Assembly: GCA_963793265.1 (NCBI GenBank)
Contig: CAWBZI010000004.1
Location: 64,001-128,000 of the forward strand
Length of the DNA stretch: 64,000 bases
Reading direction: 5' to 3'
Source of the DNA: an uncultured cyanobacterium
GTDB taxonomy: Bacteria > Cyanobacteriota > Cyanobacteriia > Phormidesmidales > Phormidesmidaceae
A model generated the notes under the pieces. The model made no database searches. It worked only from the letters and a program-made list of their open reading frames with translations, and was not told the origin of the DNA. The position numbers were made by a program, and so were the translations under genes. Positions 1 to 64,000 of this stretch are shown piece by piece. The stretch's first letter is position 1, and every line of letters begins with the position of its first letter.

Positions 1-488
1 TTCCATGTAGCGGTGAATCCTAAGTTTGAATCCTGAGATATCGAAGATGAAGTGAGCTTTGGACTGGGCTTTAGAATGAGCCTTCTATTTTGCCGAAGGC
101 GGCGGCATCTACTTAAGGCATGTAGTTAAAAATGGGCTGTTTGGGTAGCCCGGTTTTTTAACTACCGTTCCTAACTTTAAAGGCACAAAGATGCCCATCA
201 GCTACAATCTCTTAATGGTTTTGGAGTCTTTTGATTTGCAGTTTTGTTTCTATAGCTCAGATGCTTTGTCCCGAGGGCTCAGCTCACCCTAGTAGGTTCC
301 AGTGAGAATAGCCTAGTGGGAATAGATGGCATCTAAAACAAACGTCAAAAACAGACTCTTTTAAACACTAAAAAATAAAGCGTCAGGCAAACCTTGCCTA
401 CTGTCAGCTTATATCACAACCTTCTTATCGTTCCGCAATAGGTAGAGTACTGTCAAATTTTTCTCAGGTGACGGGCCCAGAAATGAGC

Positions 489-1343
489 CTAAAACCGCTC
501 GCCAGTCACGACAAAGGTGACGCGCTTGCCTACATTTGTGGCATGGTCGGCAATCCGCTCTAGGGCGCGAATGACGAGCACCAGCAAAATAATCGGTTCC
601 ATTGAGCCTTCACTGCACTGCGTATGAACAAGCTGTTCGTAGAGTCTTTCGTAGTCATCATCAACTGCATCGTCTTTTTGCTTGATGGTGCGACCGGCTT
701 CTGAGTCTAGCTCGGTGAGCGATCTAAGGCACAGCGCGACCATGGAGCGGCAGCGGTCTGTCATGGTTTCAATCTCGCCCATGCAGGCGTGCTCGGGATA
801 GGGAAATAGCTTGATGGCCGAATTACTGATGCTTTTGGTGTAGTCGCCAATGCGCTCTAGGTCGCGTACGATTTGCATATAGGCGCTGACCATGCGCAAA
901 TCTTGAGTGACTGGCGCTTCAAGATTCAACAGATTGATGCAGTCTACTTCGATTTGTCGGTAGAGAGCGTCAATCTGTTTGTCTTGGAGTGGGATTCTTT
1001 GGGCGGCGTCTAGGTCTTTTTGGCAAAGTGCCTGGCGAGCGAGCAAACAGGAGTTTTCGACCAGCGCCCCCATTTTGAGCACGTCTCTTTGAATGCGGGT
1101 GATCTTGCGATCTAGCCCGGCGCGGCTGATGGTGCGATCGCCTGGCACTTCCTGGATGGAGAGCCTCCCTTCATCAACTCTGCTGCTATCAGCGTTATTA
1201 CTATCGTCAGTATCCTGTCTATCTTGCAAAGGTTGATAGCTCTTTGTAGGCTGGTCGAATGGAATTTGTCTAGCGCTATTATCTAATCGGCCATCGGTGT
1301 TTGTCACAGGACGGCCAGATTGAGAAGAAGGAGCGCTTTTCAT
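489..1343 (-). CDS. phoU: Phosphate signaling complex protein PhoU, with a low-complexity N-terminal extension
   Basis: Two PhoU repeats with 'DLERIGDY' and 'LERIADHATN' motifs; C-terminal 'VTGE'. Confidence 0.95.
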   Translation of the reverse strand: MKSAPSSQSGRPVTNTDGRLDNSARQIPFDQPTKSYQPLQDRQDTDDSNNADSSRVDEGRLSIQEVPGDRTISRAGLDRKITRIQRDVLKMGALVENSCLLARQALCQKDLDAAQRIPLQDKQIDALYRQIEVDCINLLNLEAPVTQDLRMVSAYMQIVRDLERIGDYTKSISNSAIKLFPYPEHACMGEIETMTDRCRSMVALCLRSLTELDSEAGRTIKQKDDAVDDDYERLYEQLVHTQCSEGSMEPIILLVLVIRALERIADHATNVGKRVTFVVTGERF

Positions 1344-1484
1344 AGTTTTGTTTAGATTTGCGGATGTTTTTTGAAGTGTATTTTTAAGTGAGGTTTAATA
1401 GTAGCGGCTATCTCATGTGCTGCTATGTCTGCTATCTAACATCTTCGCAAGCTTATGGCTCATATAACTGACTCATATATGACT

Positions 1485-1502
1485 CATATAACGGTGTGTA
1501 AC
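1485..1502 (-). promoter_or_regulatory. Putative HLR1 (RpaB-binding) direct repeat upstream of psaM
   Basis: Minus strand reads GTTACACA-CC-GTTATATG, two half-sites at 10-bp period resembling (G/T)TTACA(T/A)(T/A)-N2 repeats; about 120 bp upstream of a PSI gene. Confidence 0.4.
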
Positions 1503-1620
1503 GGTTAGCCGATAGGGTGACGACAATGCAACCATTTTAGTCAACAATTTATCTAGGTATCTAACGTTTTTAGGTATCGTGTGTTCTTAACGCCCACTCA
1601 TAAAAGAGGATAGTAACCCT

Positions 1621-1716
1621 ATGGCTTTATCAGATACTCAGATCTATTTCGCCCTCATCTTTGCACTGGTTCCTGGCTTTTTGGCGCTACGCCTATCCAC
1701 TGAGCTATACAAGTAA
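1621..1716 (+). CDS. psaM: Photosystem I reaction center subunit XII (31 aa, absent from the ORF track)
   Basis: Manual translation MALSDTQIYFALIFALVPGFLALRLSTELYK*; GAGGA RBS upstream. Confidence 0.96.
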   Translation: MALSDTQIYFALIFALVPGFLALRLSTELYK

Positions 1717-1959
1717 CCCTTGCATAAGTAACCACTGCATCTAGCAAGATGCACCAAAATCTCCCAATTAGAGGCCGCTGTAGGTCTGAATAGTCGGGAG
1801 ATTTTTTGATTGGGAAAAGCGCATAAAAACATCTGTGAAACGTCAGCGTGCTGTGGGCAAATATTCTCAATTTATGCGAGTATCGTTTGAACCGTAATTT
1901 CTCGGAAGCTGTGCGCCTTAGAGTCAATTACAATCAGCTCGCTATTTTGGTTTCGCTTT

Positions 1960-2376
1960 ATGAACGCTGATAAGCGCCCACTTAATCCGGTTGCCACCCC
2001 CCCGACGCTACGTTCTCAATCGCCCGCTACTCGAAAAACGCGCACTTACCAGCCTAAGCGAATTCCTTTTGCCGGTGCGCGCCGGGCGATCGCCTTTGAG
2101 TCTTCCGTCAAGCTGACGGTGAATTTGCTCTTAGCGGTGGTGGCAACAACAACGATTGCAAAGCTTGTTCCTTACTATCAGGCGCAGCATAACCGGCTAG
2201 ATACCCTGGAGGCATCCGTTGAGGTGGCTGAGCAGAGAAACGCTAAGCTGCGCGATCAGTTTAGCCGCAACTTTGACCCGGCTCAGGCTTCTCGAATTAT
2301 GCAGGAGCAAAGCGGCATGGCCTACCCCAATCAAAAGCAGGTGATTTGGCAGTCGCCTATCGAAGATCAGCTATAG
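1960..2376 (+). CDS. Conserved cyanobacterial single-TM coiled-coil protein (slr1601-like, FtsL/DivIC-like)
   Basis: Basic N-terminus, TM segment 'LTVNLLLAVVATTTIAKLVPY', coiled coil, 'FSRNFDP' motif. Confidence 0.65.
   Translation: MNADKRPLNPVATPPTLRSQSPATRKTRTYQPKRIPFAGARRAIAFESSVKLTVNLLLAVVATTTIAKLVPYYQAQHNRLDTLEASVEVAEQRNAKLRDQFSRNFDPAQASRIMQEQSGMAYPNQKQVIWQSPIEDQL
2086..2093. repeat. HIP1 octamer GCGATCGC (example of a motif recurring throughout the window)
   Basis: Copies seen at 2086, 2693, 17189, 19323, 23716, 28620, 31059 and many other sites. Confidence 0.95.
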
Positions 2377-2484
2377 GCGGCTATAGAACAGCATTGGAGC
2401 GGCACCGGATCTCAGGGCAAGAAAGGGCGCAGACCGATACAATCGAGAGGTATAAATTTTCTTGAATTTGTGTAAGGAATACCT

Positions 2485-4242
2485 GTGGTTGATGCCGCTC
2501 ACGATGCGTTTAAGTTTGATTCGATAGAAGATGCCCTGGCGGATTTGGCCGCCGGGCGAGCGATTGTGGTCGTTGATGACGAAGATCGTGAAAATGAAGG
2601 GGATGTGATCTGCGCGGCGCAGTTTGCAACGCCCGATATGATTAATTTTATGGCAGTTGAGGCCCGAGGGCTGATTTGCCTGGCGATGACGGGCGATCGC
2701 CTCGATGAACTCGATTTGCCGCTGATGGTGACCAGTAGCCCGTTTGAAGACGAGAACGAGCAAACAGCATTTACCGTCAGCATTGACGCGGGGCTGAACT
2801 GGGGCGTGACGACTGGGATCTCTGCTGAAGATAGAGCCAGAACCATTCAGGTCGCGATTAACTCTAAGGCTAAGCCACAAGATTTGCGTAGGCCCGGTCA
2901 TATCTTTCCGCTGCGGGCTAAAGAGGGCGGCGTGCTGAAGCGGGTGGGCCACACTGAGGCGGGCGTTGATCTAGCTCGGATGGCTGGGCTGTATCCAGCG
3001 GGCGTTATCTGCGAGATCTCTAATCCTGATGGCTCTATGGCCAGAAGGCCCGACTTGATTCACTATGCCAAACGCCACGGCCTGAAGTTTATCAGCATTG
3101 CTGATTTGATTAGCTACCGGCTGCGGCACGAGCGCTTTGTAAAACGCGAAGCGGTGGCGGCGATGCCGACTAAGTTTGGCAAATTTCAGGTGTATGCCTA
3201 TCGAAATGAGCTGGATGGCTCTGAGCATATTGCGCTGGTAAAAGGCGATCCCGCCACTTTTAAAGACGAGCCAGTGATGGTGCGAATGCACTCTGAATGT
3301 TTGACGGGCGATGCGCTGGGATCTATGCGTTGTGACTGTCGAATGCAGCTTCAGGCAGCGCTAAAGATGATTGATAATGCGGGCAAAGGTGCGGTTGTTT
3401 ATCTACGCCAGGAAGGCCGGGGGATCGGCCTGGTGAATAAGCTAAAGGCGTATTCTCTTCAGGATATGGGGCTAGATACGGTCGAGGCGAATGAGCGTTT
3501 AGGGCTTCCTGTCGATCAGCGTAACTATGGGATGGGCGCACAGATTCTGATGGACTTGGGGATCAATCAGTTCAAGCTGATTACGAACAATCCGCGTAAG
3601 ATCGCTGGGCTTAAGGGCTATGGCTTAGAGATGGTGGATCGGGTGCCGCTGCTGATTGAGGCGACGACATATAACGCGAGCTACTTAGCGACGAAGGCTG
3701 AAAAGCTCGGCCATATGCTACTACAGACCTACTTGGTTACGGTGGCTATTCGCTGGCGGGATAGTGGTGATGTGGAAGTTGACTCGGAGCTAGTGACGGC
3801 TCGCTATGAAAGGCTTGAAAAGCTGCGAGGGCTAGCGAAAAAGCACGATTTGACGCTGCAAGAAGAGGCGCGTTCGGTGGCGGTTGCTGTGTTTGGGCAG
3901 ATGCCGCTGATTGCGAATTTGGGGCTCGATCAGCCTGATCTGGCGAGCGATCGCTGGTACAAAGACAGCGATCATCCCTATGTAAGGGCGATCGCCTCTC
4001 TTTTAGACGAACTAATCGCCTGGAAAGACATCGATCAGCTTGAGTTCTTAGTCTCGTCAGGTGGCGATCCCTTCACGCAGCTTAAAGTCAGGCTCGATCA
4101 GCAGATCTTTCCCTGGCCTCACTCAGGCGGAAAAGATGGCGAAGCGATGGTTCTGCCAAGTGACGTTTGTAAGAAGCTAGAAACACAGCGGCTTTACGCC
4201 TTTTCTCAACATGCGATGGAGGTCGCACATCAGGCTGTTTAG
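2485..4242 (+). CDS. ribBA: Bifunctional DHBP synthase / GTP cyclohydrolase II with cyanobacterial C-terminal extension
   Basis: 'DDEDRENEGD', 'RPGHIFPL', 'GHTEA', 'RMHSECLTGD...RCDC', 'RQEGRGIGL', 'TNNPRK' motifs. Confidence 0.97.
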   Translation: MVDAAHDAFKFDSIEDALADLAAGRAIVVVDDEDRENEGDVICAAQFATPDMINFMAVEARGLICLAMTGDRLDELDLPLMVTSSPFEDENEQTAFTVSIDAGLNWGVTTGISAEDRARTIQVAINSKAKPQDLRRPGHIFPLRAKEGGVLKRVGHTEAGVDLARMAGLYPAGVICEISNPDGSMARRPDLIHYAKRHGLKFISIADLISYRLRHERFVKREAVAAMPTKFGKFQVYAYRNELDGSEHIALVKGDPATFKDEPVMVRMHSECLTGDALGSMRCDCRMQLQAALKMIDNAGKGAVVYLRQEGRGIGLVNKLKAYSLQDMGLDTVEANERLGLPVDQRNYGMGAQILMDLGINQFKLITNNPRKIAGLKGYGLEMVDRVPLLIEATTYNASYLATKAEKLGHMLLQTYLVTVAIRWRDSGDVEVDSELVTARYERLEKLRGLAKKHDLTLQEEARSVAVAVFGQMPLIANLGLDQPDLASDRWYKDSDHPYVRAIASLLDELIAWKDIDQLEFLVSSGGDPFTQLKVRLDQQIFPWPHSGGKDGEAMVLPSDVCKKLETQRLYAFSQHAMEVAHQAV

Positions 4243-4256
4243 TCAACTACGGCTCT

Positions 4257-5630
4257 TTACGGTTCTATGCGGCCTAGCTGGCTAGGGGGCTGGGCTGGCA
4301 TGGCGGGAGCAGCGATCGCAGGTGTTGCACTTTGGCGGCGAGCAACGACATTCGGTTCAATAGCCTCAACGGCCTGCACAAACTGAGGGTCGGCGTCGGT
4401 ACCGCGCAGAGCGGGATTAGTGTCTAGATCGCGTCTTTGCTGCTCAGTGAGTGTGACGTTGATATCAGGCGTAATGCCTCGGCTGCTGATATCAGTGCCA
4501 TCAGGCGTGTAATAGTGTGCCACCGTCACAGCTAGGCCCGAGCCATCTGAGAGCCCATGTAGGCTTTGCACTAAAGCTTTGCCAAACGTGGGATTGCCAA
4601 CGACGATAGCGCGATCGTTATCGCCTAGCGCGCCCGTCACAATCTCGCTAGAGCTGGCTGACTGCCCATTGACTAATACCGCCATAGGCAAATCAGTGAG
4701 CGCTGTACGGTTTGCTGAAATTTCGTCGTCCTGACCGTCTCTATCAACCGTTCGCACAATACTGCCCCGAGGGAGCCACATCCGGCTGATGTCAATACTG
4801 GCCTGTAATAGTCCACCTGGATTACCGCGCAGGTCTAGCACAAAAGCTTCAGCCCCTCGACTGGTCAAATCATCAATAGCTGCGCTCATTTGCTCAGCGG
4901 CGTGAGCGCTGAACTCGTCTAATCGGATGTAGCCGACTTTAACAGAGCCCTGCTGCTGAAGCTCAGCGCTAACAGTTGGTAGCGAAACGACCTCTCGAAC
5001 CAGGGCCAGGGTTTCTTCACTACCATCTTTGTGGCGTACGGTTAATGATATTTGGCTACCGCTTTCACCGCGAATGAGCTGCGCTGCGCTTTCTACGCTG
5101 AGATTTTGGCCCGACCTGCCATCGATAATTAAGATGACGTCGCCCGGCGTCAGTCCTGCTTGCTTAGCAGGCGAATTGTCTAGAATGCTAGAAACCACCA
5201 GGTTTTGATCGGCTCTTGATAGTCGCAACCCTATGCCCGATACCTCGCCTGAAGTCTGTTCGGTGAGCGCTGCATACTGAGCGGGGTTCAAAAAACGAGT
5301 GTATGGGTCTTCTAGGCGGCGCAAAACTCTGCGTAGTTCGGTATAGGCAGCCTCGCGCGAGCTATAGTCGCCGCTGAGTAGCGTCTGCCTCACGCCTAGC
5401 CAATCGACTCGGTTAAAGTCGGCATCTACGTATTCTTGATGGACGAGCTGCCAGGCTTCATCTAAGACGACTTTGGGACTGTTTTGAAAAGAGCTTTGAA
5501 GGTTAGAAGTAGTAGCAGGCTCAGCTAACTGCGCGCCCACACCTCCGGCGAAAGCCGCCGGAACCAGTAGGATGGCACCACTGACTGAGCAATTTTTAAG
5601 GAAGCCTAAAATACAGGCAGTATTTTTCAT
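4257..5630 (-). CDS. ctpB: Carboxyl-terminal processing protease (S41, PDZ), CtpB-like
   Basis: Signal peptide, 'DPYTRF', PDZ domain, 'DLRGNPGG', 'SASSSEI', 'TFGKA', 'YYTPDG'; paralog assignment tentative. Confidence 0.85.
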   Translation of the reverse strand: MKNTACILGFLKNCSVSGAILLVPAAFAGGVGAQLAEPATTSNLQSSFQNSPKVVLDEAWQLVHQEYVDADFNRVDWLGVRQTLLSGDYSSREAAYTELRRVLRRLEDPYTRFLNPAQYAALTEQTSGEVSGIGLRLSRADQNLVVSSILDNSPAKQAGLTPGDVILIIDGRSGQNLSVESAAQLIRGESGSQISLTVRHKDGSEETLALVREVVSLPTVSAELQQQGSVKVGYIRLDEFSAHAAEQMSAAIDDLTSRGAEAFVLDLRGNPGGLLQASIDISRMWLPRGSIVRTVDRDGQDDEISANRTALTDLPMAVLVNGQSASSSEIVTGALGDNDRAIVVGNPTFGKALVQSLHGLSDGSGLAVTVAHYYTPDGTDISSRGITPDINVTLTEQQRRDLDTNPALRGTDADPQFVQAVEAIEPNVVARRQSATPAIAAPAMPAQPPSQLGRIEP

Positions 5631-6127
5631 TTAAGACAGAGGCTACAAAGAATTTTGGAGATGTAGATGAGTTGTATAAAAATGTCTTTGGGCAGAGGTT
5701 GCCCTGATTCAGGACGGTTTCAGGCCCATAAAGCTTATAGAAAGACTAAGAAATATACCAGAGTAATTACGGGTTATTGGCAAATGCTTTATCTAAAGTA
5801 GTCAATAATCCTAAAGACGTAAATAAGTAATTGCCGCTGGATGGTTACCTTATCCGTATTCTATTTGACGCCTGCTAGCTTTATCAGCGCTGGTCATCTC
5901 TCTTTATTTATTGCTACAGAGATTTGCTAAAAGTAGCTCGACCTACCGATATACTCCATGTTCCACCAATTATTCGCTTCATCAGGAACTTATCAAGTAC
6001 AACCGTGTATTTACGGTGTCTCAGATCGATTGCCTGGTTCGACTGCTAATGTCTGTACTTTACGTCATCTTCATATATATTCTCTCTGATAGATTAGGGT
6101 TTCTCTAAAGCCTTTTGCCCGCAGCTT

Positions 6128-6934
6128 ATGCACAGCTACATTCCGCCAGCGCGATTTTTTCCGTATCTGACCTGGCCTCAAGTAGAGGCGCTGCCGGATA
6201 AGGAGAATGTTTTAATCATTCAACCGATTGGTGCTGTAGAGCAGCATGGGCCTCATTTGCCTTTGATTGTAGATGCGGCGATCGCAACGGCTGTCGTGGG
6301 CCAGGCCCTGCACAAGCTCAATAGTGCTATCCCTGCCTACGCCCTACCCACGCTCTACTACGGCAAATCGAACGAGCACTGGCGCTTTCCAGGTACGGTG
6401 ACGCTGAGCGCGCAAACGCTCACGGCGGTGCTGATGGAGATGGCCCAGAGCCTTTATAGCGCTGGGTTTCGGAAGCTGCTGCTAATCAACGGGCATGGCG
6501 GACAGCCACAGGTGTTGGAGATTGTGGCACGTGATTTGCGGCAGCAGCACGGCGATTTGATGGTGTTTCCGCTGTTTGTGTGGGGTGCGCCGCATTGCAC
6601 GGCTGAAGTGGTAGGTGAGCAGGAATATGAGCGGGGCCTCCATGCGGGAGATGTGGAGACGAGTGTGATGCTGGCGCTGATGCCTCAGCAGGTGCAGATG
6701 ACTGAGGCGGTGCGTGAGTTTCCGGCAGACTTTGGGGCGGAAAGCCTGTTGAGTTTGGAGGGGCGGCTGCCGATGGCTTGGACAATGGATGATTTGAGTA
6801 AGAGTGGTGTGGTGGGAGATGCGACGGTGGCAACGGTAGCAAAAGGCGAGAAAATTATGGCGTCGGTGTCGGATGGATGGGTGAGGGTGTTTGAGGAGGT
6901 TTATCGGTGTTCGGGGCCAAATCCTCAGCGCTAG
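6128..6934 (+). CDS. Creatininase / creatinine amidohydrolase family protein
   Basis: 'GAVEQHGPHLPL..D', 'NGHGG', 'HAG..ETS' motifs. Confidence 0.92.
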   Translation: MHSYIPPARFFPYLTWPQVEALPDKENVLIIQPIGAVEQHGPHLPLIVDAAIATAVVGQALHKLNSAIPAYALPTLYYGKSNEHWRFPGTVTLSAQTLTAVLMEMAQSLYSAGFRKLLLINGHGGQPQVLEIVARDLRQQHGDLMVFPLFVWGAPHCTAEVVGEQEYERGLHAGDVETSVMLALMPQQVQMTEAVREFPADFGAESLLSLEGRLPMAWTMDDLSKSGVVGDATVATVAKGEKIMASVSDGWVRVFEEVYRCSGPNPQR

Positions 6935-7031
6935 ATGGATATTTGTGAAGGCGGCTCGGTGAATGAATTTAATTGCGATTAGAGTCTTTAGTAGCTATTA
7001 AAGATATTCGTTAATTTAGGACATTGAATAT

Positions 7032-7817
7032 ATGCAGCCTTCTGATGCTCAAGGTGAGGCTCAAGTTGTGGAGGCTCCTGTGCAAAGTTCAAGGATGCCT
7101 GAAGCGCCTGCTGATATTCCGGCGATGGTGAAGACGCTGGCGATTGATATTGGGGGCAGTGGGATTAAGGCGCTGGTGATTGATGATGTGGGCCAGCCTA
7201 TGGGGGATCGTGATCGCATCAAAACACCTAAGCCAGCTACGCCCGATGCGGTGGTAAAGGTTGTTGAGCAGCTTGCTAGCCAAAAAGCAGATGCGGGGTT
7301 TGACCGCGTTTCAGTTGGCTTTCCGGGAGTTGTGCGTCGTGGCGTTATCTATACCGCGGTGAATTTGCACGAAACTTGGGCGGGGTACGACTTGGCTCAG
7401 CAGCTATCAAATAGCCTAGGTAAGCCAGTTCTGGTGATTAATGACGCCGATATGCAGGGGTTGGGTGCGGTTTCGGGTGAGGGTGTAGAGATGGTAATCA
7501 CGCTGGGTACCGGGTTTGGGACGGCGCTGTTTGTGGACGGGCATTTGGTGCCTAACTTAGAATTTGGCCATCAGCGGTTTCGTAAGGGGCAAACCTACGA
7601 AGAGCAGCTAGGGCGAGCCGCGCTGAAAAAAGTGGGTCAAGACGTTTGGAATCGACGCCTGGCGAAAGCGATCGACGCGCTTTCAAGAGGATTCAACTTC
7701 GACCGACTGTATTTAGGTGGCGGCGAGGTGAAGCAGATCGAGATTGAGCTGCCTGAAAATGTGACGGTGGTTCCTAACGTGCTGGGCTTGATGGGCGGCA
7801 TTAAGCTTTGGCAATAG
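7032..7817 (+). CDS. ROK family sugar kinase (polyphosphate glucokinase-like)
   Basis: 'IDIGGSGIK', 'GFPGVV', 'NDAD..G', 'TLGTGFG', 'NLEFGH' motifs. Confidence 0.88.
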   Translation: MQPSDAQGEAQVVEAPVQSSRMPEAPADIPAMVKTLAIDIGGSGIKALVIDDVGQPMGDRDRIKTPKPATPDAVVKVVEQLASQKADAGFDRVSVGFPGVVRRGVIYTAVNLHETWAGYDLAQQLSNSLGKPVLVINDADMQGLGAVSGEGVEMVITLGTGFGTALFVDGHLVPNLEFGHQRFRKGQTYEEQLGRAALKKVGQDVWNRRLAKAIDALSRGFNFDRLYLGGGEVKQIEIELPENVTVVPNVLGLMGGIKLWQ

Positions 7818-8397
7818 GTGGATTGTTTAGAAACAAGCCGCTTTCGGTGCAGATGCCGTTGAGAGGAATATCCCAGCTTTCGCGAGGGAGCTGGGGCAGG
7901 CGGGCGTATTCAAAGACGATGCCAATGGTGATTTTATTGGCCCAGACAGGACTAGAGAGCATCCGGTCGTAAAAGCCGCCGCCGTAGCCGAGGCGGTAGC
8001 CTTTGATGTCGCAGGCGAGACAGGGGATGAGAATAAGGTCTACTCGGCGGGGCTCTACAAGCGGAGAGGTGGGATCGGGTTCGGTGATGCCGTAGGTGCC
8101 GGGGCGCAGTGGCCATTCGCAGGTAGGGAACCAGCGATGCCAAATGAGGTCGTTGCCTTCGCAGCGGGGAAGGCCCCAAACGCGCTGCTGTTTGAGTAGG
8201 CTGGAGAGGTCGGGTTCGCCGCGAAAGCTGCAATAGGCGAGGGTGAGACGCGATCGCCCAAATACCGGCCAGTTTTGCAAATGCTGGCAAATGCTGGCCG
8301 ATTTCTCTTGCCAAATGCGCTCGGGCATCCGCTGGCGAGCTTTGAGCAAGGTGCGGCGCTGAGCTTCTTTTTGGGTTTGGGCGGTGGAAGAGTGCAT
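7801..8397 (-). CDS. 5-formyltetrahydrofolate cyclo-ligase
   Basis: 'YGITEP', 'DLILIP...D..GYRLGYGGGFYDR', 'WDIPL..ICTE'. Confidence 0.95.
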   Translation of the reverse strand: MHSSTAQTQKEAQRRTLLKARQRMPERIWQEKSASICQHLQNWPVFGRSRLTLAYCSFRGEPDLSSLLKQQRVWGLPRCEGNDLIWHRWFPTCEWPLRPGTYGITEPDPTSPLVEPRRVDLILIPCLACDIKGYRLGYGGGFYDRMLSSPVWANKITIGIVFEYARLPQLPRESWDIPLNGICTESGLFLNNPPIAKA

Positions 8398-8444
8398 TGA
8401 GACGGTAAAGGGCGATCTTGCGGGCGATCGGGTGGTTTAGACGA

Positions 8445-10055
8445 TCAAGCGGTGATCCGTCTGTAGAGGTCAGATATTTTGCTGATGACCTCCTCAGCAC
8501 TGAGGTGATCGGTGATAATTTCGATGGCATCAGGAGCTTTGCGTAGCGGCGAGACGGCTCGGGTGCTGTCTTTGCGATCGCGCTCCGCAATCAAATCGGC
8601 TAGCTCAGAAATATCGGGTAGTGTTTGACCGTCTGCCTGCTCAGCCGTCTTTAGATCTAGATGACGACGCTGAGCGCGTTCTTCGACGGAGGCAGTGAGG
8701 TAGATCTTAAGTTCTGCATCTGGGAAAACCTGGGTGCCAATGTCGCGACCGTCTGCAACGATGCCGCCCTGGATACCGTATTGCTGCTGCTGCCGAACAA
8801 GATGCTCACGAACGGCGGCTTGCGCGGCGATGGTAGATACCTGGCTAGTCACGCTTTCACTGCGAATGTCGGCGGTGACGTTCTGGCCGTTTACCTTGAC
8901 CTGGGGTGGCTGCGGCTCGTTGTCTTTGACGTTTGCAATAAGCTGAATGTGGCAGTGGGGCAACAGTTCAGCTACGGCAGTGGCGTCGGCCGGTTTAATC
9001 CCTTGCTGAAGGACAAACCATGTGAGGGCGCGATACATAGCGCCAGTATCGAGATAGAGGAGTCCGAGCTGATGTGCGATTTGGCGGGCGACGGTGGATT
9101 TGCCTGCACCGGCTGGGCCGTCGATAGCAATAATGGGCTTTCGCTGGGGGCTGTGGTTCTGGCTGGGATTCTGGCTGGGATTCTGGCTGGGATTGTCGGG
9201 GGCTTTGAGAAGTACGTTGTCGAGTAGCCGGGCTTTGCCGACGTTTGCTGCGATCGCCATCATTCCTACGGTATTAACAGTTTGCAAAGGCTTTAGTGTA
9301 TCAGGGTGAACCAACGACAGATAGTCTAGCGAGACGGTGGGCTCGGTCGCTAGCACGGTGAGGGCAGCTTGCTGGAGGCGATCGCCCGACCTTTCCCCCT
9401 GTTCAAAAGCCGCTTGAGCTGCCCTGAGACTTTTGTTGAGAACCGTAGCCTGCTGGCGCTGTGTCTCGGTGAGATAGCGGTTGCGAGAGCTGAGAGCGAG
9501 GCCGTCAGGCTCTCTGACAATGGGGCAAGGAATAATTTCGCCGGGCAGATTCAGGTCTTGGGCAAGGCGCTTGAGGATGGCGACCTGCTGGCCGTCTTTT
9601 TGGCCAAAGTAGGCGCGTGTGGGCCGCACGATGTTTAAGAGCTTGGCGACCACGGTGGCGACGCCCTGGAAGTGGGTGGGCCGCGATTTACCACAGAGCA
9701 TTTGGGTCATGTGCCTAGGGGGAATGACCTGAGTGACAGTTGAAAGATCGGGACGCGCAACGCCGTATAGATTTTGAGGTGATGGCATAAATATGGCATC
9801 TACACTGGCGGCCTGGCAGAGCGCCTGGTCGGCGGCGGCAGGTCTGGGGTACTGATCGAGGTCTTCGTGGGGGCCGAACTGGAGAGGGTTGACGAAGATA
9901 CTAACGATTACGATGTCGCAGTCTTGGCGGGCCTGATTAACGAGGCTGATGTGGCCTGCGTGAAGTGCGCCCATGGTGGGCACGAGCCCAATGGTTTTAT
10001 CGCTTTGTCGGTCTAGATAGTCGCGCAATTCAGCGATGGTGTTGAATAGCTTCAC
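8445..10055 (-). CDS. panC/cmk: Bifunctional pantoate--beta-alanine ligase / cytidylate kinase
   Basis: 'VPTMGALHAGH', 'FGQKD', 'GLALSSRN' followed by 'IAIDGPAGAGKST', 'DTGAMYRA', 'DGRDIG'. Confidence 0.97.
   Translation of the reverse strand: MKLFNTIAELRDYLDRQSDKTIGLVPTMGALHAGHISLVNQARQDCDIVIVSIFVNPLQFGPHEDLDQYPRPAAADQALCQAASVDAIFMPSPQNLYGVARPDLSTVTQVIPPRHMTQMLCGKSRPTHFQGVATVVAKLLNIVRPTRAYFGQKDGQQVAILKRLAQDLNLPGEIIPCPIVREPDGLALSSRNRYLTETQRQQATVLNKSLRAAQAAFEQGERSGDRLQQAALTVLATEPTVSLDYLSLVHPDTLKPLQTVNTVGMMAIAANVGKARLLDNVLLKAPDNPSQNPSQNPSQNHSPQRKPIIAIDGPAGAGKSTVARQIAHQLGLLYLDTGAMYRALTWFVLQQGIKPADATAVAELLPHCHIQLIANVKDNEPQPPQVKVNGQNVTADIRSESVTSQVSTIAAQAAVREHLVRQQQQYGIQGGIVADGRDIGTQVFPDAELKIYLTASVEERAQRRHLDLKTAEQADGQTLPDISELADLIAERDRKDSTRAVSPLRKAPDAIEIITDHLSAEEVISKISDLYRRITA
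9157..9192. repeat. In-frame 12-bp tandem repeat (TTCTGGCTGGGA x3) encoding the NPSQ linker between PanC and Cmk
   Basis: Three exact copies read directly. Confidence 0.9.
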
Positions 10056-10252
10056 GACATTTTCCTAGCTGACAGGGAATCGGGAACTGTGTATCGGGGA
10101 ATAAAGGGGCGCTGCGTAATTTGGCTCACATTAATTTAACGCAAATTAGCTGTTTTCATGGTGCGTCGCCGTAGGGTATCTGCCCTCAGACTCATACAAA
10201 GAATGCGATCTATAACAGGAGACATAAGACGTTAGAGCAAGAAAAATCTAAT

Positions 10253-10285
10253 AAAAAAGACTCCTCTGTTAGGAGGAGCCTTTTT
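10253..10285 (-). terminator. Intrinsic terminator of rlpA
   Basis: Minus-strand hairpin GGCTCCTC/GAGGAGTC followed by a T run, about 30 bp after the rlpA stop. Confidence 0.8.
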
Positions 10286-10314
10286 GCATAAGACAAATGA
10301 GACGGCAGGCTGAT

Positions 10315-11439
10315 TTAATAACCCAGAATGTCTATTTGTACGGTGCCTACGCCTGAACTGATCAATCCGATTTGCTCGGCTGCGCCCATGGATAGGTCGA
10401 TAATGCGATCGCCTGCATAAGGCCCACGGTCATTAATCCGAACTGTGACCTGACGCCCGTTGTACAGGTTAGTCACAAGCACGCGGGTGCCAAAAGGCAG
10501 AGTCCGATGCGCTGCGGTGAGTGCATATTGGTTAAAGATTTCGCCGTTAGCACTCATTCTGCCGTCGAAGCCAGGGCCATACCAGGATGCGCCACCGACG
10601 TTGCTAGCAACAATCGCAACCTGCTGAGCAGGAGCGGCTTCTACAACAGGTTCAGGTTCGGGCTCGGGCAAGCCTTCAATCTCTGAGACAGGCTCAGCGT
10701 CACCGAGCAGCCGACGCAGGCGATTGGTGATCTGTAAAGCGTCTTCCGCCAGGTTTTCGGTGGTATCAGGTAAAATCGTGCGGCTGTCTAAAGAAAGCAG
10801 GTCTTCACCGGCTAGGGTGACGATGTAGCCTTCGTCTGATTCATTTTCATTCCAGCGAACTGAAAGATCGGTTGCTTCGATATCGCCTGTGACTAGCTCT
10901 TCACCTAAGTTAGAAGCTCTTAAAACAGGGTCGTTCTCTAAGCTAGCGTCTAGAACGTCTCCGGCAGAAGCCGCGCTGGCCTGAAGATTACTGGATGAAT
11001 CAGCAGCAGCGACCGAGACGGCATCGCTGTTGTTAGAAAGACTATCTACTTCAGTGCCAATAAAGGTGAGCACCGGGATGTCTTTTATATAAAGCGTGGC
11101 GGCACGGCGACCGTCAATCTCGTGAGCGTGAACCAAAACTTTGCTGTTATCAGCAGCAGGGTTGAGTTCGTTAGCAGCTTCAATCGATCCATTTGCTGGA
11201 TTGCTTGAGAGCGTAGCTGATGCGGGGATGTCGCTGAGTACTGAGCTATCTGAAATCAGTACGGGAATATCGGATGCTAGAGATGATTCTGTCAGAACTG
11301 ATGCAGAAGCATTTGTTCTTGGGGTGTCGCCAAGGGGCTGAGCACCTGTGATAGTTGCGTTTGCTCCTGATAGCACGAGGGCTATGGTTAAAGAGCGGGC
11401 GAACTGATGTTTGATTGAACCGTTAAAAAGCACAGACAT
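10315..11439 (-). CDS. rlpA: Septal ring lytic transglycosylase RlpA family protein
   Basis: C-terminal DPBB: 'ASWYGPGF.GR..ANGE', 'TAAHRTLPFGT', 'VRINDRGP', 'IIDLS'. Confidence 0.93.
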   Translation of the reverse strand: MSVLFNGSIKHQFARSLTIALVLSGANATITGAQPLGDTPRTNASASVLTESSLASDIPVLISDSSVLSDIPASATLSSNPANGSIEAANELNPAADNSKVLVHAHEIDGRRAATLYIKDIPVLTFIGTEVDSLSNNSDAVSVAAADSSSNLQASAASAGDVLDASLENDPVLRASNLGEELVTGDIEATDLSVRWNENESDEGYIVTLAGEDLLSLDSRTILPDTTENLAEDALQITNRLRRLLGDAEPVSEIEGLPEPEPEPVVEAAPAQQVAIVASNVGGASWYGPGFDGRMSANGEIFNQYALTAAHRTLPFGTRVLVTNLYNGRQVTVRINDRGPYAGDRIIDLSMGAAEQIGLISSGVGTVQIDILGY

Positions 11440-11993
11440 AATAGGCTACATCTCAGCGGCTCAGGCGATCGCCCTTGAGCGAATGACCTTTGTTTTGAGC
11501 CGGTGTGTCATAGCAGCGCTGAAACCTCGATATCGAATTAAACGAACATCGCTAATCTACATGACTAAAATTGCGCCAAGATCCGCATATTTTCGTGTCA
11601 ACTACCCAACAATAAGATTCATCGTATCTTCATAAAAAGTGTGAAATGACGAAATGTAAAGGCTTTGCAGGTGTATGACTCGCTACAAAATCATTTGACA
11701 ATGCTTATGACTTCCTAAAACTGTGTTCTGGATAACTAATCAATGAAGTCTGTTTTTTACTGTGCACAATAGAATAGTTTTTTTTAGACTATGCAACTTT
11801 ATGCATTGTTTTTGTCCCAAAAAGGAATTTACCACTACCCAAAACGCTGCTGAAATTCACATTGAGTAACCTCTGATTTACGTTGGGTGAGACACTAGAT
11901 ATGGATTTTCTCTACTGCTTTATTGCTAGGTTGAGGCGCAAACCTGGCTATATGTGTGAGTAGTTGTCAGATGTGAAGGGAGCAGCGTTAGCT

Positions 11994-13058
11994 ATGGACT
12001 ACCGGCAAGCAGGCGTAGATATAGAGGCGGGCCGTGCGTTCGTCGATAAGATTCGTGACATGGTGAATGGGACGTATCGGCCTGGGGTACTTGGGGGGCT
12101 TGGGGGCTTTGGGGGCTGCTTTGAGATTCCTGATGGCTATCGGAAGCCTGTGCTGGTGTCGGGTACAGACGGCGTGGGTACGAAGCTGAAGATTGCTCAG
12201 GTGCTAGACCGGCACGATACGGTGGGCATCGATTTGGTGGCAATGTGCGTCAATGACGTGCTGACGATTGGCGCGGAGCCACTATTTTTTCTGGACTATT
12301 TGGCGACGGGAAAGCTGGCTCCTGAGCAGTTGGCGCAGGTTGTTGCTGGAATTGCAGGCGGCTGTAAGACTTCGGGGTGCGCGCTGCTAGGGGGTGAGAC
12401 GGCAGAGATGCCGGGGTTTTATGGGCCGGGCGAGTATGACCTAGCGGGCTTTTGTGTGGGGATTGTGGAGAAAGATCGGATGCTGGATGGCTCGAAGGTG
12501 GCGGTGGGCGATCGCCTGATCGGTCTGGCAAGTAGCGGCGTGCACAGCAATGGCTTTAGCCTGGTGCGAAAAATTGTGGCCGAGGGCGAACGGGATGCGC
12601 GTGAGGCGGGGCGGCCTGCTGGCTACGATTGGGCGGAAAAACCAGCGGCGTTTGGCGGCGAGTCTTTGGGTGAGATGTTACTGAAGCCGACTCAGCTATA
12701 TGTGAAGCCGGTTTTGGCGGCGCTGGCCTCTAATTTGACGATTCATGGCATGGCACATATCACCGGGGGCGGACTGCCGGAGAATTTGCCTCGGTGCTTG
12801 GGCGCAGGTCAGTCTATTCAGCTAAAGGCTAGGAGCTGGCAAATTCCGCCTGTGTTTGACTGGCTGCGCGAGGCGGGCGGGGTAAGCGTGGCGAATATGT
12901 ACAACACCTTTAATATGGGCGTTGGTTTTGTGGTGATTGTGCCGCCAGATGAGGCTGAAGCGGCCCGCGCTCAGTTTGCAGGTGAAGGAATCGAGGCGGC
13001 GATCATTGGTGAGGTGGTGAAAGGGTCGGGGGAATTACTCGGGGTGCCAGTGAATTGA
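11994..13058 (+). CDS. purM: Phosphoribosylformylglycinamidine cyclo-ligase (AIR synthase)
   Basis: 'MDYRQAGVD', 'GTDGVGTKL', 'GGETAEMP', 'HITGGG', 'FNMG'; ATG at 11994 preferred over the TTG at 11964. Confidence 0.97.
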
Positions 13059-13225
13059 CAGAGCAGATCGGTAAACAGCACCTAAATGTGCGGAGCTTAA
13101 CAATAGATAAAGGTGTTTTGTGCCTGGCTCTTGGGGCGGGGCTTGCTTATCAAGTTAGGCTGTATTAAGCATGAGGCTTTGGTTTTTGGCTTTGGCCTCT
13201 CTCTATATAAGAAGGAGTTTTTGCG

Positions 13226-14068
13226 TTGAGTGCAAGTAAAGGAAATAGTCAGCCGGTTTTTATTGCAGCGATCGCGACGGTTGTTGCGATTGTGCTGGCG
13301 AGTAGCTTTGTGATTATCAATCCAGGGCAAGCAGGCGTGTTAAGCGTGTTGGGGTCGGCCCAAGACGGCGTGCTGCTAGAGGGCATTCATTTGAAGCCGC
13401 CGTTCGTGTCGTACGTAGATGTGTACGACATTACGGTGCAAAAGTTTGAGGTGCCTGCTGAGAGTTCGACGAAAGATTTGCAGGATTTGAAGGCGCGCTT
13501 TGCGATTAACTTTCGCTTAGAGCCTGAGCGCATGGTGGATATCCGCCGTAAGCAGGGGTCGCTCTCTAATATTGTGAACAAGATTATTGCGCCCCAAACG
13601 CAGGAGTCTTTTAAGGTGGCAGCGGCCAGGCGTACCGTAGAGCAAGCGATTACGCAGCGGGCCATTTTGAAAGAAGACTTTGATAATGCGCTAGCGCTGC
13701 GGCTAGAGAAATACGGGATTGATGTGCTTGATACGAGCGTAGTTGACCTGACGTTTTCTCCAGAGTTTTCACGTGCGGTAGAAGAAAAGCAAATTGCTGA
13801 GCAAAGAGCGCAGCGGGCTGTATATGTGGCGCAAGAGGCTGAGCAAGAAGCGCAGGCTGAAATTAACCGGGCTAAAGGTAGGGCCGAATCGCAGCGCCTG
13901 ATTGCCGATACGCTAAAAGCACAGGGCGGTAAGCTGGTGCTACAAAAAGAGGCAATTGAGGCTTGGAGAGCAGGCGGCGCGCAGATGCCTCGGGTGCTGG
14001 TGACTGGGGGAAGTGACGGTAGCGGCAGCGTACCGTTTATCTTTAATCTGGAAAAAGACGATCAGTAG
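13226..14068 (+). CDS. Prohibitin / SPFH (band 7) family membrane protein
   Basis: N-terminal TM, 'TKDLQ', 'FSPEFSRAVEEKQIAEQ.A.RA' coiled coil. Confidence 0.92.
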   Translation: MSASKGNSQPVFIAAIATVVAIVLASSFVIINPGQAGVLSVLGSAQDGVLLEGIHLKPPFVSYVDVYDITVQKFEVPAESSTKDLQDLKARFAINFRLEPERMVDIRRKQGSLSNIVNKIIAPQTQESFKVAAARRTVEQAITQRAILKEDFDNALALRLEKYGIDVLDTSVVDLTFSPEFSRAVEEKQIAEQRAQRAVYVAQEAEQEAQAEINRAKGRAESQRLIADTLKAQGGKLVLQKEAIEAWRAGGAQMPRVLVTGGSDGSGSVPFIFNLEKDDQ

Positions 14069-14150
14069 GTTGCCTTTGGGAGCATAGATAGCTCTGTCTT
14101 TGGGCGGATAAACAAAACTGTTTCATTGCTTATCGTTCGCTTGATAAACA

Positions 14151-15050
14151 ATGCCGTTGTTAACCCACCCGAGTGCTGCCATGATCTCTGCTAAAGCTTC
14201 GCCAAATGCATCCGCTTCCGGCCAGTTTACGCTTTCAGATCGATCTGTAAATCGGCTGGGATATGGCGCGATGAGAATCACAGGCGAAGGCGTATGGGGC
14301 GAGCCCGAAGACAGAGCCGAAGCGTTGCGCGTCTTAAAACGTCTGCCAGAACTCGGGATTAACTTTATCGATACGGCAGATAGCTATGGGCCTTTTGTCT
14401 CTGAAGATCTGATTGCTGAAGCACTGTATCCTTACGACGGCCTGTTTATTGCAACTAAAGGTGGGCTCACTCGACATGGGCCTGGCAAGTGGCCAGTTTT
14501 AGGACGGCCTGAGTACTTGCGTCAGTGCGTGCTGATGAGTTTGCGACGGCTCAAGGTAGAACAGTTAGACCTGTGGCAACTGCACCGCATTGACCCCAAG
14601 GTTCCTCAAGATGAACAGTTTGGCGCGATCGCTGACATGTTGAGCGATGGGCTGATTGCTCATGCCGGGCTTAGCCAGGTTTCAATCGAAGAGATAGAAG
14701 CGGCGCGTAAGATATTTCCGGTGACGACCGTGCAAAATCGCTATAACTTAGCCGACAGAGCTGATGAAGCGGTACTTGAGTATTGTGAGCGCGAGGGGAT
14801 AGGGTTTATCCCCTGGTTTCCTTTGGCAGCAGGTGATCTGGCTAATCCAGGCGGTGTGGTAGATAGCATTGCCAAAGCCCATGATGCATCCCCTGGACAG
14901 GTGGCACTCGCTTGGATATTAAAGCGCAGCCCTATGATGTTGCCAATTCCAGGCACTAGCAAAGTTTCGCACTTAGAAGAGAACGTTGCTGCTGCGCAAA
15001 TTGAGCTATCGGACGATGACTTTCAGCAACTTAACGAAGCCGCCCAATAG
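14151..15050 (+). CDS. Aldo/keto reductase
   Basis: 'LGYGAMR', 'DTADSYG', 'ATKGG', 'SLRRL..E.LDL..LH', 'IPGTS...HLEEN'. Confidence 0.93.
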
Positions 15051-15095
15051 GCCGCGCTGTCCGTTGGCCGTCCGACTATTCGATACAATGTATCG

Positions 15096-15323
15096 ATGAA
15101 CTATATTATCTTTTGGATTTTTGGATTCGGCACCCTTTGGGCAGGACTAAAGCTATTTGATGACGAGGTGCTTTTGATTGTGACGATCCTTGTGGGCTCA
15201 GGATTGGTGCTGATGGGCCTGTTCTCTTCTCCTGTGCAGCTACAGGTTGGTGTTGAAGTATTCCTCGTCTTCAATCTGTTCTACATTTGCATGGAGTGTA
15301 TTAGGCGCGGCGATCAACAGTAG
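15096..15323 (+). CDS. Small membrane hypothetical protein
   Basis: 75 aa with about three hydrophobic segments, in operon-like spacing. Confidence 0.65.
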   Translation: MNYIIFWIFGFGTLWAGLKLFDDEVLLIVTILVGSGLVLMGLFSSPVQLQVGVEVFLVFNLFYICMECIRRGDQQ

Positions 15324-15335
15324 GCTTATCAGAGT

Positions 15336-16244
15336 ATGACGCAGCTGCAAAAGAGCGATTTAGCAGAAAAAAACGACCGCTGGGACACCTGGCAAGCATT
15401 CAAGGCCGATCAGCAAGAAATGCTGCTACCTGCGGGCATGGCCGCTCATATTTCGGTAACTATTCGGTACATAGACGAGGGAGAGCCAGCGCAGGGTACT
15501 GTTTTGCTAATGCATGGTATTCCGACCTGGGGATATCTGTATCACGAGATTATTCCGCCTTTGGTGCAAGCAGGCTATCGAGTGCTGGCACCCGATTTTT
15601 TAGGGCATGGCTGGTCGGATAGACGCGATCGCTTCGACCGTTCCTTTCAAGCTCAGGCAAAAATGATTGTCTCCTTCCTATCGGTGCTCGGCTTGAGCGC
15701 AGTAGACGTTGTTGGTCATGATACTGGTGGGGCAGTCGCTTTAATTCTGGCAATTGAACATGCGGCCTGTGTCAACCGTCTTGTGATTACAAACTCAGTC
15801 TGCTACGACCGATTTGACGACGATATGCTTGATTTTGGTCATCCGCTCAGGTGGAAGTCTCGCCCTCTATCAGAGCTGGTTGAGGCGCTAGAAGAGAGTC
15901 TTGATATGGGTATTACAAACAAAGCGAGACTTACCGATGATTTTAAGGAAGGTATTATTGCACCCTGGGCTAGCAAAGAAGGTAAATTAAGCCTGCTTCG
16001 CAACGCCTCTGCGCTCAATGCAAATCAAACAATGGCCCTTGTTGATCGCCACAGCAGTATTTCTGCGCCAACGCTAATTTTATGGGGTATGGACGACCCC
16101 TGGCAAAAGTCGGAAGATGGAAGACAGCTAGCAAGTGAGATTCCGAATGCTATCTTTGAACCCATAGAAAATGCATCTCATTGGATACAACAAGATACGC
16201 CAAAACAGTTTTTTAATGCCGTTCTCGCGTTCTTTAAAAACTAG
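15336..16244 (+). CDS. Alpha/beta hydrolase of the epoxide hydrolase / haloalkane dehalogenase type
   Basis: 'HGIP' oxyanion motif, 'PDFLGHGWS', Asp nucleophile elbow 'GHDTGG', C-terminal 'ASHW'. Confidence 0.85.
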   Translation: MTQLQKSDLAEKNDRWDTWQAFKADQQEMLLPAGMAAHISVTIRYIDEGEPAQGTVLLMHGIPTWGYLYHEIIPPLVQAGYRVLAPDFLGHGWSDRRDRFDRSFQAQAKMIVSFLSVLGLSAVDVVGHDTGGAVALILAIEHAACVNRLVITNSVCYDRFDDDMLDFGHPLRWKSRPLSELVEALEESLDMGITNKARLTDDFKEGIIAPWASKEGKLSLLRNASALNANQTMALVDRHSSISAPTLILWGMDDPWQKSEDGRQLASEIPNAIFEPIENASHWIQQDTPKQFFNAVLAFFKN

Positions 16245-16302
16245 CTGGTAGAGAAATTTGTCACGATTGCTTCAGTTTCATCTACCTTCTCAAAACTTGT
16301 TT

Positions 16303-19245
16303 TCACAAAACCTGGTCTATTTGCTGTGCCAGCTCAAACACATGAGGCGGGCGAAACATGCTCATATGACCACCCGAGTTAGTGATTACTTTGATATCGC
16401 CTTGAACATAGCGCGACCAACCTAAATCATTCTCAACAACGACTTCGTTTTCAGGTGTCTCAAGTGCTCGAACGACCAAAAGATTATCAGGATAGTGGGA
16501 TAGCGTGTATTGCTGGGCGAGTTTGCTATGGTGGCGACGAGCGGTTTGGGTTAGCGTACTGCTTGGACGCTTGGGCTGTTCTTGAAAGCTGCTATGTTTT
16601 GCTAGAAACCTGCTAATTTTGCCTTGTTCATACTGGTAGCGCTTGACTATTTTGGCTTTCATGTAGCTAAGGCCGTCTTCGCGAAACTCTTGCCAGTAAG
16701 CTTGATATCTGCTGGCGGTAGATTCTACGTACCGGGCTCCTGGGGCGTGGTGGTCAAACAATATTAGCTGCGCTACAGATTCGTTCTGCTTAATAAGCTG
16801 TTGCGCGATTTCGTAAGATAGTAATCCTCCGAAGGAAGCGCCGCCTAAGTAGTAAGGGCCGTGAGGCTGGATGAGCTGAATTTGTTCGATGTAGTATTTG
16901 GCGGTTGCTTCAATGCTGTTGAATGTGGGGCTCTCTGCATCTGCAAAGGCTGATGTGACGCCGTAGATAGAGCGATGGGTTTTTAGGTGCTGAACGAGTG
17001 GCTGATAGAAGAGAACGCTTGACCCTAATGCATGAATAAGGAATAGTGGTTGATTTTTAGCGCTATCTGTTTGTTTTTGATCAGGTCTTAGCGGGATAAT
17101 CAGGGAGGGTGTGACCGTTGTTGTGTTGGGTGCTTTGGAATCAGGGCTTGTAGCGTTTTTGTTGGATTCTATGGTGAGTAGCTGTGCGGCGATCGCGCGA
17201 ATGGTCGGCGTTTGAAAAAGCTGGTTGAGTGGAAATGCTAGGCCGGTTTGGTGTTCGAGTGCGGCAAATGCCTGCTGGGCTAGGATTGAGGTGCCGCCTA
17301 AGTCGAAGAAACTATCGTCGATGCCGATAGGACGAACGCCGAGACAATCTTCCCAAATCTGTACGAGATTTTGTTCTAGTGGCGTATGCGGTTCGGCAAA
17401 GGCGTTGGTGAGGACATCGGCAGATTTTGGTCGAGAAAGAATAGGAGAGGGCGTAGTAGCGTTGGATAAAAGCCAGTAAGACTGATGGTCGAAGGCGTAG
17501 GTTGGCAGATCTACAAATTGGCAACAGGTTGAGCTGTAGAGCTTTGACCAGTCAATTTTTACGCCTTTTTCCCACTGCTGAACAAGATGCTGGAGGGCAG
17601 TGATTCTCTCTGTAGGCGCAGCCCCTTCTCTGGGATAGGTTTCGGATGAGAGGGTCTGACGCTGGGCGCGCCGGGTGATTGTTTGGCCGATGGGGTCTGA
17701 AGACTTGTAGGCGTGTTCGAGCTGCTGTTGGAGGTCTTGAAAAGAGGTGGTGACGATTGCCAGGCGACGAGAGAAGTGCGATCGCCGCCTACTTGCTGTG
17801 TAGCAAACATCCCTTAAACCCCAGCCTTCTTGCGCGCCTAGAACCGTTTTATAGCGGTGGATAAGCCCTCTCAATGCCTGCTCGCTTTTGGCAGAGAGCA
17901 CTAATATCTCTGGCTGACTATGGCGCGATGTATCGGCTTCAATATTGGCGCTATCTAGTCCTGATAGCACCATATGAACGTTGGTACCGCCTAATCCAAA
18001 TCCGCTGATGCTGGCGATCGCACCGCCATTTTCACCATCATCCTCATCGCCAGCCCTCTGAGGCCAATCCATCAGCGCTGAAGGCAATTTGAGCTTTGCT
18101 TTGTGCCAATCAATGTAATCGCTAGGCGTTTGGCAGTGTAGATGGGGCGGAATTTGCTGGTGGTAAAGCGAAAGCGCCACTTTCATCAGCCCTGCCATAC
18201 CAGAGGCCACTTCTGCGTTGCCTATGTTTGTTTTCACAGAGCCCACAGCACATGGATTATCATCATCACGCGCTGCTGAGAGCACTTCACCGAGCGTATT
18301 GAGTTCTAGCGCATCGCCTAGCGGCGTACTAGACCCGTGAGCTTCGACGTATTGCACCCGGTTAGGCGCAATGTCTGCCTGCTGATAGGCCCTTTGGATG
18401 AGATCTTTTTGCGCTTTGGGATTTGGCCCGGTGAGTCCGTTGCCCCTGCCGTTGTGGTTGAGGGCGCTGCCTTGAATAGTGGCATAGATGCGATCGCTAT
18501 CTTCTACCGCTACCTCTAGTGGCTTAAGAATCACGACGCCTGCCCCTTCACCGCGAACGTAGCCGTCAGCGTTCGTGTCAAAAATTCGACAGCGATCGGA
18601 CGTGGAGAGAAATCCTGTTCCTTTTAATCTTTTAGTGGTTGTATCCGACAAAATCAGGTTGATGCCACAGACGATAGCCATGGTGGATTCGCCGCAGCGG
18701 ATACTTTGAACGGCTTGATGTATGGCGACTAATGACGAAGAGCAAGCTGTATTAATTGCAACGCTTGGCCCCTGAAGATTTAGCTGATATGAGAGTCGAT
18801 TAGCGGCAATACAAGGGTTAACGCTTGTCGCGCCATAGCTATCATCGTTAGCTTTTGCAAAAGACTTTGTTATCTGGTCGTAGCGGCTGTCTACGATGGC
18901 TGTAAAAACGCCTGTACGACTTCCGGCTAAATGGGCAGGTACCTGTCCGGCATCTTCTAGTGCTTCCCAGGCAATCTCTAGCAGTAGGCGCTGCTGAGGA
19001 TCTAGCGAGTTTGCCTCTTCGGGTGTGATTCCGAAGAAATGAGGATCGAACTGGTCGATATCTGATAAAAAACCGCCTACCGTCTCGTCTGTGTCTGCTG
19101 GAAAAAGTGCCTGTCGCTCAGGAGAGGGCAAGGCAATGGCGTCTTTTCCCTGCTTTAGCATCTGCCAAAATTCGTCTGGTGACTTAGCGCCCGGAAAGCG
19201 ACAGCCAAGACCAATGATTGCAACTGAGGTTTGAGATTTTGACAT
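16303..19245 (-). CDS. AT-less type I PKS-like protein: KS - flanking subdomain - carrier (PCP-like) - thioesterase
   Basis: KS 'DPQQRLLLE', 'TACSSS', 'EAHGSST', 'KTNIGN'; 'LPTYAF..SYW' with no AT GHSxG motif; carrier 'FFDLGGTSIL'; TE 'GASFGG' and 'GHMSM'. Confidence 0.9.
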   Translation of the reverse strand: MSKSQTSVAIIGLGCRFPGAKSPDEFWQMLKQGKDAIALPSPERQALFPADTDETVGGFLSDIDQFDPHFFGITPEEANSLDPQQRLLLEIAWEALEDAGQVPAHLAGSRTGVFTAIVDSRYDQITKSFAKANDDSYGATSVNPCIAANRLSYQLNLQGPSVAINTACSSSLVAIHQAVQSIRCGESTMAIVCGINLILSDTTTKRLKGTGFLSTSDRCRIFDTNADGYVRGEGAGVVILKPLEVAVEDSDRIYATIQGSALNHNGRGNGLTGPNPKAQKDLIQRAYQQADIAPNRVQYVEAHGSSTPLGDALELNTLGEVLSAARDDDNPCAVGSVKTNIGNAEVASGMAGLMKVALSLYHQQIPPHLHCQTPSDYIDWHKAKLKLPSALMDWPQRAGDEDDGENGGAIASISGFGLGGTNVHMVLSGLDSANIEADTSRHSQPEILVLSAKSEQALRGLIHRYKTVLGAQEGWGLRDVCYTASRRRSHFSRRLAIVTTSFQDLQQQLEHAYKSSDPIGQTITRRAQRQTLSSETYPREGAAPTERITALQHLVQQWEKGVKIDWSKLYSSTCCQFVDLPTYAFDHQSYWLLSNATTPSPILSRPKSADVLTNAFAEPHTPLEQNLVQIWEDCLGVRPIGIDDSFFDLGGTSILAQQAFAALEHQTGLAFPLNQLFQTPTIRAIAAQLLTIESNKNATSPDSKAPNTTTVTPSLIIPLRPDQKQTDSAKNQPLFLIHALGSSVLFYQPLVQHLKTHRSIYGVTSAFADAESPTFNSIEATAKYYIEQIQLIQPHGPYYLGGASFGGLLSYEIAQQLIKQNESVAQLILFDHHAPGARYVESTASRYQAYWQEFREDGLSYMKAKIVKRYQYEQGKISRFLAKHSSFQEQPKRPSSTLTQTARRHHSKLAQQYTLSHYPDNLLVVRALETPENEVVVENDLGWSRYVQGDIKVITNSGGHMSMFRPPHVFELAQQIDQVL

Positions 19246-19277
19246 GATGGCGTTTGAGTAAGGCTGGCTGTGATGGG

Positions 19278-20366
19278 CTAGTTGATAGGGGCAGGTGAGT
19301 TGCCTAATGCCGCAAGAATTTTGCGATCGCCGCTATACGATCGCCGTCCGTGGGCTACCAAGAAATTGTCGAGCACTAGCACGTCGCCTTTTTGCCAGGA
19401 GAATACGGTAGCTTCGCTATCGGCGCAGTCGCAGAGGGTCTGAATTTCTTCGGGTGAAATGGGTGAGCCGTCGCCATAGGTGGCATTCATTGGCATGTTT
19501 TCTTCACCGATCATGTTGCACAATAGCTGTCCTGCTTTACCGTAGGCTCCGTAATGAAATATTTGGGGCTGACAGAACCACACAGTTTCGCCTGTGATGG
19601 GGTGCTGGGTGATCGCAGGCAAAACCTGATGGGTTACTAGGGTGCCGTTCTCTTTCCAGACGTATTGAATATCGCTTTGGTTTAAGAACGCTTCTACTTC
19701 GGTGCGATCGCTGGTTTCAAACTGTTGCTGCCAGGGCTTTCCTAGTAGCTCAAATGGTTTCTGCTCACCATCGACCATGTTTTTTGTATAGCGAATTTTC
19801 CTATCTAAAAAGCGCTGACGCAAATCTGCTGGAATCTTTTGATAGATAGCGGCGGTACTGGCAATAGGCGTTTGGCCCTCTGTTGCTGGCGGCGTTTCGC
19901 AAAAGAACACTATTTTGTGAGGTGCCCAGCAGGTGTAAGACAGCTCAGTATGAAGCGGGATGGGTTTGGAGGCTACGTAGTTTGTAGAAGTGTAGATTAG
20001 ATTATGAACCCGACTGCGAGGAGAACTTCCTTGCGTATAAGGCACACATTTTATTTGAAGGGCGATGACGACCTGCTCAAACATTTCAGCAGTTTGAACG
20101 CCGCACCCTCGCAAAAGAATACCGCCGTGCTTTAGTAAAGTCTCTTCGATCCAGCGTCTATGTTCTGTTATCCATGTCAGCAAAAGCTTGAATGCGTCAT
20201 CCTCAGACTCCGGCATGGTTAGCACTAGCGGGAGCAAGCAATCTGCTGCAAACAGAGATGCCCTGAGGGGTTGCGGGCAGTGCATAGGGGCAATCGTTAT
20301 TGGCATGTCTAGTTCTTTACAATATTTGGCTGCTGATAAAACCGGCTCGAAACGCTGCCTTATCAA
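19278..20366 (-). CDS. TauD/TfdA-family Fe(II)/2-oxoglutarate dioxygenase, SyrP-like
   Basis: 'HGGILLRG', 'PLHTELSY' (HxE), 'WQKGDVLVLDN...HGR'; alternative ATG at 20306. Confidence 0.88.
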   Translation of the reverse strand: MIRQRFEPVLSAAKYCKELDMPITIAPMHCPQPLRASLFAADCLLPLVLTMPESEDDAFKLLLTWITEHRRWIEETLLKHGGILLRGCGVQTAEMFEQVVIALQIKCVPYTQGSSPRSRVHNLIYTSTNYVASKPIPLHTELSYTCWAPHKIVFFCETPPATEGQTPIASTAAIYQKIPADLRQRFLDRKIRYTKNMVDGEQKPFELLGKPWQQQFETSDRTEVEAFLNQSDIQYVWKENGTLVTHQVLPAITQHPITGETVWFCQPQIFHYGAYGKAGQLLCNMIGEENMPMNATYGDGSPISPEEIQTLCDCADSEATVFSWQKGDVLVLDNFLVAHGRRSYSGDRKILAALGNSPAPIN

Positions 20367-21604
20367 ATTGTTTTAAAAGTAATGGGTAAAGACTTTAATC
20401 CTCTGAGGGTGATGCTCTCTCGCCAGTCTAGATGATCCGTATTTAAGGAAATGTCGCAGCAGCGCTCTACCAAAGACTGAATCGCGATTTGCCCTTCAAT
20501 GCGAGCGAGGGCCGCGCCGAGGCAGTAGTGCATTCCGCCCCCAAACGGCAGATTGTTGAGCTGGCGCGTCCAGTCTAGCTGGTCAGGATTTTTGCAGTAG
20601 TCAGGATCGCGGTTGGCCGCGCCCAAACAAACAATTACTTTCTCTCCTTTCTTGATGGTTCTATTGCCTAGCTCAATATCTTCGCTAGCGAGCCTGGCTA
20701 GTACCTGTACTGGGCTGTTATAGCGCAATAGTTCTTCTACCACCGGGCCGATTTTATCAGGATTATTTCTAACAAATTCAATCTCGTCAGGCTGCTGTAA
20801 TAGCGCCAGTATGCCATTGCCAATCAGGCTTTTGGTCGTTTCTTGCCCAACGATAAACAGCATGATACAAAAGCCAAGAATTTCATCCTGGCTCAACTTT
20901 TGGCCCTGATCACGAGCCTGGATCAACTGACTAATCAGTCCGTCTGTCAGCTCAGCTTCTTGCTGCGCAATCAAGTCGCGCAAGTATTCTCTCGCTTCGA
21001 TAGCGACCTGATTTTGCCTTTGGTAGCCTTCTAACGACATAGGCTGATCGAATACAAAGAAGAGATCGTTCGACCATTCGCTGAGCTTGTGAGCGTCGCA
21101 ATCAGGCACACCGATGATGCGAGCGATTACCATGGCAGGCAGTGGATTAGCCAGATCGCTCATCACGTCCATTTGCCCCTGGCTGGTGGCTTGCGAAATG
21201 AGATCGTCTACTAGCGCCTGAATGCTAGGTCGTAGTGCTTCGATGCTGCTGAAAGAGAATGCTTTGCTGACTAGCGATCGCAGCCGCTTATGATCGTCCC
21301 CTTCTTTAAAAAATAACCATTTGCCGATGGTTTGAGAGAGTGGATTTAAGTTGTCGGGTTCAAGAAAGCGATTTTTTTGCTGCAAGCGCTCTGGTAAATC
21401 ATCTACAGCAAATCGAGGATCTTTTAGGACGAACTGAGCGTCTTCATATCGGGTGATAATCCATGCGCTGAGAAAGCTCCAATGCACCGGGTCTTCTCTG
21501 CGTAAGCGCTCGTACGTAGGGTAGGGGTTGGCGTGAAACTCTGGTGAAAAGGGGTTGAACTTTACGGGAGTGGAAAGCACGGGTAGTAGGCTTGTATTGA
21601 ACAA
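20363..21604 (-). CDS. Cytochrome P450
   Basis: I-helix 'GQETT', 'EELLR' (ExxR), heme motif 'FGGGMHYCLG'. Confidence 0.96.
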   Translation of the reverse strand: MFNTSLLPVLSTPVKFNPFSPEFHANPYPTYERLRREDPVHWSFLSAWIITRYEDAQFVLKDPRFAVDDLPERLQQKNRFLEPDNLNPLSQTIGKWLFFKEGDDHKRLRSLVSKAFSFSSIEALRPSIQALVDDLISQATSQGQMDVMSDLANPLPAMVIARIIGVPDCDAHKLSEWSNDLFFVFDQPMSLEGYQRQNQVAIEAREYLRDLIAQQEAELTDGLISQLIQARDQGQKLSQDEILGFCIMLFIVGQETTKSLIGNGILALLQQPDEIEFVRNNPDKIGPVVEELLRYNSPVQVLARLASEDIELGNRTIKKGEKVIVCLGAANRDPDYCKNPDQLDWTRQLNNLPFGGGMHYCLGAALARIEGQIAIQSLVERCCDISLNTDHLDWRESITLRGLKSLPITFKTI

Positions 21605-21652
21605 ACGGGTTAATGACTTAGATTTAATAGCTTAGATAAGGGCTAAGGGCGA

Positions 21653-23752
21653 TTACTGCGCGGATGTAGCTCGGTTGAATAAGTACTGACTGAGCACTTC
21701 AATGTTGGGATATTCCCAGAACAAAGTGGGCTCTAGGTGGCAGCCTAACCAGTCTGCTAATTCGCCAGTTAAACTCATTGATACCGACGAGTCGAGTGCG
21801 TATTCAGAGAATGAGACTTCAATGTCGATATCGTCTGGATTTTGCTGAGTTGATTCAGCAACTTTGTCAATTAGCCAGTCCTGTATTACAAACTCGGTGA
21901 TTTCTAGCCTCTCGCTGTTTTTGACGGCTGGCGCGTCTGTTGCAGATTTTATGGACGCTTGAGATTCGACTGGCAGTATAGTTGGTAGTTCGTCTATAGG
22001 TGCTGTAGTCCCGACCCACTCACCTACTGTTTGTAGTGCGCCTGTTGTGAAGGCTGTTTTGCACGCCTGGCGCTGGACTTTGCCGCTGGATGTTTTGAGC
22101 AGGCTGGCGGTTTTTATGAGCGCGATCGCATACACCTGAATGTCGTGCTGCTCGGCTACGGCCTGCCGAATCGCACTGGCGATCTGATCGCAATCAAAAT
22201 TACGTAGGTGAGTACGTTCAATTTCTTGAACGATGACCAGACGTTCTGCGCCCTCGACTTCTACCGAAAAAGCGGCCCCGCACTCCGGCCTTAGCGCTTC
22301 GTGACTCTGCGTGACTGTTAGCTCAATATCTTGCGGGTAGTGGTTGCGGCCCCAAATAATGATGGCGTCTTTGATGCGTCCGGTGACAAATAGCTCGCTG
22401 CTTCTAAGAAATCCTAAATCTCCGGTGCGAAGGAAAGGCCCCTGTGGCGGTACGTCTGCTTCGTGACTGGCTAAATAGGCACCAAACGTTTCTTCGGTTC
22501 GTTCTGGCTGCTGCCAGTATCCTTGCGATATGCCAGGGCCAGCGACCCAGATTTCTCCGACCTGATCAGGCTTACAGCGCGTTTTCTGCTGTGGATCGAC
22601 AATGGCGACGCGTGTGTTTAAATGCGATCGCCCGCATCCTACTAAAACGCGGGTGGCTGATTTTGATAGCCCATCAGCTTCGACAATTCGATGACGCGCC
22701 AGTTCATCGGCGCTAACTTCAATGAAAACGGGGGGCTCATCTACGCGCCCGCCAGTGACCATTAGCGTTGCTTCTGCCATGCCGTAGCAGGGATAGAAGG
22801 CGTTGGGGCTAAAGCCACAGCAGGCGAACTTGGCTGCAAACGCATCCAAGGTTGGCTGGCGGACGGGCTCAGAGCCGCTGTAGGCACTTTCCCAGCGGCT
22901 CAGGTCGAGCTGGGCCATCGCTTCGGGTGCGATTTTTTGAGTGCATAGCTCGTAGCCAAGGTTAGGGCCGCCGCAGTGGGTCGCTTGGTAGTCGGAAATA
23001 GCCTGTAGCCATCGTATAGGCTTTTGGATGAAGCTGCCTGGCGACATGAGCACGCCTAAGAAGCCTGTGTATAAAGGCTGGATAATGCCGTCGATGAGGC
23101 CCATGTCGTGAAAGCTGGGTAGCCAGGTGACCGAGACGCTTTTGGGTGAGAGGGCGAAGGCGGTTTGAATGTATTTTGAGTTGTGTGAAAGGTTGTCGTG
23201 GCTGACAATGACGCCTTTGGGTGAGCCGGTGGAGCCCGAGGTGTATTGGATGAAGGCAAGCGGCTGGCTGTTCGGGGTTTGCCAGGTTTCGATTAGGCTG
23301 GTGCGCGCTGCGGTGGGGATGCTGGCGACTGTATCGGTGGCTATCCACGCTAGCTTTGAGAGGGGCGAGTCAGTGGGAATTTGCTTGTTTATTAGCGGCT
23401 GTACGCTGCTGTTGGTGAGGGCAACTTTGGCCTGAGAATTGGCTGTGATCGCTTCTAACCGAGTAGTTTTTTGACTGCGCCGGGGCAGCGCTGCTGGCAC
23501 CGCAATGACACCTGCATACAGACAGCCGAAGAAGGCTGCAATGAAGTCTAACCCTTGAGGATAGAGGAGCAGCGCTCGGTCGCCGCAGTCTACTGTGGCC
23601 TGCAATTGAGCAGCGATCGCTCTGGCTTGCTGGTCGAGTTCTGAGTAGGTGATGTGAATGGCATCTGCTTCACCATCAATCAGAAAGGTATAGGCTTTTT
23701 GGTTGGGCTGATGTTGCGATCGCCAATGAAGCACGTCTGATAGGCTGTCCAA
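21653..23752 (-). CDS. Fatty acyl-AMP ligase fused to an acyl carrier protein (starter module)
   Basis: 'QYTSGSTG.PKGV', 'WLP.FHDMGLI', 'YGMAEATL', 'RTGDLG', 'GRNHYPQDIE', 'KTSSGK'; C-terminal ACP 'LDS'; true start may be upstream (see findings). Confidence 0.94.
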   Translation of the reverse strand: MDSLSDVLHWRSQHQPNQKAYTFLIDGEADAIHITYSELDQQARAIAAQLQATVDCGDRALLLYPQGLDFIAAFFGCLYAGVIAVPAALPRRSQKTTRLEAITANSQAKVALTNSSVQPLINKQIPTDSPLSKLAWIATDTVASIPTAARTSLIETWQTPNSQPLAFIQYTSGSTGSPKGVIVSHDNLSHNSKYIQTAFALSPKSVSVTWLPSFHDMGLIDGIIQPLYTGFLGVLMSPGSFIQKPIRWLQAISDYQATHCGGPNLGYELCTQKIAPEAMAQLDLSRWESAYSGSEPVRQPTLDAFAAKFACCGFSPNAFYPCYGMAEATLMVTGGRVDEPPVFIEVSADELARHRIVEADGLSKSATRVLVGCGRSHLNTRVAIVDPQQKTRCKPDQVGEIWVAGPGISQGYWQQPERTEETFGAYLASHEADVPPQGPFLRTGDLGFLRSSELFVTGRIKDAIIIWGRNHYPQDIELTVTQSHEALRPECGAAFSVEVEGAERLVIVQEIERTHLRNFDCDQIASAIRQAVAEQHDIQVYAIALIKTASLLKTSSGKVQRQACKTAFTTGALQTVGEWVGTTAPIDELPTILPVESQASIKSATDAPAVKNSERLEITEFVIQDWLIDKVAESTQQNPDDIDIEVSFSEYALDSSVSMSLTGELADWLGCHLEPTLFWEYPNIEVLSQYLFNRATSAQ

Positions 23753-23990
23753 ATTTCTGCTCAGACATATTTTCGGACAGCACTGATATCGAAGGCGAAG
23801 CGTTCATATGTCTAAGCTATTTCTTTAGATTGTTTTATAAGGTTTCCATCATTTCTTGATGAGTAAGACCGTATTAAGCCCTAACAATTGCGCGATCGCC
23901 TATCAGCTTGCGTACATTCACGAGATCGCTAATCACGTATCATTTGGCTTGTTAGGTGGTTTGTTAGGACTGCGATCATAGCCATAACAA

Positions 23991-24023
23991 AAAAGCCTTA
24001 TCTACAAATTAGATAAGGCTTTT
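23991..24023. terminator. Intrinsic terminator, probably of the 24103-24450 gene
   Basis: Perfect 14-bp stem AAAAGCCTTATCTA / TAGATAAGGCTTTT with 5-nt loop. Confidence 0.8.
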
Positions 24024-24102
24024 AATGCGTAGATAGAGCAAAGCAGCTAAATAAAGCTCTGTTCTATTTTGTAGTTGTTTTTGTTGTGAAACAAACGTTG
24101 GA

Positions 24103-24450
24103 CTATGATTCTATAGCTGCTTTTGCATTTTCAGTCACGTCTTTTGCCATATCCAAATAGTCATCCGGATCGCTGTCTCCGGGGCTATTAATCGCATCGA
24201 CTTTACCGCCGCTGGTCGTTGAGCTTGACTTACCGGCTGTTCCGGCGGCACCCTCTTTGCGATTTACAGGATTAGGATCGCTCGACTGCGTGCCTGAGCC
24301 GTTCTTGTTTGCCTGAGCAATGTCGTACTCTTTATCGAAGTTGGTTTCAGCAACGTCTGTTTTCGCTCTTTCTGAGACAGCTTCATCGCTGCTGCTCATA
24401 TCATCTTTGAGCTGGTTGGCTTCTTGAGGGATGTTGTTTGGATCTGCCAT
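24103..24450 (-). CDS. Hypothetical acidic, probably disordered protein
   Basis: 115-aa ORF with GGAGG RBS upstream and a terminator downstream. Confidence 0.75.
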   Translation of the reverse strand: MADPNNIPQEANQLKDDMSSSDEAVSERAKTDVAETNFDKEYDIAQANKNGSGTQSSDPNPVNRKEGAAGTAGKSSSTTSGGKVDAINSPGDSDPDDYLDMAKDVTENAKAAIES

Positions 24451-24601
24451 AGGGCCTCCACTAATTACTTTCTTTATTAACTTACGGCGTTTCGTTGGGC
24501 CTACACATATCTCTGACGGCGTAGGCCGCGCCTGCTGATAGGTATAAATATTGTGGTTTTGGAGCGCTAGACTATAGGTAGGTTTAAGAAATGTAAAGCA
24601 A

Positions 24602-26110
24602 ATGGTGAGTAGCGTAGCGCAGCAGAAAGTAGTAGTGATTGGAGCCGGGATTGGTGGCTTAACGGCGGCGGCGCTGCTAGCGCATCGGGGCTACGGTGTG
24701 AAGGTGTTTGACCAGGCAATTGTGCCGGGGGGCTGTGCGTCTACGTTTAAGCGGCGCGGATTTACGTTTGATGTGGGGGCAACTCAGGTGGCTGGATTAG
24801 AACCTGGGGGAATTCATTACCAGATTTTTGAGGAGCTGGGGATTGATCTGCCGCCTGCGAGCCATTGTGATCCGGCCTGTGCGGTGTTTTTGCCGGGGGA
24901 GAATGAACCGATTAGCGTGTGGCGCGATCCGGCGAAGTGGAAGGCAGAAAGGGAACGGCAGTTTCCGGGGAGTGCGCCTTTTTGGAATTTTATGAAGGCG
25001 CTCTTTGACTATAGCTGGCGGTTTCAACAGCGTGATCCGGTGCTGCCACCGCGTAGCCTGTGGGATATTTGGCAGTTGTCCGCGGCGGTGCGGCCCGATA
25101 CGCTATTGACGGTGCCGTTTACGTTTTCGACGGTGGGTGAGATTTTGCGAGGGTATGAGCTGTACGATAATCGGCGGCTACGGACGTTTTTGGATATGCA
25201 GCTAAAGCTGTATTCGCAGACGACGGCGGATAGGACGGCGGTGCTATATGCGGCAACTGCTTTGGGGGTGTCGCAGGCTCCGCACGGGCTGTACCACTTG
25301 AAGGGGAGTATGCAGGTTTTAAGCGATCGCCTCCACCAGTCCCTAGAAGCAAACGGCGGCGAACTCCACATGCGCCATACTGCCGAGGCCATTGAAATTG
25401 AAAACGGCAGACCTACTCAAGTGAAGATCGCTAGCCGAAAAGGAGAAAGCTGGATAGAAGAAGCCGATCATGTTGTCGCTAACGTTACAGTGCAAAATCT
25501 GGTTCGCTTGGCGAAAGACAATAGAATGAAGGGCTACGAAAAAAGAGTGGGTAAGCTTGAGCCTTCTTCGGGTGCCTTTGTAATTTACTTAGGGGTAGAA
25601 CAAGCTGCAATTCCTGAGAACTGCCCGCCCCATCTACAGTTTATGTATGATTATGACGGGCCAATTGCCGAAAATAATTCTCTTTTTGTCTCGGTAAGCC
25701 GCCCAGGAGACGGACGTGCGCCGGAAGGTAAAGCGACGGTGATTGCCTCTTCTTTTACAGAAGTGCAGCAGTGGTACGACTGTGATGAGGCGGCATATAA
25801 GGTGATGAAAGAGAGATATACACAAGAGGCAATCTCCCGATTAAAGAACTACTTCGATCTGCGGCCTGAGCATTTGGTACATGTGGAGGCTGCGACCCCG
25901 AGGAGCTTTGAGACATTTACGGGGCGCGATCGCGGCATCGTCGGCGGCATTGGTCAAAGTGTACCGACCTTCGGCCCATTTGGCTTTGCGACCCGTACGC
26001 CAATCAAAAATCTGTGGCTAGTCGGTGACAGTACTCACCCAGGAGAAGGCACAGCGGGCGTAAGCTATTCGGCCATGACAGCAGTACGACAGATAGAAGC
26101 GGGTGCTTGA
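24602..26110 (+). CDS. crtD: Carotenoid C-3',4' desaturase
   Basis: FAD motif 'VIGAGIGG', 'GGCASTFKR.GFTFDVGATQVAG', 'GDSTHPGEGTAGVS', typical of cyanobacterial CrtD. Confidence 0.88.
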   Translation: MVSSVAQQKVVVIGAGIGGLTAAALLAHRGYGVKVFDQAIVPGGCASTFKRRGFTFDVGATQVAGLEPGGIHYQIFEELGIDLPPASHCDPACAVFLPGENEPISVWRDPAKWKAERERQFPGSAPFWNFMKALFDYSWRFQQRDPVLPPRSLWDIWQLSAAVRPDTLLTVPFTFSTVGEILRGYELYDNRRLRTFLDMQLKLYSQTTADRTAVLYAATALGVSQAPHGLYHLKGSMQVLSDRLHQSLEANGGELHMRHTAEAIEIENGRPTQVKIASRKGESWIEEADHVVANVTVQNLVRLAKDNRMKGYEKRVGKLEPSSGAFVIYLGVEQAAIPENCPPHLQFMYDYDGPIAENNSLFVSVSRPGDGRAPEGKATVIASSFTEVQQWYDCDEAAYKVMKERYTQEAISRLKNYFDLRPEHLVHVEAATPRSFETFTGRDRGIVGGIGQSVPTFGPFGFATRTPIKNLWLVGDSTHPGEGTAGVSYSAMTAVRQIEAGA

Positions 26111-27069
26111 GACTGAAGGGCTACCGAGTTGCTGGGGTATTGAATATTCCAGACTAGGCCAACGTACCTTAAGGCGTTGATGATATTCCAGCTTGGATCG
26201 ATCTGTTCAGGATGCAAACTGAACTTAGCGGCATGAGGAAACGCCTTGTGGTTGCTCTGCCAGCATTCACCCACGGTTAGTAGACCTGTAATCCGGCTAA
26301 GCATAGGTCTTTGCGATTTGCGCGGCTTTTTATAGCCTTTCTTTTTATAGCCTTTCTTTTTATAGCTATTGTGGAGCGGGTGATGCGTTAGGTACTCAAC
26401 GAGCCACTGTCCGGTTGTGCTAACCGCGATGCGCATATAAATTCCCCAAAACACCCAGCTCCAGCCGCCAAAGTAGTAAAAGGCTAGTGCCCAAGGTAGC
26501 TGCTGGAGCATCCAGGTTCGTTCTAGCAGGGTATAGAATCCGTTGTCAGCAATCCTGGATTCGTGGCGAAAAATTGGAGGATAGTGGAGCTGAATACTAC
26601 AGTGCAGGTTCCAAATCCAATCGACTAGGATATTGCGGCGGTTGTTGAAGTAGGGGTGGCAGTTGGGCTGACGCTGTGCCCAGTCGCGCAGGTCGTGCCT
26701 TTCGATGAGGGAGAATGGCCCGCCGAGGCCTGCTAAGACGCCTAGATAGACGAGGCTGTTTTCTAGCCACTGGTGACACTCAAAGCTGTTGTGAACGAGG
26801 CGACGGTGAATGCCGACAGAGTATCCTGCGCAGAGGGTAGTGAAGGTGGTGACAACGAAGAGTAGAAAAGCGTCCCAATAAAATGTTTGGTAGCCACCGA
26901 AAATAGCGCCTGCGTAGATGAAGCTTATCCACAGGGACTTGGTAGGCGACCAGTACACCTGGCCGAAAATAGCACTAGAGTGACCTTTGTTAGAATCTAC
27001 TCGGCCTACGGCTGGATCTCCCGTTGCTGGGTTGCCCGTTTTTAGGTCAATTGAATGGGGGCTAATCAT
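26065..27069 (-). CDS. Membrane fatty-acid desaturase-like protein (delta-9 type) with a degenerate third His box
   Basis: 'HRRLVH', 'HDLRDWAQRQ', 'GECWQSNHKAFP', 'QIDP.W'. Confidence 0.8.
   Translation of the reverse strand: MISPHSIDLKTGNPATGDPAVGRVDSNKGHSSAIFGQVYWSPTKSLWISFIYAGAIFGGYQTFYWDAFLLFVVTTFTTLCAGYSVGIHRRLVHNSFECHQWLENSLVYLGVLAGLGGPFSLIERHDLRDWAQRQPNCHPYFNNRRNILVDWIWNLHCSIQLHYPPIFRHESRIADNGFYTLLERTWMLQQLPWALAFYYFGGWSWVFWGIYMRIAVSTTGQWLVEYLTHHPLHNSYKKKGYKKKGYKKPRKSQRPMLSRITGLLTVGECWQSNHKAFPHAAKFSLHPEQIDPSWNIINALRYVGLVWNIQYPSNSVALQSQAPASICRTAVMAE
26326..26366. repeat. 15-bp tandem repeat (about 2.7 copies) encoding YKKKG repeats in the desaturase-like gene
   Basis: CTTTTTATAGCCTTT x2 plus a partial copy. 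Confidence 0.9.
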
Positions 27070-27212
27070 GACACGTTGGCGCGCTAGCGAGCGCTAAGGA
27101 GAGGGGGCACGCTCTGTCTATCTGTCACCTTCATAATATGTTGATTTTAGTTTGGTGACGAAATAAACTTAACGATTTTTTTACACAAACCTTGCGGATT
27201 GAAATAGGGGCT

Positions 27213-28721
27213 ATGGCGGCAGATAGTTTTCAGCGAGCGTTAGATTTGATCAGTATTGAGATGCCTTTTGAGGCGCTACCGTTGTTAAATGAGACGATCG
27301 CTGCGCAGCCGGAGCGGGTTGAAGCCTATGTGCAGCGGGCAAAGGTGCGGCGTAGGCTGAAGGATAATGAGGGGGCGATCGCTGACTATACCCAGGCAAT
27401 TAAGCTGGCCCCGATGGCGGCGGTGTATCTGGCGCGGGCGCTGGTGTGGCTGAGCTTGGAACAGGTGAAGGGGGCGATCGCAGATAGTCGTGAGGCAATT
27501 AGGCTGGCCCCTGAACTGGCGGGCGGGCATCGGCTGCTGGGGAAGTCGTTAGGGCAATTGGGTGATGGGGAGGGGGCGATCGCGGCTTATAAGCAGGCGG
27601 CGCGATGCTACTTGAATGATAAAGACAAGGAGAATGCGCAGGCTTGTTTGAATGCGATTGGGCCGCTGCAAAGGCTGCCAGCTTTTGAATATGCTCAGCC
27701 CTCGGGCTCTCAACAGTCTACGGGCGGCGCTCGGTCTTTTGAGGGTGTAGACGCTGCGGACTATATGCGATTAGTGCGGGCGAAGTATGACGCGGGTGAG
27801 TATGCGGCGGCGATGAAGGATTTGAACTGGCTGCTGGGCTGCGATCCGACTCAGGTGGATGCGCTGTGTTTGCAGGGTCTAATTCACGCGCAGCTAGGGC
27901 GAAGGGAGCTTGCGGTTACTAATTTGGCGCTGGCGAAGCAGCAAAAGCCTGGCGACCCTGAGGTGCAGTTTTGTCAGGGGCAGATGCGGTTGATTTTGAA
28001 AGATGGCTACGGGGCAACAGAGGAGTTTTCGGCGCTGATTGCTCAAGCTCAGCAGACCCATAGTCCGGTGGCGAAGTATTTTGCAGCTAGGGGGGATAGC
28101 TACCGGCTGATTGGAGATTTGGATGAGGCGTTTAAGGACTATTCAAATGCGCTGGCGATCGATTCTGAGAATGCGGCGCTGTATGAGCTGCGAGCGAAGA
28201 CTCAGCAGTCGATGAATGGGGTGGATGGGGCGATCGCTGATTTTCAAAAGGCAGCGACGCTATGGCTGAATAAAGGAGACTGGCGCAGGCATCAGCGCGT
28301 GGTGGAGTCGGTTCGCGCTTTAAGATCCAAAGGTAGCAGCGACGCTTCGCCGCGCAATAGCACTGTGGTGCCGATCAAACACTTTACGAATCAGCGGCCT
28401 GTGGTGGACGTGCTGTTTGACGGTATCTCTACGTTTGAGATGGTGGTAGATAGAAATGCCACGCATTCTATCGTGACGCAGCGGATGGCGAGCCTATTGA
28501 AGCTGGAGGCAGTGAGCTATCAATATGTGTATTTGTTGGACGGTACGCCGATGGAGCTGTCGTTGGGACGGCTAAGATCGGTGCGATTGGGTGGGGCTGT
28601 GTTTACGGATGTGTATGTAGCGATCGCGCCTGATAGCGCTACGCCGGTACTCGGTAAAGACTGCTTTAGCCCCTATAAGGTGCAAATTAGCGGTAACGAG
28701 CTTATCTTTGTTCGTCGATGA
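27213..28721 (+). CDS. TPR-repeat protein with C-terminal retropepsin-like domain
   Basis: Multiple TPRs ('AIADYTQAI', 'AFKDYSNAL'); C-terminal 'FEMVVDRNA..S.V', 'LG.D'; ATG at 27213 preferred. Confidence 0.8.
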   Translation: MAADSFQRALDLISIEMPFEALPLLNETIAAQPERVEAYVQRAKVRRRLKDNEGAIADYTQAIKLAPMAAVYLARALVWLSLEQVKGAIADSREAIRLAPELAGGHRLLGKSLGQLGDGEGAIAAYKQAARCYLNDKDKENAQACLNAIGPLQRLPAFEYAQPSGSQQSTGGARSFEGVDAADYMRLVRAKYDAGEYAAAMKDLNWLLGCDPTQVDALCLQGLIHAQLGRRELAVTNLALAKQQKPGDPEVQFCQGQMRLILKDGYGATEEFSALIAQAQQTHSPVAKYFAARGDSYRLIGDLDEAFKDYSNALAIDSENAALYELRAKTQQSMNGVDGAIADFQKAATLWLNKGDWRRHQRVVESVRALRSKGSSDASPRNSTVVPIKHFTNQRPVVDVLFDGISTFEMVVDRNATHSIVTQRMASLLKLEAVSYQYVYLLDGTPMELSLGRLRSVRLGGAVFTDVYVAIAPDSATPVLGKDCFSPYKVQISGNELIFVRR

Positions 28722-28802
28722 TACCTTTTGTATCAAAGCCCACTGGTAAAAATCTGATAGTCTTAAAGGTACCTTCTGTAAGTTTCGATTAGGAAACCTG
28801 TC

Positions 28803-30237
28803 ATGAGTACCTTTCTAAGTGTTGATACGGCTGCGGCTGAGCTTGGTATTAGCCCCCAGCGTGTGAGAACGCTGTGCCGAACCAATGAGTTGAAGGCCAA
28901 GAAAACAGGAAATTCGTGGCTGATAGAACCTCAAAGTCTCCATCGCTACGGATTGAAGACTGCTCACATTGTTGCTGAGAATCACGCTGCCTATCGCTAT
29001 ACGAAAACAGCACCAAGTCAGAGGCCGGTCGCATTAAGCTTTTTCTCTGGTGCGATGGGATTGGATTTGGGTGTAGAAAGGGCAGGCTTTGACGTCAGAT
29101 TAGCCTGCGAAGTTGATAAGTTTTGTAGGCAAACTATTGCGCTTAATAAGCCAGATACAGCTCTTTTAGGAGATATTAACGACTATCAACCTGAAGATAT
29201 TTTGCAGGCGGCTGGGCTAAGTGAGCGCGACGATATTGACTTAGTAATGGGCGGCCCACCCTGTCAAGCGTTTAGTACGGCGGGTAAGCGTAAAGGGTTT
29301 CATGATGATCGGGGTAATATTTTTTTGAAGTATGTGGATTTGGCGATTGCGCTTAATCCCAAGTTCATTGTTATTGAGAATGTTAGGGGTCTGTTGTCTT
29401 GCCCTATGACTCACCGCCCGCACGATCAAAGAGGAGAAGGGTTTCCTGACTTATCAGAAGATGAATTGAAAGGCGGGGCGCTCAATTTTGTTTTAAGTAA
29501 GCTGAAGCGAGCGAACTATGCTTACTCTTTTAATTTGTACAACGCGGCTAACTACGGGACACCGCAGATCCGCGAGAGAGTTGTAATCGTCTGCTCTAGG
29601 GATGGTGATCGTCCGCCTTTTATTCCACCTACGCACTCAGAACATGGTGATTTTGGTCTGCCTAAATGGAAAACGCTAAGGCAGACAATTTCGGATATAA
29701 CAGAGCATACTCATCTGAGTTTTCCTGAGAAGCGATTGAAATACTATAGGATGCTCAAACCTGGTCAGAATTGGAAGAACTTGCCAGAAGATTTACAAAA
29801 AGAGGCGATGGGAAAGTCTTATTATTCAGGCGGTGGAAAGACGGGATTTTTACGACGCTTGGCTTGGAACAGACCTTCTCCTACGCTTACTCACTCATCC
29901 GGCGATGCCTGCTACTGATTTGGCGCACCCTACCGAGAATCGTCCGCTTTCCATTCAAGAATATAAACGTATTCAAGAGTTTCCGCATAGCTGGCAGCTA
30001 GCGGGGCCGTTGGTTCAGCAGTATAAGCAGGTAGGTAATGCAGTCCCTTCTAGCTTTGGTTACGCAATTGGTAAGACGATTAAGGCTCTGATTGATTCGG
30101 AGGACATTCCTATTTTTGAGAATTTTAAGTATTCGAGATATAAGAAGACTTCTCAATTGCAGTGGGAGACTGAGTTTGGAAAGATAGTAGAGGCAAAGAG
30201 AAGTGAAGGTTCACAGACTGAGCTACTGCTGATTTGA
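28803..30237 (+). CDS. C5 cytosine DNA methyltransferase with N-terminal HTH, frameshifted near 29885-29892 (two ORFs)
   Basis: Motif I 'FFSGAMG', IV 'GPPCQ', VI 'ENV', VIII 'QIRERV' in 28803-29918; motifs IX/X 'EYKRIQEFP', 'YKQVGNAV' in 29833-30237. Confidence 0.9.
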
Positions 30238-30930
30238 TGTGCTTTTTTCTTGTCGTAGGTAGGCTTCTACGAAGGCTAAAAATGCCTGTTCTGACAGTCC
30301 ATATCCTTGTATGAGCGGAGGCAAATTGTCCCAGTTTGTCTGAGGCTTTTTAGAAAAGGAACGGAACCACTTTTGAATAGTAGTGCCTTGTCTGATAGCG
30401 CTACTTGAAGAATTTTCGGAATTGTCCCTATTTTTAATTTGCAGTGCTAGCCATTGGCCATCTGTATCGCGGCTGATGAAATCTATTGCTTTTACAAAGT
30501 CTCCGCAGCACCAATACCAGTGATTCGGTCGCAGCACTGAGTCTAAATATCTCTCTAGCAGAGCGCCAATACAGTTCTCTGCGCACATTGAATGCTGATG
30601 TTCTAGTTTTATTCTTTCACACTGTTCTACAGAGTAGTCACAAGCGGCTCTCATGACTATGCTGACTGCTTCGTCTGGGATTGTTCCTGGTGCTTTTGGA
30701 AAGTCTGAACGTTTATAGGCGCTGAAGTATTTGCTGGCTAGAAGGTTCAGCCCTTCTGGCGTATTAGTGCTAGGCCGGTTTTTTCTTGATCGCCAAGATA
30801 AGGCATTTGGGTTGTCGTATAAAAAATGGCAGACGTTAACAAAGGATTCAGCTAGACCTGCCTCGCTTTCAGTATCGGCAGTGAATGTAAGGGCAATCTG
30901 ATTTGCTAACTTTCGATTAAATGCTGCCAT
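30223..30930 (-). CDS. Type II restriction endonuclease, SinI family
   Basis: 'HQHSMCAENCIGALLERYL', 'KAIDF', 'LQIKNRDNSENSSSSAIR', 'WFR' motifs; convergent with a C5 MTase. Confidence 0.82.
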   Translation of the reverse strand: MAAFNRKLANQIALTFTADTESEAGLAESFVNVCHFLYDNPNALSWRSRKNRPSTNTPEGLNLLASKYFSAYKRSDFPKAPGTIPDEAVSIVMRAACDYSVEQCERIKLEHQHSMCAENCIGALLERYLDSVLRPNHWYWCCGDFVKAIDFISRDTDGQWLALQIKNRDNSENSSSSAIRQGTTIQKWFRSFSKKPQTNWDNLPPLIQGYGLSEQAFLAFVEAYLRQEKSTSNQQ

Positions 30931-30941
30931 TTTTGGAAGTC

Positions 30942-31297
30942 CTATGGCCGTGTGATTTCGACGGCGACGGTGCCGAGAAAGTCTGGAATAGGGGGGGTGG
31001 GTTTGGTAACTTTTACGTTGATTTTTGAATGCGATGGTCGCTGGCTAGGGCGTAGGTAGCGATCGCATCTGCTAAACTCTCAATCAGCTTATACTTTTCG
31101 GTTTCAATCAGCCTTGTTGTTTCTTGAACAATCTCAACGTAGCTATGCGTGTCTTCTAGCGCGTCGCTTTTGCCAGCGGCTGAGAGATCGATAGAAATTT
31201 TGAGATCGACGATGAACCACTGGCCGAGAACGTTTTCTTCTTTGAGGACGCCGAGGTAGCCGAAGGCTTTGATGCCGTTGATGTGGATGGTGTCCAT
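30942..31297 (-). CDS. folB: Dihydroneopterin aldolase (frameshift in an A-run at 31022-31026)
   Basis: 'GYLGV..EE..LGQWF.VD', 'SD.LEDT..Y'; adding one A restores the C-terminus 'KINVKVTKPTPPIPDFLGTVAVEITRP*' ending at 30942. Confidence 0.9.
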
Positions 31298-31300
31298 GTT

Positions 31301-32599
31301 TTAAAGATCTCGGTGGGTGAAGGGTTTGGCGTTTTCGCCGGTGTAGGTTGCGACGGTTTGGCCGCTGCCGATGAGCTGGTATTTGTAGGTGACAAGACCT
31401 TCTAACCCAACGGGGCCACGTGGGGGCATTTTTTGGGTGCTGATGCCGACTTCTGCGCCGAAGCCGTAGCGGAAGCCGTCGGCGAAGCGGGTGGAGCAGT
31501 TGTGGTAAACGCCTGCGGCATCGACTTGGCTGATAAAGGTGTCAGCGGCGGTTTGATCGGTGGTGGCGATCGCCTCGGTATGCCGCGAGCCATACTCACT
31601 AATATGCTCAATGGCAGCTTCTAAAGACTCTACAACTCGAACGGCTAGAATCAAATCGCTATACTCTGTAGCCCAGTCTTCTTCTGCGGCCGCTTTGACA
31701 GTTGGAACGATCTGCTGGGTTTTCTTGTCGCCTCGTAGCTCTACGCCTTCGGCTTGCAAGGCTTTGGCGATGATAGGTAGCGCTCTACCAGCAATATCCT
31801 GATGGACTAGCAGTGTTTCGATGGCGTTGCAAGCGGAAGGATAGCCGACTTTGGCATCGACGGCGATAGGCGTTGCCTGTTCGATATCGGCGGCTTTATC
31901 TATATATAGGTGGCAGATGCCGTCGGCGTGGCCGAGTACGGGGATGCGGGTGTTGGCCTGGACGTATTGAACGAAGGCGTTGGAGCCGCGTGGAATGATC
32001 AGGTCTACGTATTTATCGAGGGCCAAAAGAGCGTTGGTTTCTTCGCGGGTGGTGAGGAGTTGGACGGCGTTGGGGTTGTGGCCTGCGTGGGTGATGCCCT
32101 GACGGATGGCTTGGACGAGGGCAGTGCAGGAGCGGATGGCTTCGCGACCGCCTTTGAGGATGACGGCGTTGCCGGATTTGATGGCGAGGGTGGAGATTTG
32201 CATGACGGCATCGGGGCGCGATTCGAAGATAATGCCGAGGACGCCTAAGGGGACGCCGATGCGTTTGAGGATTAGGCCGGTGTCGAGTTCTTTGTGGAGG
32301 GTGATGTCGCCGGTTGGGTCGGGGAGGGTGGCGACGCTGCGGATGCCTTGGATGGCGGCTTTGAGTTTGGTGGGGTCTAGTTTGAGGCGGCCATAGAGGG
32401 GTTTGGCGATGTTGTCGGTGAGGGCGGCGGTGAGGTCTTGTTGGTTGGCGGTGGCGATCGCCTCAGCAGAATTTTCTAGTGATTGAGCAATCGACTCGAT
32501 GATTTGGTTTTTGGCGTGGGTGGAGAGCTGGGCGAGTTCTCGGGAGGCTTGTTTGGCTTGTTTGGCGATGTCTGTAAGAGAAAGGGTTTGGGTGCTCAT
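31301..32599 (-). CDS. proA: Gamma-glutamyl phosphate reductase
   Basis: '[13 protein letters not shown]', 'KGGREA', 'PRGS', 'CNAIE', 'NCSTRFADG', 'RGPVGL'; ATG at 32599 preferred. Confidence 0.96.
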
Positions 32600-32659
32600 G
32601 GGTATGGCAGTGTTGGGTTTGATTAGTTTATCAAGAGGCAAGGCGCAAGGCGTCAAGAT

Positions 32660-32741
32660 TAGGGGATTTCCTCCCCTAGACCCCTCCCCTGCTTATTTCT
32701 TTACATACTGCCTGGGGGCCGAACCCTCCCCCAGACCCCCC
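32660..32741. repeat. Two related short palindromic dispersed repeats (GGGG-loop-CCCC-AGACCCC)
   Basis: TAGGGGATTTCCTCCCCTAGACCCC at 32660 and CTGGGGGCCGAACCCTCCCCCAGACCCC at 32712. Confidence 0.65.
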
Positions 32742-34063
32742 GAAAGGGTTTCTGCGATGCGATTGCCTGCGCCGGGGTTGCCCATTCTTTGTTTGCCGTT
32801 TTGGTAGATGAGTTGGAGGCGGTCGGGGTTGCTGATGATTTTGGCGATCGCGGGGCCAATTTCGTCGGGGCTCTCGACTTTGTATATGGAGGGGCCGAGC
32901 ATCTTAGCCTGGACGGTGGCAAAAGTTTGGGTGAACTGAGGGCCTTTGCCGGGGAGGGTAATGGCGGGTTTACCGAGGCCGACGAATTGCTCAGTGGCGG
33001 TGCCCGCAGTGGCGATCGCAATCTTGGCCTCGTGCATACAGTCGTTATAAGCGTCATCAACAAGCACCAACGCCACATTCTGCCGGAAAAAACACGGGTA
33101 GGTTGGGTCAAGCTCCGCCGCGACCCAACTCTTCGAGATCTCATCGCCAAAGCCCTCTCCAGAAAGCGTAGGAGACAACGCTGCGAGCAAAATCAAAGGC
33201 CGGTTAGGAAAGGCCTTGATCAAGCCCGGAACGGCAGCTAAAAGATTACGCCAGTTCTCATAAGCTTCAGGCGATCGCGACCCTGGAATCAAGGCAACAG
33301 TAAGCGGCGTAACAAGCTGTTTCTTCTGAGTGACGTACTTAGCAGTAGCCTTTGTACGCGGCGAGTCTTCTTGGCTGCTAGGCGTGTAATTAGGCGCTAG
33401 CAGCCTGCGGTGTAGTGCTTTAAGTAGCCCAGATAGCTGGCCAGTAGGCGCAAGGCTGTCCATCATAGGGTTGCCCGCGTATTGGGCCGAGATCCCGAGC
33501 TTTTGAAGATGCTGAGCGGTGAGAGCATCGCGAACAAAGATAGTTTGAGCGCGATCGCGCGACATCAACCACCGTTCCCAAGGCAAATAGACCGAACCTG
33601 ACCAGCCCTCTAGTCTTTGTAGAAGCGTTTTCGCGGGCAGCTTGCCGCGCTCATCGCGCAGCCAGTACTCTGATTTAGCAGTACCGACGAAGCTGTAGGG
33701 CAAGCCGCTAAGGTAGGCAAATAACAGCGGCACAATATCTCCAACTGCAAGTACAGTATCGCGATCGCCCGTTGAGGCCGCAGCCCAGGCTTTGAGAGCT
33801 GAAAGTTGAGAGCGGGTGAGCGAAACTAGACCCTTTTGCAAATCGCGAGCAAGCTGCTTCGGATCGCGGTTCAGAAATCCGCCAGAAGGCAGTGTTTGCG
33901 TAGGGCCGATAATCGGTAGATTTGCTGAGCGATAGGCGCTGCCGTCTCCTGATATGGGTAAAGCGGCGATTTCGAGATTAGGATTGATTTGGCGCAACGG
34001 CACAAGAATGCGAAGGGCGATAACGTCTTCTCCGTGACCGTTGCTGATACAAAGCAATCTCAT
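32693..34063 (-). CDS. Lipid-A-disaccharide synthase-related cyanobacterial glycosyltransferase-like protein
   Basis: 'SNGHGED', 'PSGGF', 'VGTAKSEY', 'GNPMMD', 'PGSR.PEA', 'AGTATEQ.VGLGKP'. Confidence 0.85.
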   Translation of the reverse strand: MRLLCISNGHGEDVIALRILVPLRQINPNLEIAALPISGDGSAYRSANLPIIGPTQTLPSGGFLNRDPKQLARDLQKGLVSLTRSQLSALKAWAAASTGDRDTVLAVGDIVPLLFAYLSGLPYSFVGTAKSEYWLRDERGKLPAKTLLQRLEGWSGSVYLPWERWLMSRDRAQTIFVRDALTAQHLQKLGISAQYAGNPMMDSLAPTGQLSGLLKALHRRLLAPNYTPSSQEDSPRTKATAKYVTQKKQLVTPLTVALIPGSRSPEAYENWRNLLAAVPGLIKAFPNRPLILLAALSPTLSGEGFGDEISKSWVAAELDPTYPCFFRQNVALVLVDDAYNDCMHEAKIAIATAGTATEQFVGLGKPAITLPGKGPQFTQTFATVQAKMLGPSIYKVESPDEIGPAIAKIISNPDRLQLIYQNGKQRMGNPGAGNRIAETLSGGLGEGSAPRQYVKK

Positions 34064-34131
34064 AAAGTAAATGCGATCTATGATTACGCTTTAAGAATAG
34101 AGGGCACTCGGCCTTTAAAGCCCAAAAAAAT

Positions 34132-35271
34132 GTGATTAAAAGCACCTCGATTTTTACTATCCCTATGAACTCTGCGCAATTGGAAAAAGAGCAGCGCTTA
34201 CCAGACTTGCCTACGCTTCGAGAGCTGCATACTTACCTGACAGAGCAGGTCGCCCTAGCTGCCCAGCACATAGACCTCGAGCCTAAGGCGCTGTTTGAAG
34301 CGTTTGAAACAATAGGTTCGCTGGGTCTGCTGACGCCTAAAGTCCCAGCGGTACATGGCGGACTAGGCTTTGATACCCAAGCGTACTGGCAGTTTCAAAG
34401 TTTAATAGCTCGTTACTCAGGCGCGCTGGCTTTTTTACAAACGCAGCATCAGAGCGCAGCGAGCTTTCTGTTTGCCAGTAAGAACGAGGCGCTGCAACGC
34501 GGCTATCTGCCTGCAATGGCGCTAGGTAAAAGGCGAGTAGGGGTCGGTTTTTCTCAGCTACGTCGCAATCCTTGCCCGTTGCAGGCTTGGGCGGTGGAAG
34601 ATGGCTATCGGCTTTCTGGAGAGGTGCCCTGGGTAAGTGGGGCAGGGCTATTTGATGAATTTATAGGCGCGGCGGTGTTGCCTTCAGGGGAGGCGGTGTT
34701 TGGACTGCTGCCGCTAAAGGATGCCGTAGAGGGGGCGGGGCAAATAGCGGTCGATGAGCCGATGGCCCTAGTAGCAATGCCGAGTACGCAGACCGTTCGA
34801 GTGCAGCTAGAGGACTGGTTTTTGGGGCCGAGCAAGGTGGTGGGCGTGCGGCCTGTAGGATGGCTTGAAGGGCGCGATCGCGCGAATCCTTTAAGTCCTT
34901 TAGGTATGATGCTGGGCTGCGCGCAGGCAGGGATAGACTCAGCGCGGCGATCGCTTTTGCGGCGGCAGATAGATGCTGATGTGATTGATCGGCTTTCGGT
35001 GCAGCTTGACAGCCTGTGGCGAGAACTGCCGGAGCTGTGGGCGTTGCCGACTTCGGCTTATACGCAAAAAATGGCTTTGAGAGGACGGGCGATCGCGCTA
35101 ATGAATACCTGCGCTCAAGCGGCTGTGATTGCAGCTAGCGGCGCAGCAAATACTCAAGCCCACCCGGCTCAGCGAATATATCGAGAGTCTTTGCTGTTTA
35201 GCGTGAGCGGGCAAACGTCTGGTGGGGCGATCTCATCTTTATCTGCATTGTTACTTGCAAATGAGCTGTGA
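34132..35271 (+). CDS. Acyl-CoA dehydrogenase family flavoprotein
   Basis: 'P..GGLG', 'GALAFLQTQHQSA', 'L.G.VPWVSG', 'HPAQR.YRE'. Confidence 0.85.
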   Translation: MIKSTSIFTIPMNSAQLEKEQRLPDLPTLRELHTYLTEQVALAAQHIDLEPKALFEAFETIGSLGLLTPKVPAVHGGLGFDTQAYWQFQSLIARYSGALAFLQTQHQSAASFLFASKNEALQRGYLPAMALGKRRVGVGFSQLRRNPCPLQAWAVEDGYRLSGEVPWVSGAGLFDEFIGAAVLPSGEAVFGLLPLKDAVEGAGQIAVDEPMALVAMPSTQTVRVQLEDWFLGPSKVVGVRPVGWLEGRDRANPLSPLGMMLGCAQAGIDSARRSLLRRQIDADVIDRLSVQLDSLWRELPELWALPTSAYTQKMALRGRAIALMNTCAQAAVIAASGAANTQAHPAQRIYRESLLFSVSGQTSGGAISSLSALLLANEL

Positions 35272-35498
35272 ACGCAAAAGGACGCAAACACGCCCAAAAC
35301 GGTGACGTTCTAACGCTCATCTGGGCTGTTTATCAGATTTAGGCTCGCATCTACATCTACAGATAGATTTAAGATTTGATTGGATGAAGTGTTGTGACAG
35401 ATAAAGCTGATTGCTGTAACGAACGGTGTTTTAAATAGCAGCTATTGGCTATTCGGGTCTAATCTGCGGTAAACCTAAAGACAATATAAAGGTTTTAT

Positions 35499-35708
35499 AT
35501 GGACAGCAATCTTCTTCGCCAGCTTTGGTCTGTTGTGACGTCTTTTGAAAATAATAGACTCTCTAAGTTAGACGACAATAATTTGCTGCGATCGCTCGTA
35601 GACTCCCTTCAGTCCGATCCAGCTTTTGACCCGAGCAACGTGCCGCTTATTAGTAACTACATCAGCGCCCGACTTCCGCTTATTCGAGAGCTTTCTCAAC
35701 AGGCTTAG
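35499..35708 (+). CDS. Small conserved cyanobacterial hypothetical protein
   Basis: 69 aa with 'LRQLWSVV...L.LDD..L...YI.ARLPLIREL' pattern. Confidence 0.7.
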   Translation: MDSNLLRQLWSVVTSFENNRLSKLDDNNLLRSLVDSLQSDPAFDPSNVPLISNYISARLPLIRELSQQA

Positions 35709-36059
35709 CTTCCTGCTTTCCCAACCCCCCTCTGCGCAAAGCAATAATTATCCCTACGCTTTGGCCTCTAAAAAGCGCCAGTAAGGGCGACATAAATGAC
35801 AATTTTGTAATTTTCTGCAATCTCGCCCAGGTGACTTGTGGAATGTACCGAACATCTCGGTAAAAAAATGATAGAGTTGAGCCCAACTGATTCTCAACAA
35901 AAAAAATGATCGCGTTTAAGTCCCATATACCAAGGCTTACGGCAAGTTTGTTCATTGTGAACTAATCAATGGACTAATCCGCTTTTAAGTTTTGATGACT
36001 GCGATCTGAGTTGAGCAAATTGTGTTCTCTTTTGTCTTTATAACTGCGTGAGATTTGAT

Positions 36060-37118
36060 ATGAAAAAGTGGGGTTTGATGCTCGCTGCGAGCATGAGCGT
36101 ATTGCCTTTGGTGGGCTGTGGCGCGCCGGGCGCTAGTGATAATGCAGAAATTACTCAGGGCGGTGCAGCCGGTAGTCGTCTGCAAACTGTGATAGATCGC
36201 GGCCAGCTAGTTTGTGGCGTCGATGGGGGTATCCCTGGCTTTAGCTACGTAGAAGACGGCGAATATGCTGGCATTGACGTAGATATTTGCAAAGCGGTTG
36301 CGGCTGCTTTGTTTGACGATCCTACGGCTGTAGAGTATCGCGATTTGGATTCTACCGAGCGTTTTGAAGCGCTCAAAGGTGGCGAGGTAGATATGCTCGC
36401 TCGCAACACCACCTGGACACTAAGTCGCGACACCTCAGTAGGTATGGAGTTTGCGCCCACTACCTTTTATGACGGCCAGGGGATGCTCGTGCGCGCAGAC
36501 TCGGGCATCGCTGAGCTGACCGACTTTGAAGGCAGATCTATCTGCGTAGAGACAGGAACGACCACCGAGCTAAACCTAACTGACCAGATGCGTCAGCTCG
36601 GCGTCAGCTTTGAGCCTCAAACATTCCAGGATGCGGATGCGGCTTACGCAGCTTACGAAGCCGGTAGCTGCGAAGGCATGACCTCCGATAAATCTCAGCT
36701 AGTGGCCCGTCGTAGTACGCTTTCTAACCCTGAAGAGCACGAGCTGCTAGAAGTCACGATGTCCAAAGAGCCGCTAGGGCCTTTGACAACCAACAATGAC
36801 TCAGCCTGGTTCGATACGGTGAAGTGGGTGACCTACGGACTGATCGAAGCTGAAGAGCTTGGCCTGACTTCTGAAAACATCGAAGAGGCTTCTTCTAGCG
36901 AAGATCCTAACGTTCTGCGCTTCATTGGCGCTGAGGGCACGCTTGGCACTGACATGGGTCTGCCTAACGACTTTGCTGCTCGGGCTGTTAGAGCTGTCGG
37001 CAATTATGGCGAGATCTACGAACGCAACCTTGGTTCAGAGTCTCAGTTCGAGCTAGACCGCGGTCAGAATGCGCTGTGGTCTGATGGTGGCTTGATGTAC
37101 TCTCCGCCATTCCGTTAG
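36060..37118 (+). CDS. natF: Amino-acid ABC transporter substrate-binding lipoprotein (AapJ/NatF type)
   Basis: Lipobox 'LVGC', 'G.DVD.C.AVAAA', 'RNTTWT.SRD', 'SKEPLGP', 'VGNYGEIYERN', 'PPFR'. Confidence 0.88.
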   Translation: MKKWGLMLAASMSVLPLVGCGAPGASDNAEITQGGAAGSRLQTVIDRGQLVCGVDGGIPGFSYVEDGEYAGIDVDICKAVAAALFDDPTAVEYRDLDSTERFEALKGGEVDMLARNTTWTLSRDTSVGMEFAPTTFYDGQGMLVRADSGIAELTDFEGRSICVETGTTTELNLTDQMRQLGVSFEPQTFQDADAAYAAYEAGSCEGMTSDKSQLVARRSTLSNPEEHELLEVTMSKEPLGPLTTNNDSAWFDTVKWVTYGLIEAEELGLTSENIEEASSSEDPNVLRFIGAEGTLGTDMGLPNDFAARAVRAVGNYGEIYERNLGSESQFELDRGQNALWSDGGLMYSPPFR

Positions 37119-37258
37119 GCGCTGACTTACTACATGCGGATGAAGAGGTTTGGTCAGCAGACTATCTGTGATAATCAACAACTTCTGTTGATTAGCTCTG
37201 CCTGCTCTACAAGACTTTGTATGTTGTAGGCGCAAGTTTAGCTCAAGCCTCCCCTAAG

Positions 37259-37298
37259 AGCGTCGTCGATCTGAGTACTTAGATCGACGACGCTTTTT
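37259..37298 (+). terminator. Intrinsic terminator / stabilizing hairpin after the substrate-binding gene
   Basis: 14-bp perfect stem AGCGTCGTCGATCT/AGATCGACGACGCT followed by TTTT. Confidence 0.85.
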
Positions 37299-37596
37299 GT
37301 TACACCGACGATTTCTGTGTCTTTTGTGACGATTTCTCTCTTTTTTGAACTGCTTTCTATTACGTTAGATAACAACCTGAGCTTTCTTAGCCACATCTTC
37401 TTAAATAGCTGTAGCTAGGGGCCTATCATAGGTAGCTATATTGACGATGCTGCTATTTTGGCGCTTGCAAAAGCAGACTTGCAGACATAATTTAAGTTTA
37501 CAGACTGTAAAAATGCAGACCGAAAGTTCTCAGCATTCATGACATATTGATGAGATATTTCGTGCTAAATGTTTCAGTACCTAATGTCTCAGTACC

Positions 37597-37644
37597 TTCA
37601 GTGCTCAGATATTTCAGTGCTCAGATATTTCAGTGCTCAGATAT
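37597..37644. repeat. 16-bp tandem repeat TTCAGTGCTCAGATAT x3, with degenerate units upstream
   Basis: Three exact copies read directly. Confidence 0.9.
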
Positions 37645-37723
37645 TTAGTATTCGACTTTTGAGCTAGCTGATCTTTTGAGTCAATGTTTCGATCTAGCCT
37701 GATCTAGTCCCATTCGCGAACCT

Positions 37724-39157
37724 ATGGCAAATACTCCTCATAAGCCTGCCTCTGGCATCAAAGCTTTACTGCGAGACGAACGTTTCTGGCAGATCGCCTT
37801 ACAGGTTATTTTGGTGGTGGTGGTTTTTATCACCTTCTCCTATCTGTTTGGCAATCTCAGCAACAATATGGCCCGCAGCGGCACGAGCTTCGGCTTCGAT
37901 TTTTTTAAGAATCCAGCTAGCTTTGCTATTGGCGAAAACGCTATCGGATATACCTCGCAAGACAGCTACACCAAAGTTATTCAGGCGGGTATTATCAACT
38001 CTTTGCGGCTGATTGCGGCCAGCGTCATTACGGCGACGATTGTGGGTATTGCCGCCGGGGTCGCGAGCTTTTCCGACAACTGGCTGCTGCATAAGATTAG
38101 CCGGGTCTATGTCGGTCTAATCAGAAACATCCCGCTGTTGCTTCAGCTATTCTTCTGGTACTTTGCCGTCTATCTAGCGGCTCCTAGAAGAGAGAATCAG
38201 TTTGTTTTCCCCAGCGGTGGGGAGACGGCCTGGCTGGTAGTTAATAACAACAATGTGAACACCCTGGGCCCTGGTTTGCCGGGCGAAGTATGGGTGGGCC
38301 TAACGCTGTTAGCGCTGTCTTTGCTACTGTTTGGGCTGCTGTGGCGAGCGGCAAGCGCTTTTAAAGAAGGGCGTTTTGCGGCGGGCCTATCAGGCTGGGT
38401 AGCGCGAATAGGCTACATTGCCCTGATTGCCCTTGTGCTGATTGTCAACTATTTTCTTCTCTTTAGTCGTTCAGAAGAAGACAGGCTGTACTTTAAAGGA
38501 GCCCTGATCGCCCTATTTACGAATCCGTCTGGGCTGTGGATAGTGGCTCTGGCAGGTTTGGCGGCGGTTTTGCTGGTGCTGTGGAGAATGCGTACTAAGG
38601 CGATGCTTGAAGAAGGGCAGGAAGGTAAGGTCTTCTTGTTTGGGATGATTGCGATCGCTATTCTCGCTGCTTTGATCACGATATTTGCCTTCGACTGGAC
38701 GCTGCCGACCGTGATAGAGGGTGGCGGCGCGCGTGGCGGCTTAGAGATGTCGATGCGGTACGCAGCGGCGCTGACGGGCCTAACCTTTTACACAGGCGCG
38801 TTTATTGCTGAGATTGTCAGAGCAGGTATTCAGTCTGTCTCGCGCGGGCAGTGGGAGGCGGCGCGCTCGGTGGGCCTTAGCAACGGTAAGGCAATGCGAC
38901 TGGTGGTCTTTCCGCAGTCATTGCGCGTCATTATTCCGCCTTTGAACAGTGAGTTTGCTAACCTTGCCAAAAACTCTAGTTTGGCGTTTGCAGTCGGCTA
39001 CGCGGATCTGTACTCAGTGGCTAACACAACCTTTAACCAAACAGGGCGACCGATTGAGGTGTTTCTGGTGATTATGGCGACTTACTTAGCCCTCAACCTG
39101 CTCATCTCTCTCAATATGAACCAGCTCAACAATGCCGTTCAATTCAAGGAGCGCTAA
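37724..39157 (+). CDS. natG: Amino-acid ABC transporter permease (AapQ/NatG type)
   Basis: 'RNIPLLLQLFFWY', 'AFIAEIVRAGIQSV..GQWEAA', 'KNSSLA'. Confidence 0.88.
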   Translation: MANTPHKPASGIKALLRDERFWQIALQVILVVVVFITFSYLFGNLSNNMARSGTSFGFDFFKNPASFAIGENAIGYTSQDSYTKVIQAGIINSLRLIAASVITATIVGIAAGVASFSDNWLLHKISRVYVGLIRNIPLLLQLFFWYFAVYLAAPRRENQFVFPSGGETAWLVVNNNNVNTLGPGLPGEVWVGLTLLALSLLLFGLLWRAASAFKEGRFAAGLSGWVARIGYIALIALVLIVNYFLLFSRSEEDRLYFKGALIALFTNPSGLWIVALAGLAAVLLVLWRMRTKAMLEEGQEGKVFLFGMIAIAILAALITIFAFDWTLPTVIEGGGARGGLEMSMRYAAALTGLTFYTGAFIAEIVRAGIQSVSRGQWEAARSVGLSNGKAMRLVVFPQSLRVIIPPLNSEFANLAKNSSLAFAVGYADLYSVANTTFNQTGRPIEVFLVIMATYLALNLLISLNMNQLNNAVQFKER

Positions 39158-39160
39158 GTC

Positions 39161-40621
39161 ATGGCACCTACCGGAACAGAAATCAGTACGCAAGATATTA
39201 GCTCAAGACCGATAGAGCGCGGTGCACCTAGAGTTCAGAAAGCTGGGCCAGTGGCCTGGAGTAAAAAGCATCTGTTTAACAGCGTGTTCAACAGTCTTTT
39301 GACGGTGGCACTGGTTGTCATCTTAGGGCTGATGCTGTTTGGCGTGTTGAACTGGGCGCTCACTCAGGCCAACTGGTCTGTGGTTAATGACAACTTTCCT
39401 GAGCTGATGGTGGGGCTGTATCCACCGCAGTCTTACTGGCGAGTTTGGACGGTGCTGGGGATTGTGCTAGCGCTAGCGGGCTTGAGCTGGGGCGTATTAG
39501 CTCGCAACCAAAAGCAGCTATTTTCTCGCGGCGTTTTGATTGTGCTGGGGGCGATCGCGCTATTCGCCGTCATTTTGCCCATGACGCGCGGCAGCATTCT
39601 CTACATTCTCGCTGGGCTGGGTCTGCTGGTTGCAGGTGCGGTTGCCGGTCAGGCCATTGGCCGTAAAAATGGAGACGCGGCTAAATGGATATCGGCGAGC
39701 TGGTTTGTCTCTTACTTTGTCACGCTGTACTTATTAGGTGGCGGGCCGTTTCTAGGTCGCGCTCCAGTCGTCGGCCCAAGTTTGTTCTATAGCATTATCG
39801 TCATGTTAGGCGGCAGCCTAGTCGCCGGATGGCAGCTCTCCAAACGAGTGACTATCCCAGCAATTCGAGATTGGCTCAGTAAAGTTATCCTTTTTCTTGT
39901 CGGCTTTATAGTTGCCTATCAAATACTTCGGTGGATACCTTATCTGCTCGGACTCGATTTTGGCCTCAGAAACGTTTCGACTAATAGCTGGGGCGGACTA
40001 ACGCTAACGCTGCTGTTGGCAATCAGCGGCATTATCCTGTGCTTCCCGGCAGGTGTGCTGTTGGCTTTGGGCAGACGAAGTAAACTGCCGATTGTGAGAG
40101 CATTCTCAGTCGCCTATATCGAATTGATTCGCGGTGTACCGCTGATTTCCATTCTGTTTATGGGTCAGGTGCTTATTCCGCTATTTCTACCCGAAGGGGT
40201 TCGACCCGACCGGGTAGTCAGAGCGATTATTGGCCTAACTATTTTTAGTGCGGCCTACCTAGCCGAGAACGTACGGGCAGGTTTGCAGGCGGTGCCTCAA
40301 GGGCAAAGTGAAGCAGCACAGTCTCTAGGACTTAACAAGCCGCTGACAACGACTTTGATTGTTTTACCACAGGCGCTCAAAACGGCGATTCCGGCGATTG
40401 TTGGACAGTTTATTAGTCTCTTTCAAGACACGACGCTGCTGGGTATTGTGGGCCTAGTAGAGCTGTTGGGAATTACCCAAAACGTGCTGGCAAGTCCGAA
40501 GTACCTGGGCGACTACAAAGAAGCCTATATCTTCATTGCCGCTATTTACTGGGTGTTTTGCTATGCGATGAGCTACGGTAGCCGTCGAATAGAATCTGCT
40601 TTGAATACCGATCTTCGCTAG
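39161..40621 (+). CDS. natH: Amino-acid ABC transporter permease (AapM/NatH type)
   Basis: 'WGGLTLT', 'ALGRRS', 'IRGVPLI', '[18 protein letters not shown]', 'QDTTL'. Confidence 0.88.
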
Positions 40622-40685
40622 CTCGTTTTCAACCCGCTTACTTTATCACCCTATTTACTTTCAACCCTGTAGAGGAACCCGAATC

Positions 40686-41471
40686 ATGACTCAATCTGAA
40701 CTCAGCGTACCTGTTTCTACCAATTCTTCTGTTGGTTCTGAAGCGGTGATTGTCGCTAAAGATGTGAATAAGTGGTACGACAACGGCTTTCATGTGCTTA
40801 AGGGCGTCAGCATGAATGTGTATAAGGGCGAAGTGGTCGTGGTGATGGGCCCTTCAGGTTCGGGTAAGTCTACGTTTATTCGTACGTTTAATGCGCTAGA
40901 GCCCTATCAACAAGGCACTATCGAAATTGACGGTGTGCTGATTGCTAACGATCTTAAAGATATTGAGGCGGTGCGTCGTGAGGTGGGGATGGTGTTTCAG
41001 CAGTTCAATTTGTTCCCGCATTTGACGGTGCTGCAAAATGTGACCTTAGCGCCGATTTGGGTGCGCCGCTGGCCTAAGGCCAAAGCTGAAGAGATTGCAA
41101 TGAGACTGTTGGATCGGGTGGGGATTGCGGAGCAGGCGTATAAGTTTCCGGGGCAGATGTCGGGCGGGCAGCAGCAGCGGGTGGCGATCGCGCGCTCTCT
41201 GGCCATGCAGCCTAAAGTAATGCTGTTCGATGAACCAACCTCTGCACTTGACCCTGAGATGGTGCGCGAGGTGCTAGATGTGATGCGTAACCTGGCTAAA
41301 GATGGAATGACGATGGTGTGCGTGACGCACGAAGTTGGCTTTGCCAAAGAAGTCGCCGATCGCGTGGTGCTGATGGACGGCGGCGTGCTAGTAGAAGAGA
41401 ACACGCCCGATAAATTCTTCAGCAATCCTAAAGAAGAAAGAAGTAAGGCGTTCTTATCACAGATTTTATAG
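40686..41471 (+). CDS. bgtA: Polar amino-acid ABC transporter ATP-binding protein
   Basis: Walker A 'GPSGSGKS', signature 'MSGGQQQR', Walker B '[13 protein letters not shown]', 'VTHE'. Confidence 0.9.
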
Positions 41472-41496
41472 AAATATTTGCAAGCTCTCACTTTTG

Positions 41497-41527
41497 ACCC
41501 CTCTTTCAAAGAATAAGAAAGAGGGGT
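41497..41527. terminator. Hairpin between convergent genes
   Basis: ACCCCTCTTTC / GAAAGAGGGGT inverted repeat. Confidence 0.65.
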
Positions 41528-41536
41528 TGATGATGG

Positions 41537-42052
41537 CTACATAAATTTGCTAGCCATGCCGAGCATATCGCCCATATCGAGATCGCCATCGCCATCGCCG
41601 TCTAAGAAGGCGGTGAGAATAGGGTTGTGGTCAGTCGCTACAGCGCCTTGCTTTTTATTGCCCGTGCTCAAAAATTGCATCACTAGCGGCAATACCATCG
41701 GTAAAATGCCTTGAACCTGATTAGTATTGAGACTGGTTTTTTGCGTGACCGCTGAAATCATTTCGGTAAGCTGGCTGTTGTTGAACAGCTTAGGAATGAC
41801 TGATGCGCCGTTTGCTGAGCCTTGTTCTATTAGGGATTGGGCAACTTCATCGCCTTCGTTTTGGCGCTTTTCTCTAAGTGAGGAGCGTACGAAGCTACCA
41901 ATGACAGACATAGCCTGCTGCATGGTGCTAGAGTCTGCATTGTTTTGTGCGCCGACCTGCTTGGCAGCGCCTAGAATATTTGTGAGCTGGCTAGCGCTGG
42001 CCTGCCGAGTGGGATCGGCAACTGCCTTCATAACCTGATCGAATAGTCCCAT
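41537..42052 (-). CDS. DUF937-like protein
   Basis: 'MGLFDQ..AV.DP..QAS', C-terminal 'FLDGDGDGDLD' EF-hand-like motif; ATG at 42052 preferred. Confidence 0.75.
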   Translation of the reverse strand: MGLFDQVMKAVADPTRQASASQLTNILGAAKQVGAQNNADSSTMQQAMSVIGSFVRSSLREKRQNEGDEVAQSLIEQGSANGASVIPKLFNNSQLTEMISAVTQKTSLNTNQVQGILPMVLPLVMQFLSTGNKKQGAVATDHNPILTAFLDGDGDGDLDMGDMLGMASKFM

Positions 42053-42217
42053 TATTGCGAGTTTCCTTCCGTAGATGATTAAAACGGGTTGGGGTACCAA
42101 CGGCATTATACGGCAAGAAAATAGCGCGAGCGCGAGGTGTTATAAGTAAAGTCATAGGGGCGCATCTAAACTTTTTGTAGGTCTTGGTTTCCAATTCAAA
42201 TTTCGCGGTAGCTCCCT

Positions 42218-43708
42218 TTGGTGATTACGATGGCTTTATCTTTTAGGCGGTCTGTTCGTTGGTTGACAGTAGGCGGCATGATGATAGGCGCGATCGCCTG
42301 TAGCGCTTCTCAAGGTGCAGATGGCTTACAGGTTCGTCGCCTTACAAAGTCCCTCCCAATGCTGAATGATGATGGGACTTCAGTCTGTGCGATCAATGAA
42401 TCAGTGGTGACTAGAGGCGGTAGCTATAGCGCCAATGTGAATTTGACATCGAGTGTGGCACTGCCGGGGCGTAGCGGTGTGGATGTGGTGATGACCGGGC
42501 ACGGGGCGATCGCAGCGGTGAATAATGAGTCAGGCTCTACGCTGTATTGGCTAGATCCGGCGACGGGCGAAACGGTTCAGACGGTGGCTTTGCCAGGCTC
42601 GATTAGCGATATTGCTTTTGATGGGGCCGATGATGGCGATCGCACGACTGCGGGCGGGGTGCTGGCGATCGCGGCAGGCAACAAGGTGCTGCGGCTAGAT
42701 GTAGAGAGTGGTGAGGTGCTCAGTGAGATTGCTTTGGACGGGGTGAGCCGGGTGGCAATTTCGCCCGATGGGTTTGTGGGGGCGATCGCGAACAGAACCG
42801 TTTACCTCTACGATGCAGACAACACCGAAGTCTTTTCGAAATTTCGCGACTACACCGACGTGACAGACATTGAAGTGCGAAGCTGCGGCGATGCTCAGCT
42901 CGTGTACGATACGAGCTTTCGTAACACCTCTTTTGTTGATCTTCAGGGCAAACGAAATCCGGTTCAGATTGCTCGCTTGGAGGCTTTAGACTTTACGGGC
43001 GAGGTGCAGTGGTCTTTGTTTAGCGATAGTTCGGAATCGATTAAGCAAAACGTGGCCGATACGCGACTGTATCGAGTGACTTTGGGCCGCGATGGCTACT
43101 TGTATACCGGGGGGGAGAGCGCGGGCACTGCGACGATTTTTCGCTGGCGCGGTCAGCCGATGACTGAGGATGAACAAATTGGCAATACCCGTCCATTTTT
43201 AACTCAAATAGACGCCCATTCTCAATTGCATAACAGCGGTTCGGCGCATCTGTCTTACTACGCGCGGGTGCATCCAACCACAGGTGAACTGGTGACTTCG
43301 CAGATGAGCTTTCCGAGACTCTCGAATACGAAGGCAAATGCGATGCGGATGGGTGATATTGCCGGAGCGGCGGACGGCCGGGTCTATGTCGGTGGCGCGG
43401 CGAGTGCGTCTATTTTTAATCGGGAGAATTTGACGATTAATGGGGCGCTGGTAGGTGGGTATAGCGGTCAAGATCCGGCTTGGATGTCGGTAGCGCCTGA
43501 TTTTAGCGATCGCAACTTTTGGACAGTACTTGCCGAAGGCACCAATGCTAATGGAAGTGAAAACGCGGTAGAAAGCAGAGGCATCGTGCAGGGCGTCGAT
43601 GCGGGATATGGCTACAGCGCCGCGCTGAGTAACTTAGAGAGCGGCGCGGCTCCTGTAACGGTAGGAGATAGTGAAAGTACCGTTTTTGTTAGTTTTACAG
43701 CGCAATAA
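42218..43708 (+). CDS. Putative lipoprotein with beta-propeller-like repeats, function unknown
   Basis: Lipobox-like 'AIAC'; beta-strand-rich repeats ('ISDIAFDG', 'VAISPDG', 'DGRVYVGG'). Confidence 0.65.
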   Translation: MVITMALSFRRSVRWLTVGGMMIGAIACSASQGADGLQVRRLTKSLPMLNDDGTSVCAINESVVTRGGSYSANVNLTSSVALPGRSGVDVVMTGHGAIAAVNNESGSTLYWLDPATGETVQTVALPGSISDIAFDGADDGDRTTAGGVLAIAAGNKVLRLDVESGEVLSEIALDGVSRVAISPDGFVGAIANRTVYLYDADNTEVFSKFRDYTDVTDIEVRSCGDAQLVYDTSFRNTSFVDLQGKRNPVQIARLEALDFTGEVQWSLFSDSSESIKQNVADTRLYRVTLGRDGYLYTGGESAGTATIFRWRGQPMTEDEQIGNTRPFLTQIDAHSQLHNSGSAHLSYYARVHPTTGELVTSQMSFPRLSNTKANAMRMGDIAGAADGRVYVGGAASASIFNRENLTINGALVGGYSGQDPAWMSVAPDFSDRNFWTVLAEGTNANGSENAVESRGIVQGVDAGYGYSAALSNLESGAAPVTVGDSESTVFVSFTAQ

Positions 43709-43770
43709 GGCTCACCGCCCTTGGCCATCTAATCGCTCTTCATGGGTCGATTTACTGTAGAATTCGAGCC

Positions 43771-44670
43771 ATGTTCGACTACATTTGCAAGTTTTTAATT
43801 GAGAACTTCTCTACCGACTTTGCCACCTGGCTAATAGGCAAGCCCATTACGCTAACCCGGCTTAGCCCAACCGAGCTATCGCTAGAGCCCATTCGCGCTG
43901 ATTCGATACTGCTATTACAGGCAGAAAAGATCATTCTCCACATAGAATTTCAGACCCGCGCTGACGGCAAAATTCCTTTTCGGATGCTCGATTACTGTGT
44001 TCGCATCCATCGCCAGTTCCCCAAAAAAGAACTGCGACAGTTCGTCATCTACTTAAAGCCAGGTGACGCGCCTAGCCTTTATCAATCGACCTTTGAGCTA
44101 CCGCGTACCCGGCACGAGTTCGATGTTATTCGTCTATGGGAACAGCCAGTCGAGCCATTTTTAGCTGAGCCAGGGCTTTTGCCTTTTGCAGCTCTAGCAC
44201 AGACAGAAGATCGCGCTGCCATACTCAGACAAGTCGCAGACCAGATCAGTGAGATAGCCGATGTTCAACTGCGCGGTAATATTTCTACATCAGCAGGTAT
44301 TCTGTCCACGTTAATATTGAACAAAGAACTCGTTAGCACCATTCTAGGCAGGAGCGTTATGCAGGATTCCGCACTCTACAGAAGTATTCTAGATGATGGC
44401 TTGGAGCAAGGACGTGAGCTGGGTATTCAATTAGGGCTTGAAGAAGGGCTTGAGAAAGGGCTTGAAAAAGGGCGCGAAGAAGGACGTGAAGAAGGGCAGC
44501 GTGAATTTCTGATAGATGTACTCACGATGAAACTAGGAGCACTGCCGGAGCCAGTGACAGCGGAGATACAAAAGCTGTCTCAAGCTGACCTACAAGCTTT
44601 GAAATCCTCTTTGTTTAGCCTTGAGTCACTGACAGATTTAGAGAATTGGCTGCGTGGGCGACAGGCTTAG
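43771..44670 (+). CDS. Rpn family recombination-promoting nuclease / putative transposase with DUF4351-like C-terminus
   Basis: PD-(D/E)xK-like 'IRADS...HIEFQT', 'RMLDY', (G.EE) repeats, C-terminal 'L..WL'. Confidence 0.9.
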   Translation: MFDYICKFLIENFSTDFATWLIGKPITLTRLSPTELSLEPIRADSILLLQAEKIILHIEFQTRADGKIPFRMLDYCVRIHRQFPKKELRQFVIYLKPGDAPSLYQSTFELPRTRHEFDVIRLWEQPVEPFLAEPGLLPFAALAQTEDRAAILRQVADQISEIADVQLRGNISTSAGILSTLILNKELVSTILGRSVMQDSALYRSILDDGLEQGRELGIQLGLEEGLEKGLEKGREEGREEGQREFLIDVLTMKLGALPEPVTAEIQKLSQADLQALKSSLFSLESLTDLENWLRGRQA

Positions 44671-44689
44671 CGGCTGTTTAACGTTTATT

Positions 44690-46195
44690 ATGCGTCGTCG
44701 CTCTTATTTACTACTGGTTGCAATCAGCATTCTGATTGGCGTAGGGCTGCTGCTGGGCGTGGTGAGTTCTCTTGGGCAGCTCTATGGTGCGATCGCTTCT
44801 CAATCTCGCCTGCTAGCCCAAGCCGTCATTACCCTGATTCTCATAGCCTTGCTCGGCGCGCTCGGTATATTGACATACTACGCCTTATTGTTTCTGCGGC
44901 CTAGGCGTAAGCGTACCGTAACTTTGCCCGATCAGCCTGATGAAGTGGCGGCAGTTAGCTTGCAGGCCGCTCAGCAGCAGGTGAGCCAAATAGAAGATGA
45001 AATTGCCCGGCAGGCTTTGGCCGAGCGTTCAGCGCTATTGGCACAAAGGCTTGAGGAACAAACGTTTCAACTGGTAGTGTTTGGCTTGGGCTCGGCGGGT
45101 AAAACAGCGCTGGTGAATGCGCTGCTAGGAGAGATGGCCGCGCCTGTAGCGGCTACTTTAGGCACGACTCAATCAGCGCAGACCTACAAAGTTGCATTAG
45201 GCTCAGGTCGCATCAAGGGTGGGCGTGGCGGTGAGCAGGAAATTTTGATTACAGATACGCCTGGGTTGCTGGAGGCGGGTGTGTTTGGGACGCAACGGGC
45301 AGAGGCGGCAAAGGCGCTAGCGGCGCAGGCTGATTTGTTGCTGTTTGTGGTGGATAATGATTTGCATCGGGCGGAGTATGAGCCGCTGCGGATGCTGGTA
45401 CAGATGGGTAAGCGATCGCTGCTGGTATTAAATAAGCGTGATCGCTATTTACCTGCTGAAAAAACACAGATTATGCGACAGTTGCGGGCGCGAACGCGGG
45501 GATTGATTGCGCCTGAAGATGTGGTGGAGACAGCGGCTAAGCCTTCTCCTGTTTTTGTGAGCGATGGCACTTATGTTCAGCCTGAACCAGATATTGCGGT
45601 TCTAGTTGACCGGATTATCGCAGTGCTGCGTAACGAGGGCTCGGACTTAATCGCAAACAATTTGTTGTTGCAGTCGCAGCGAATTAGTGATGACGCTAAA
45701 TTTCTATTGAGTACGCAAAGGCAGCAGCAGGCGGAGGCGATTATTGACCGCTATCAGTGGATTGGGGCGGGGGTATTGGCGGCCACGCCTTTGCCGGTTG
45801 TGGATATGCTGGCGGCGGCGGCAGTGAATGCTCAAATGGTGGTGGAGCTGGGCCGTGTGTATGGGGTGGAGGTGAGTATCGAGGAGGCTAAGGCGCTGGC
45901 GGTGTCGCTGGCGAAGACGATGGCGGCGCTGAGTTTGGCGAAAGGTGTAATGAAGATGCTGGCGGTAGGATTGCAGGCGAATGTGGCGACGGCGGTGGCG
46001 AGTAAGCTAGTGCAAGGGGCGAGTGCGGCGTATTTGACGCGGATTGCGGGCAAGAGCTTTGTGGTTTATTTTCAGGCTAATCAGGACTGGGGCGATCGCG
46101 GCATTCAGGCCGTCGTAGAGCAGCAATACCAGCTCAATCGCCGGGACGAATTCGTCAAGCAGTTTTTACGCAGCGCCGTCAAAAAATTAGCCTGA
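44690..46195 (+). CDS. Membrane-anchored GTP-binding protein with DUF697 (YcjF-like) domain
   Basis: Two N-terminal TMs, 'GLGSAGKTALVNAL', 'DTPG', 'NKRD', 'PLPVVD'; ATG at 44690 preferred. Confidence 0.88.
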   Translation: MRRRSYLLLVAISILIGVGLLLGVVSSLGQLYGAIASQSRLLAQAVITLILIALLGALGILTYYALLFLRPRRKRTVTLPDQPDEVAAVSLQAAQQQVSQIEDEIARQALAERSALLAQRLEEQTFQLVVFGLGSAGKTALVNALLGEMAAPVAATLGTTQSAQTYKVALGSGRIKGGRGGEQEILITDTPGLLEAGVFGTQRAEAAKALAAQADLLLFVVDNDLHRAEYEPLRMLVQMGKRSLLVLNKRDRYLPAEKTQIMRQLRARTRGLIAPEDVVETAAKPSPVFVSDGTYVQPEPDIAVLVDRIIAVLRNEGSDLIANNLLLQSQRISDDAKFLLSTQRQQQAEAIIDRYQWIGAGVLAATPLPVVDMLAAAAVNAQMVVELGRVYGVEVSIEEAKALAVSLAKTMAALSLAKGVMKMLAVGLQANVATAVASKLVQGASAAYLTRIAGKSFVVYFQANQDWGDRGIQAVVEQQYQLNRRDEFVKQFLRSAVKKLA

Positions 46196-46198
46196 CTT

Positions 46199-47146
46199 CT
46201 AAAGCTTCTGACCTACTATCGTACGGTGACGTGGATCGCTGGGAACGGTTATGATCTTTATAAAACCGCTTTCCTGGAGGGCACTTTCTACGTCAAAGGT
46301 GTAGTAGTCATCGCTCCAGGGTTCGGTGCTTTTCATCAGGGTGAAGAGGACAGGTGGGAGGCTTTGGATGACGGGTGATTGAGGATTGTTGTCTACGATG
46401 GCAATGTGTCCTTTGGGCTTTAACAGTCGATAGGTTTCTTGAAATATTTCGCAAGTAGCCTGGCGCGGCAGTTCGTGAATAGCAAACTGTAGCGTGATCA
46501 GATCAAAGGATTCGCTGGGTAGATTGGTGTCTTCTGCTTTGGCGTGTAGCCATTGGGAAATATTGTTGCTCTTGTCCTGAAGTTTGGCGACTGAGAGCAT
46601 GTAGGGCGAAAGGTCTAGCCCAATTGTTTTGACGGGCGTGTTTTGAGACTTTTGATAGTAGCTGTGGACGGCTTGGGTTGAAATGCCGACTGAACAGCCA
46701 ATATCGAGAATGTCGTTGACTGGGCCAGAGATTTGTTGCGATAAGACCTGGTGGAAACTGTTGCGCAGGCGGTCTTGGGCGGCTTGCCAGGTAAGGGCTT
46801 CTTGGGGCCACACTCTTAGGGCCATAGAATAGGTGGCTGATTCTGCTTCAAAGGCGGCGGGCCAGCATAGGTTGCCTTGGTCGTAGGCGTGGAAGGGGAC
46901 TTGGTAATAGTCTGGGTAGGTGACGGTTGGGTTTGAGAGAGTAGCGATCGCTTGCTGGGCCTCCGAATCCTCTAGAACCTTATAGTTCTCACGCCACGGG
47001 ATGCCGTTTTTCTCAGCAGTTTTGATCAGTACACGCCGGGCCTGAGATTTCATGACGCTATAGATGGGTTTAGTCTGAATCAACAGGTTTACAAAGCGAG
47101 AGAGAAGGTCGTCGCCCGCCCAGTTTGGTTTGGTTTTGGTGTTCAT
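46199..47146 (-). CDS. Class I SAM-dependent methyltransferase
   Basis: 'ILDIGCSVG', 'GLDLSPYML', 'FDLI', 'LLKPKG'. Confidence 0.92.
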   Translation of the reverse strand: MNTKTKPNWAGDDLLSRFVNLLIQTKPIYSVMKSQARRVLIKTAEKNGIPWRENYKVLEDSEAQQAIATLSNPTVTYPDYYQVPFHAYDQGNLCWPAAFEAESATYSMALRVWPQEALTWQAAQDRLRNSFHQVLSQQISGPVNDILDIGCSVGISTQAVHSYYQKSQNTPVKTIGLDLSPYMLSVAKLQDKSNNISQWLHAKAEDTNLPSESFDLITLQFAIHELPRQATCEIFQETYRLLKPKGHIAIVDNNPQSPVIQSLPPVLFTLMKSTEPWSDDYYTFDVESALQESGFIKIITVPSDPRHRTIVGQKL

Positions 47147-48015
47147 GCGATTTTGCCGTCTTCAATTAGGGCCGATTGGGTCCAAACGCCGCGATTGTCG
47201 TAGTAGCGAATTAGGCGCGTTCGAGTTAGCGTTGACTTGTCAAATCGCTCTCTACTTTCTCTTAGCCATCCGACTTCAACCCTAAACTCGACGCCCTTTT
47301 TAATGACGTGAGGAATTAAACAATAGGCTCCATTAGGCAGTGGCATCAACTGATAGTCAATCTTTCCATTTAGCAGAATCGGCTTGTTTGAGTTGAGATC
47401 TAAATCGCGATTGTTTGTCAAAGAAAGGACTTTAGTATTCTCATCAAAAGTATCGCTACAGCTAAGGGCCGTACTCTCAAAAGACCACTGGCTAGTGCCT
47501 GTCGTGGGTGCGGCCATCGTGGCATGTAGTATAGAACTCTCTCCTTTCCATTCTCCTAATAGCTGCGTAGGCAAGGTGTCGGCTTCTATAAACTGAGTGC
47601 CGCCTGTTTGGGTTTCTCGAATGAGCGTGACGTACTCTATTTCGTGATTGCCTTTTACCGTGCTGCTGTACATGATGACAAATCGAACGCGTCTGTCGCC
47701 TACTTTTAAAGACATTTCAGCGCCAAACTGGCCGAAGGGCGTCCATTGAGCTGAGCCCTGAGAGAATGCGCCAGTTTCAAAGAAACAGATGTAGGGCGCA
47801 GGGCCAGGGGCAGAAAAGGAGCGTTGGGTAACATCAGTTGTGCCATCAGCGGGGGTGCGCTTTAGCGTGAGCTGCATCGTTTTGTCAGCTTCGGTTTCTT
47901 CTAGCGTCAAAACGCTGGGCGTGTCTTTGAGCTGTTCTCCTTTTGCCGAAAACTTTGTGAAGGAACCGTGCCAGGTGCCGATGTTTTGTTGAATGCATTG
48001 CCACTGGTTTTTCAT
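47143..48015 (-). CDS. DUF3598-like conserved cyanobacterial protein
   Basis: 'QW....N.G.W.GSFT', 'GAFSQGS.Q', duplicated beta-barrel pattern, 'RLIRYY...G.W'. Confidence 0.75.
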   Translation of the reverse strand: MKNQWQCIQQNIGTWHGSFTKFSAKGEQLKDTPSVLTLEETEADKTMQLTLKRTPADGTTDVTQRSFSAPGPAPYICFFETGAFSQGSAQWTPFGQFGAEMSLKVGDRRVRFVIMYSSTVKGNHEIEYVTLIRETQTGGTQFIEADTLPTQLLGEWKGESSILHATMAAPTTGTSQWSFESTALSCSDTFDENTKVLSLTNNRDLDLNSNKPILLNGKIDYQLMPLPNGAYCLIPHVIKKGVEFRVEVGWLRESRERFDKSTLTRTRLIRYYDNRGVWTQSALIEDGKIA

Positions 48016-48734
48016 CAGGTTTTTGCTTCTGTTAAGGAGACTTCAGTCTCGTTTAGGGGTGGCCGGATGGAGAGGTAGAACAGAATGCCCAATAGCGGTA
48101 TTAAGGTGGCTGTCCAAAATAAAGCTGTTCCATAGGAAGTCTCCCACAGATTTCGCTTTGCCATGTCGTCTCTTAACAAGGGCGAAACAATGGCGCACAG
48201 CATACAAAAGTCCAGACTCATGACGTTGATGAACCGGGTGGTATGCCACTGTTGGATGAAGTCGCTCCAGTTGGCAGCCAAGCTACCGTTAAAGAGGCCA
48301 TAGCTGAGAAGTGCTAGGGCGCTGAGGAGGAGCAGGCGGCCCGTCCAGACCGAATCGAGGACTTTAAGGAGGGTGCTTTTTGCAGCGCTAAAAGTTGGAT
48401 TGTCGTTGCGCAGGGCAAGGTAGGGCAATATCGCAAAAGCACCTACGCCAAAGGAGATAGCGACGAAGGGCCAGGCTCTGAGCTTTTGATCTGCGCCATC
48501 AATTAGGGCTAGGCAGGCGTAGATAGCGGGCCAGACGCCCATCAGATTAAATAAGGAGACGATAAGCGGGTTAATATCTGTCCACTGGCCGGTCGAGAGT
48601 CTGATGATGAGATCAGGTGTGCTGGGCTGTGAGGGTGGAGCAAGGGTGAAGGCATATACGCTGAATCCGAGCCACAGCAGGGCAAAGCTAATTTTTCTGA
48701 CGCTAATCTTTTCAGAGCTAATCTTTTCAGGCAT
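48015..48734 (-). CDS. Conserved multi-pass membrane protein (DUF2834-like)
   Basis: About six TMs, 'FNLMG.WP..Y', 'LPYLALR', 'MSLDF', 'DD...R'. Confidence 0.75.
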   Translation of the reverse strand: MPEKISSEKISVRKISFALLWLGFSVYAFTLAPPSQPSTPDLIIRLSTGQWTDINPLIVSLFNLMGVWPAIYACLALIDGADQKLRAWPFVAISFGVGAFAILPYLALRNDNPTFSAAKSTLLKVLDSVWTGRLLLLSALALLSYGLFNGSLAANWSDFIQQWHTTRFINVMSLDFCMLCAIVSPLLRDDMAKRNLWETSYGTALFWTATLIPLLGILFYLSIRPPLNETEVSLTEAKT

Positions 48735-49002
48735 TGTTGGCTACCCACTGCGAAGGGGTGAATCGCTTCATTTCTGAGAGAGTTTTTGAATGTTTACGGT
48801 GGTTCATAAAGTTTTTAGTGACTATGTTACCAAGCCGACTCATTCGATCACAGGGGCATCTTTGAACACTATCTTAAGGATCGATTGATCCTATTTCTGC
48901 TTTTCTAAGCTTTTTTCTCCTACCGCTTTTCCTCTTAACGTTTTCCAAACGACTCATGCTCTCAGTCTATCTATTCGGGAGCGACCTTTACTGGGCTACT
49001 TT

Positions 49003-49833
49003 ATGCGATCGCAAGACATCCTACGCCTTTACGAAGAAGGCTATCGAGACTTCAAAGGACTCCATTTGGTAGGCGCTGACTTTAGCGGCCAAATTCTGGT
49101 GGGGGTTAACTTTGCCGGTAGCGATTTGAGTGGCGCTAACTTTAGCCGGGCGTTTTTAACCAAGGCTAACTTTGCTAATGCGAATCTGAGCCGAGCGAGC
49201 TTTACGTTTGCCAAAATGAGCGATAGCCGGTTTACGCAGGCGACGCTAACCAAGGCAAACTTTCAGGGCGCTTTTGGCGTACGGGCTAATTTTACGCGGG
49301 CACGAGTGAGCGGCGCTCATTTGGCACATGTCAATCTACGAGCGGGTGAATTGGTTGGGACGAACTTTAGCGGAGCGAATTTGACGGGCGCTAACCTGCG
49401 GAATACTCAGCTTACGGGTGCTAATTTTTCCTGGGCTAATCTGAGCGGGGTCAGGCTGATTGGGAGTGCGATCGCTCAGGCTCAGCTCAACGGTGCGAAC
49501 TTTGAACGGGCCTTTTTGAACGGGCTCAATTTTAGCAATATGGATCTGAGCGGCGTTAGCTTTAAAGAGGCTCGGCTAAAGGGTGCAACGTTTAAAGAGG
49601 CTGATTTGACGGCGGCAAACTTCAGCGAAGCGAGCTTACAAAACAGTGACTTTCAAGATGCTCAGCTAGCGGGCGCAAATTTTGACTGGGCACATTTGCA
49701 CCGCGCTAAGTTTCATAAGGCAGACCTGCGCCGGGTGAATGGCGAAAATGTGGACTGGTCAGAGGCTGATTTAGCAGGTGCCTGTGTGGATGAAGCGATC
49801 GCATTTGACTCCATGGCTAGCGTACATGGCTGA
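49003..49833 (+). CDS. Pentapeptide repeat protein
   Basis: N-terminal 'Y..G.RDF' then continuous A(N/D)(L/F)xx repeats. Confidence 0.95.
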   Translation: MRSQDILRLYEEGYRDFKGLHLVGADFSGQILVGVNFAGSDLSGANFSRAFLTKANFANANLSRASFTFAKMSDSRFTQATLTKANFQGAFGVRANFTRARVSGAHLAHVNLRAGELVGTNFSGANLTGANLRNTQLTGANFSWANLSGVRLIGSAIAQAQLNGANFERAFLNGLNFSNMDLSGVSFKEARLKGATFKEADLTAANFSEASLQNSDFQDAQLAGANFDWAHLHRAKFHKADLRRVNGENVDWSEADLAGACVDEAIAFDSMASVHG

Positions 49834-49851
49834 GCGTAAGTGGCCCAAACC

Positions 49852-50454
49852 TTAGAACTTTTCGGCGGCTAGGGTTTTATCGTCATATTTGTAACGACTG
49901 CTGCGGTCGGTGATGCCGTATAGGTTAAAAGAAATGGTGGGTTCGTCGCCGACGGGTGCGACCTGGTGAACGGCGTTACTGGTAAAGCCGATGATGTCGC
50001 CGGGATAGAGCATTTTTTCGCCTGCGGGTGTGATCGCCTCAGAACTGCCCGAGTCTTTAGTCCAAAAAGTATTTTTCTCCTGTCCACCGATGATGGCGAC
50101 AATGCCCCAGGTGGCGTGATTGTGAATGGTAGACGCGCTACCGGGTGCCCACACAACCATCTGCACGGTGATGGGATATTCGTGCTCGCGATAGAGAAAT
50201 TTGACTGACCAGCCGGTTTTTTCAGACGGTGGATCGTGCTCCATTTGCAGCCAGTAGGAGCTGATGAGCAGCTTGCGGACGAGTGGAATGATCGCTTGAA
50301 CTCTCAGGGCGTCATCAGGCTCGCGCTCCAAGATGTCTTCTAGTTCCGTGAGAAATCGATAGAGCCGGTAGGTTTTTTCGGGCGGCTCGTTGTCGATAGT
50401 GCCAAAAGATTTGCACTGTCCATCGTCAGTGACTAGCCAGTTGTGGTTACTCAT
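49852..50454 (-). CDS. Cupin, cysteine-dioxygenase-like protein
   Basis: 'W.PG..STIHNHATWG', 'PGDII.F....HQV', 'SFNLYG'; ATG at 50454 preferred. Confidence 0.8.
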   Translation of the reverse strand: MSNHNWLVTDDGQCKSFGTIDNEPPEKTYRLYRFLTELEDILEREPDDALRVQAIIPLVRKLLISSYWLQMEHDPPSEKTGWSVKFLYREHEYPITVQMVVWAPGSASTIHNHATWGIVAIIGGQEKNTFWTKDSGSSEAITPAGEKMLYPGDIIGFTSNAVHQVAPVGDEPTISFNLYGITDRSSRYKYDDKTLAAEKF

Positions 50455-50525
50455 AAGCGGCTCATACGGGCGGGAAAGGGATGTGAGATAAAGAGAGTGT
50501 TGAATCGGCTTTAGGAGCGATCTAT

Positions 50526-51449
50526 ATGATACGGCCAATGCGTGTGATGTTTGTGCTGTTAGGGCTAGTAGTCGGTTGTCAGGGCGATTTGCTCAGCGTT
50601 GCTCCGGCAATAGAGCCGATGGACGCAGTGGTTTGTGAGTCGCAAGCCGGGTTTGCTTTTGTGGCTGAGGGCGACTTTGTGGCGGGGAGCGATCGCGCTG
50701 AACGTGACTATGCCTATCGTATTACAGCCGAGGGCTTTGCTGATGATCCTGCTGACGTGGCAAGTGCTGAAGCAGGCTATCGCAAAAACGGCTGGTTTGA
50801 CCGAGAGCCTGATCGCCAAACAGTGAATTTGCCTGCTTTTTGCATGAGTGAAAATCTGATTACGAACGTGGACTATCAGGTTTTTGTGCGGGCGACAGGG
50901 CATGAAGTTCCTGGTATTTCGGCAGCAGCCTATCAGCAGCAGGGCTTTTTAGTCCATGACTACAGCGAAGTGGAACCTTATCTGTGGCAGGGCGATCAGT
51001 ATCCAGCAGGTAAAGGGCAGCATCCTGTCGTGCTGGTATCTTATGAGGATGCTTTGGCCTACGCGCAGTGGCGATCGGAGCGGGACGGGGTGACCTACCG
51101 GTTGCCGAGTGATTTGGAGTGGGAGAAGGCGGCGCGAGGGACGGATGGGCGTTATTTTCCTTGGGGAAGTGACTGGCGTAATGAAGCGACTAACTGGGCG
51201 AAGAATGGGCCGACGGGGACGAGTGCGATCGCTACTTATCCCCTTAGCCGCAGCACTTACGGCATCGAAGATATGGCGGGCAACGTCTTTGAATACACCA
51301 GTACCCTCGTCGATAAACCGGTGCCTGAAGTAATTCTGAAAGGCTGCGGATGGGACGACTATCCTGGCTTTTGCCGCGCGGCCTATGAGCACGATCGTCC
51401 GCTAAACTCAAAGCACATTTTGTTTGGCTTTCGCCTAGTGATGGATTGA
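50526..51449 (+). CDS. Formylglycine-generating enzyme (SUMF1/EgtB/PvdO) domain lipoprotein
   Basis: Lipobox 'VVGC', 'HPVV.VS..DA.AYA.W', 'RLP...WEKAARG', 'DMAGNV.E', 'GFRLV'. Confidence 0.9.
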   Translation: MIRPMRVMFVLLGLVVGCQGDLLSVAPAIEPMDAVVCESQAGFAFVAEGDFVAGSDRAERDYAYRITAEGFADDPADVASAEAGYRKNGWFDREPDRQTVNLPAFCMSENLITNVDYQVFVRATGHEVPGISAAAYQQQGFLVHDYSEVEPYLWQGDQYPAGKGQHPVVLVSYEDALAYAQWRSERDGVTYRLPSDLEWEKAARGTDGRYFPWGSDWRNEATNWAKNGPTGTSAIATYPLSRSTYGIEDMAGNVFEYTSTLVDKPVPEVILKGCGWDDYPGFCRAAYEHDRPLNSKHILFGFRLVMD

Positions 51450-51600
51450 CACTCCCACGGCTAAAGCGCATGGGATTCTTCTTTCTACGAGGCGACTTGC
51501 TCAAGCTTTGCCGAAGCAGGGCTGAGTAGCGGTCATCTCTCCAGAAGCGTTTACTCTGACAGGCAGAGTCGTTCCCACATGCCCTGTGGTACGTATCCCA
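51430..51600 (-). ncRNA. Predicted TnpB omega/reRNA (scaffold from the element right end plus flanking guide); 5' limit approximate
   Basis: Position overlapping the tnpB 3' end and right-end hairpin, as established for IS200/IS605 TnpB; expression not shown by sequence. Confidence 0.55.
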
Positions 51601-52819
51601 GCGCTGAGTATATTCAGCGCCGCGTTCTCATCTCTATCGAGCCGACACCCGCAGGCGCAAGCATGAGTCCTGGTCGATAGCGACTTCTTCACGATTGCAC
51701 CGCAGCTAGAACATGCCTGAGAGGTATAGGCAGGATTCACCGCAACTGTGATGCGCCCAAACACTTTCCCGTAGCGCTCTAGCCATGCTCTGAACTGATA
51801 CCAACCCGCGTCAGCTATCGACTTTGCTAAGCAATGGTTCTTCACCATGTTCCTGATGCTCAAGTCTTCGTAGGCGATGAGGTCGTTAGCTCTCACTACG
51901 CACCGCGCCAACTTTACGGCGTGGTCTTTACGCTGCCTACTCACTTTCAAATCAAACCGAGCGAGCTTGTTGATAGCCTTCTTGCGGTTGTTGCTCCCCT
52001 TCTTTGTTCTCGCTAGCCGACGCTGCAACGTGCGGCGCTTAGCTTGCGACTGGCGGTAGAAGCGTGGGTTCTTCTCCTTCTCACCATTGCTATCGGTATA
52101 GAACGATGCCAGGCCCACATCTAAGCCGATAGTTTTACCCGTTGCCTCAAGCGGTTCAGAACGGTCTATCTGTATGCAGAACTGGCAGTAGTAGCCATCA
52201 GCACGGCGCACTAAGCGCACCCGCTTAATTAGTTCAACCGGGTAGTGCGCTAAGTCATGCGTACCCACCAGCTTCAAAAGGCCGATGCCTTTCTTATCGC
52301 TGAAGGTGATCCGCTTCGTACCTGTCAGCTTCCACCCTGACGTTTTGTACTCGACTGAGCGAGCAAACTTCTTGAACTTGGGGTAGCCAACGGGTTTGAT
52401 GCCTTGCTTGCAGTTCTCGTAGAACCGGCTAATAGCAGACCATGCGCGTTCTGCGCTGGCCTGACGCGCCATGCTGTTGAGTTCACCGGCAAAGTCAAAG
52501 TCTTTGGCTAAGACTGCGCACAGCTTATTGAGGTCATATTTACTGACCTTGGGATTGTCCATCCAGTGCCGTAACGCTTTGTTCTGAACAAACTGAGCGG
52601 TGCGGATAGCCTCGTCTATGGCAGCCAATTGGACAGGCTTTGCTTTAACCTTGAACGCTTGAATTAGCATGTTATTATTCTATCGCTCTCAGTACAACAA
52701 AGCTGTAAAGCCTTGTGAACACTGGCTGTTCGTTAACACTCACCTGAGAGATGCCGTCCTACATCCCACGGCTGAAGCACGTGGGTTTTGGCCCCTTCTC
52801 TTAAACTCTCTACGGTTCT
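51446..52819 (-). mobile_element. Non-autonomous IS200/IS605-family element (tnpB only, IS1341-like)
   Basis: Right end GAAT-CCCATGCGCTTTAGCCGTGGG-AGTG-TCAA; left end AAAA-CCCACGTGCTTCAGCCGTGGG; TTTAT immediately outside the inferred left end; no tnpA. Confidence 0.85.
51501..52670 (-). CDS. tnpB: RNA-guided endonuclease TnpB
   Basis: RuvC-I 'GLDVG', RuvC-II 'YEDL', Zn ribbon 'CSSCG...CACGC', RuvC-III 'DRDENAA'. Confidence 0.96.
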   Translation of the reverse strand: MLIQAFKVKAKPVQLAAIDEAIRTAQFVQNKALRHWMDNPKVSKYDLNKLCAVLAKDFDFAGELNSMARQASAERAWSAISRFYENCKQGIKPVGYPKFKKFARSVEYKTSGWKLTGTKRITFSDKKGIGLLKLVGTHDLAHYPVELIKRVRLVRRADGYYCQFCIQIDRSEPLEATGKTIGLDVGLASFYTDSNGEKEKNPRFYRQSQAKRRTLQRRLARTKKGSNNRKKAINKLARFDLKVSRQRKDHAVKLARCVVRANDLIAYEDLSIRNMVKNHCLAKSIADAGWYQFRAWLERYGKVFGRITVAVNPAYTSQACSSCGAIVKKSLSTRTHACACGCRLDRDENAALNILSAGIRTTGHVGTTLPVRVNASGEMTATQPCFGKA

Positions 52820-52825
52820 ATAAAC

Positions 52826-53659
52826 ATGACTGCTCAATCTTTAAACACATCCAGCTCAGATACACTTGCTGAGATTCAAAGACTAATTGAGGTGATTGCG
52901 CAGCTCCGTAACCCTGATGGGGGGTGTCCTTGGGATCTAGCCCAAACGCCGCAGACGCTGACGCCTTATGTGGTTGAAGAAGCTTATGAAGTCGTCGATG
53001 CGATTGAGTCGGGCGATAAAAAGGATATTGCTGAGGAACTGGGAGATTTGTTGTTGCAAGTTGTTCTTCAGGCGCAAATCTTTCAAGAACAAGGTGATTT
53101 TGATTTAGGCGATGTGGCTAGGGGTATTACTGAGAAGATGATTCGCCGTCATCCTCATGTATTTGCAGATGTGAAAGCGGAAACGGCGACGGCTGTGAAT
53201 GCAAACTGGGAACAGATTAAAGCGGCTGAAAAGGCCGATAGTGAAGACCCTAACAAGTTAGCGCCGAAGCTCAAGCGCTATGCTCGGTCGATGCCGCCTT
53301 TAGACGGGGCTATGAAGCTTTCTAGAAAAGCGGCTAGGGCTGGCTTTGAGTGGGAGAGTATTGAAGAGGTTTGGGAGAAGGTGGATGAGGAACTAGCTGA
53401 GTTTCGTCATGCTTTAGCGCACGAGTCGAAGGCGGCGCAAGAAGGTGAGCTAGGAGATGTGTTTTTCTCTTTGATTCAGGTGGCGCGGTGGAAGGGGTTA
53501 GACCCGGCAGCGGCGCTTAGGGGCACCAGTCGAAGGTTTGTGCAGCGATTTGAAGGGGTTGAGGCGCAGACGGATAGGCCGATGCATGAGTATAGTGCAG
53601 CGGCGCTGAATGCGTTTTGGAACAAGGCGAAGCAACAGCTTTTGCAGTCTGAAGAATAG
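52826..53659 (+). CDS. mazG: Nucleoside triphosphate pyrophosphohydrolase MazG
   Basis: 'LR.P.GGCPWD..QT', 'EEAYE', 'EELGDLL.QV', 'RRHPHVF', second MazG domain 'ELGDV'. Confidence 0.96.
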   Translation: MTAQSLNTSSSDTLAEIQRLIEVIAQLRNPDGGCPWDLAQTPQTLTPYVVEEAYEVVDAIESGDKKDIAEELGDLLLQVVLQAQIFQEQGDFDLGDVARGITEKMIRRHPHVFADVKAETATAVNANWEQIKAAEKADSEDPNKLAPKLKRYARSMPPLDGAMKLSRKAARAGFEWESIEEVWEKVDEELAEFRHALAHESKAAQEGELGDVFFSLIQVARWKGLDPAAALRGTSRRFVQRFEGVEAQTDRPMHEYSAAALNAFWNKAKQQLLQSEE

Positions 53660-53667
53660 GTGAAATA

Positions 53668-53817
53668 TGACACCAAGTCCGAAGCGATACCCCTAATTAA
53701 AAGCCGTACCCTTGTGTAGGGGCGTAAGGCTTTACGCCGTCCGAGAATTTAAGGGTTCAAGCAGTCAAGATTTGGTATGAGGTGTCAGCCGGAGGGCATA
53801 AGACCTTATGCCCCTAC
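53668..53817. repeat. Composite intergenic repeat: inverted pair of GTAG-REP-like palindromes overlapping a MITE-like inverted-repeat unit
   Basis: GTAGGGGCGTAAGGCTTTACGCCGTCC (53716-53742, +) and GTAGGGGCATAAGGTCTTATGCCCTCC (53791-53817, -); imperfect IRs TGACACCAAGTC / GATTTGGTATGA. Confidence 0.75.
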
Positions 53818-53862
53818 GATGCCCGCACAGTTGGTTCCGTAGCTGTGGTGCTCGTACGGCCT

Positions 53863-55830
53863 TTATTGAAGGACGGTTTGGCCTCGGTTGGAATCACGCT
53901 TTTCCTGCATTTTTCCTAAGTCGGGGCTGACGCTTGCACGAATAGTGATCGCGCTTATATTATCATGCCCGTTCACCTCATTGCCAAGCTTAATCAGCTC
54001 ATCTATGCCCGTCTCTATCTCTTTTGTTCCTCTCAAAATAGGGTCGAGATGGGTGAGCAAATAATCTTCTACTAGGTTGTTGTCGCTGAGTCCATCGGAG
54101 CACAGTAGCAGTAGCGTGTCTTCTGAAAAAGAGAGATAGGAGACGCTTGGCGCTAAGTCACTGCTGCCTCTAGGGCCGAGCGCCTGAGTAAGCTGATAGG
54201 CATCCGGCCTAGCGTAGGCAATTTCTTTAGGAATGCCGCGCTGTATCTCTCTTTGGCCTACTTCATGATCGGTCGTAATCTGCCTGAGCCCGACGCGCCT
54301 TGTGTGCTGATACAAACGGCTATCACCCACGTGTGCAACCACTGCCTCAGTGCCTTGCAACAATACGATAACAAGTGTCGTGCCCATCCGTTCGTGCCCG
54401 GCCCGAGATTCTTCTTCGTTAATTTTAAAAATAGCCTGATTAGCTAACTTGACTGCTTCTACTAATGTCTCTTTTGAAGGCAGCGGGCTGGGCTCAGCGC
54501 CGGGTAAAGGATGCGGCCAGTGCTCTGTAAAGTAGTCAGAAAGCGTTTTAGCCGCAAGCTGGCTGGCAATTTCGCCGCCATCATGACCGCCCATGCCGTC
54601 GCAAAGGATATAGAGAGAATGCGCCTGGGTGGTTTGGCCCTGATTATTGGCGTACTTTCGAGTGCTGCTCGAAATTAAAAAACAATCTTCGTTGTGATCT
54701 CGCTGACGGCCAACATCCGTACGACCTGCTGATTCAATACTGATGAGCTTCATGGGTAAAACCATCGTGGACTCATCGCTATCGCTGGACTCGTCGATAT
54801 CTGCTAGCAAAATATCGTCTTCTGAAGTGTCGGGCTCGCTATCGGTAGTCAGCGCGGTATCAGGATTAAGCGGGTTAGTGTCTTCCATCGGGTTTGAAGT
54901 TACAGAGGTTGAGCTAGCGGTGTTCAAGGTTCGATATCTGGGGGGAGTTGAGGCTGAAGGCGAACTAACAGGCGGGGTGATGGCTTCGGGGGTGCCTAGT
55001 AAATATTGTCCTATCGTAGCGAGTTCGGTTTGTAGCTGTTCTAGGGTTTGAGCTGAGGTAATGGTGAGGATTATTTTTCGCATCTGCCTGAGCGGCGCGA
55101 TGTTGCCTCGGTGGGGCTGAGCTAATAGGGACTGTAAAAAGGCTTTGAGTTCTAGAAAGGTGGGGCGATTGGCTTGGGGATTGGGGGGAATGAACTGGCG
55201 AATGCGGACGGACTGATCGTGGGTGATGTAGAGATTGTTGGCGAGTAGAAGGCTGGTGCGCCACTGAGGAATTGGGGCGATCGCAGCCCACAGATCAGTC
55301 AATATATAGAGCCAATAGACATGCTGTAGCGGATCTATGGCGGTAGAGAAGGCTTGAATGAGGGTGGATGTGTTGGCTGGTTCAGTGGATGTGATCAGAA
55401 CGGTGGTTTCATCAAACGTCCAAGCGTCATGGAGGGGTGGGATCGCGTTATTGAGCAGGAGATAGGGGTAGGCCGCTGCGGGCAAGTCAGGGGTGGACTG
55501 AAGGACTGATAGGGGCTGGGTGCTCAGGGTCGGTAGCTGCTGCTGTAGGGGCGATCGCAAGTCTGGCTGGGTATCACTTACTAGCGCGATACCCTGGCTT
55601 AACACGGTCAAAACTTCGTATCGTTCAGATCTTTTTGTTGGCCCTTGTTCGGCTTCTACTTCGGGGCCTACTTCGGGGCCTTCTAGGTAAGTTGCTGGGC
55701 TCAGAGCTAGCCGATCGGGTGGCACAATAATGGCCTGTAGCATCGGGCGACTTGATAGCGGTTCGCCGCACTGTTGGCAAAATTTATGACCCGCAGGGTT
55801 GGCGAACTGGCAGCTAGGGCAAATCAGCAT
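53863..55830 (-). CDS. PP2C-family Ser/Thr phosphatase with N-terminal double zinc ribbon
   Basis: 'CPSC...KFCQQCG'; 'TDVGRQR..NED', 'CDGMGGH', 'MGTT', 'HVGDSR', 'CSDGL', 'GHDNI'. Confidence 0.94.
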   Translation of the reverse strand: MLICPSCQFANPAGHKFCQQCGEPLSSRPMLQAIIVPPDRLALSPATYLEGPEVGPEVEAEQGPTKRSERYEVLTVLSQGIALVSDTQPDLRSPLQQQLPTLSTQPLSVLQSTPDLPAAAYPYLLLNNAIPPLHDAWTFDETTVLITSTEPANTSTLIQAFSTAIDPLQHVYWLYILTDLWAAIAPIPQWRTSLLLANNLYITHDQSVRIRQFIPPNPQANRPTFLELKAFLQSLLAQPHRGNIAPLRQMRKIILTITSAQTLEQLQTELATIGQYLLGTPEAITPPVSSPSASTPPRYRTLNTASSTSVTSNPMEDTNPLNPDTALTTDSEPDTSEDDILLADIDESSDSDESTMVLPMKLISIESAGRTDVGRQRDHNEDCFLISSSTRKYANNQGQTTQAHSLYILCDGMGGHDGGEIASQLAAKTLSDYFTEHWPHPLPGAEPSPLPSKETLVEAVKLANQAIFKINEEESRAGHERMGTTLVIVLLQGTEAVVAHVGDSRLYQHTRRVGLRQITTDHEVGQREIQRGIPKEIAYARPDAYQLTQALGPRGSSDLAPSVSYLSFSEDTLLLLCSDGLSDNNLVEDYLLTHLDPILRGTKEIETGIDELIKLGNEVNGHDNISAITIRASVSPDLGKMQEKRDSNRGQTVLQ

Positions 55831-56042
55831 AGGGCTACTCTATAAGGGGCTGGCCAGCGTCTACTGAAAGAAGGCATCGAAGAAGTATCAGAAAAAGCAC
55901 GGTAGGACAGTTGCGGGCGGGCCTACGCAAAGGATTATGCCTGATTATGGGTCGTTGATTCATGATTACAGTCTTTGAGCCATCAATCTATGACTTTCTT
56001 CAATCAATGAGAACCTTGATTATCAATAGCGTTTTGACCACC

Positions 56043-56657
56043 CTAGCGCTTTGGTAGCGATCGCTGCTCCTGCTTACTCAGCTCGCGCCATTCTCCCGGC
56101 TGCAGCCCTTGCAGCGTCAGGACGCAATCTTCTGCTAAATACAGCGCACTCCTTACCAGTCGCAGCGTTGGAAAGCCTACAGCAGCGGTCATTCGACGTA
56201 CCTGCCGGTTTTTACCTTCGGTCAGCGTCATCTCTAGCCAGGCCGTAGGTACTTGCTTACGATAGCGAATGGGTGGGTTTCTGGGCGGCAAGTTGGGTTC
56301 GGCTATGGCTTTTACTTGAGCGGGGCGGGTGCGGTAGCCGCGAATGGTGACGCCTTGCTGAAGCTGAGCGATCGCTGCTGCATCGGGCTGACGTTCTACC
56401 TGCACCCAATACTGCCGCCTGTGCTCAAACTTCGGGTGGCTGAGCCGGTGCTGCACGGGGCCGTTGTTCGTAAGCAGTAAAAGCCCCTCGCTATCGCGAT
56501 CCAGGCGACCGACCGCATAGACATCAGGAACGCTTACAAAACTTTTAAGCGTGAGGCGTTCGGCTTTATCGCCTTTCAAAAAATCGGTCGAGCCCTCATC
56601 TGTGAACTGGCTCAGCACGTTATAAGGCTTGTAAAGCAACAGGTAGCGATAGATCAC
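56043..56657 (-). CDS. rluE: rRNA pseudouridine synthase (RluE-like)
   Basis: 'KPYNVLSQF', 'GRLDRDSEGLL', 'EGKNRQVRRMTAAVGFPTLRL'. Confidence 0.88.
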   Translation of the reverse strand: MIYRYLLLYKPYNVLSQFTDEGSTDFLKGDKAERLTLKSFVSVPDVYAVGRLDRDSEGLLLLTNNGPVQHRLSHPKFEHRRQYWVQVERQPDAAAIAQLQQGVTIRGYRTRPAQVKAIAEPNLPPRNPPIRYRKQVPTAWLEMTLTEGKNRQVRRMTAAVGFPTLRLVRSALYLAEDCVLTLQGLQPGEWRELSKQEQRSLPKR

Positions 56658-56825
56658 GTAAGCAAACTTATAAATTCTTGAACTCTATTCATAAACCACC
56701 CCAAAACAAAAGGCAGTCGATATCCTATTAACTTGCCACCGGTATCACCTGCGGCACGCGACCTACTAAAAACATCTAAGCCCACTACTCGCACTATTAC
56801 TTAAGACGGAGCTGACGCTAGCGCT

Positions 56826-57140
56826 ATGGAAAAGGACAAAAAGTATCGGATGAACTGCACGCTTACGTTTGGTGACATTTACAGCCAAATTATCGTTTGG
56901 CTGATTGTGCTGTTTGTGAGCTTAGCAGCAGCACTCGGGCTCATGGGCGCAAGTCGTCCTATCTATGCGCTGGCTACAGTTGGCCTAATTCTGGTGCTAT
57001 CGCTACCGTTTTTACTCTTTGCCTTTGTCACTACCCTGCTCAATCACATTGAGTTCAATCAGGTGGATGCTTTTGCTGAGTCGGACGCTGACACCATGGT
57101 GACGGCTAAAGCTAAGCAGCTATCCAGGCAGGGTGCTTAA
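56826..57140 (+). CDS. Conserved cyanobacterial two-TM hypothetical protein
   Basis: 'CTLTFGDIY.QIIVW', two hydrophobic helices, GGAG RBS upstream. Confidence 0.75.
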   Translation: MEKDKKYRMNCTLTFGDIYSQIIVWLIVLFVSLAAALGLMGASRPIYALATVGLILVLSLPFLLFAFVTTLLNHIEFNQVDAFAESDADTMVTAKAKQLSRQGA

Positions 57141-57141
57141 G

Positions 57142-57179
57142 GTTTCAAGCCTAGCGTTTTTAGCATATGGGCTTGAAAC
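57142..57179. terminator. Hairpin between convergent genes
   Basis: GTTTCAAGCC / GGCTTGAAAC inverted repeat directly after the stop codon. Confidence 0.55.
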
Positions 57180-57198
57180 GCCAGGCTTTGCAGATTTC

Positions 57199-58098
57199 CT
57201 ACTCAGCCGGTGGCGCGACAGGTGACTCACCTGAAGGCGTCTCAGCCGGTTCAGAAGATTCAGCGTCTCCGGCGGGTGCCGGGGGCGCTGTTTTTTCGCG
57301 AATGAGCTGCTGTACGCCGTCTTTGTACTGCGTTGGCGCTAGGGCTAAGGCTTCATCGAACAGCGTTTGTGCGCCTGCATCGTCGCCGGTTTCTGTGAGC
57401 ACAAGAGCTTTGGCTAGCGTTGGGCGGAAGTCAGGCTGAGCGGGGGATGCGGTTTTGGCGTTCGCGATCGCCTCGTCATACATTTTCAGCGCTTCGTCAT
57501 ACTTCTTTTGCTCTACAAACACCTGCCCGAGCAGCAGCTTCACCGATAGCTGATCGACGCTGCCCGGCGAAAGCTCATTGGTTTGTTCGGCGGTGGCTAA
57601 TGTATCTCTTAACAGGCCCACAGCGGCTTCTGTACGCTCCTGGCTAATCAGCAAGGCAACTAGCCCTTCGAGCGCGGGCACGTTGCCTGGATTGCTAGTG
57701 AGCACCCGGCGATAAATCTGTGCGGCTCCCTCTAAGTCCTCTAGCTGCTGCTTGGTTTGAGCTAGGGCAATAGAATATTCCGGCGTGTTGGGATTGAGGT
57801 TAGCTAATCGCTCTAGAGGATCAACCGTTCCGGCCAAGTCGCCTAGCTGAATCTGGGCCTCAATAATGCCAATTAGCGCCGTTTGGTTGTCAGGTTCGCG
57901 CTCTAGCACGGCCTTATAGCCATCAATTCGGCCCTGTAGCTGCTGGGTTTGATCGGGGGTGTCTTGGGCAGTAGCAGCGCTGTTTCGGCCAGAAGAACGT
58001 CCACTGTTAAAAAGGCCAACAAAGCCCACCGCGACAAACGCTCCTACGGCCAGTATCAGCACGCCTCTTACTAGCCAGCTATCCTTCTTAAAAGCCAC
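57199..58098 (-). CDS. Membrane-anchored TPR protein
   Basis: N-terminal TM, TPR units ('VLEREPDNQTAL', 'DFRP.LAKA'). Confidence 0.85.
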   Translation of the reverse strand: MAFKKDSWLVRGVLILAVGAFVAVGFVGLFNSGRSSGRNSAATAQDTPDQTQQLQGRIDGYKAVLEREPDNQTALIGIIEAQIQLGDLAGTVDPLERLANLNPNTPEYSIALAQTKQQLEDLEGAAQIYRRVLTSNPGNVPALEGLVALLISQERTEAAVGLLRDTLATAEQTNELSPGSVDQLSVKLLLGQVFVEQKKYDEALKMYDEAIANAKTASPAQPDFRPTLAKALVLTETGDDAGAQTLFDEALALAPTQYKDGVQQLIREKTAPPAPAGDAESSEPAETPSGESPVAPPAE

Positions 58099-58614
58099 AA
58101 CGCTCTCCCAGTTTTGCTACGAGTTTTAATCATCAAAATATCTTGCTCATAGTAACCTTAACGCCCCCCTTATCAACGTTGGAATCGGCTTTAGGATGCT
58201 TTTGCAAGTGGCGGCCCAGTAGCGACTCAGCGACGATCTAGCCAAAAAAGTACGGATCTTCGGCTGTATGGATGAACTATTAGTCACGAGATTTGATGGG
58301 TTGAATCGAGGCTTTGACTGCGATAAAACTAATTTTTTTGATTTTTTTTGCAGCAGGTGTCCCTTTTTAACAAGAACCGTGAACTCTCAGTGATGAAGGT
58401 CAGCGGCCTACGTTAGCCTTGATGAGCGGCTTAGGGCATATGTCTTAGCTTTTATAAAAACTAACTATGAACCTTTTAAGAAAGTATCTGATGCCATAAA
58501 CCTAATTTGGTGCTGATGCTACTCTAGTTTTTAAGTCACTATCAAAGCCGTTATCTAATACCGTTTGTCGCTTTTCACATCAGAGTCGCAGGTACAGTTT
58601 CAGGAGTTTGAGGA

Positions 58615-59826
58615 TTGATGAGTTCTGCCGCTAGTCGCCCCCCTAAGTCTATAGGCCAATCAACGAGCCCATCGTTCGGCTCCTCGCTTGACCGCTCTTC
58701 ACAGCTGACTTCAGCCAAGTTAGCTGCCCCTGCATCTCAGCCAGCTAGCCCCTCCAGTGCAATGCCTGATTCAAATTCAAACCCCGCTCAGCAGGACAGC
58801 CCCCAAAATTCTCAGCAAGCAACGAGCGCTGGGTTGCGTAAGCCACCGAGTCGCCCGCAGCTAATGGGGCCTCCGTCTCGGCCTAAGCCGCCCGCGCCTG
58901 CCCCGGAGCCTACCCCAGTAGTCAGTGCCCCACCTGAGCCAGAAGTGCCTCAAAAGATCGGGCCTATTTCGGCACCCAGCGAGCGGATGCAGTATCGGGC
59001 GATTGGCCTACTCAAGGGGAAGTATGTCGCTTCAGAAGAGCAGTTTAACCGGGGTAATATTGCTATTGAAGATGGCACGCTGGTAGACGCGGTGCTTCTA
59101 GGCCGGGTGACGAGCCTGATTAAAAAGCATATTGATTTGGAGACGGAGCACCTGTGGGTGGTGTATCCGCGTACGCTATATGACGATGAGAACGTGCCAG
59201 CGCTGCACGTGCAGATTGTCGGCGTGTGGGAGCCTGAGACGCTGAATGCTCGGCATCAGGACGATGATGATAAGTCTGAGGTTAAAGACGATAAGTACCT
59301 GTCTACGACTGAGGCGACTGAGCAGTGCGATACGTTTTCGGTGCGCGGTGAAGTGGCGAAGTACGTGGAAGACAAGAACGAAATTGTCATCAATATTGTG
59401 CAAAAGAGCCGGTCTGAGACGGTTAAGCCTAAGCGTCCCTTTAAGCTATTGATTAGCGGTCAGCTCAATGGTCGAACGACGGGCTATTTTTGGGATTTGC
59501 AGGTGAAGCGTAAAGGCGGTCAGCTGATGCTGGTTGAGGCGACTCAGATTGCAGTGGTGCCCCCGAAGAAGAAGTCAGCTAAAGGCGGTCGTAAAGATGG
59601 CTCTAAGCGTCGTCCACCTGTAGGTAAGCCTCGTTCAGGTGCGCCTATCCCTAAGCCTGTGCCTAAGCCTAAGGTCGCAGCGGAGAAGGCGACTGCTGAA
59701 GTGGGATCTGAAGTGAAGGTTGATGAGGGTGCGATCGCTCAAACGCCTGCAACCGAAACCGCTCCAATTTCTGAGATAACTGTCTCTCCAACTTCTGAGA
59801 CGAATATCTCTTCAGAGTCGGCGTAG
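58615..59826 (+). CDS. Conserved cyanobacterial hypothetical protein with Pro/Ser-rich ends
   Basis: Core 'QYRAIGL..G.Y', 'WVVYPRT', 'QIVGVWEP', 'FSVRGEV', 'FWDL'. Confidence 0.8.
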   Translation: MMSSAASRPPKSIGQSTSPSFGSSLDRSSQLTSAKLAAPASQPASPSSAMPDSNSNPAQQDSPQNSQQATSAGLRKPPSRPQLMGPPSRPKPPAPAPEPTPVVSAPPEPEVPQKIGPISAPSERMQYRAIGLLKGKYVASEEQFNRGNIAIEDGTLVDAVLLGRVTSLIKKHIDLETEHLWVVYPRTLYDDENVPALHVQIVGVWEPETLNARHQDDDDKSEVKDDKYLSTTEATEQCDTFSVRGEVAKYVEDKNEIVINIVQKSRSETVKPKRPFKLLISGQLNGRTTGYFWDLQVKRKGGQLMLVEATQIAVVPPKKKSAKGGRKDGSKRRPPVGKPRSGAPIPKPVPKPKVAAEKATAEVGSEVKVDEGAIAQTPATETAPISEITVSPTSETNISSESA

Positions 59827-59844
59827 CTTGTAGCGAATATTACG

Positions 59845-61038
59845 CTAACGAATATCAAACTGTGGCCCCCAACTGTCTTGAGGCATGAATCGCGTGTCTT
59901 TAGGTAGGGCGGCAACGGCTTCAGTTAGCTCAAATTCGCCGTCATCAATTCGCTGCTTGAGGTCTAGCGCCACCTGCTGAGAGAGGTAGGTGCTAGAAAG
60001 TGGCGCGGTGCGGACGGTTTTGCCGTCGAGGGTGAGGGTGCCTGATTTTAGCTGGGCGTAGCTGACGAGGCCAAAGGTGGGGCGGACGCGGCGAGGGATG
60101 GAGAAGTCGATGACGGGGGCGACAAGATCCTGGTCGCTGATGGCGCAGCGGGTGAGCACGTCTTGGTTGAGGATGGGGATGGGGACGCCGATGCCGAGCA
60201 TGACGGAGGGGCCGTAGCCTTTGAAGTAGCAGCCGCGTACCCAATGGGCGTCCATGCGTTTGGCGTCACCAATGACGGCGAGGGTGGCGGCGGGGCCAAC
60301 GGGGGCACGGTTGGGGAGGCGGCGCTGAAGGGGGAAGTGCTGGGTGCCTTCCCAGGTGATGTAGCCTTCGCCGCCGCCGAGTAGAATGCGGGTGCCGATG
60401 CCGATGGTGTTGAGATCGGGGTCGTTGAGGAGCGGGGAGAGGGCTCCGCTGTTGGCGTAGACGGCGTTGCCGAGGCGAGGTTGTAAGGGGCCAAGGTAGG
60501 TAGATAGGGGGCGATCGCCTCCATTCACACCGACGATGAAGTTCTGATACAGGTTGCGTGGGTTGAAAAGGTAGAACTGATTGATGCGATCGCGCGTAAT
60601 CGTCGTATCCAGGCTGCTGCGCGGGTAGCAATCAGTCACCTGTCCAGTAGCCGTGAGCGTAACAGGCTTATCGGCAATCAAGTCAGCAATCACATGACCG
60701 CCGCCTCGTTCTTCGGTGTCGCTATCACGATTGCTATCAGGCGCGCGCGTCGCCATTTGCCCTGCGCCAATGTACAAATCCACTGCGCCAAAGCCTGCGT
60801 AGGCTAACACGCCATCTAAATGACACTCCACAATTTTGATGGGCGGATCGGTGTGGCCCAAATTGATGATGGCCCCAGAGCCTTCCATGGGCTCGAAGGT
60901 GCCGGTGGTGATCACATCGACGGTTTTGGCGGCTTGAGTAATGCCTAGCTCAGCAATTTGAGCTTTTGCTTCGGTGATTGTCCAAACGGTGACTTTGCCC
61001 TGGCGGATTTTGTCGTTAATGTCAGCGACGGTACGCAT
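59845..61038 (-). CDS. Homocysteine biosynthesis protein (DUF39, aspartate-semialdehyde sulfurtransferase-like)
   Basis: 'MRT...IN.KI', 'VDVITTGTF.PM', 'GGGHVI', 'NPRN.YQN', 'LSPL.NDP', 'GIG.PIP'. Confidence 0.85.
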   Translation of the reverse strand: MRTVADINDKIRQGKVTVWTITEAKAQIAELGITQAAKTVDVITTGTFEPMEGSGAIINLGHTDPPIKIVECHLDGVLAYAGFGAVDLYIGAGQMATRAPDSNRDSDTEERGGGHVIADLIADKPVTLTATGQVTDCYPRSSLDTTITRDRINQFYLFNPRNLYQNFIVGVNGGDRPLSTYLGPLQPRLGNAVYANSGALSPLLNDPDLNTIGIGTRILLGGGEGYITWEGTQHFPLQRRLPNRAPVGPAATLAVIGDAKRMDAHWVRGCYFKGYGPSVMLGIGVPIPILNQDVLTRCAISDQDLVAPVIDFSIPRRVRPTFGLVSYAQLKSGTLTLDGKTVRTAPLSSTYLSQQVALDLKQRIDDGEFELTEAVAALPKDTRFMPQDSWGPQFDIR

Positions 61039-61045
61039 ACGCTAG

Positions 61046-61243
61046 CTACCTGGAACGGTTAAGAGCAAGAAGCCCTATGCCTAAGAGTATGCTGGGCAGC
61101 ACGACAATAGCAGTCACGAGGCCGTTAAGACTTGATGTGAAGGGGGCTTGAAACGGCAATAGCTGTCCGCCATATTTGATGAGAAGACTTAATGCTGCTG
61201 ACGCGACGGTGACTTTGATGATGAAGCTTATGGTGTCATTCAT
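61046..61243 (-). CDS. Small two-TM hypothetical protein
   Basis: 'F..KV...S..LS..IKYG' pattern; tightly packed in the serA-prmA run. Confidence 0.7.
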   Translation of the reverse strand: MNDTISFIIKVTVASAALSLLIKYGGQLLPFQAPFTSSLNGLVTAIVVLPSILLGIGLLALNRSR

Positions 61244-61244
61244 A

Positions 61245-62168
61245 CTATGGCATGAGGCGAATCGTTAAAGAGCACCATTCGTCTTTGTGAGCGGTATCGG
61301 TGACTTCCCAACCATAGGCGATGAGGTGTTCTTCTACCCAAGCGGCTTTGCTGGTGAGAATGCCGCTGAGGATGCCCCAGGTGGTCGGCCCGGCGAGTTC
61401 GCTCAGGCGCGGAATGATTAGACCTACGATAATTTCGGAGAGGATGTTGCAGAGGATGCCATTGACCGGGCGATCGCCCGCCTGCTCGGCCATCGTAATC
61501 ACTTCGGGCAGGCTACCCACCTGCACCTGTAACTGCTCAGAAGTAATACCGTTGGCGCTGGCGTTGGCCTGAGTAGAACTGAAGGCGAGCGGATCGACAT
61601 CAGCGGCGTAGGCACAGCGCGCACCGTAAAGGAGGGCGACGATGGAGAGAATGCCGGAGCCGCAGCCAATATCTGCGATAGTGGCGTCGGTAAGAGGCTG
61701 CTTTTCTAAGGCTTCCAGGCAAAGCTGGGTGGTGGCGTGAGCGCCTGTACCAAAGGCGCTGCCGGGATCGAGGGTGAGGATGGTGCGGTCGGTGGCTGGT
61801 GGGCTCATCCAGGCGGGGTTTATGAGGAGGCGATCGCCTATCTCTTCCGCCTGCCAGTGTGACTTCCAGCTTTGCGCCCAGTCTTCTTCTTCAATTAGCC
61901 GCCAGCTCACATCAACAGATGGGGTGGTCGTCATGTTTCCAGGCAAATTGCCTACTTGAGTAGCGGCGCTTTCTAGCAGATTTCGGCGCAGACCCTCGAA
62001 GTCTTCGGCTTGGAACTGAACCTGGGGGAAGTAGGCCGTAACGATGCGGCTAGCGTCTTTGGTTTGGCTGGCCGTGCCTTTGCCGCCAAACTCATCAAAG
62101 GCCCAATAAACGCTATCTTCTAGGGCGATCGGGCAAATGACGGTAACTTCCCACCACTGATTGTTCAT
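61245..62168 (-). CDS. prmA: 50S ribosomal protein L11 methyltransferase
   Basis: 'EEDW...WK', 'LDPG.AFGTG.H.TT', 'DIGCGSGIL', 'NIL', 'LSGIL'. Confidence 0.95.
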   Translation of the reverse strand: MNNQWWEVTVICPIALEDSVYWAFDEFGGKGTASQTKDASRIVTAYFPQVQFQAEDFEGLRRNLLESAATQVGNLPGNMTTTPSVDVSWRLIEEEDWAQSWKSHWQAEEIGDRLLINPAWMSPPATDRTILTLDPGSAFGTGAHATTQLCLEALEKQPLTDATIADIGCGSGILSIVALLYGARCAYAADVDPLAFSSTQANASANGITSEQLQVQVGSLPEVITMAEQAGDRPVNGILCNILSEIIVGLIIPRLSELAGPTTWGILSGILTSKAAWVEEHLIAYGWEVTDTAHKDEWCSLTIRLMP

Positions 62169-62170
62169 GT

Positions 62171-63751
62171 CTACAGCGCCACCGTATAAGCGTCGCGGAT
62201 GCCGGGCTCTTTTTTGATTTCGTTCAAAATCCCTTCGGGCAGCGGGTCGTCAATGCTGAGCACCATAACGGCGTCGCCGCGAACGATTTTACGACCGACC
62301 TGCATACTGGCGATGTTGACATTGAAGCTGCCTAAGAGCGAACCAATTTTGCCGATCAGACCCGGCATGTCGCGGTGCAGCGTGAAGAGCATGTATTGTG
62401 TGGGCGGCACGTTGATGGGGAAGTTGTCCATATCAATGATGCGAACTTCGGTGCCACCGAGCAAAACGCCCGTTACCGAGTGCTCACCTAGCGATCCTTT
62501 TGCCGATAAATACAGCGAGCCAGTGTAGTCTTCAGCGGTGGTGTCGCGGGTTTCAATGACTCGGATGCCGCGCTCTTTGGCTTCAATGGAAGCGTTTACG
62601 TAGTTCACGCGCTCTTGCAAGGCGTTTGAGAGCATTCCTTTAAGGGCTGCAACGACGATGGGCTTGGTGTCGTTTTGGGCGAGTTCGCCCTGTAGTTTTA
62701 TATTCAACTCTTCGATGCGTCCGCCTGCTAGCTGCCCGACAAAGTTACCGAGAGTTTCAGCTAGGTTGAGATAGGGGCGTAGCTTTTCGAGCACGTCCGG
62801 GCGCAGGCCAGGAATGTTCACGGCGGAGCGAGCGGGCAACCCTAGCAGCACATCGCGGATTTGCTCGGCAACGTCTACAGCAACGTTAACCTGCGCTTCG
62901 GCGGTAGATGCACCGAGGTGAGGTGTGAGTACCAGGGACTTATCGACTGAGCGTAAGGGTGATTCGCCCAGTGGCTCTGTGTCGTAAACGTCTAGGGCTG
63001 CGCCTGCAATCACACCGTCTTTGAGGGCTTGGGCAAGGGCAGCTTCGTCGATAATGCCACCACGCGCACAGTTAATGATGCGGGCGGTGGGCTTCATTTT
63101 TGCCAGGGAGTCGGCATTGATCAGGTTGGCGGTGTCTTTGGTTTTAGGAATGTGGAGGGTGATGTAGTCAGACTCGCTGAGGAGGAAGTCCATTTCGACT
63201 AGGCGGCACCCGAGTTCTTCGGCGCGGTCGGCTGAGATGAATGGGTCAAAGGCGAGCAAATTCATGCCCATAGCCCGCGCAACGGTGGCGACGTGAGAGC
63301 CGATTTTACCGAGGCCCACGACGCCGAGGGTCTTTTTATAGACTTCTACGCCGGTAAAGGCTTTGCGATCCCAGCCGCCTTCTTTCATCGACTTGTTAGC
63401 CGCCGGAATGTAGCGCGACATGGAGAGCATCATCGCCAGGGCATGTTCGGCGGCGGCGATGGTGTTGCCTTCGGGTGAGTTGACGACCACAATGCCTTTG
63501 CGCGTGGCCCAGGGTACGTCTACGTTGTCTACCCCGACGCCTGCGCGACCAATGATTTTGAGATTAGTACCGGCTTCGAGTACTTCTTTGGTGACTTTGG
63601 TGCCAGAGCGAATCATCAGCGCGTCGTATTCAGGAATGATGGCGATGAGTTCTTCAAGGGGCAGCTTGGTTTTGACATCTACGCTGGCGACTTGAGAGAG
63701 GATGTCTATCCCAGTCTGGTCGATGGGGTCTGAGACGAGTACCTTGGGCAT
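62171..63751 (-). CDS. serA: D-3-phosphoglycerate dehydrogenase (with ASB and ACT domains)
   Basis: 'GRAGVGVDN', 'GLGKIG', 'INCARGG', 'TPHLGAST.EAQ', ACT 'D.PG.IG'. Confidence 0.97.
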   Translation of the reverse strand: MPKVLVSDPIDQTGIDILSQVASVDVKTKLPLEELIAIIPEYDALMIRSGTKVTKEVLEAGTNLKIIGRAGVGVDNVDVPWATRKGIVVVNSPEGNTIAAAEHALAMMLSMSRYIPAANKSMKEGGWDRKAFTGVEVYKKTLGVVGLGKIGSHVATVARAMGMNLLAFDPFISADRAEELGCRLVEMDFLLSESDYITLHIPKTKDTANLINADSLAKMKPTARIINCARGGIIDEAALAQALKDGVIAGAALDVYDTEPLGESPLRSVDKSLVLTPHLGASTAEAQVNVAVDVAEQIRDVLLGLPARSAVNIPGLRPDVLEKLRPYLNLAETLGNFVGQLAGGRIEELNIKLQGELAQNDTKPIVVAALKGMLSNALQERVNYVNASIEAKERGIRVIETRDTTAEDYTGSLYLSAKGSLGEHSVTGVLLGGTEVRIIDMDNFPINVPPTQYMLFTLHRDMPGLIGKIGSLLGSFNVNIASMQVGRKIVRGDAVMVLSIDDPLPEGILNEIKKEPGIRDAYTVAL

Positions 63752-63846
63752 GGGTAAGACGAGGGATTTGGGAGAAATTACATAGAGGGTTATCTTACTG
63801 CAAAGCGGGAAGGGGGCGTTTAAGTTGGCGCGTGGCTTAGCGCTGT

Positions 63847-63999
63847 CTAAAGGGTTTCTAACGCGTTAAAAGCATCGATTATGACCACGTTTGACATAAG
63901 AAAACCTTCGGGATCGCTAAGCCTGATGCGGCTGGTGGGTTTAAGTTTCGTTATATTTGGACCGGGTTCGATGATGACCCACTGGTTTTGAACGTGAGG
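63847..63999 (-). CDS. Possible C-terminal end of a gene running off the window
   Basis: Open frame PHVQNQWVIIEPGPN...IIDAFNALETL* ending at 63847; product not recognised. Confidence 0.4.
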   Translation of the reverse strand, partial: PHVQNQWVIIEPGPNITKLKPTSRIRLSDPEGFLMSNVVIIDAFNALETL

Positions 64000-64000
64000 G

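Follow-up and report, generated by a model that had tools for sequence, protein, structure and literature searches.

The described pathways closest to the locus reported here start from a FAAL and are compared below. In the chlorosphaerolactylate cluster (ClyA-F), a FAAL-loaded ACP carries a fatty acid that is tailored while tethered, the chain reaches a T domain by way of a KS0 whose AT is dead, and a small lipid is freed by a TE (PMC7923214). The relay was proposed for ClyE, in which the KS lacks a His and the AT is inactive (AT0), and which would move the C12 chain from the FAAL-loaded ACP to the NRPS (PMC7923214). FshG/H of the fischerazole pathway were likewise proposed as a relay, and the fsh cluster also combines a FAAL with inactive-AT PKS modules, a His-less KS, and a P450 proposed for C-8 acyl hydroxylation; its likeness to the present operon, including that of FshL, is one by description (PMC13548996). 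In puwainaphycin and minutissamide biosynthesis, the FAAL-ACP PuwI is followed by the P450 PuwJ. The cluster components are those given in PMC9016887, and the PuwI/PuwJ pair has been linked to hydroxy and oxo fatty acyl variants (PMC9016887, PMC10088813). The role of PuwJ rests on correlation (PMC9016887, PMC10088813), and in a 2023 review the cases named for oxygenation of fatty acyl chains are PuwJ and the oxygenases of aranazole biosynthesis (PMC10088813). The desmamide cluster was considered as another FAAL-ACP/P450 starter precedent and discarded; the main text of its description does not contain the term 'P450' and reports a hexanoate starter (PMC9315949).

The operon described here lies in a 64,000-nt stretch of DNA from an uncultured cyanobacterium (the window, meaning this whole stretch) and is a genuine, conserved mini assembly line (Table 1). 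With cly it has in common the FAAL-loaded ACP, the tailoring of a tethered chain, the relay to a T domain, and the release by a TE. However, cly uses halogenases of the CylC type and adds lactate by means of a C-A-KR-T-TE depsipeptide module (PMC7923214), whereas the operon relies on a P450 and a TauD-family dioxygenase for tailoring, has FAAL and ACP fused, the AT deleted and the TE directly behind KS0-T, and provides no second building block; CylC-type halogenases and C, A or KR domains are absent from it. PuwI and PuwJ deliver to PKS modules that elongate the chain and to a long NRPS (PMC9016887, PMC10088813), while the operon has neither elongation machinery nor a peptide part, as no elongating PKS (PuwB/PuwE) or NRPS follows its FAAL-ACP and P450. 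Unlike the operon, the fsh cluster is described as also containing halogenases, a rearranging methyltransferase, and NRPS modules (PMC13548996). The pathway would be best read as chlorosphaerolactylate-type logic minus the peptide step.

Operon organization

The preliminary description had reported four closely spaced, co-oriented genes and an absence of AT, C, A, KR, DH, ER, and halogenase functions, and both statements are borne out by ORF and Pfam analyses. On the minus strand of the window, the genes for the FAAL-ACP, the P450, the TauD enzyme, and the KS-T-TE protein follow each other with a 48-nt gap, a 4-nt overlap, and a 32-nt gap. The first gene product matches AMP-binding and PP-binding, and Pfam found no Acyl_transf_1, KR, DH, ER, or Condensation match and no amino-acid A domain in the operon, which also lacks a halogenase. 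A 468-aa protein with a weak AurF match, which we take to be CylC-like, was used as a probe and matched only C6 and C1 in this genome. In the olefin synthase (Ols) pathway the FAAL-ACP is followed by a KS-AT-KR-ACP-sulfotransferase-TE arrangement; no AT, KR, or sulfotransferase was detected in the operon by Pfam. Active-site residues are complete save one His of the KS, and judging from the sequences the operon is likely functional. Promoter and terminator scans of the operon gave no signal above chance.

Table 1. Positions of the operon genes, their domains, and the surrounding island in the window.
Feature	Position	Strand	Evidence
FAAL-ACP didomain	23752-21653 from TTG (699 aa); 21653..23807 from ATG	-	ORF, Pfam
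FAAL domain	~23752-22016	-	
ACP	~21880-21680	-	
Cytochrome P450	21604-20363	-	ORF, Pfam p450
TauD-family Fe(II)/2-oxoglutarate dioxygenase	20366-19278	-	ORF, Pfam TauD
KS0-T-TE	19245-16303	-	ORF, Pfam KS, PP-binding, thioesterase
KS domain	~19227-17959	-	
T domain	~17367-17182	-	
TE domain	~17052-16330	-	
Inserted island (operon and three further ORFs)	14151..24000, boundaries approximate		Comparison with congeneric genomes
Aldo-keto reductase	14151-15050		Within island
Asp-nucleophile alpha/beta hydrolase	15336-16244		Within island

The FAAL is joined to a dedicated ACP that carries the attachment Ser in an LDSS motif, as in FAAL-initiated cyanobacterial lipid clusters. With NCBIfam, the first gene product matched one large NRPS/PKS model and then, as its next best matches, FAAL families, all below the curated cut-offs. 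Its start, placed at 23807 in the preliminary description, is in part confirmed. In the window this ATG lies in another frame than the FAAL domain, which it joins when the extra base at 23757 is left out. Contigs from all three covering metagenome runs (X1, X2, and X4; two studies) lack the extra base and have no further indel nearby, and 23807 is therefore the true start in these near-identical populations; in the window, the base at 23757 is either an assembly error or a private, strain-specific frameshift. The TTG at 23752, which is in frame in the window, is a possible start that would keep the FAAL domain complete.

A P450 related to BioI and PuwJ

The P450 retains the heme-binding Cys361, the ExxR motif, and the acid-alcohol pair of the I-helix (GQETT). 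Its closest solved relatives are BioI (3EJB, E 2e-84), which ranks first, and PksS (4YZR), both of which act on ACP-bound acyl chains; BioI cleaves its acyl chain for biotin synthesis. Intact motifs and nearest relatives in acyl-carrier contexts are those expected of a carrier-dependent P450. The enzyme is 51% identical to a P450 of genome G091, encoded between a FAAL-ACP and a KS-AT-DH-MT-ER-KR-ACP PKS in a cluster that continues with a FAAL, an ACP, a halogenase-like protein, a KS-AT-aminotransferase-monooxygenase-C-A-T protein, and an NRPS. This gene order is that of the puwainaphycin cluster, and the G091 enzyme is a probable PuwJ orthologue. Because of this identity, our best guess is that the operon's P450 would hydroxylate its substrate in mid-chain. 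A plasmid search yielded five P450s, all less than 50% identical.

That the P450 instead cleaves the ACP-bound chain mid-way, as BioI does, and yields a short omega-oxo or dicarboxylic acid for further modification by the TauD enzyme, would be in line with the top rank of BioI and with the aldo-keto reductase encoded in the same island. We consider this improbable, however, as the similarity to the puw-type enzyme points to a non-cleaving hydroxylase and the aldo-keto reductase was found in none of the ten homologous loci checked.

The TauD-family dioxygenase

With the TauD fold and the HxE...H triad, the second oxygenase resembles SyrP-type and other NRPS-associated Fe-2OG beta-hydroxylases. 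The facial triad (H112-x-E114...H312), an instance of the HxD/E...H pattern of SyrP-type enzymes, and the 2OG-binding R321 do not vary across the 17 homologues aligned (numbering follows the 335-aa protein that begins at ATG 20285). Within the wider family of NRPS-associated hydroxylases, however, the protein belongs to a distinct group of 45-55% identity. Its best profile matches are mostly large multidomain proteins with a C-terminal TauD domain, and the mapped homologues of 38-41% identity reside in NRPS clusters. A fold search with the TauD model retrieved At3g21360 as the best match and otherwise generic TauD-fold enzymes, and a TauD scan of genome contigs found five loci, all distant.

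SyrP-like dioxygenases are a class known for aminoacyl substrates. The cognate NRPS A-T module of such enzymes is absent in the window, G217, and G1094 and present in G483, where the TauD orthologue adjoins an NRPS module. Since any amino-acid A domain is missing in these three of the four mapped TauD loci, the likely substrate is the acyl chain; the arrangement in G483 is the reason why the ancestral substrate could have been an amino acid. In five of five TauD-less genomes tested, no close TauD orthologue was detected elsewhere (best matches ≤41%).

The KS-T-TE protein

In the KS, C168, H303, and K338 are followed by N343, so that the KxNxGH motif with the second catalytic His reads KTNIGN. 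This His-to-Asn change had been overlooked in the preliminary description. The AT is deleted from the protein. The T domain (S653) and the TE, which has a full S804-D831-H960 triad, are of the NRPS type, and the PDB entries nearest to the T-TE end are termination modules of NRPSs.

In a midpoint-rooted FastTree phylogeny of 51 KS domains, the KS of the window falls into a clade (support 0.999) that holds only AT-less or AT-remnant proteins. Here the AT can be followed from GHSxG in the elongating outgroups through GYGxG remnants to full deletion in the window. The subclade of the window has 15 members, of which 13 carry N and two carry S in place of the second His; at the position of the first, H, N, and Q occur. 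Many KSs of the sister lineage retain Cys-His-Lys-His, for which reason they may elongate with malonyl supplied in trans. The loss of the second His and the position in a clade with inactivated or deleted ATs make it most likely that the KS of the window is a non-elongating relay (KS0); like ClyE/FshH-type relays, it has kept the Cys, lost a His, and has no working AT.

Alternatively, the Cys-His-Asn KS might itself perform chemistry, either one elongation with FabD-loaded malonyl in trans, giving a beta-keto acid, or the non-decarboxylative making of a C-C or C-O bond, for example by cyclising or esterifying a hydroxy-acyl chain. The Asn is near-fixed in the subclade (13/15) rather than random, the genome encodes a stand-alone AT of the FabD type (a 294-aa ORF, the only one), and one cluster, that of G211, adjoins plsX-fabH-fabD. 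TAS1 provides a precedent: its type I-like KS also has a Cys-His-Asn triad and catalyses a Dieckmann cyclisation (PMC4640141). In TAS1, however, the KS is C-terminal and releases the product by this reaction, whereas the KS of the operon is N-terminal and followed by a T and a TE, and its triad varies among orthologues (PMC4640141 for TAS1). Close orthologues (G024, P0005) have N or Q in place of the first His and S in place of the Asn, a drift more in keeping with a relay than with a tuned triad; moreover, the acceptor is an NRPS-type T domain, a separate intact TE serves for release, and the fabD adjacency occurs in only 1 of 12 loci. KS-borne chemistry is therefore an unlikely alternative to the relay.

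Distribution of the family

With the P450 as marker and a cut-off of E≤1e-110, the window's own family gave matches in 5 of its 172 other genomes, and family f30 in 50 of 389; at E≤1e-120, three further families had matches in 2/144, 7/89, and 0/28 genomes, the last being the family of G071. Loci were examined in all five positive genomes of the own family, 18 of the 50 in f30, one of two, and six of seven. Most of the f30 loci examined have the FAAL-ACP/P450 pair ahead of an elongating PKS or PKS-NRPS. A subset groups together in the P450 tree (support 1.0), in parallel to the KS clade. Because the same pair of sister lineages emerges from the P450 tree and from the KS tree, the FAAL-ACP/P450/KS0 cassette is, on this phylogenetic evidence, inherited as a unit.

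The preliminary description had allowed that the operon would be a remnant if its homologues always sat in a larger cluster. Instead, ten clade loci stand alone and end in T-TE (the window, G024, G217, G211, G1094, G1068, G440, G269, G202, and L080), compared with 2 of 12 coupled to an NRPS (G007 and G483); G926, cut by a contig edge, was left unclassed and outside the 12-locus count. The genes flanking the nine other stand-alone loci are unrelated. L080 was the only one of 80 kept loci in a metagenome scan with the P450 alignment to belong to the family. The closest named full-length KS-T-TE relative, P0003 (50% identity), is labelled Phormidesmis sp. by its source.

The TauD enzyme is an optional accessory, present in 4 of the 12 clade loci (the window, G217, G1094, and G483). 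The locus had been described as a doubly oxidised lipid pathway; a thiotemplated oxidised-lipid pathway, self-contained in several genomes, is upheld, while double oxidation would apply only to this TauD subset. A PaaK-like adenylating enzyme is encoded in G1094, G440, G1068, and G211, and G217 carries a second P450. CylC halogenase was rejected as an assignment for the extra gene of the sister-lineage clusters, which is PaaK-like. The exact four-gene set of the window was found in no other genome examined, as G024 lacks the TauD gene, G217 has its additional P450, and G1094 has its additional PaaK-like ligase.

The use of this cassette ahead of NRPSs in G007 and G483, together with the presence of further NRPS-type genes in the genome, would be compatible with an operon that supplies an oxidised acyl starter to a distantly encoded NRPS while its TE only proof-reads. 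This appears highly improbable, because a TE with a full triad is fused in cis behind the T domain and the island moves as one unit that includes no NRPS genes.

History of the island and selection

In nine of ten congeneric genomes checked, crtD directly succeeds band7, with or without a 115-aa ORF and with no island genes between them, and the 14.1-24.0 kb region of the window is therefore an insert. GC content does not set it apart. A 75-aa ORF also lies in the island. The hydrolase and the aldo-keto reductase were rejected as core genes, both being missing from the ten homologous loci checked. In G024, a three-gene version occupies a different genomic site.

The KS and T-TE trees are discordant, as within one clade the KS0 proteins end in TEs that are not related to each other. 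In P0019, a G007-type KS is joined to a T-TE 72% identical to the terminus of the G007 NRPS, although this 4.9-kb contig is possibly misassembled. Tree discordance and P0019 suggest that peptide modules were lost, and T-TE ends grafted from NRPS termini, repeatedly. A direct origin from the KS-T-C-A-T-TE protein of G483 was excluded, since its terminal T-TE is 26% identical and has a Cys nucleophile.

The NRPS-type T-TE end and the semblance of module excision in P0019 might also indicate a decaying lipopeptide cluster that has lost its NRPS modules and makes no product. The FAAL-start frameshift in the window and signs of decay in relatives (G1068 and G440 are fragmented, and the ligase of G211 is truncated) point the same way. 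Against this, the window lineage (P0002-P0005) has kept the fused KS-T-TE protein with every residue needed for release, at an overall identity of 49-53%; its KS and T-TE trees agree, and the conspecific contigs are in frame at the FAAL start. Between the window and G024, synonymous sites are saturated and the protein is conserved (pN 0.18-0.32, pS 0.70-0.87 for FAAL, P450, KS, T, and TE). Synonymous changes make up 23 and non-synonymous changes 10 of the 33 counted among the 40 listed of 91 conspecific variants; six outside genes and one in an indel were left out. These patterns indicate that the window lineage is old and under purifying selection, which argues against a recent remnant, and we hold the decay scenario to be improbable too. 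The FAAL-ACP/P450/KS0 T-TE family is best viewed as a recurring offshoot of known lipopeptide pathways that does without the peptide.

Proposed pathway and significance

Domains, catalytic residues, conservation, and clade structure together make it probable that the operon, as a peptide-free lipopeptide starter cassette, makes a small oxidised fatty acid that is released as a hydroxy acid or lactone. A fatty acid would be adenylated by the FAAL and loaded onto its own ACP, where the BioI/PuwJ-like P450 would hydroxylate the chain, probably at a mid-chain position. The KS would then take over the acyl group on Cys168 and hand it to the T domain, which is of the NRPS type, with no elongation expected because it has no AT and has lost the decarboxylation His. 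The TauD enzyme would add a second oxidation, plausibly on the T-bound chain near the thioester, since its relatives act on PCP-bound substrates. Finally, the Ser-Asp-His TE would hydrolyse the chain or lactonise it onto an installed hydroxyl. A more far-reaching and rather speculative version, to which we give limited credence, is that the KS0 moves the fatty acyl group from the ACP to an NRPS-type carrier precisely so that the SyrP-like dioxygenase can oxidise a lipid beside the thioester. Together with the P450 and the TE, this would give a strained or epoxy lactone, and the operon would be the most compact representative of a widespread but so far undescribed family of oxidised-lipid lactones in cyanobacteria, in which other members would use Cys-nucleophile TEs or the PaaK-like adenylating enzyme for ring closure.

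A full-text literature search, with most subscription papers outside its coverage, returned no description of this operon layout, and among KS-ACP-TE-type strings in the searched literature no cyanobacterial case was apparent by title or abstract start. The architecture, unrecognised in the preliminary description, thus has no matching characterised cluster in the searched literature, although its logic of FAAL, carrier-bound tailoring, and KS0 relay is described for the chlorosphaerolactylates and fischerazoles. Precedents exist for every module of the operon; what appears to be undescribed is the FAAL-ACP/P450/KS0-T-TE family that lacks a peptide part, and a SyrP-like enzyme that has no amino-acid partner. 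The operon represents an orphan family of very small clusters (three to five genes, ~7.5 kb) in at least three cyanobacterial families, and this small size makes expression of whole clusters easy. As the role of PuwJ rests on correlation in the accessible parts of the sources cited above, the family offers a tractable route to testing this enzyme class, and it should reveal how PuwJ-like P450s and a SyrP-like dioxygenase oxidise unactivated fatty acyl carbons site-selectively. It also provides a natural example of shrinking lipopeptide assembly lines, in which the AT decays, the KS becomes a relay, and T-TE ends of NRPSs are repeatedly grafted on.

Candidate release enzymes in related clusters

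In four clusters of the sister lineage, the genes for the P450 and for the KS0-T-TE protein (KS0 denoting a KS read as a non-elongating relay) flank the gene of a divergent PaaK-like adenylating enzyme (see table), for which a Pfam search returned no match. The TE in genomes G1094 and G440 lacks the GxSxG motif and has FCGD in its place, which suggests that release in these two genomes has passed to the PaaK-like ligase. Five TEs listed in the table carry a Cys nucleophile.

Genes surrounding the operon

The operon is convergent with an alpha/beta hydrolase gene that had no counterpart at any of the 10 homologous loci checked. The nearest relatives of its product are haloalkane dehalogenases, and a role in epoxide or lactone opening is conceivable. 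Within the operon, conspecific contigs differ from the window by a polymorphic in-frame indel of 12 nt, which falls in a KS loop (window 18036-18050). The desaturase-like ORF, whose His boxes are degenerate, is kept near crtD in five of 10 congeners. The C5 DNA methyltransferase, which has an N-terminal HTH, and the SinI-type endonuclease are an ordinary type II restriction-modification pair.

Features of the window and of related loci
Feature	Location	Strand	Remark
Alpha/beta hydrolase	window 15336-16244	+	HGxP and GHDTGG motifs, Asp nucleophile
Desaturase-like ORF	window 26065-27069	-	weak DesA-family match
C5 DNA methyltransferase and SinI-type restriction endonuclease	window 28803-30930		genes facing each other
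PaaK-like enzyme	L160:10906-12372		sister cluster
PaaK-like enzyme	L164:7550-9025		sister cluster
PaaK-like enzyme	L161		sister cluster
PaaK-like enzyme	L060:8499-9509		sister cluster
TE	L062:1999-8121		GxCxG
TE	L023:369-4550		GxCxG
TE	L163:12403-15876		GxCxG
TE	P0019		GxCxG
TE	P0010		GxCxG

Other clusters

The window's own genome harbors a second FAAL/ACP cluster (G000:C6, L170:5667-14437), which includes a KS with an AT remnant and a 468-aa protein that we take to resemble CylC-type halogenases. Another cluster, recurring in the cyanobacterial families f30 and f27 (loci L076-L078, L069, and L165), combines FAAL-ACP with two P450s, a class V aminotransferase, a hydroxylase of the fatty-acid or Asp/Asn type, and a KS..C hybrid. 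In genome G483, TauD (Fe(II)/2-oxoglutarate dioxygenase) and P450 genes adjoin the gene of a KS0-T-C-A-T-TE protein, whose A-domain code is presumably Ile-like and whose TE is one of those with a Cys nucleophile; this locus is a candidate small acyl-amino-acid lactone cluster.
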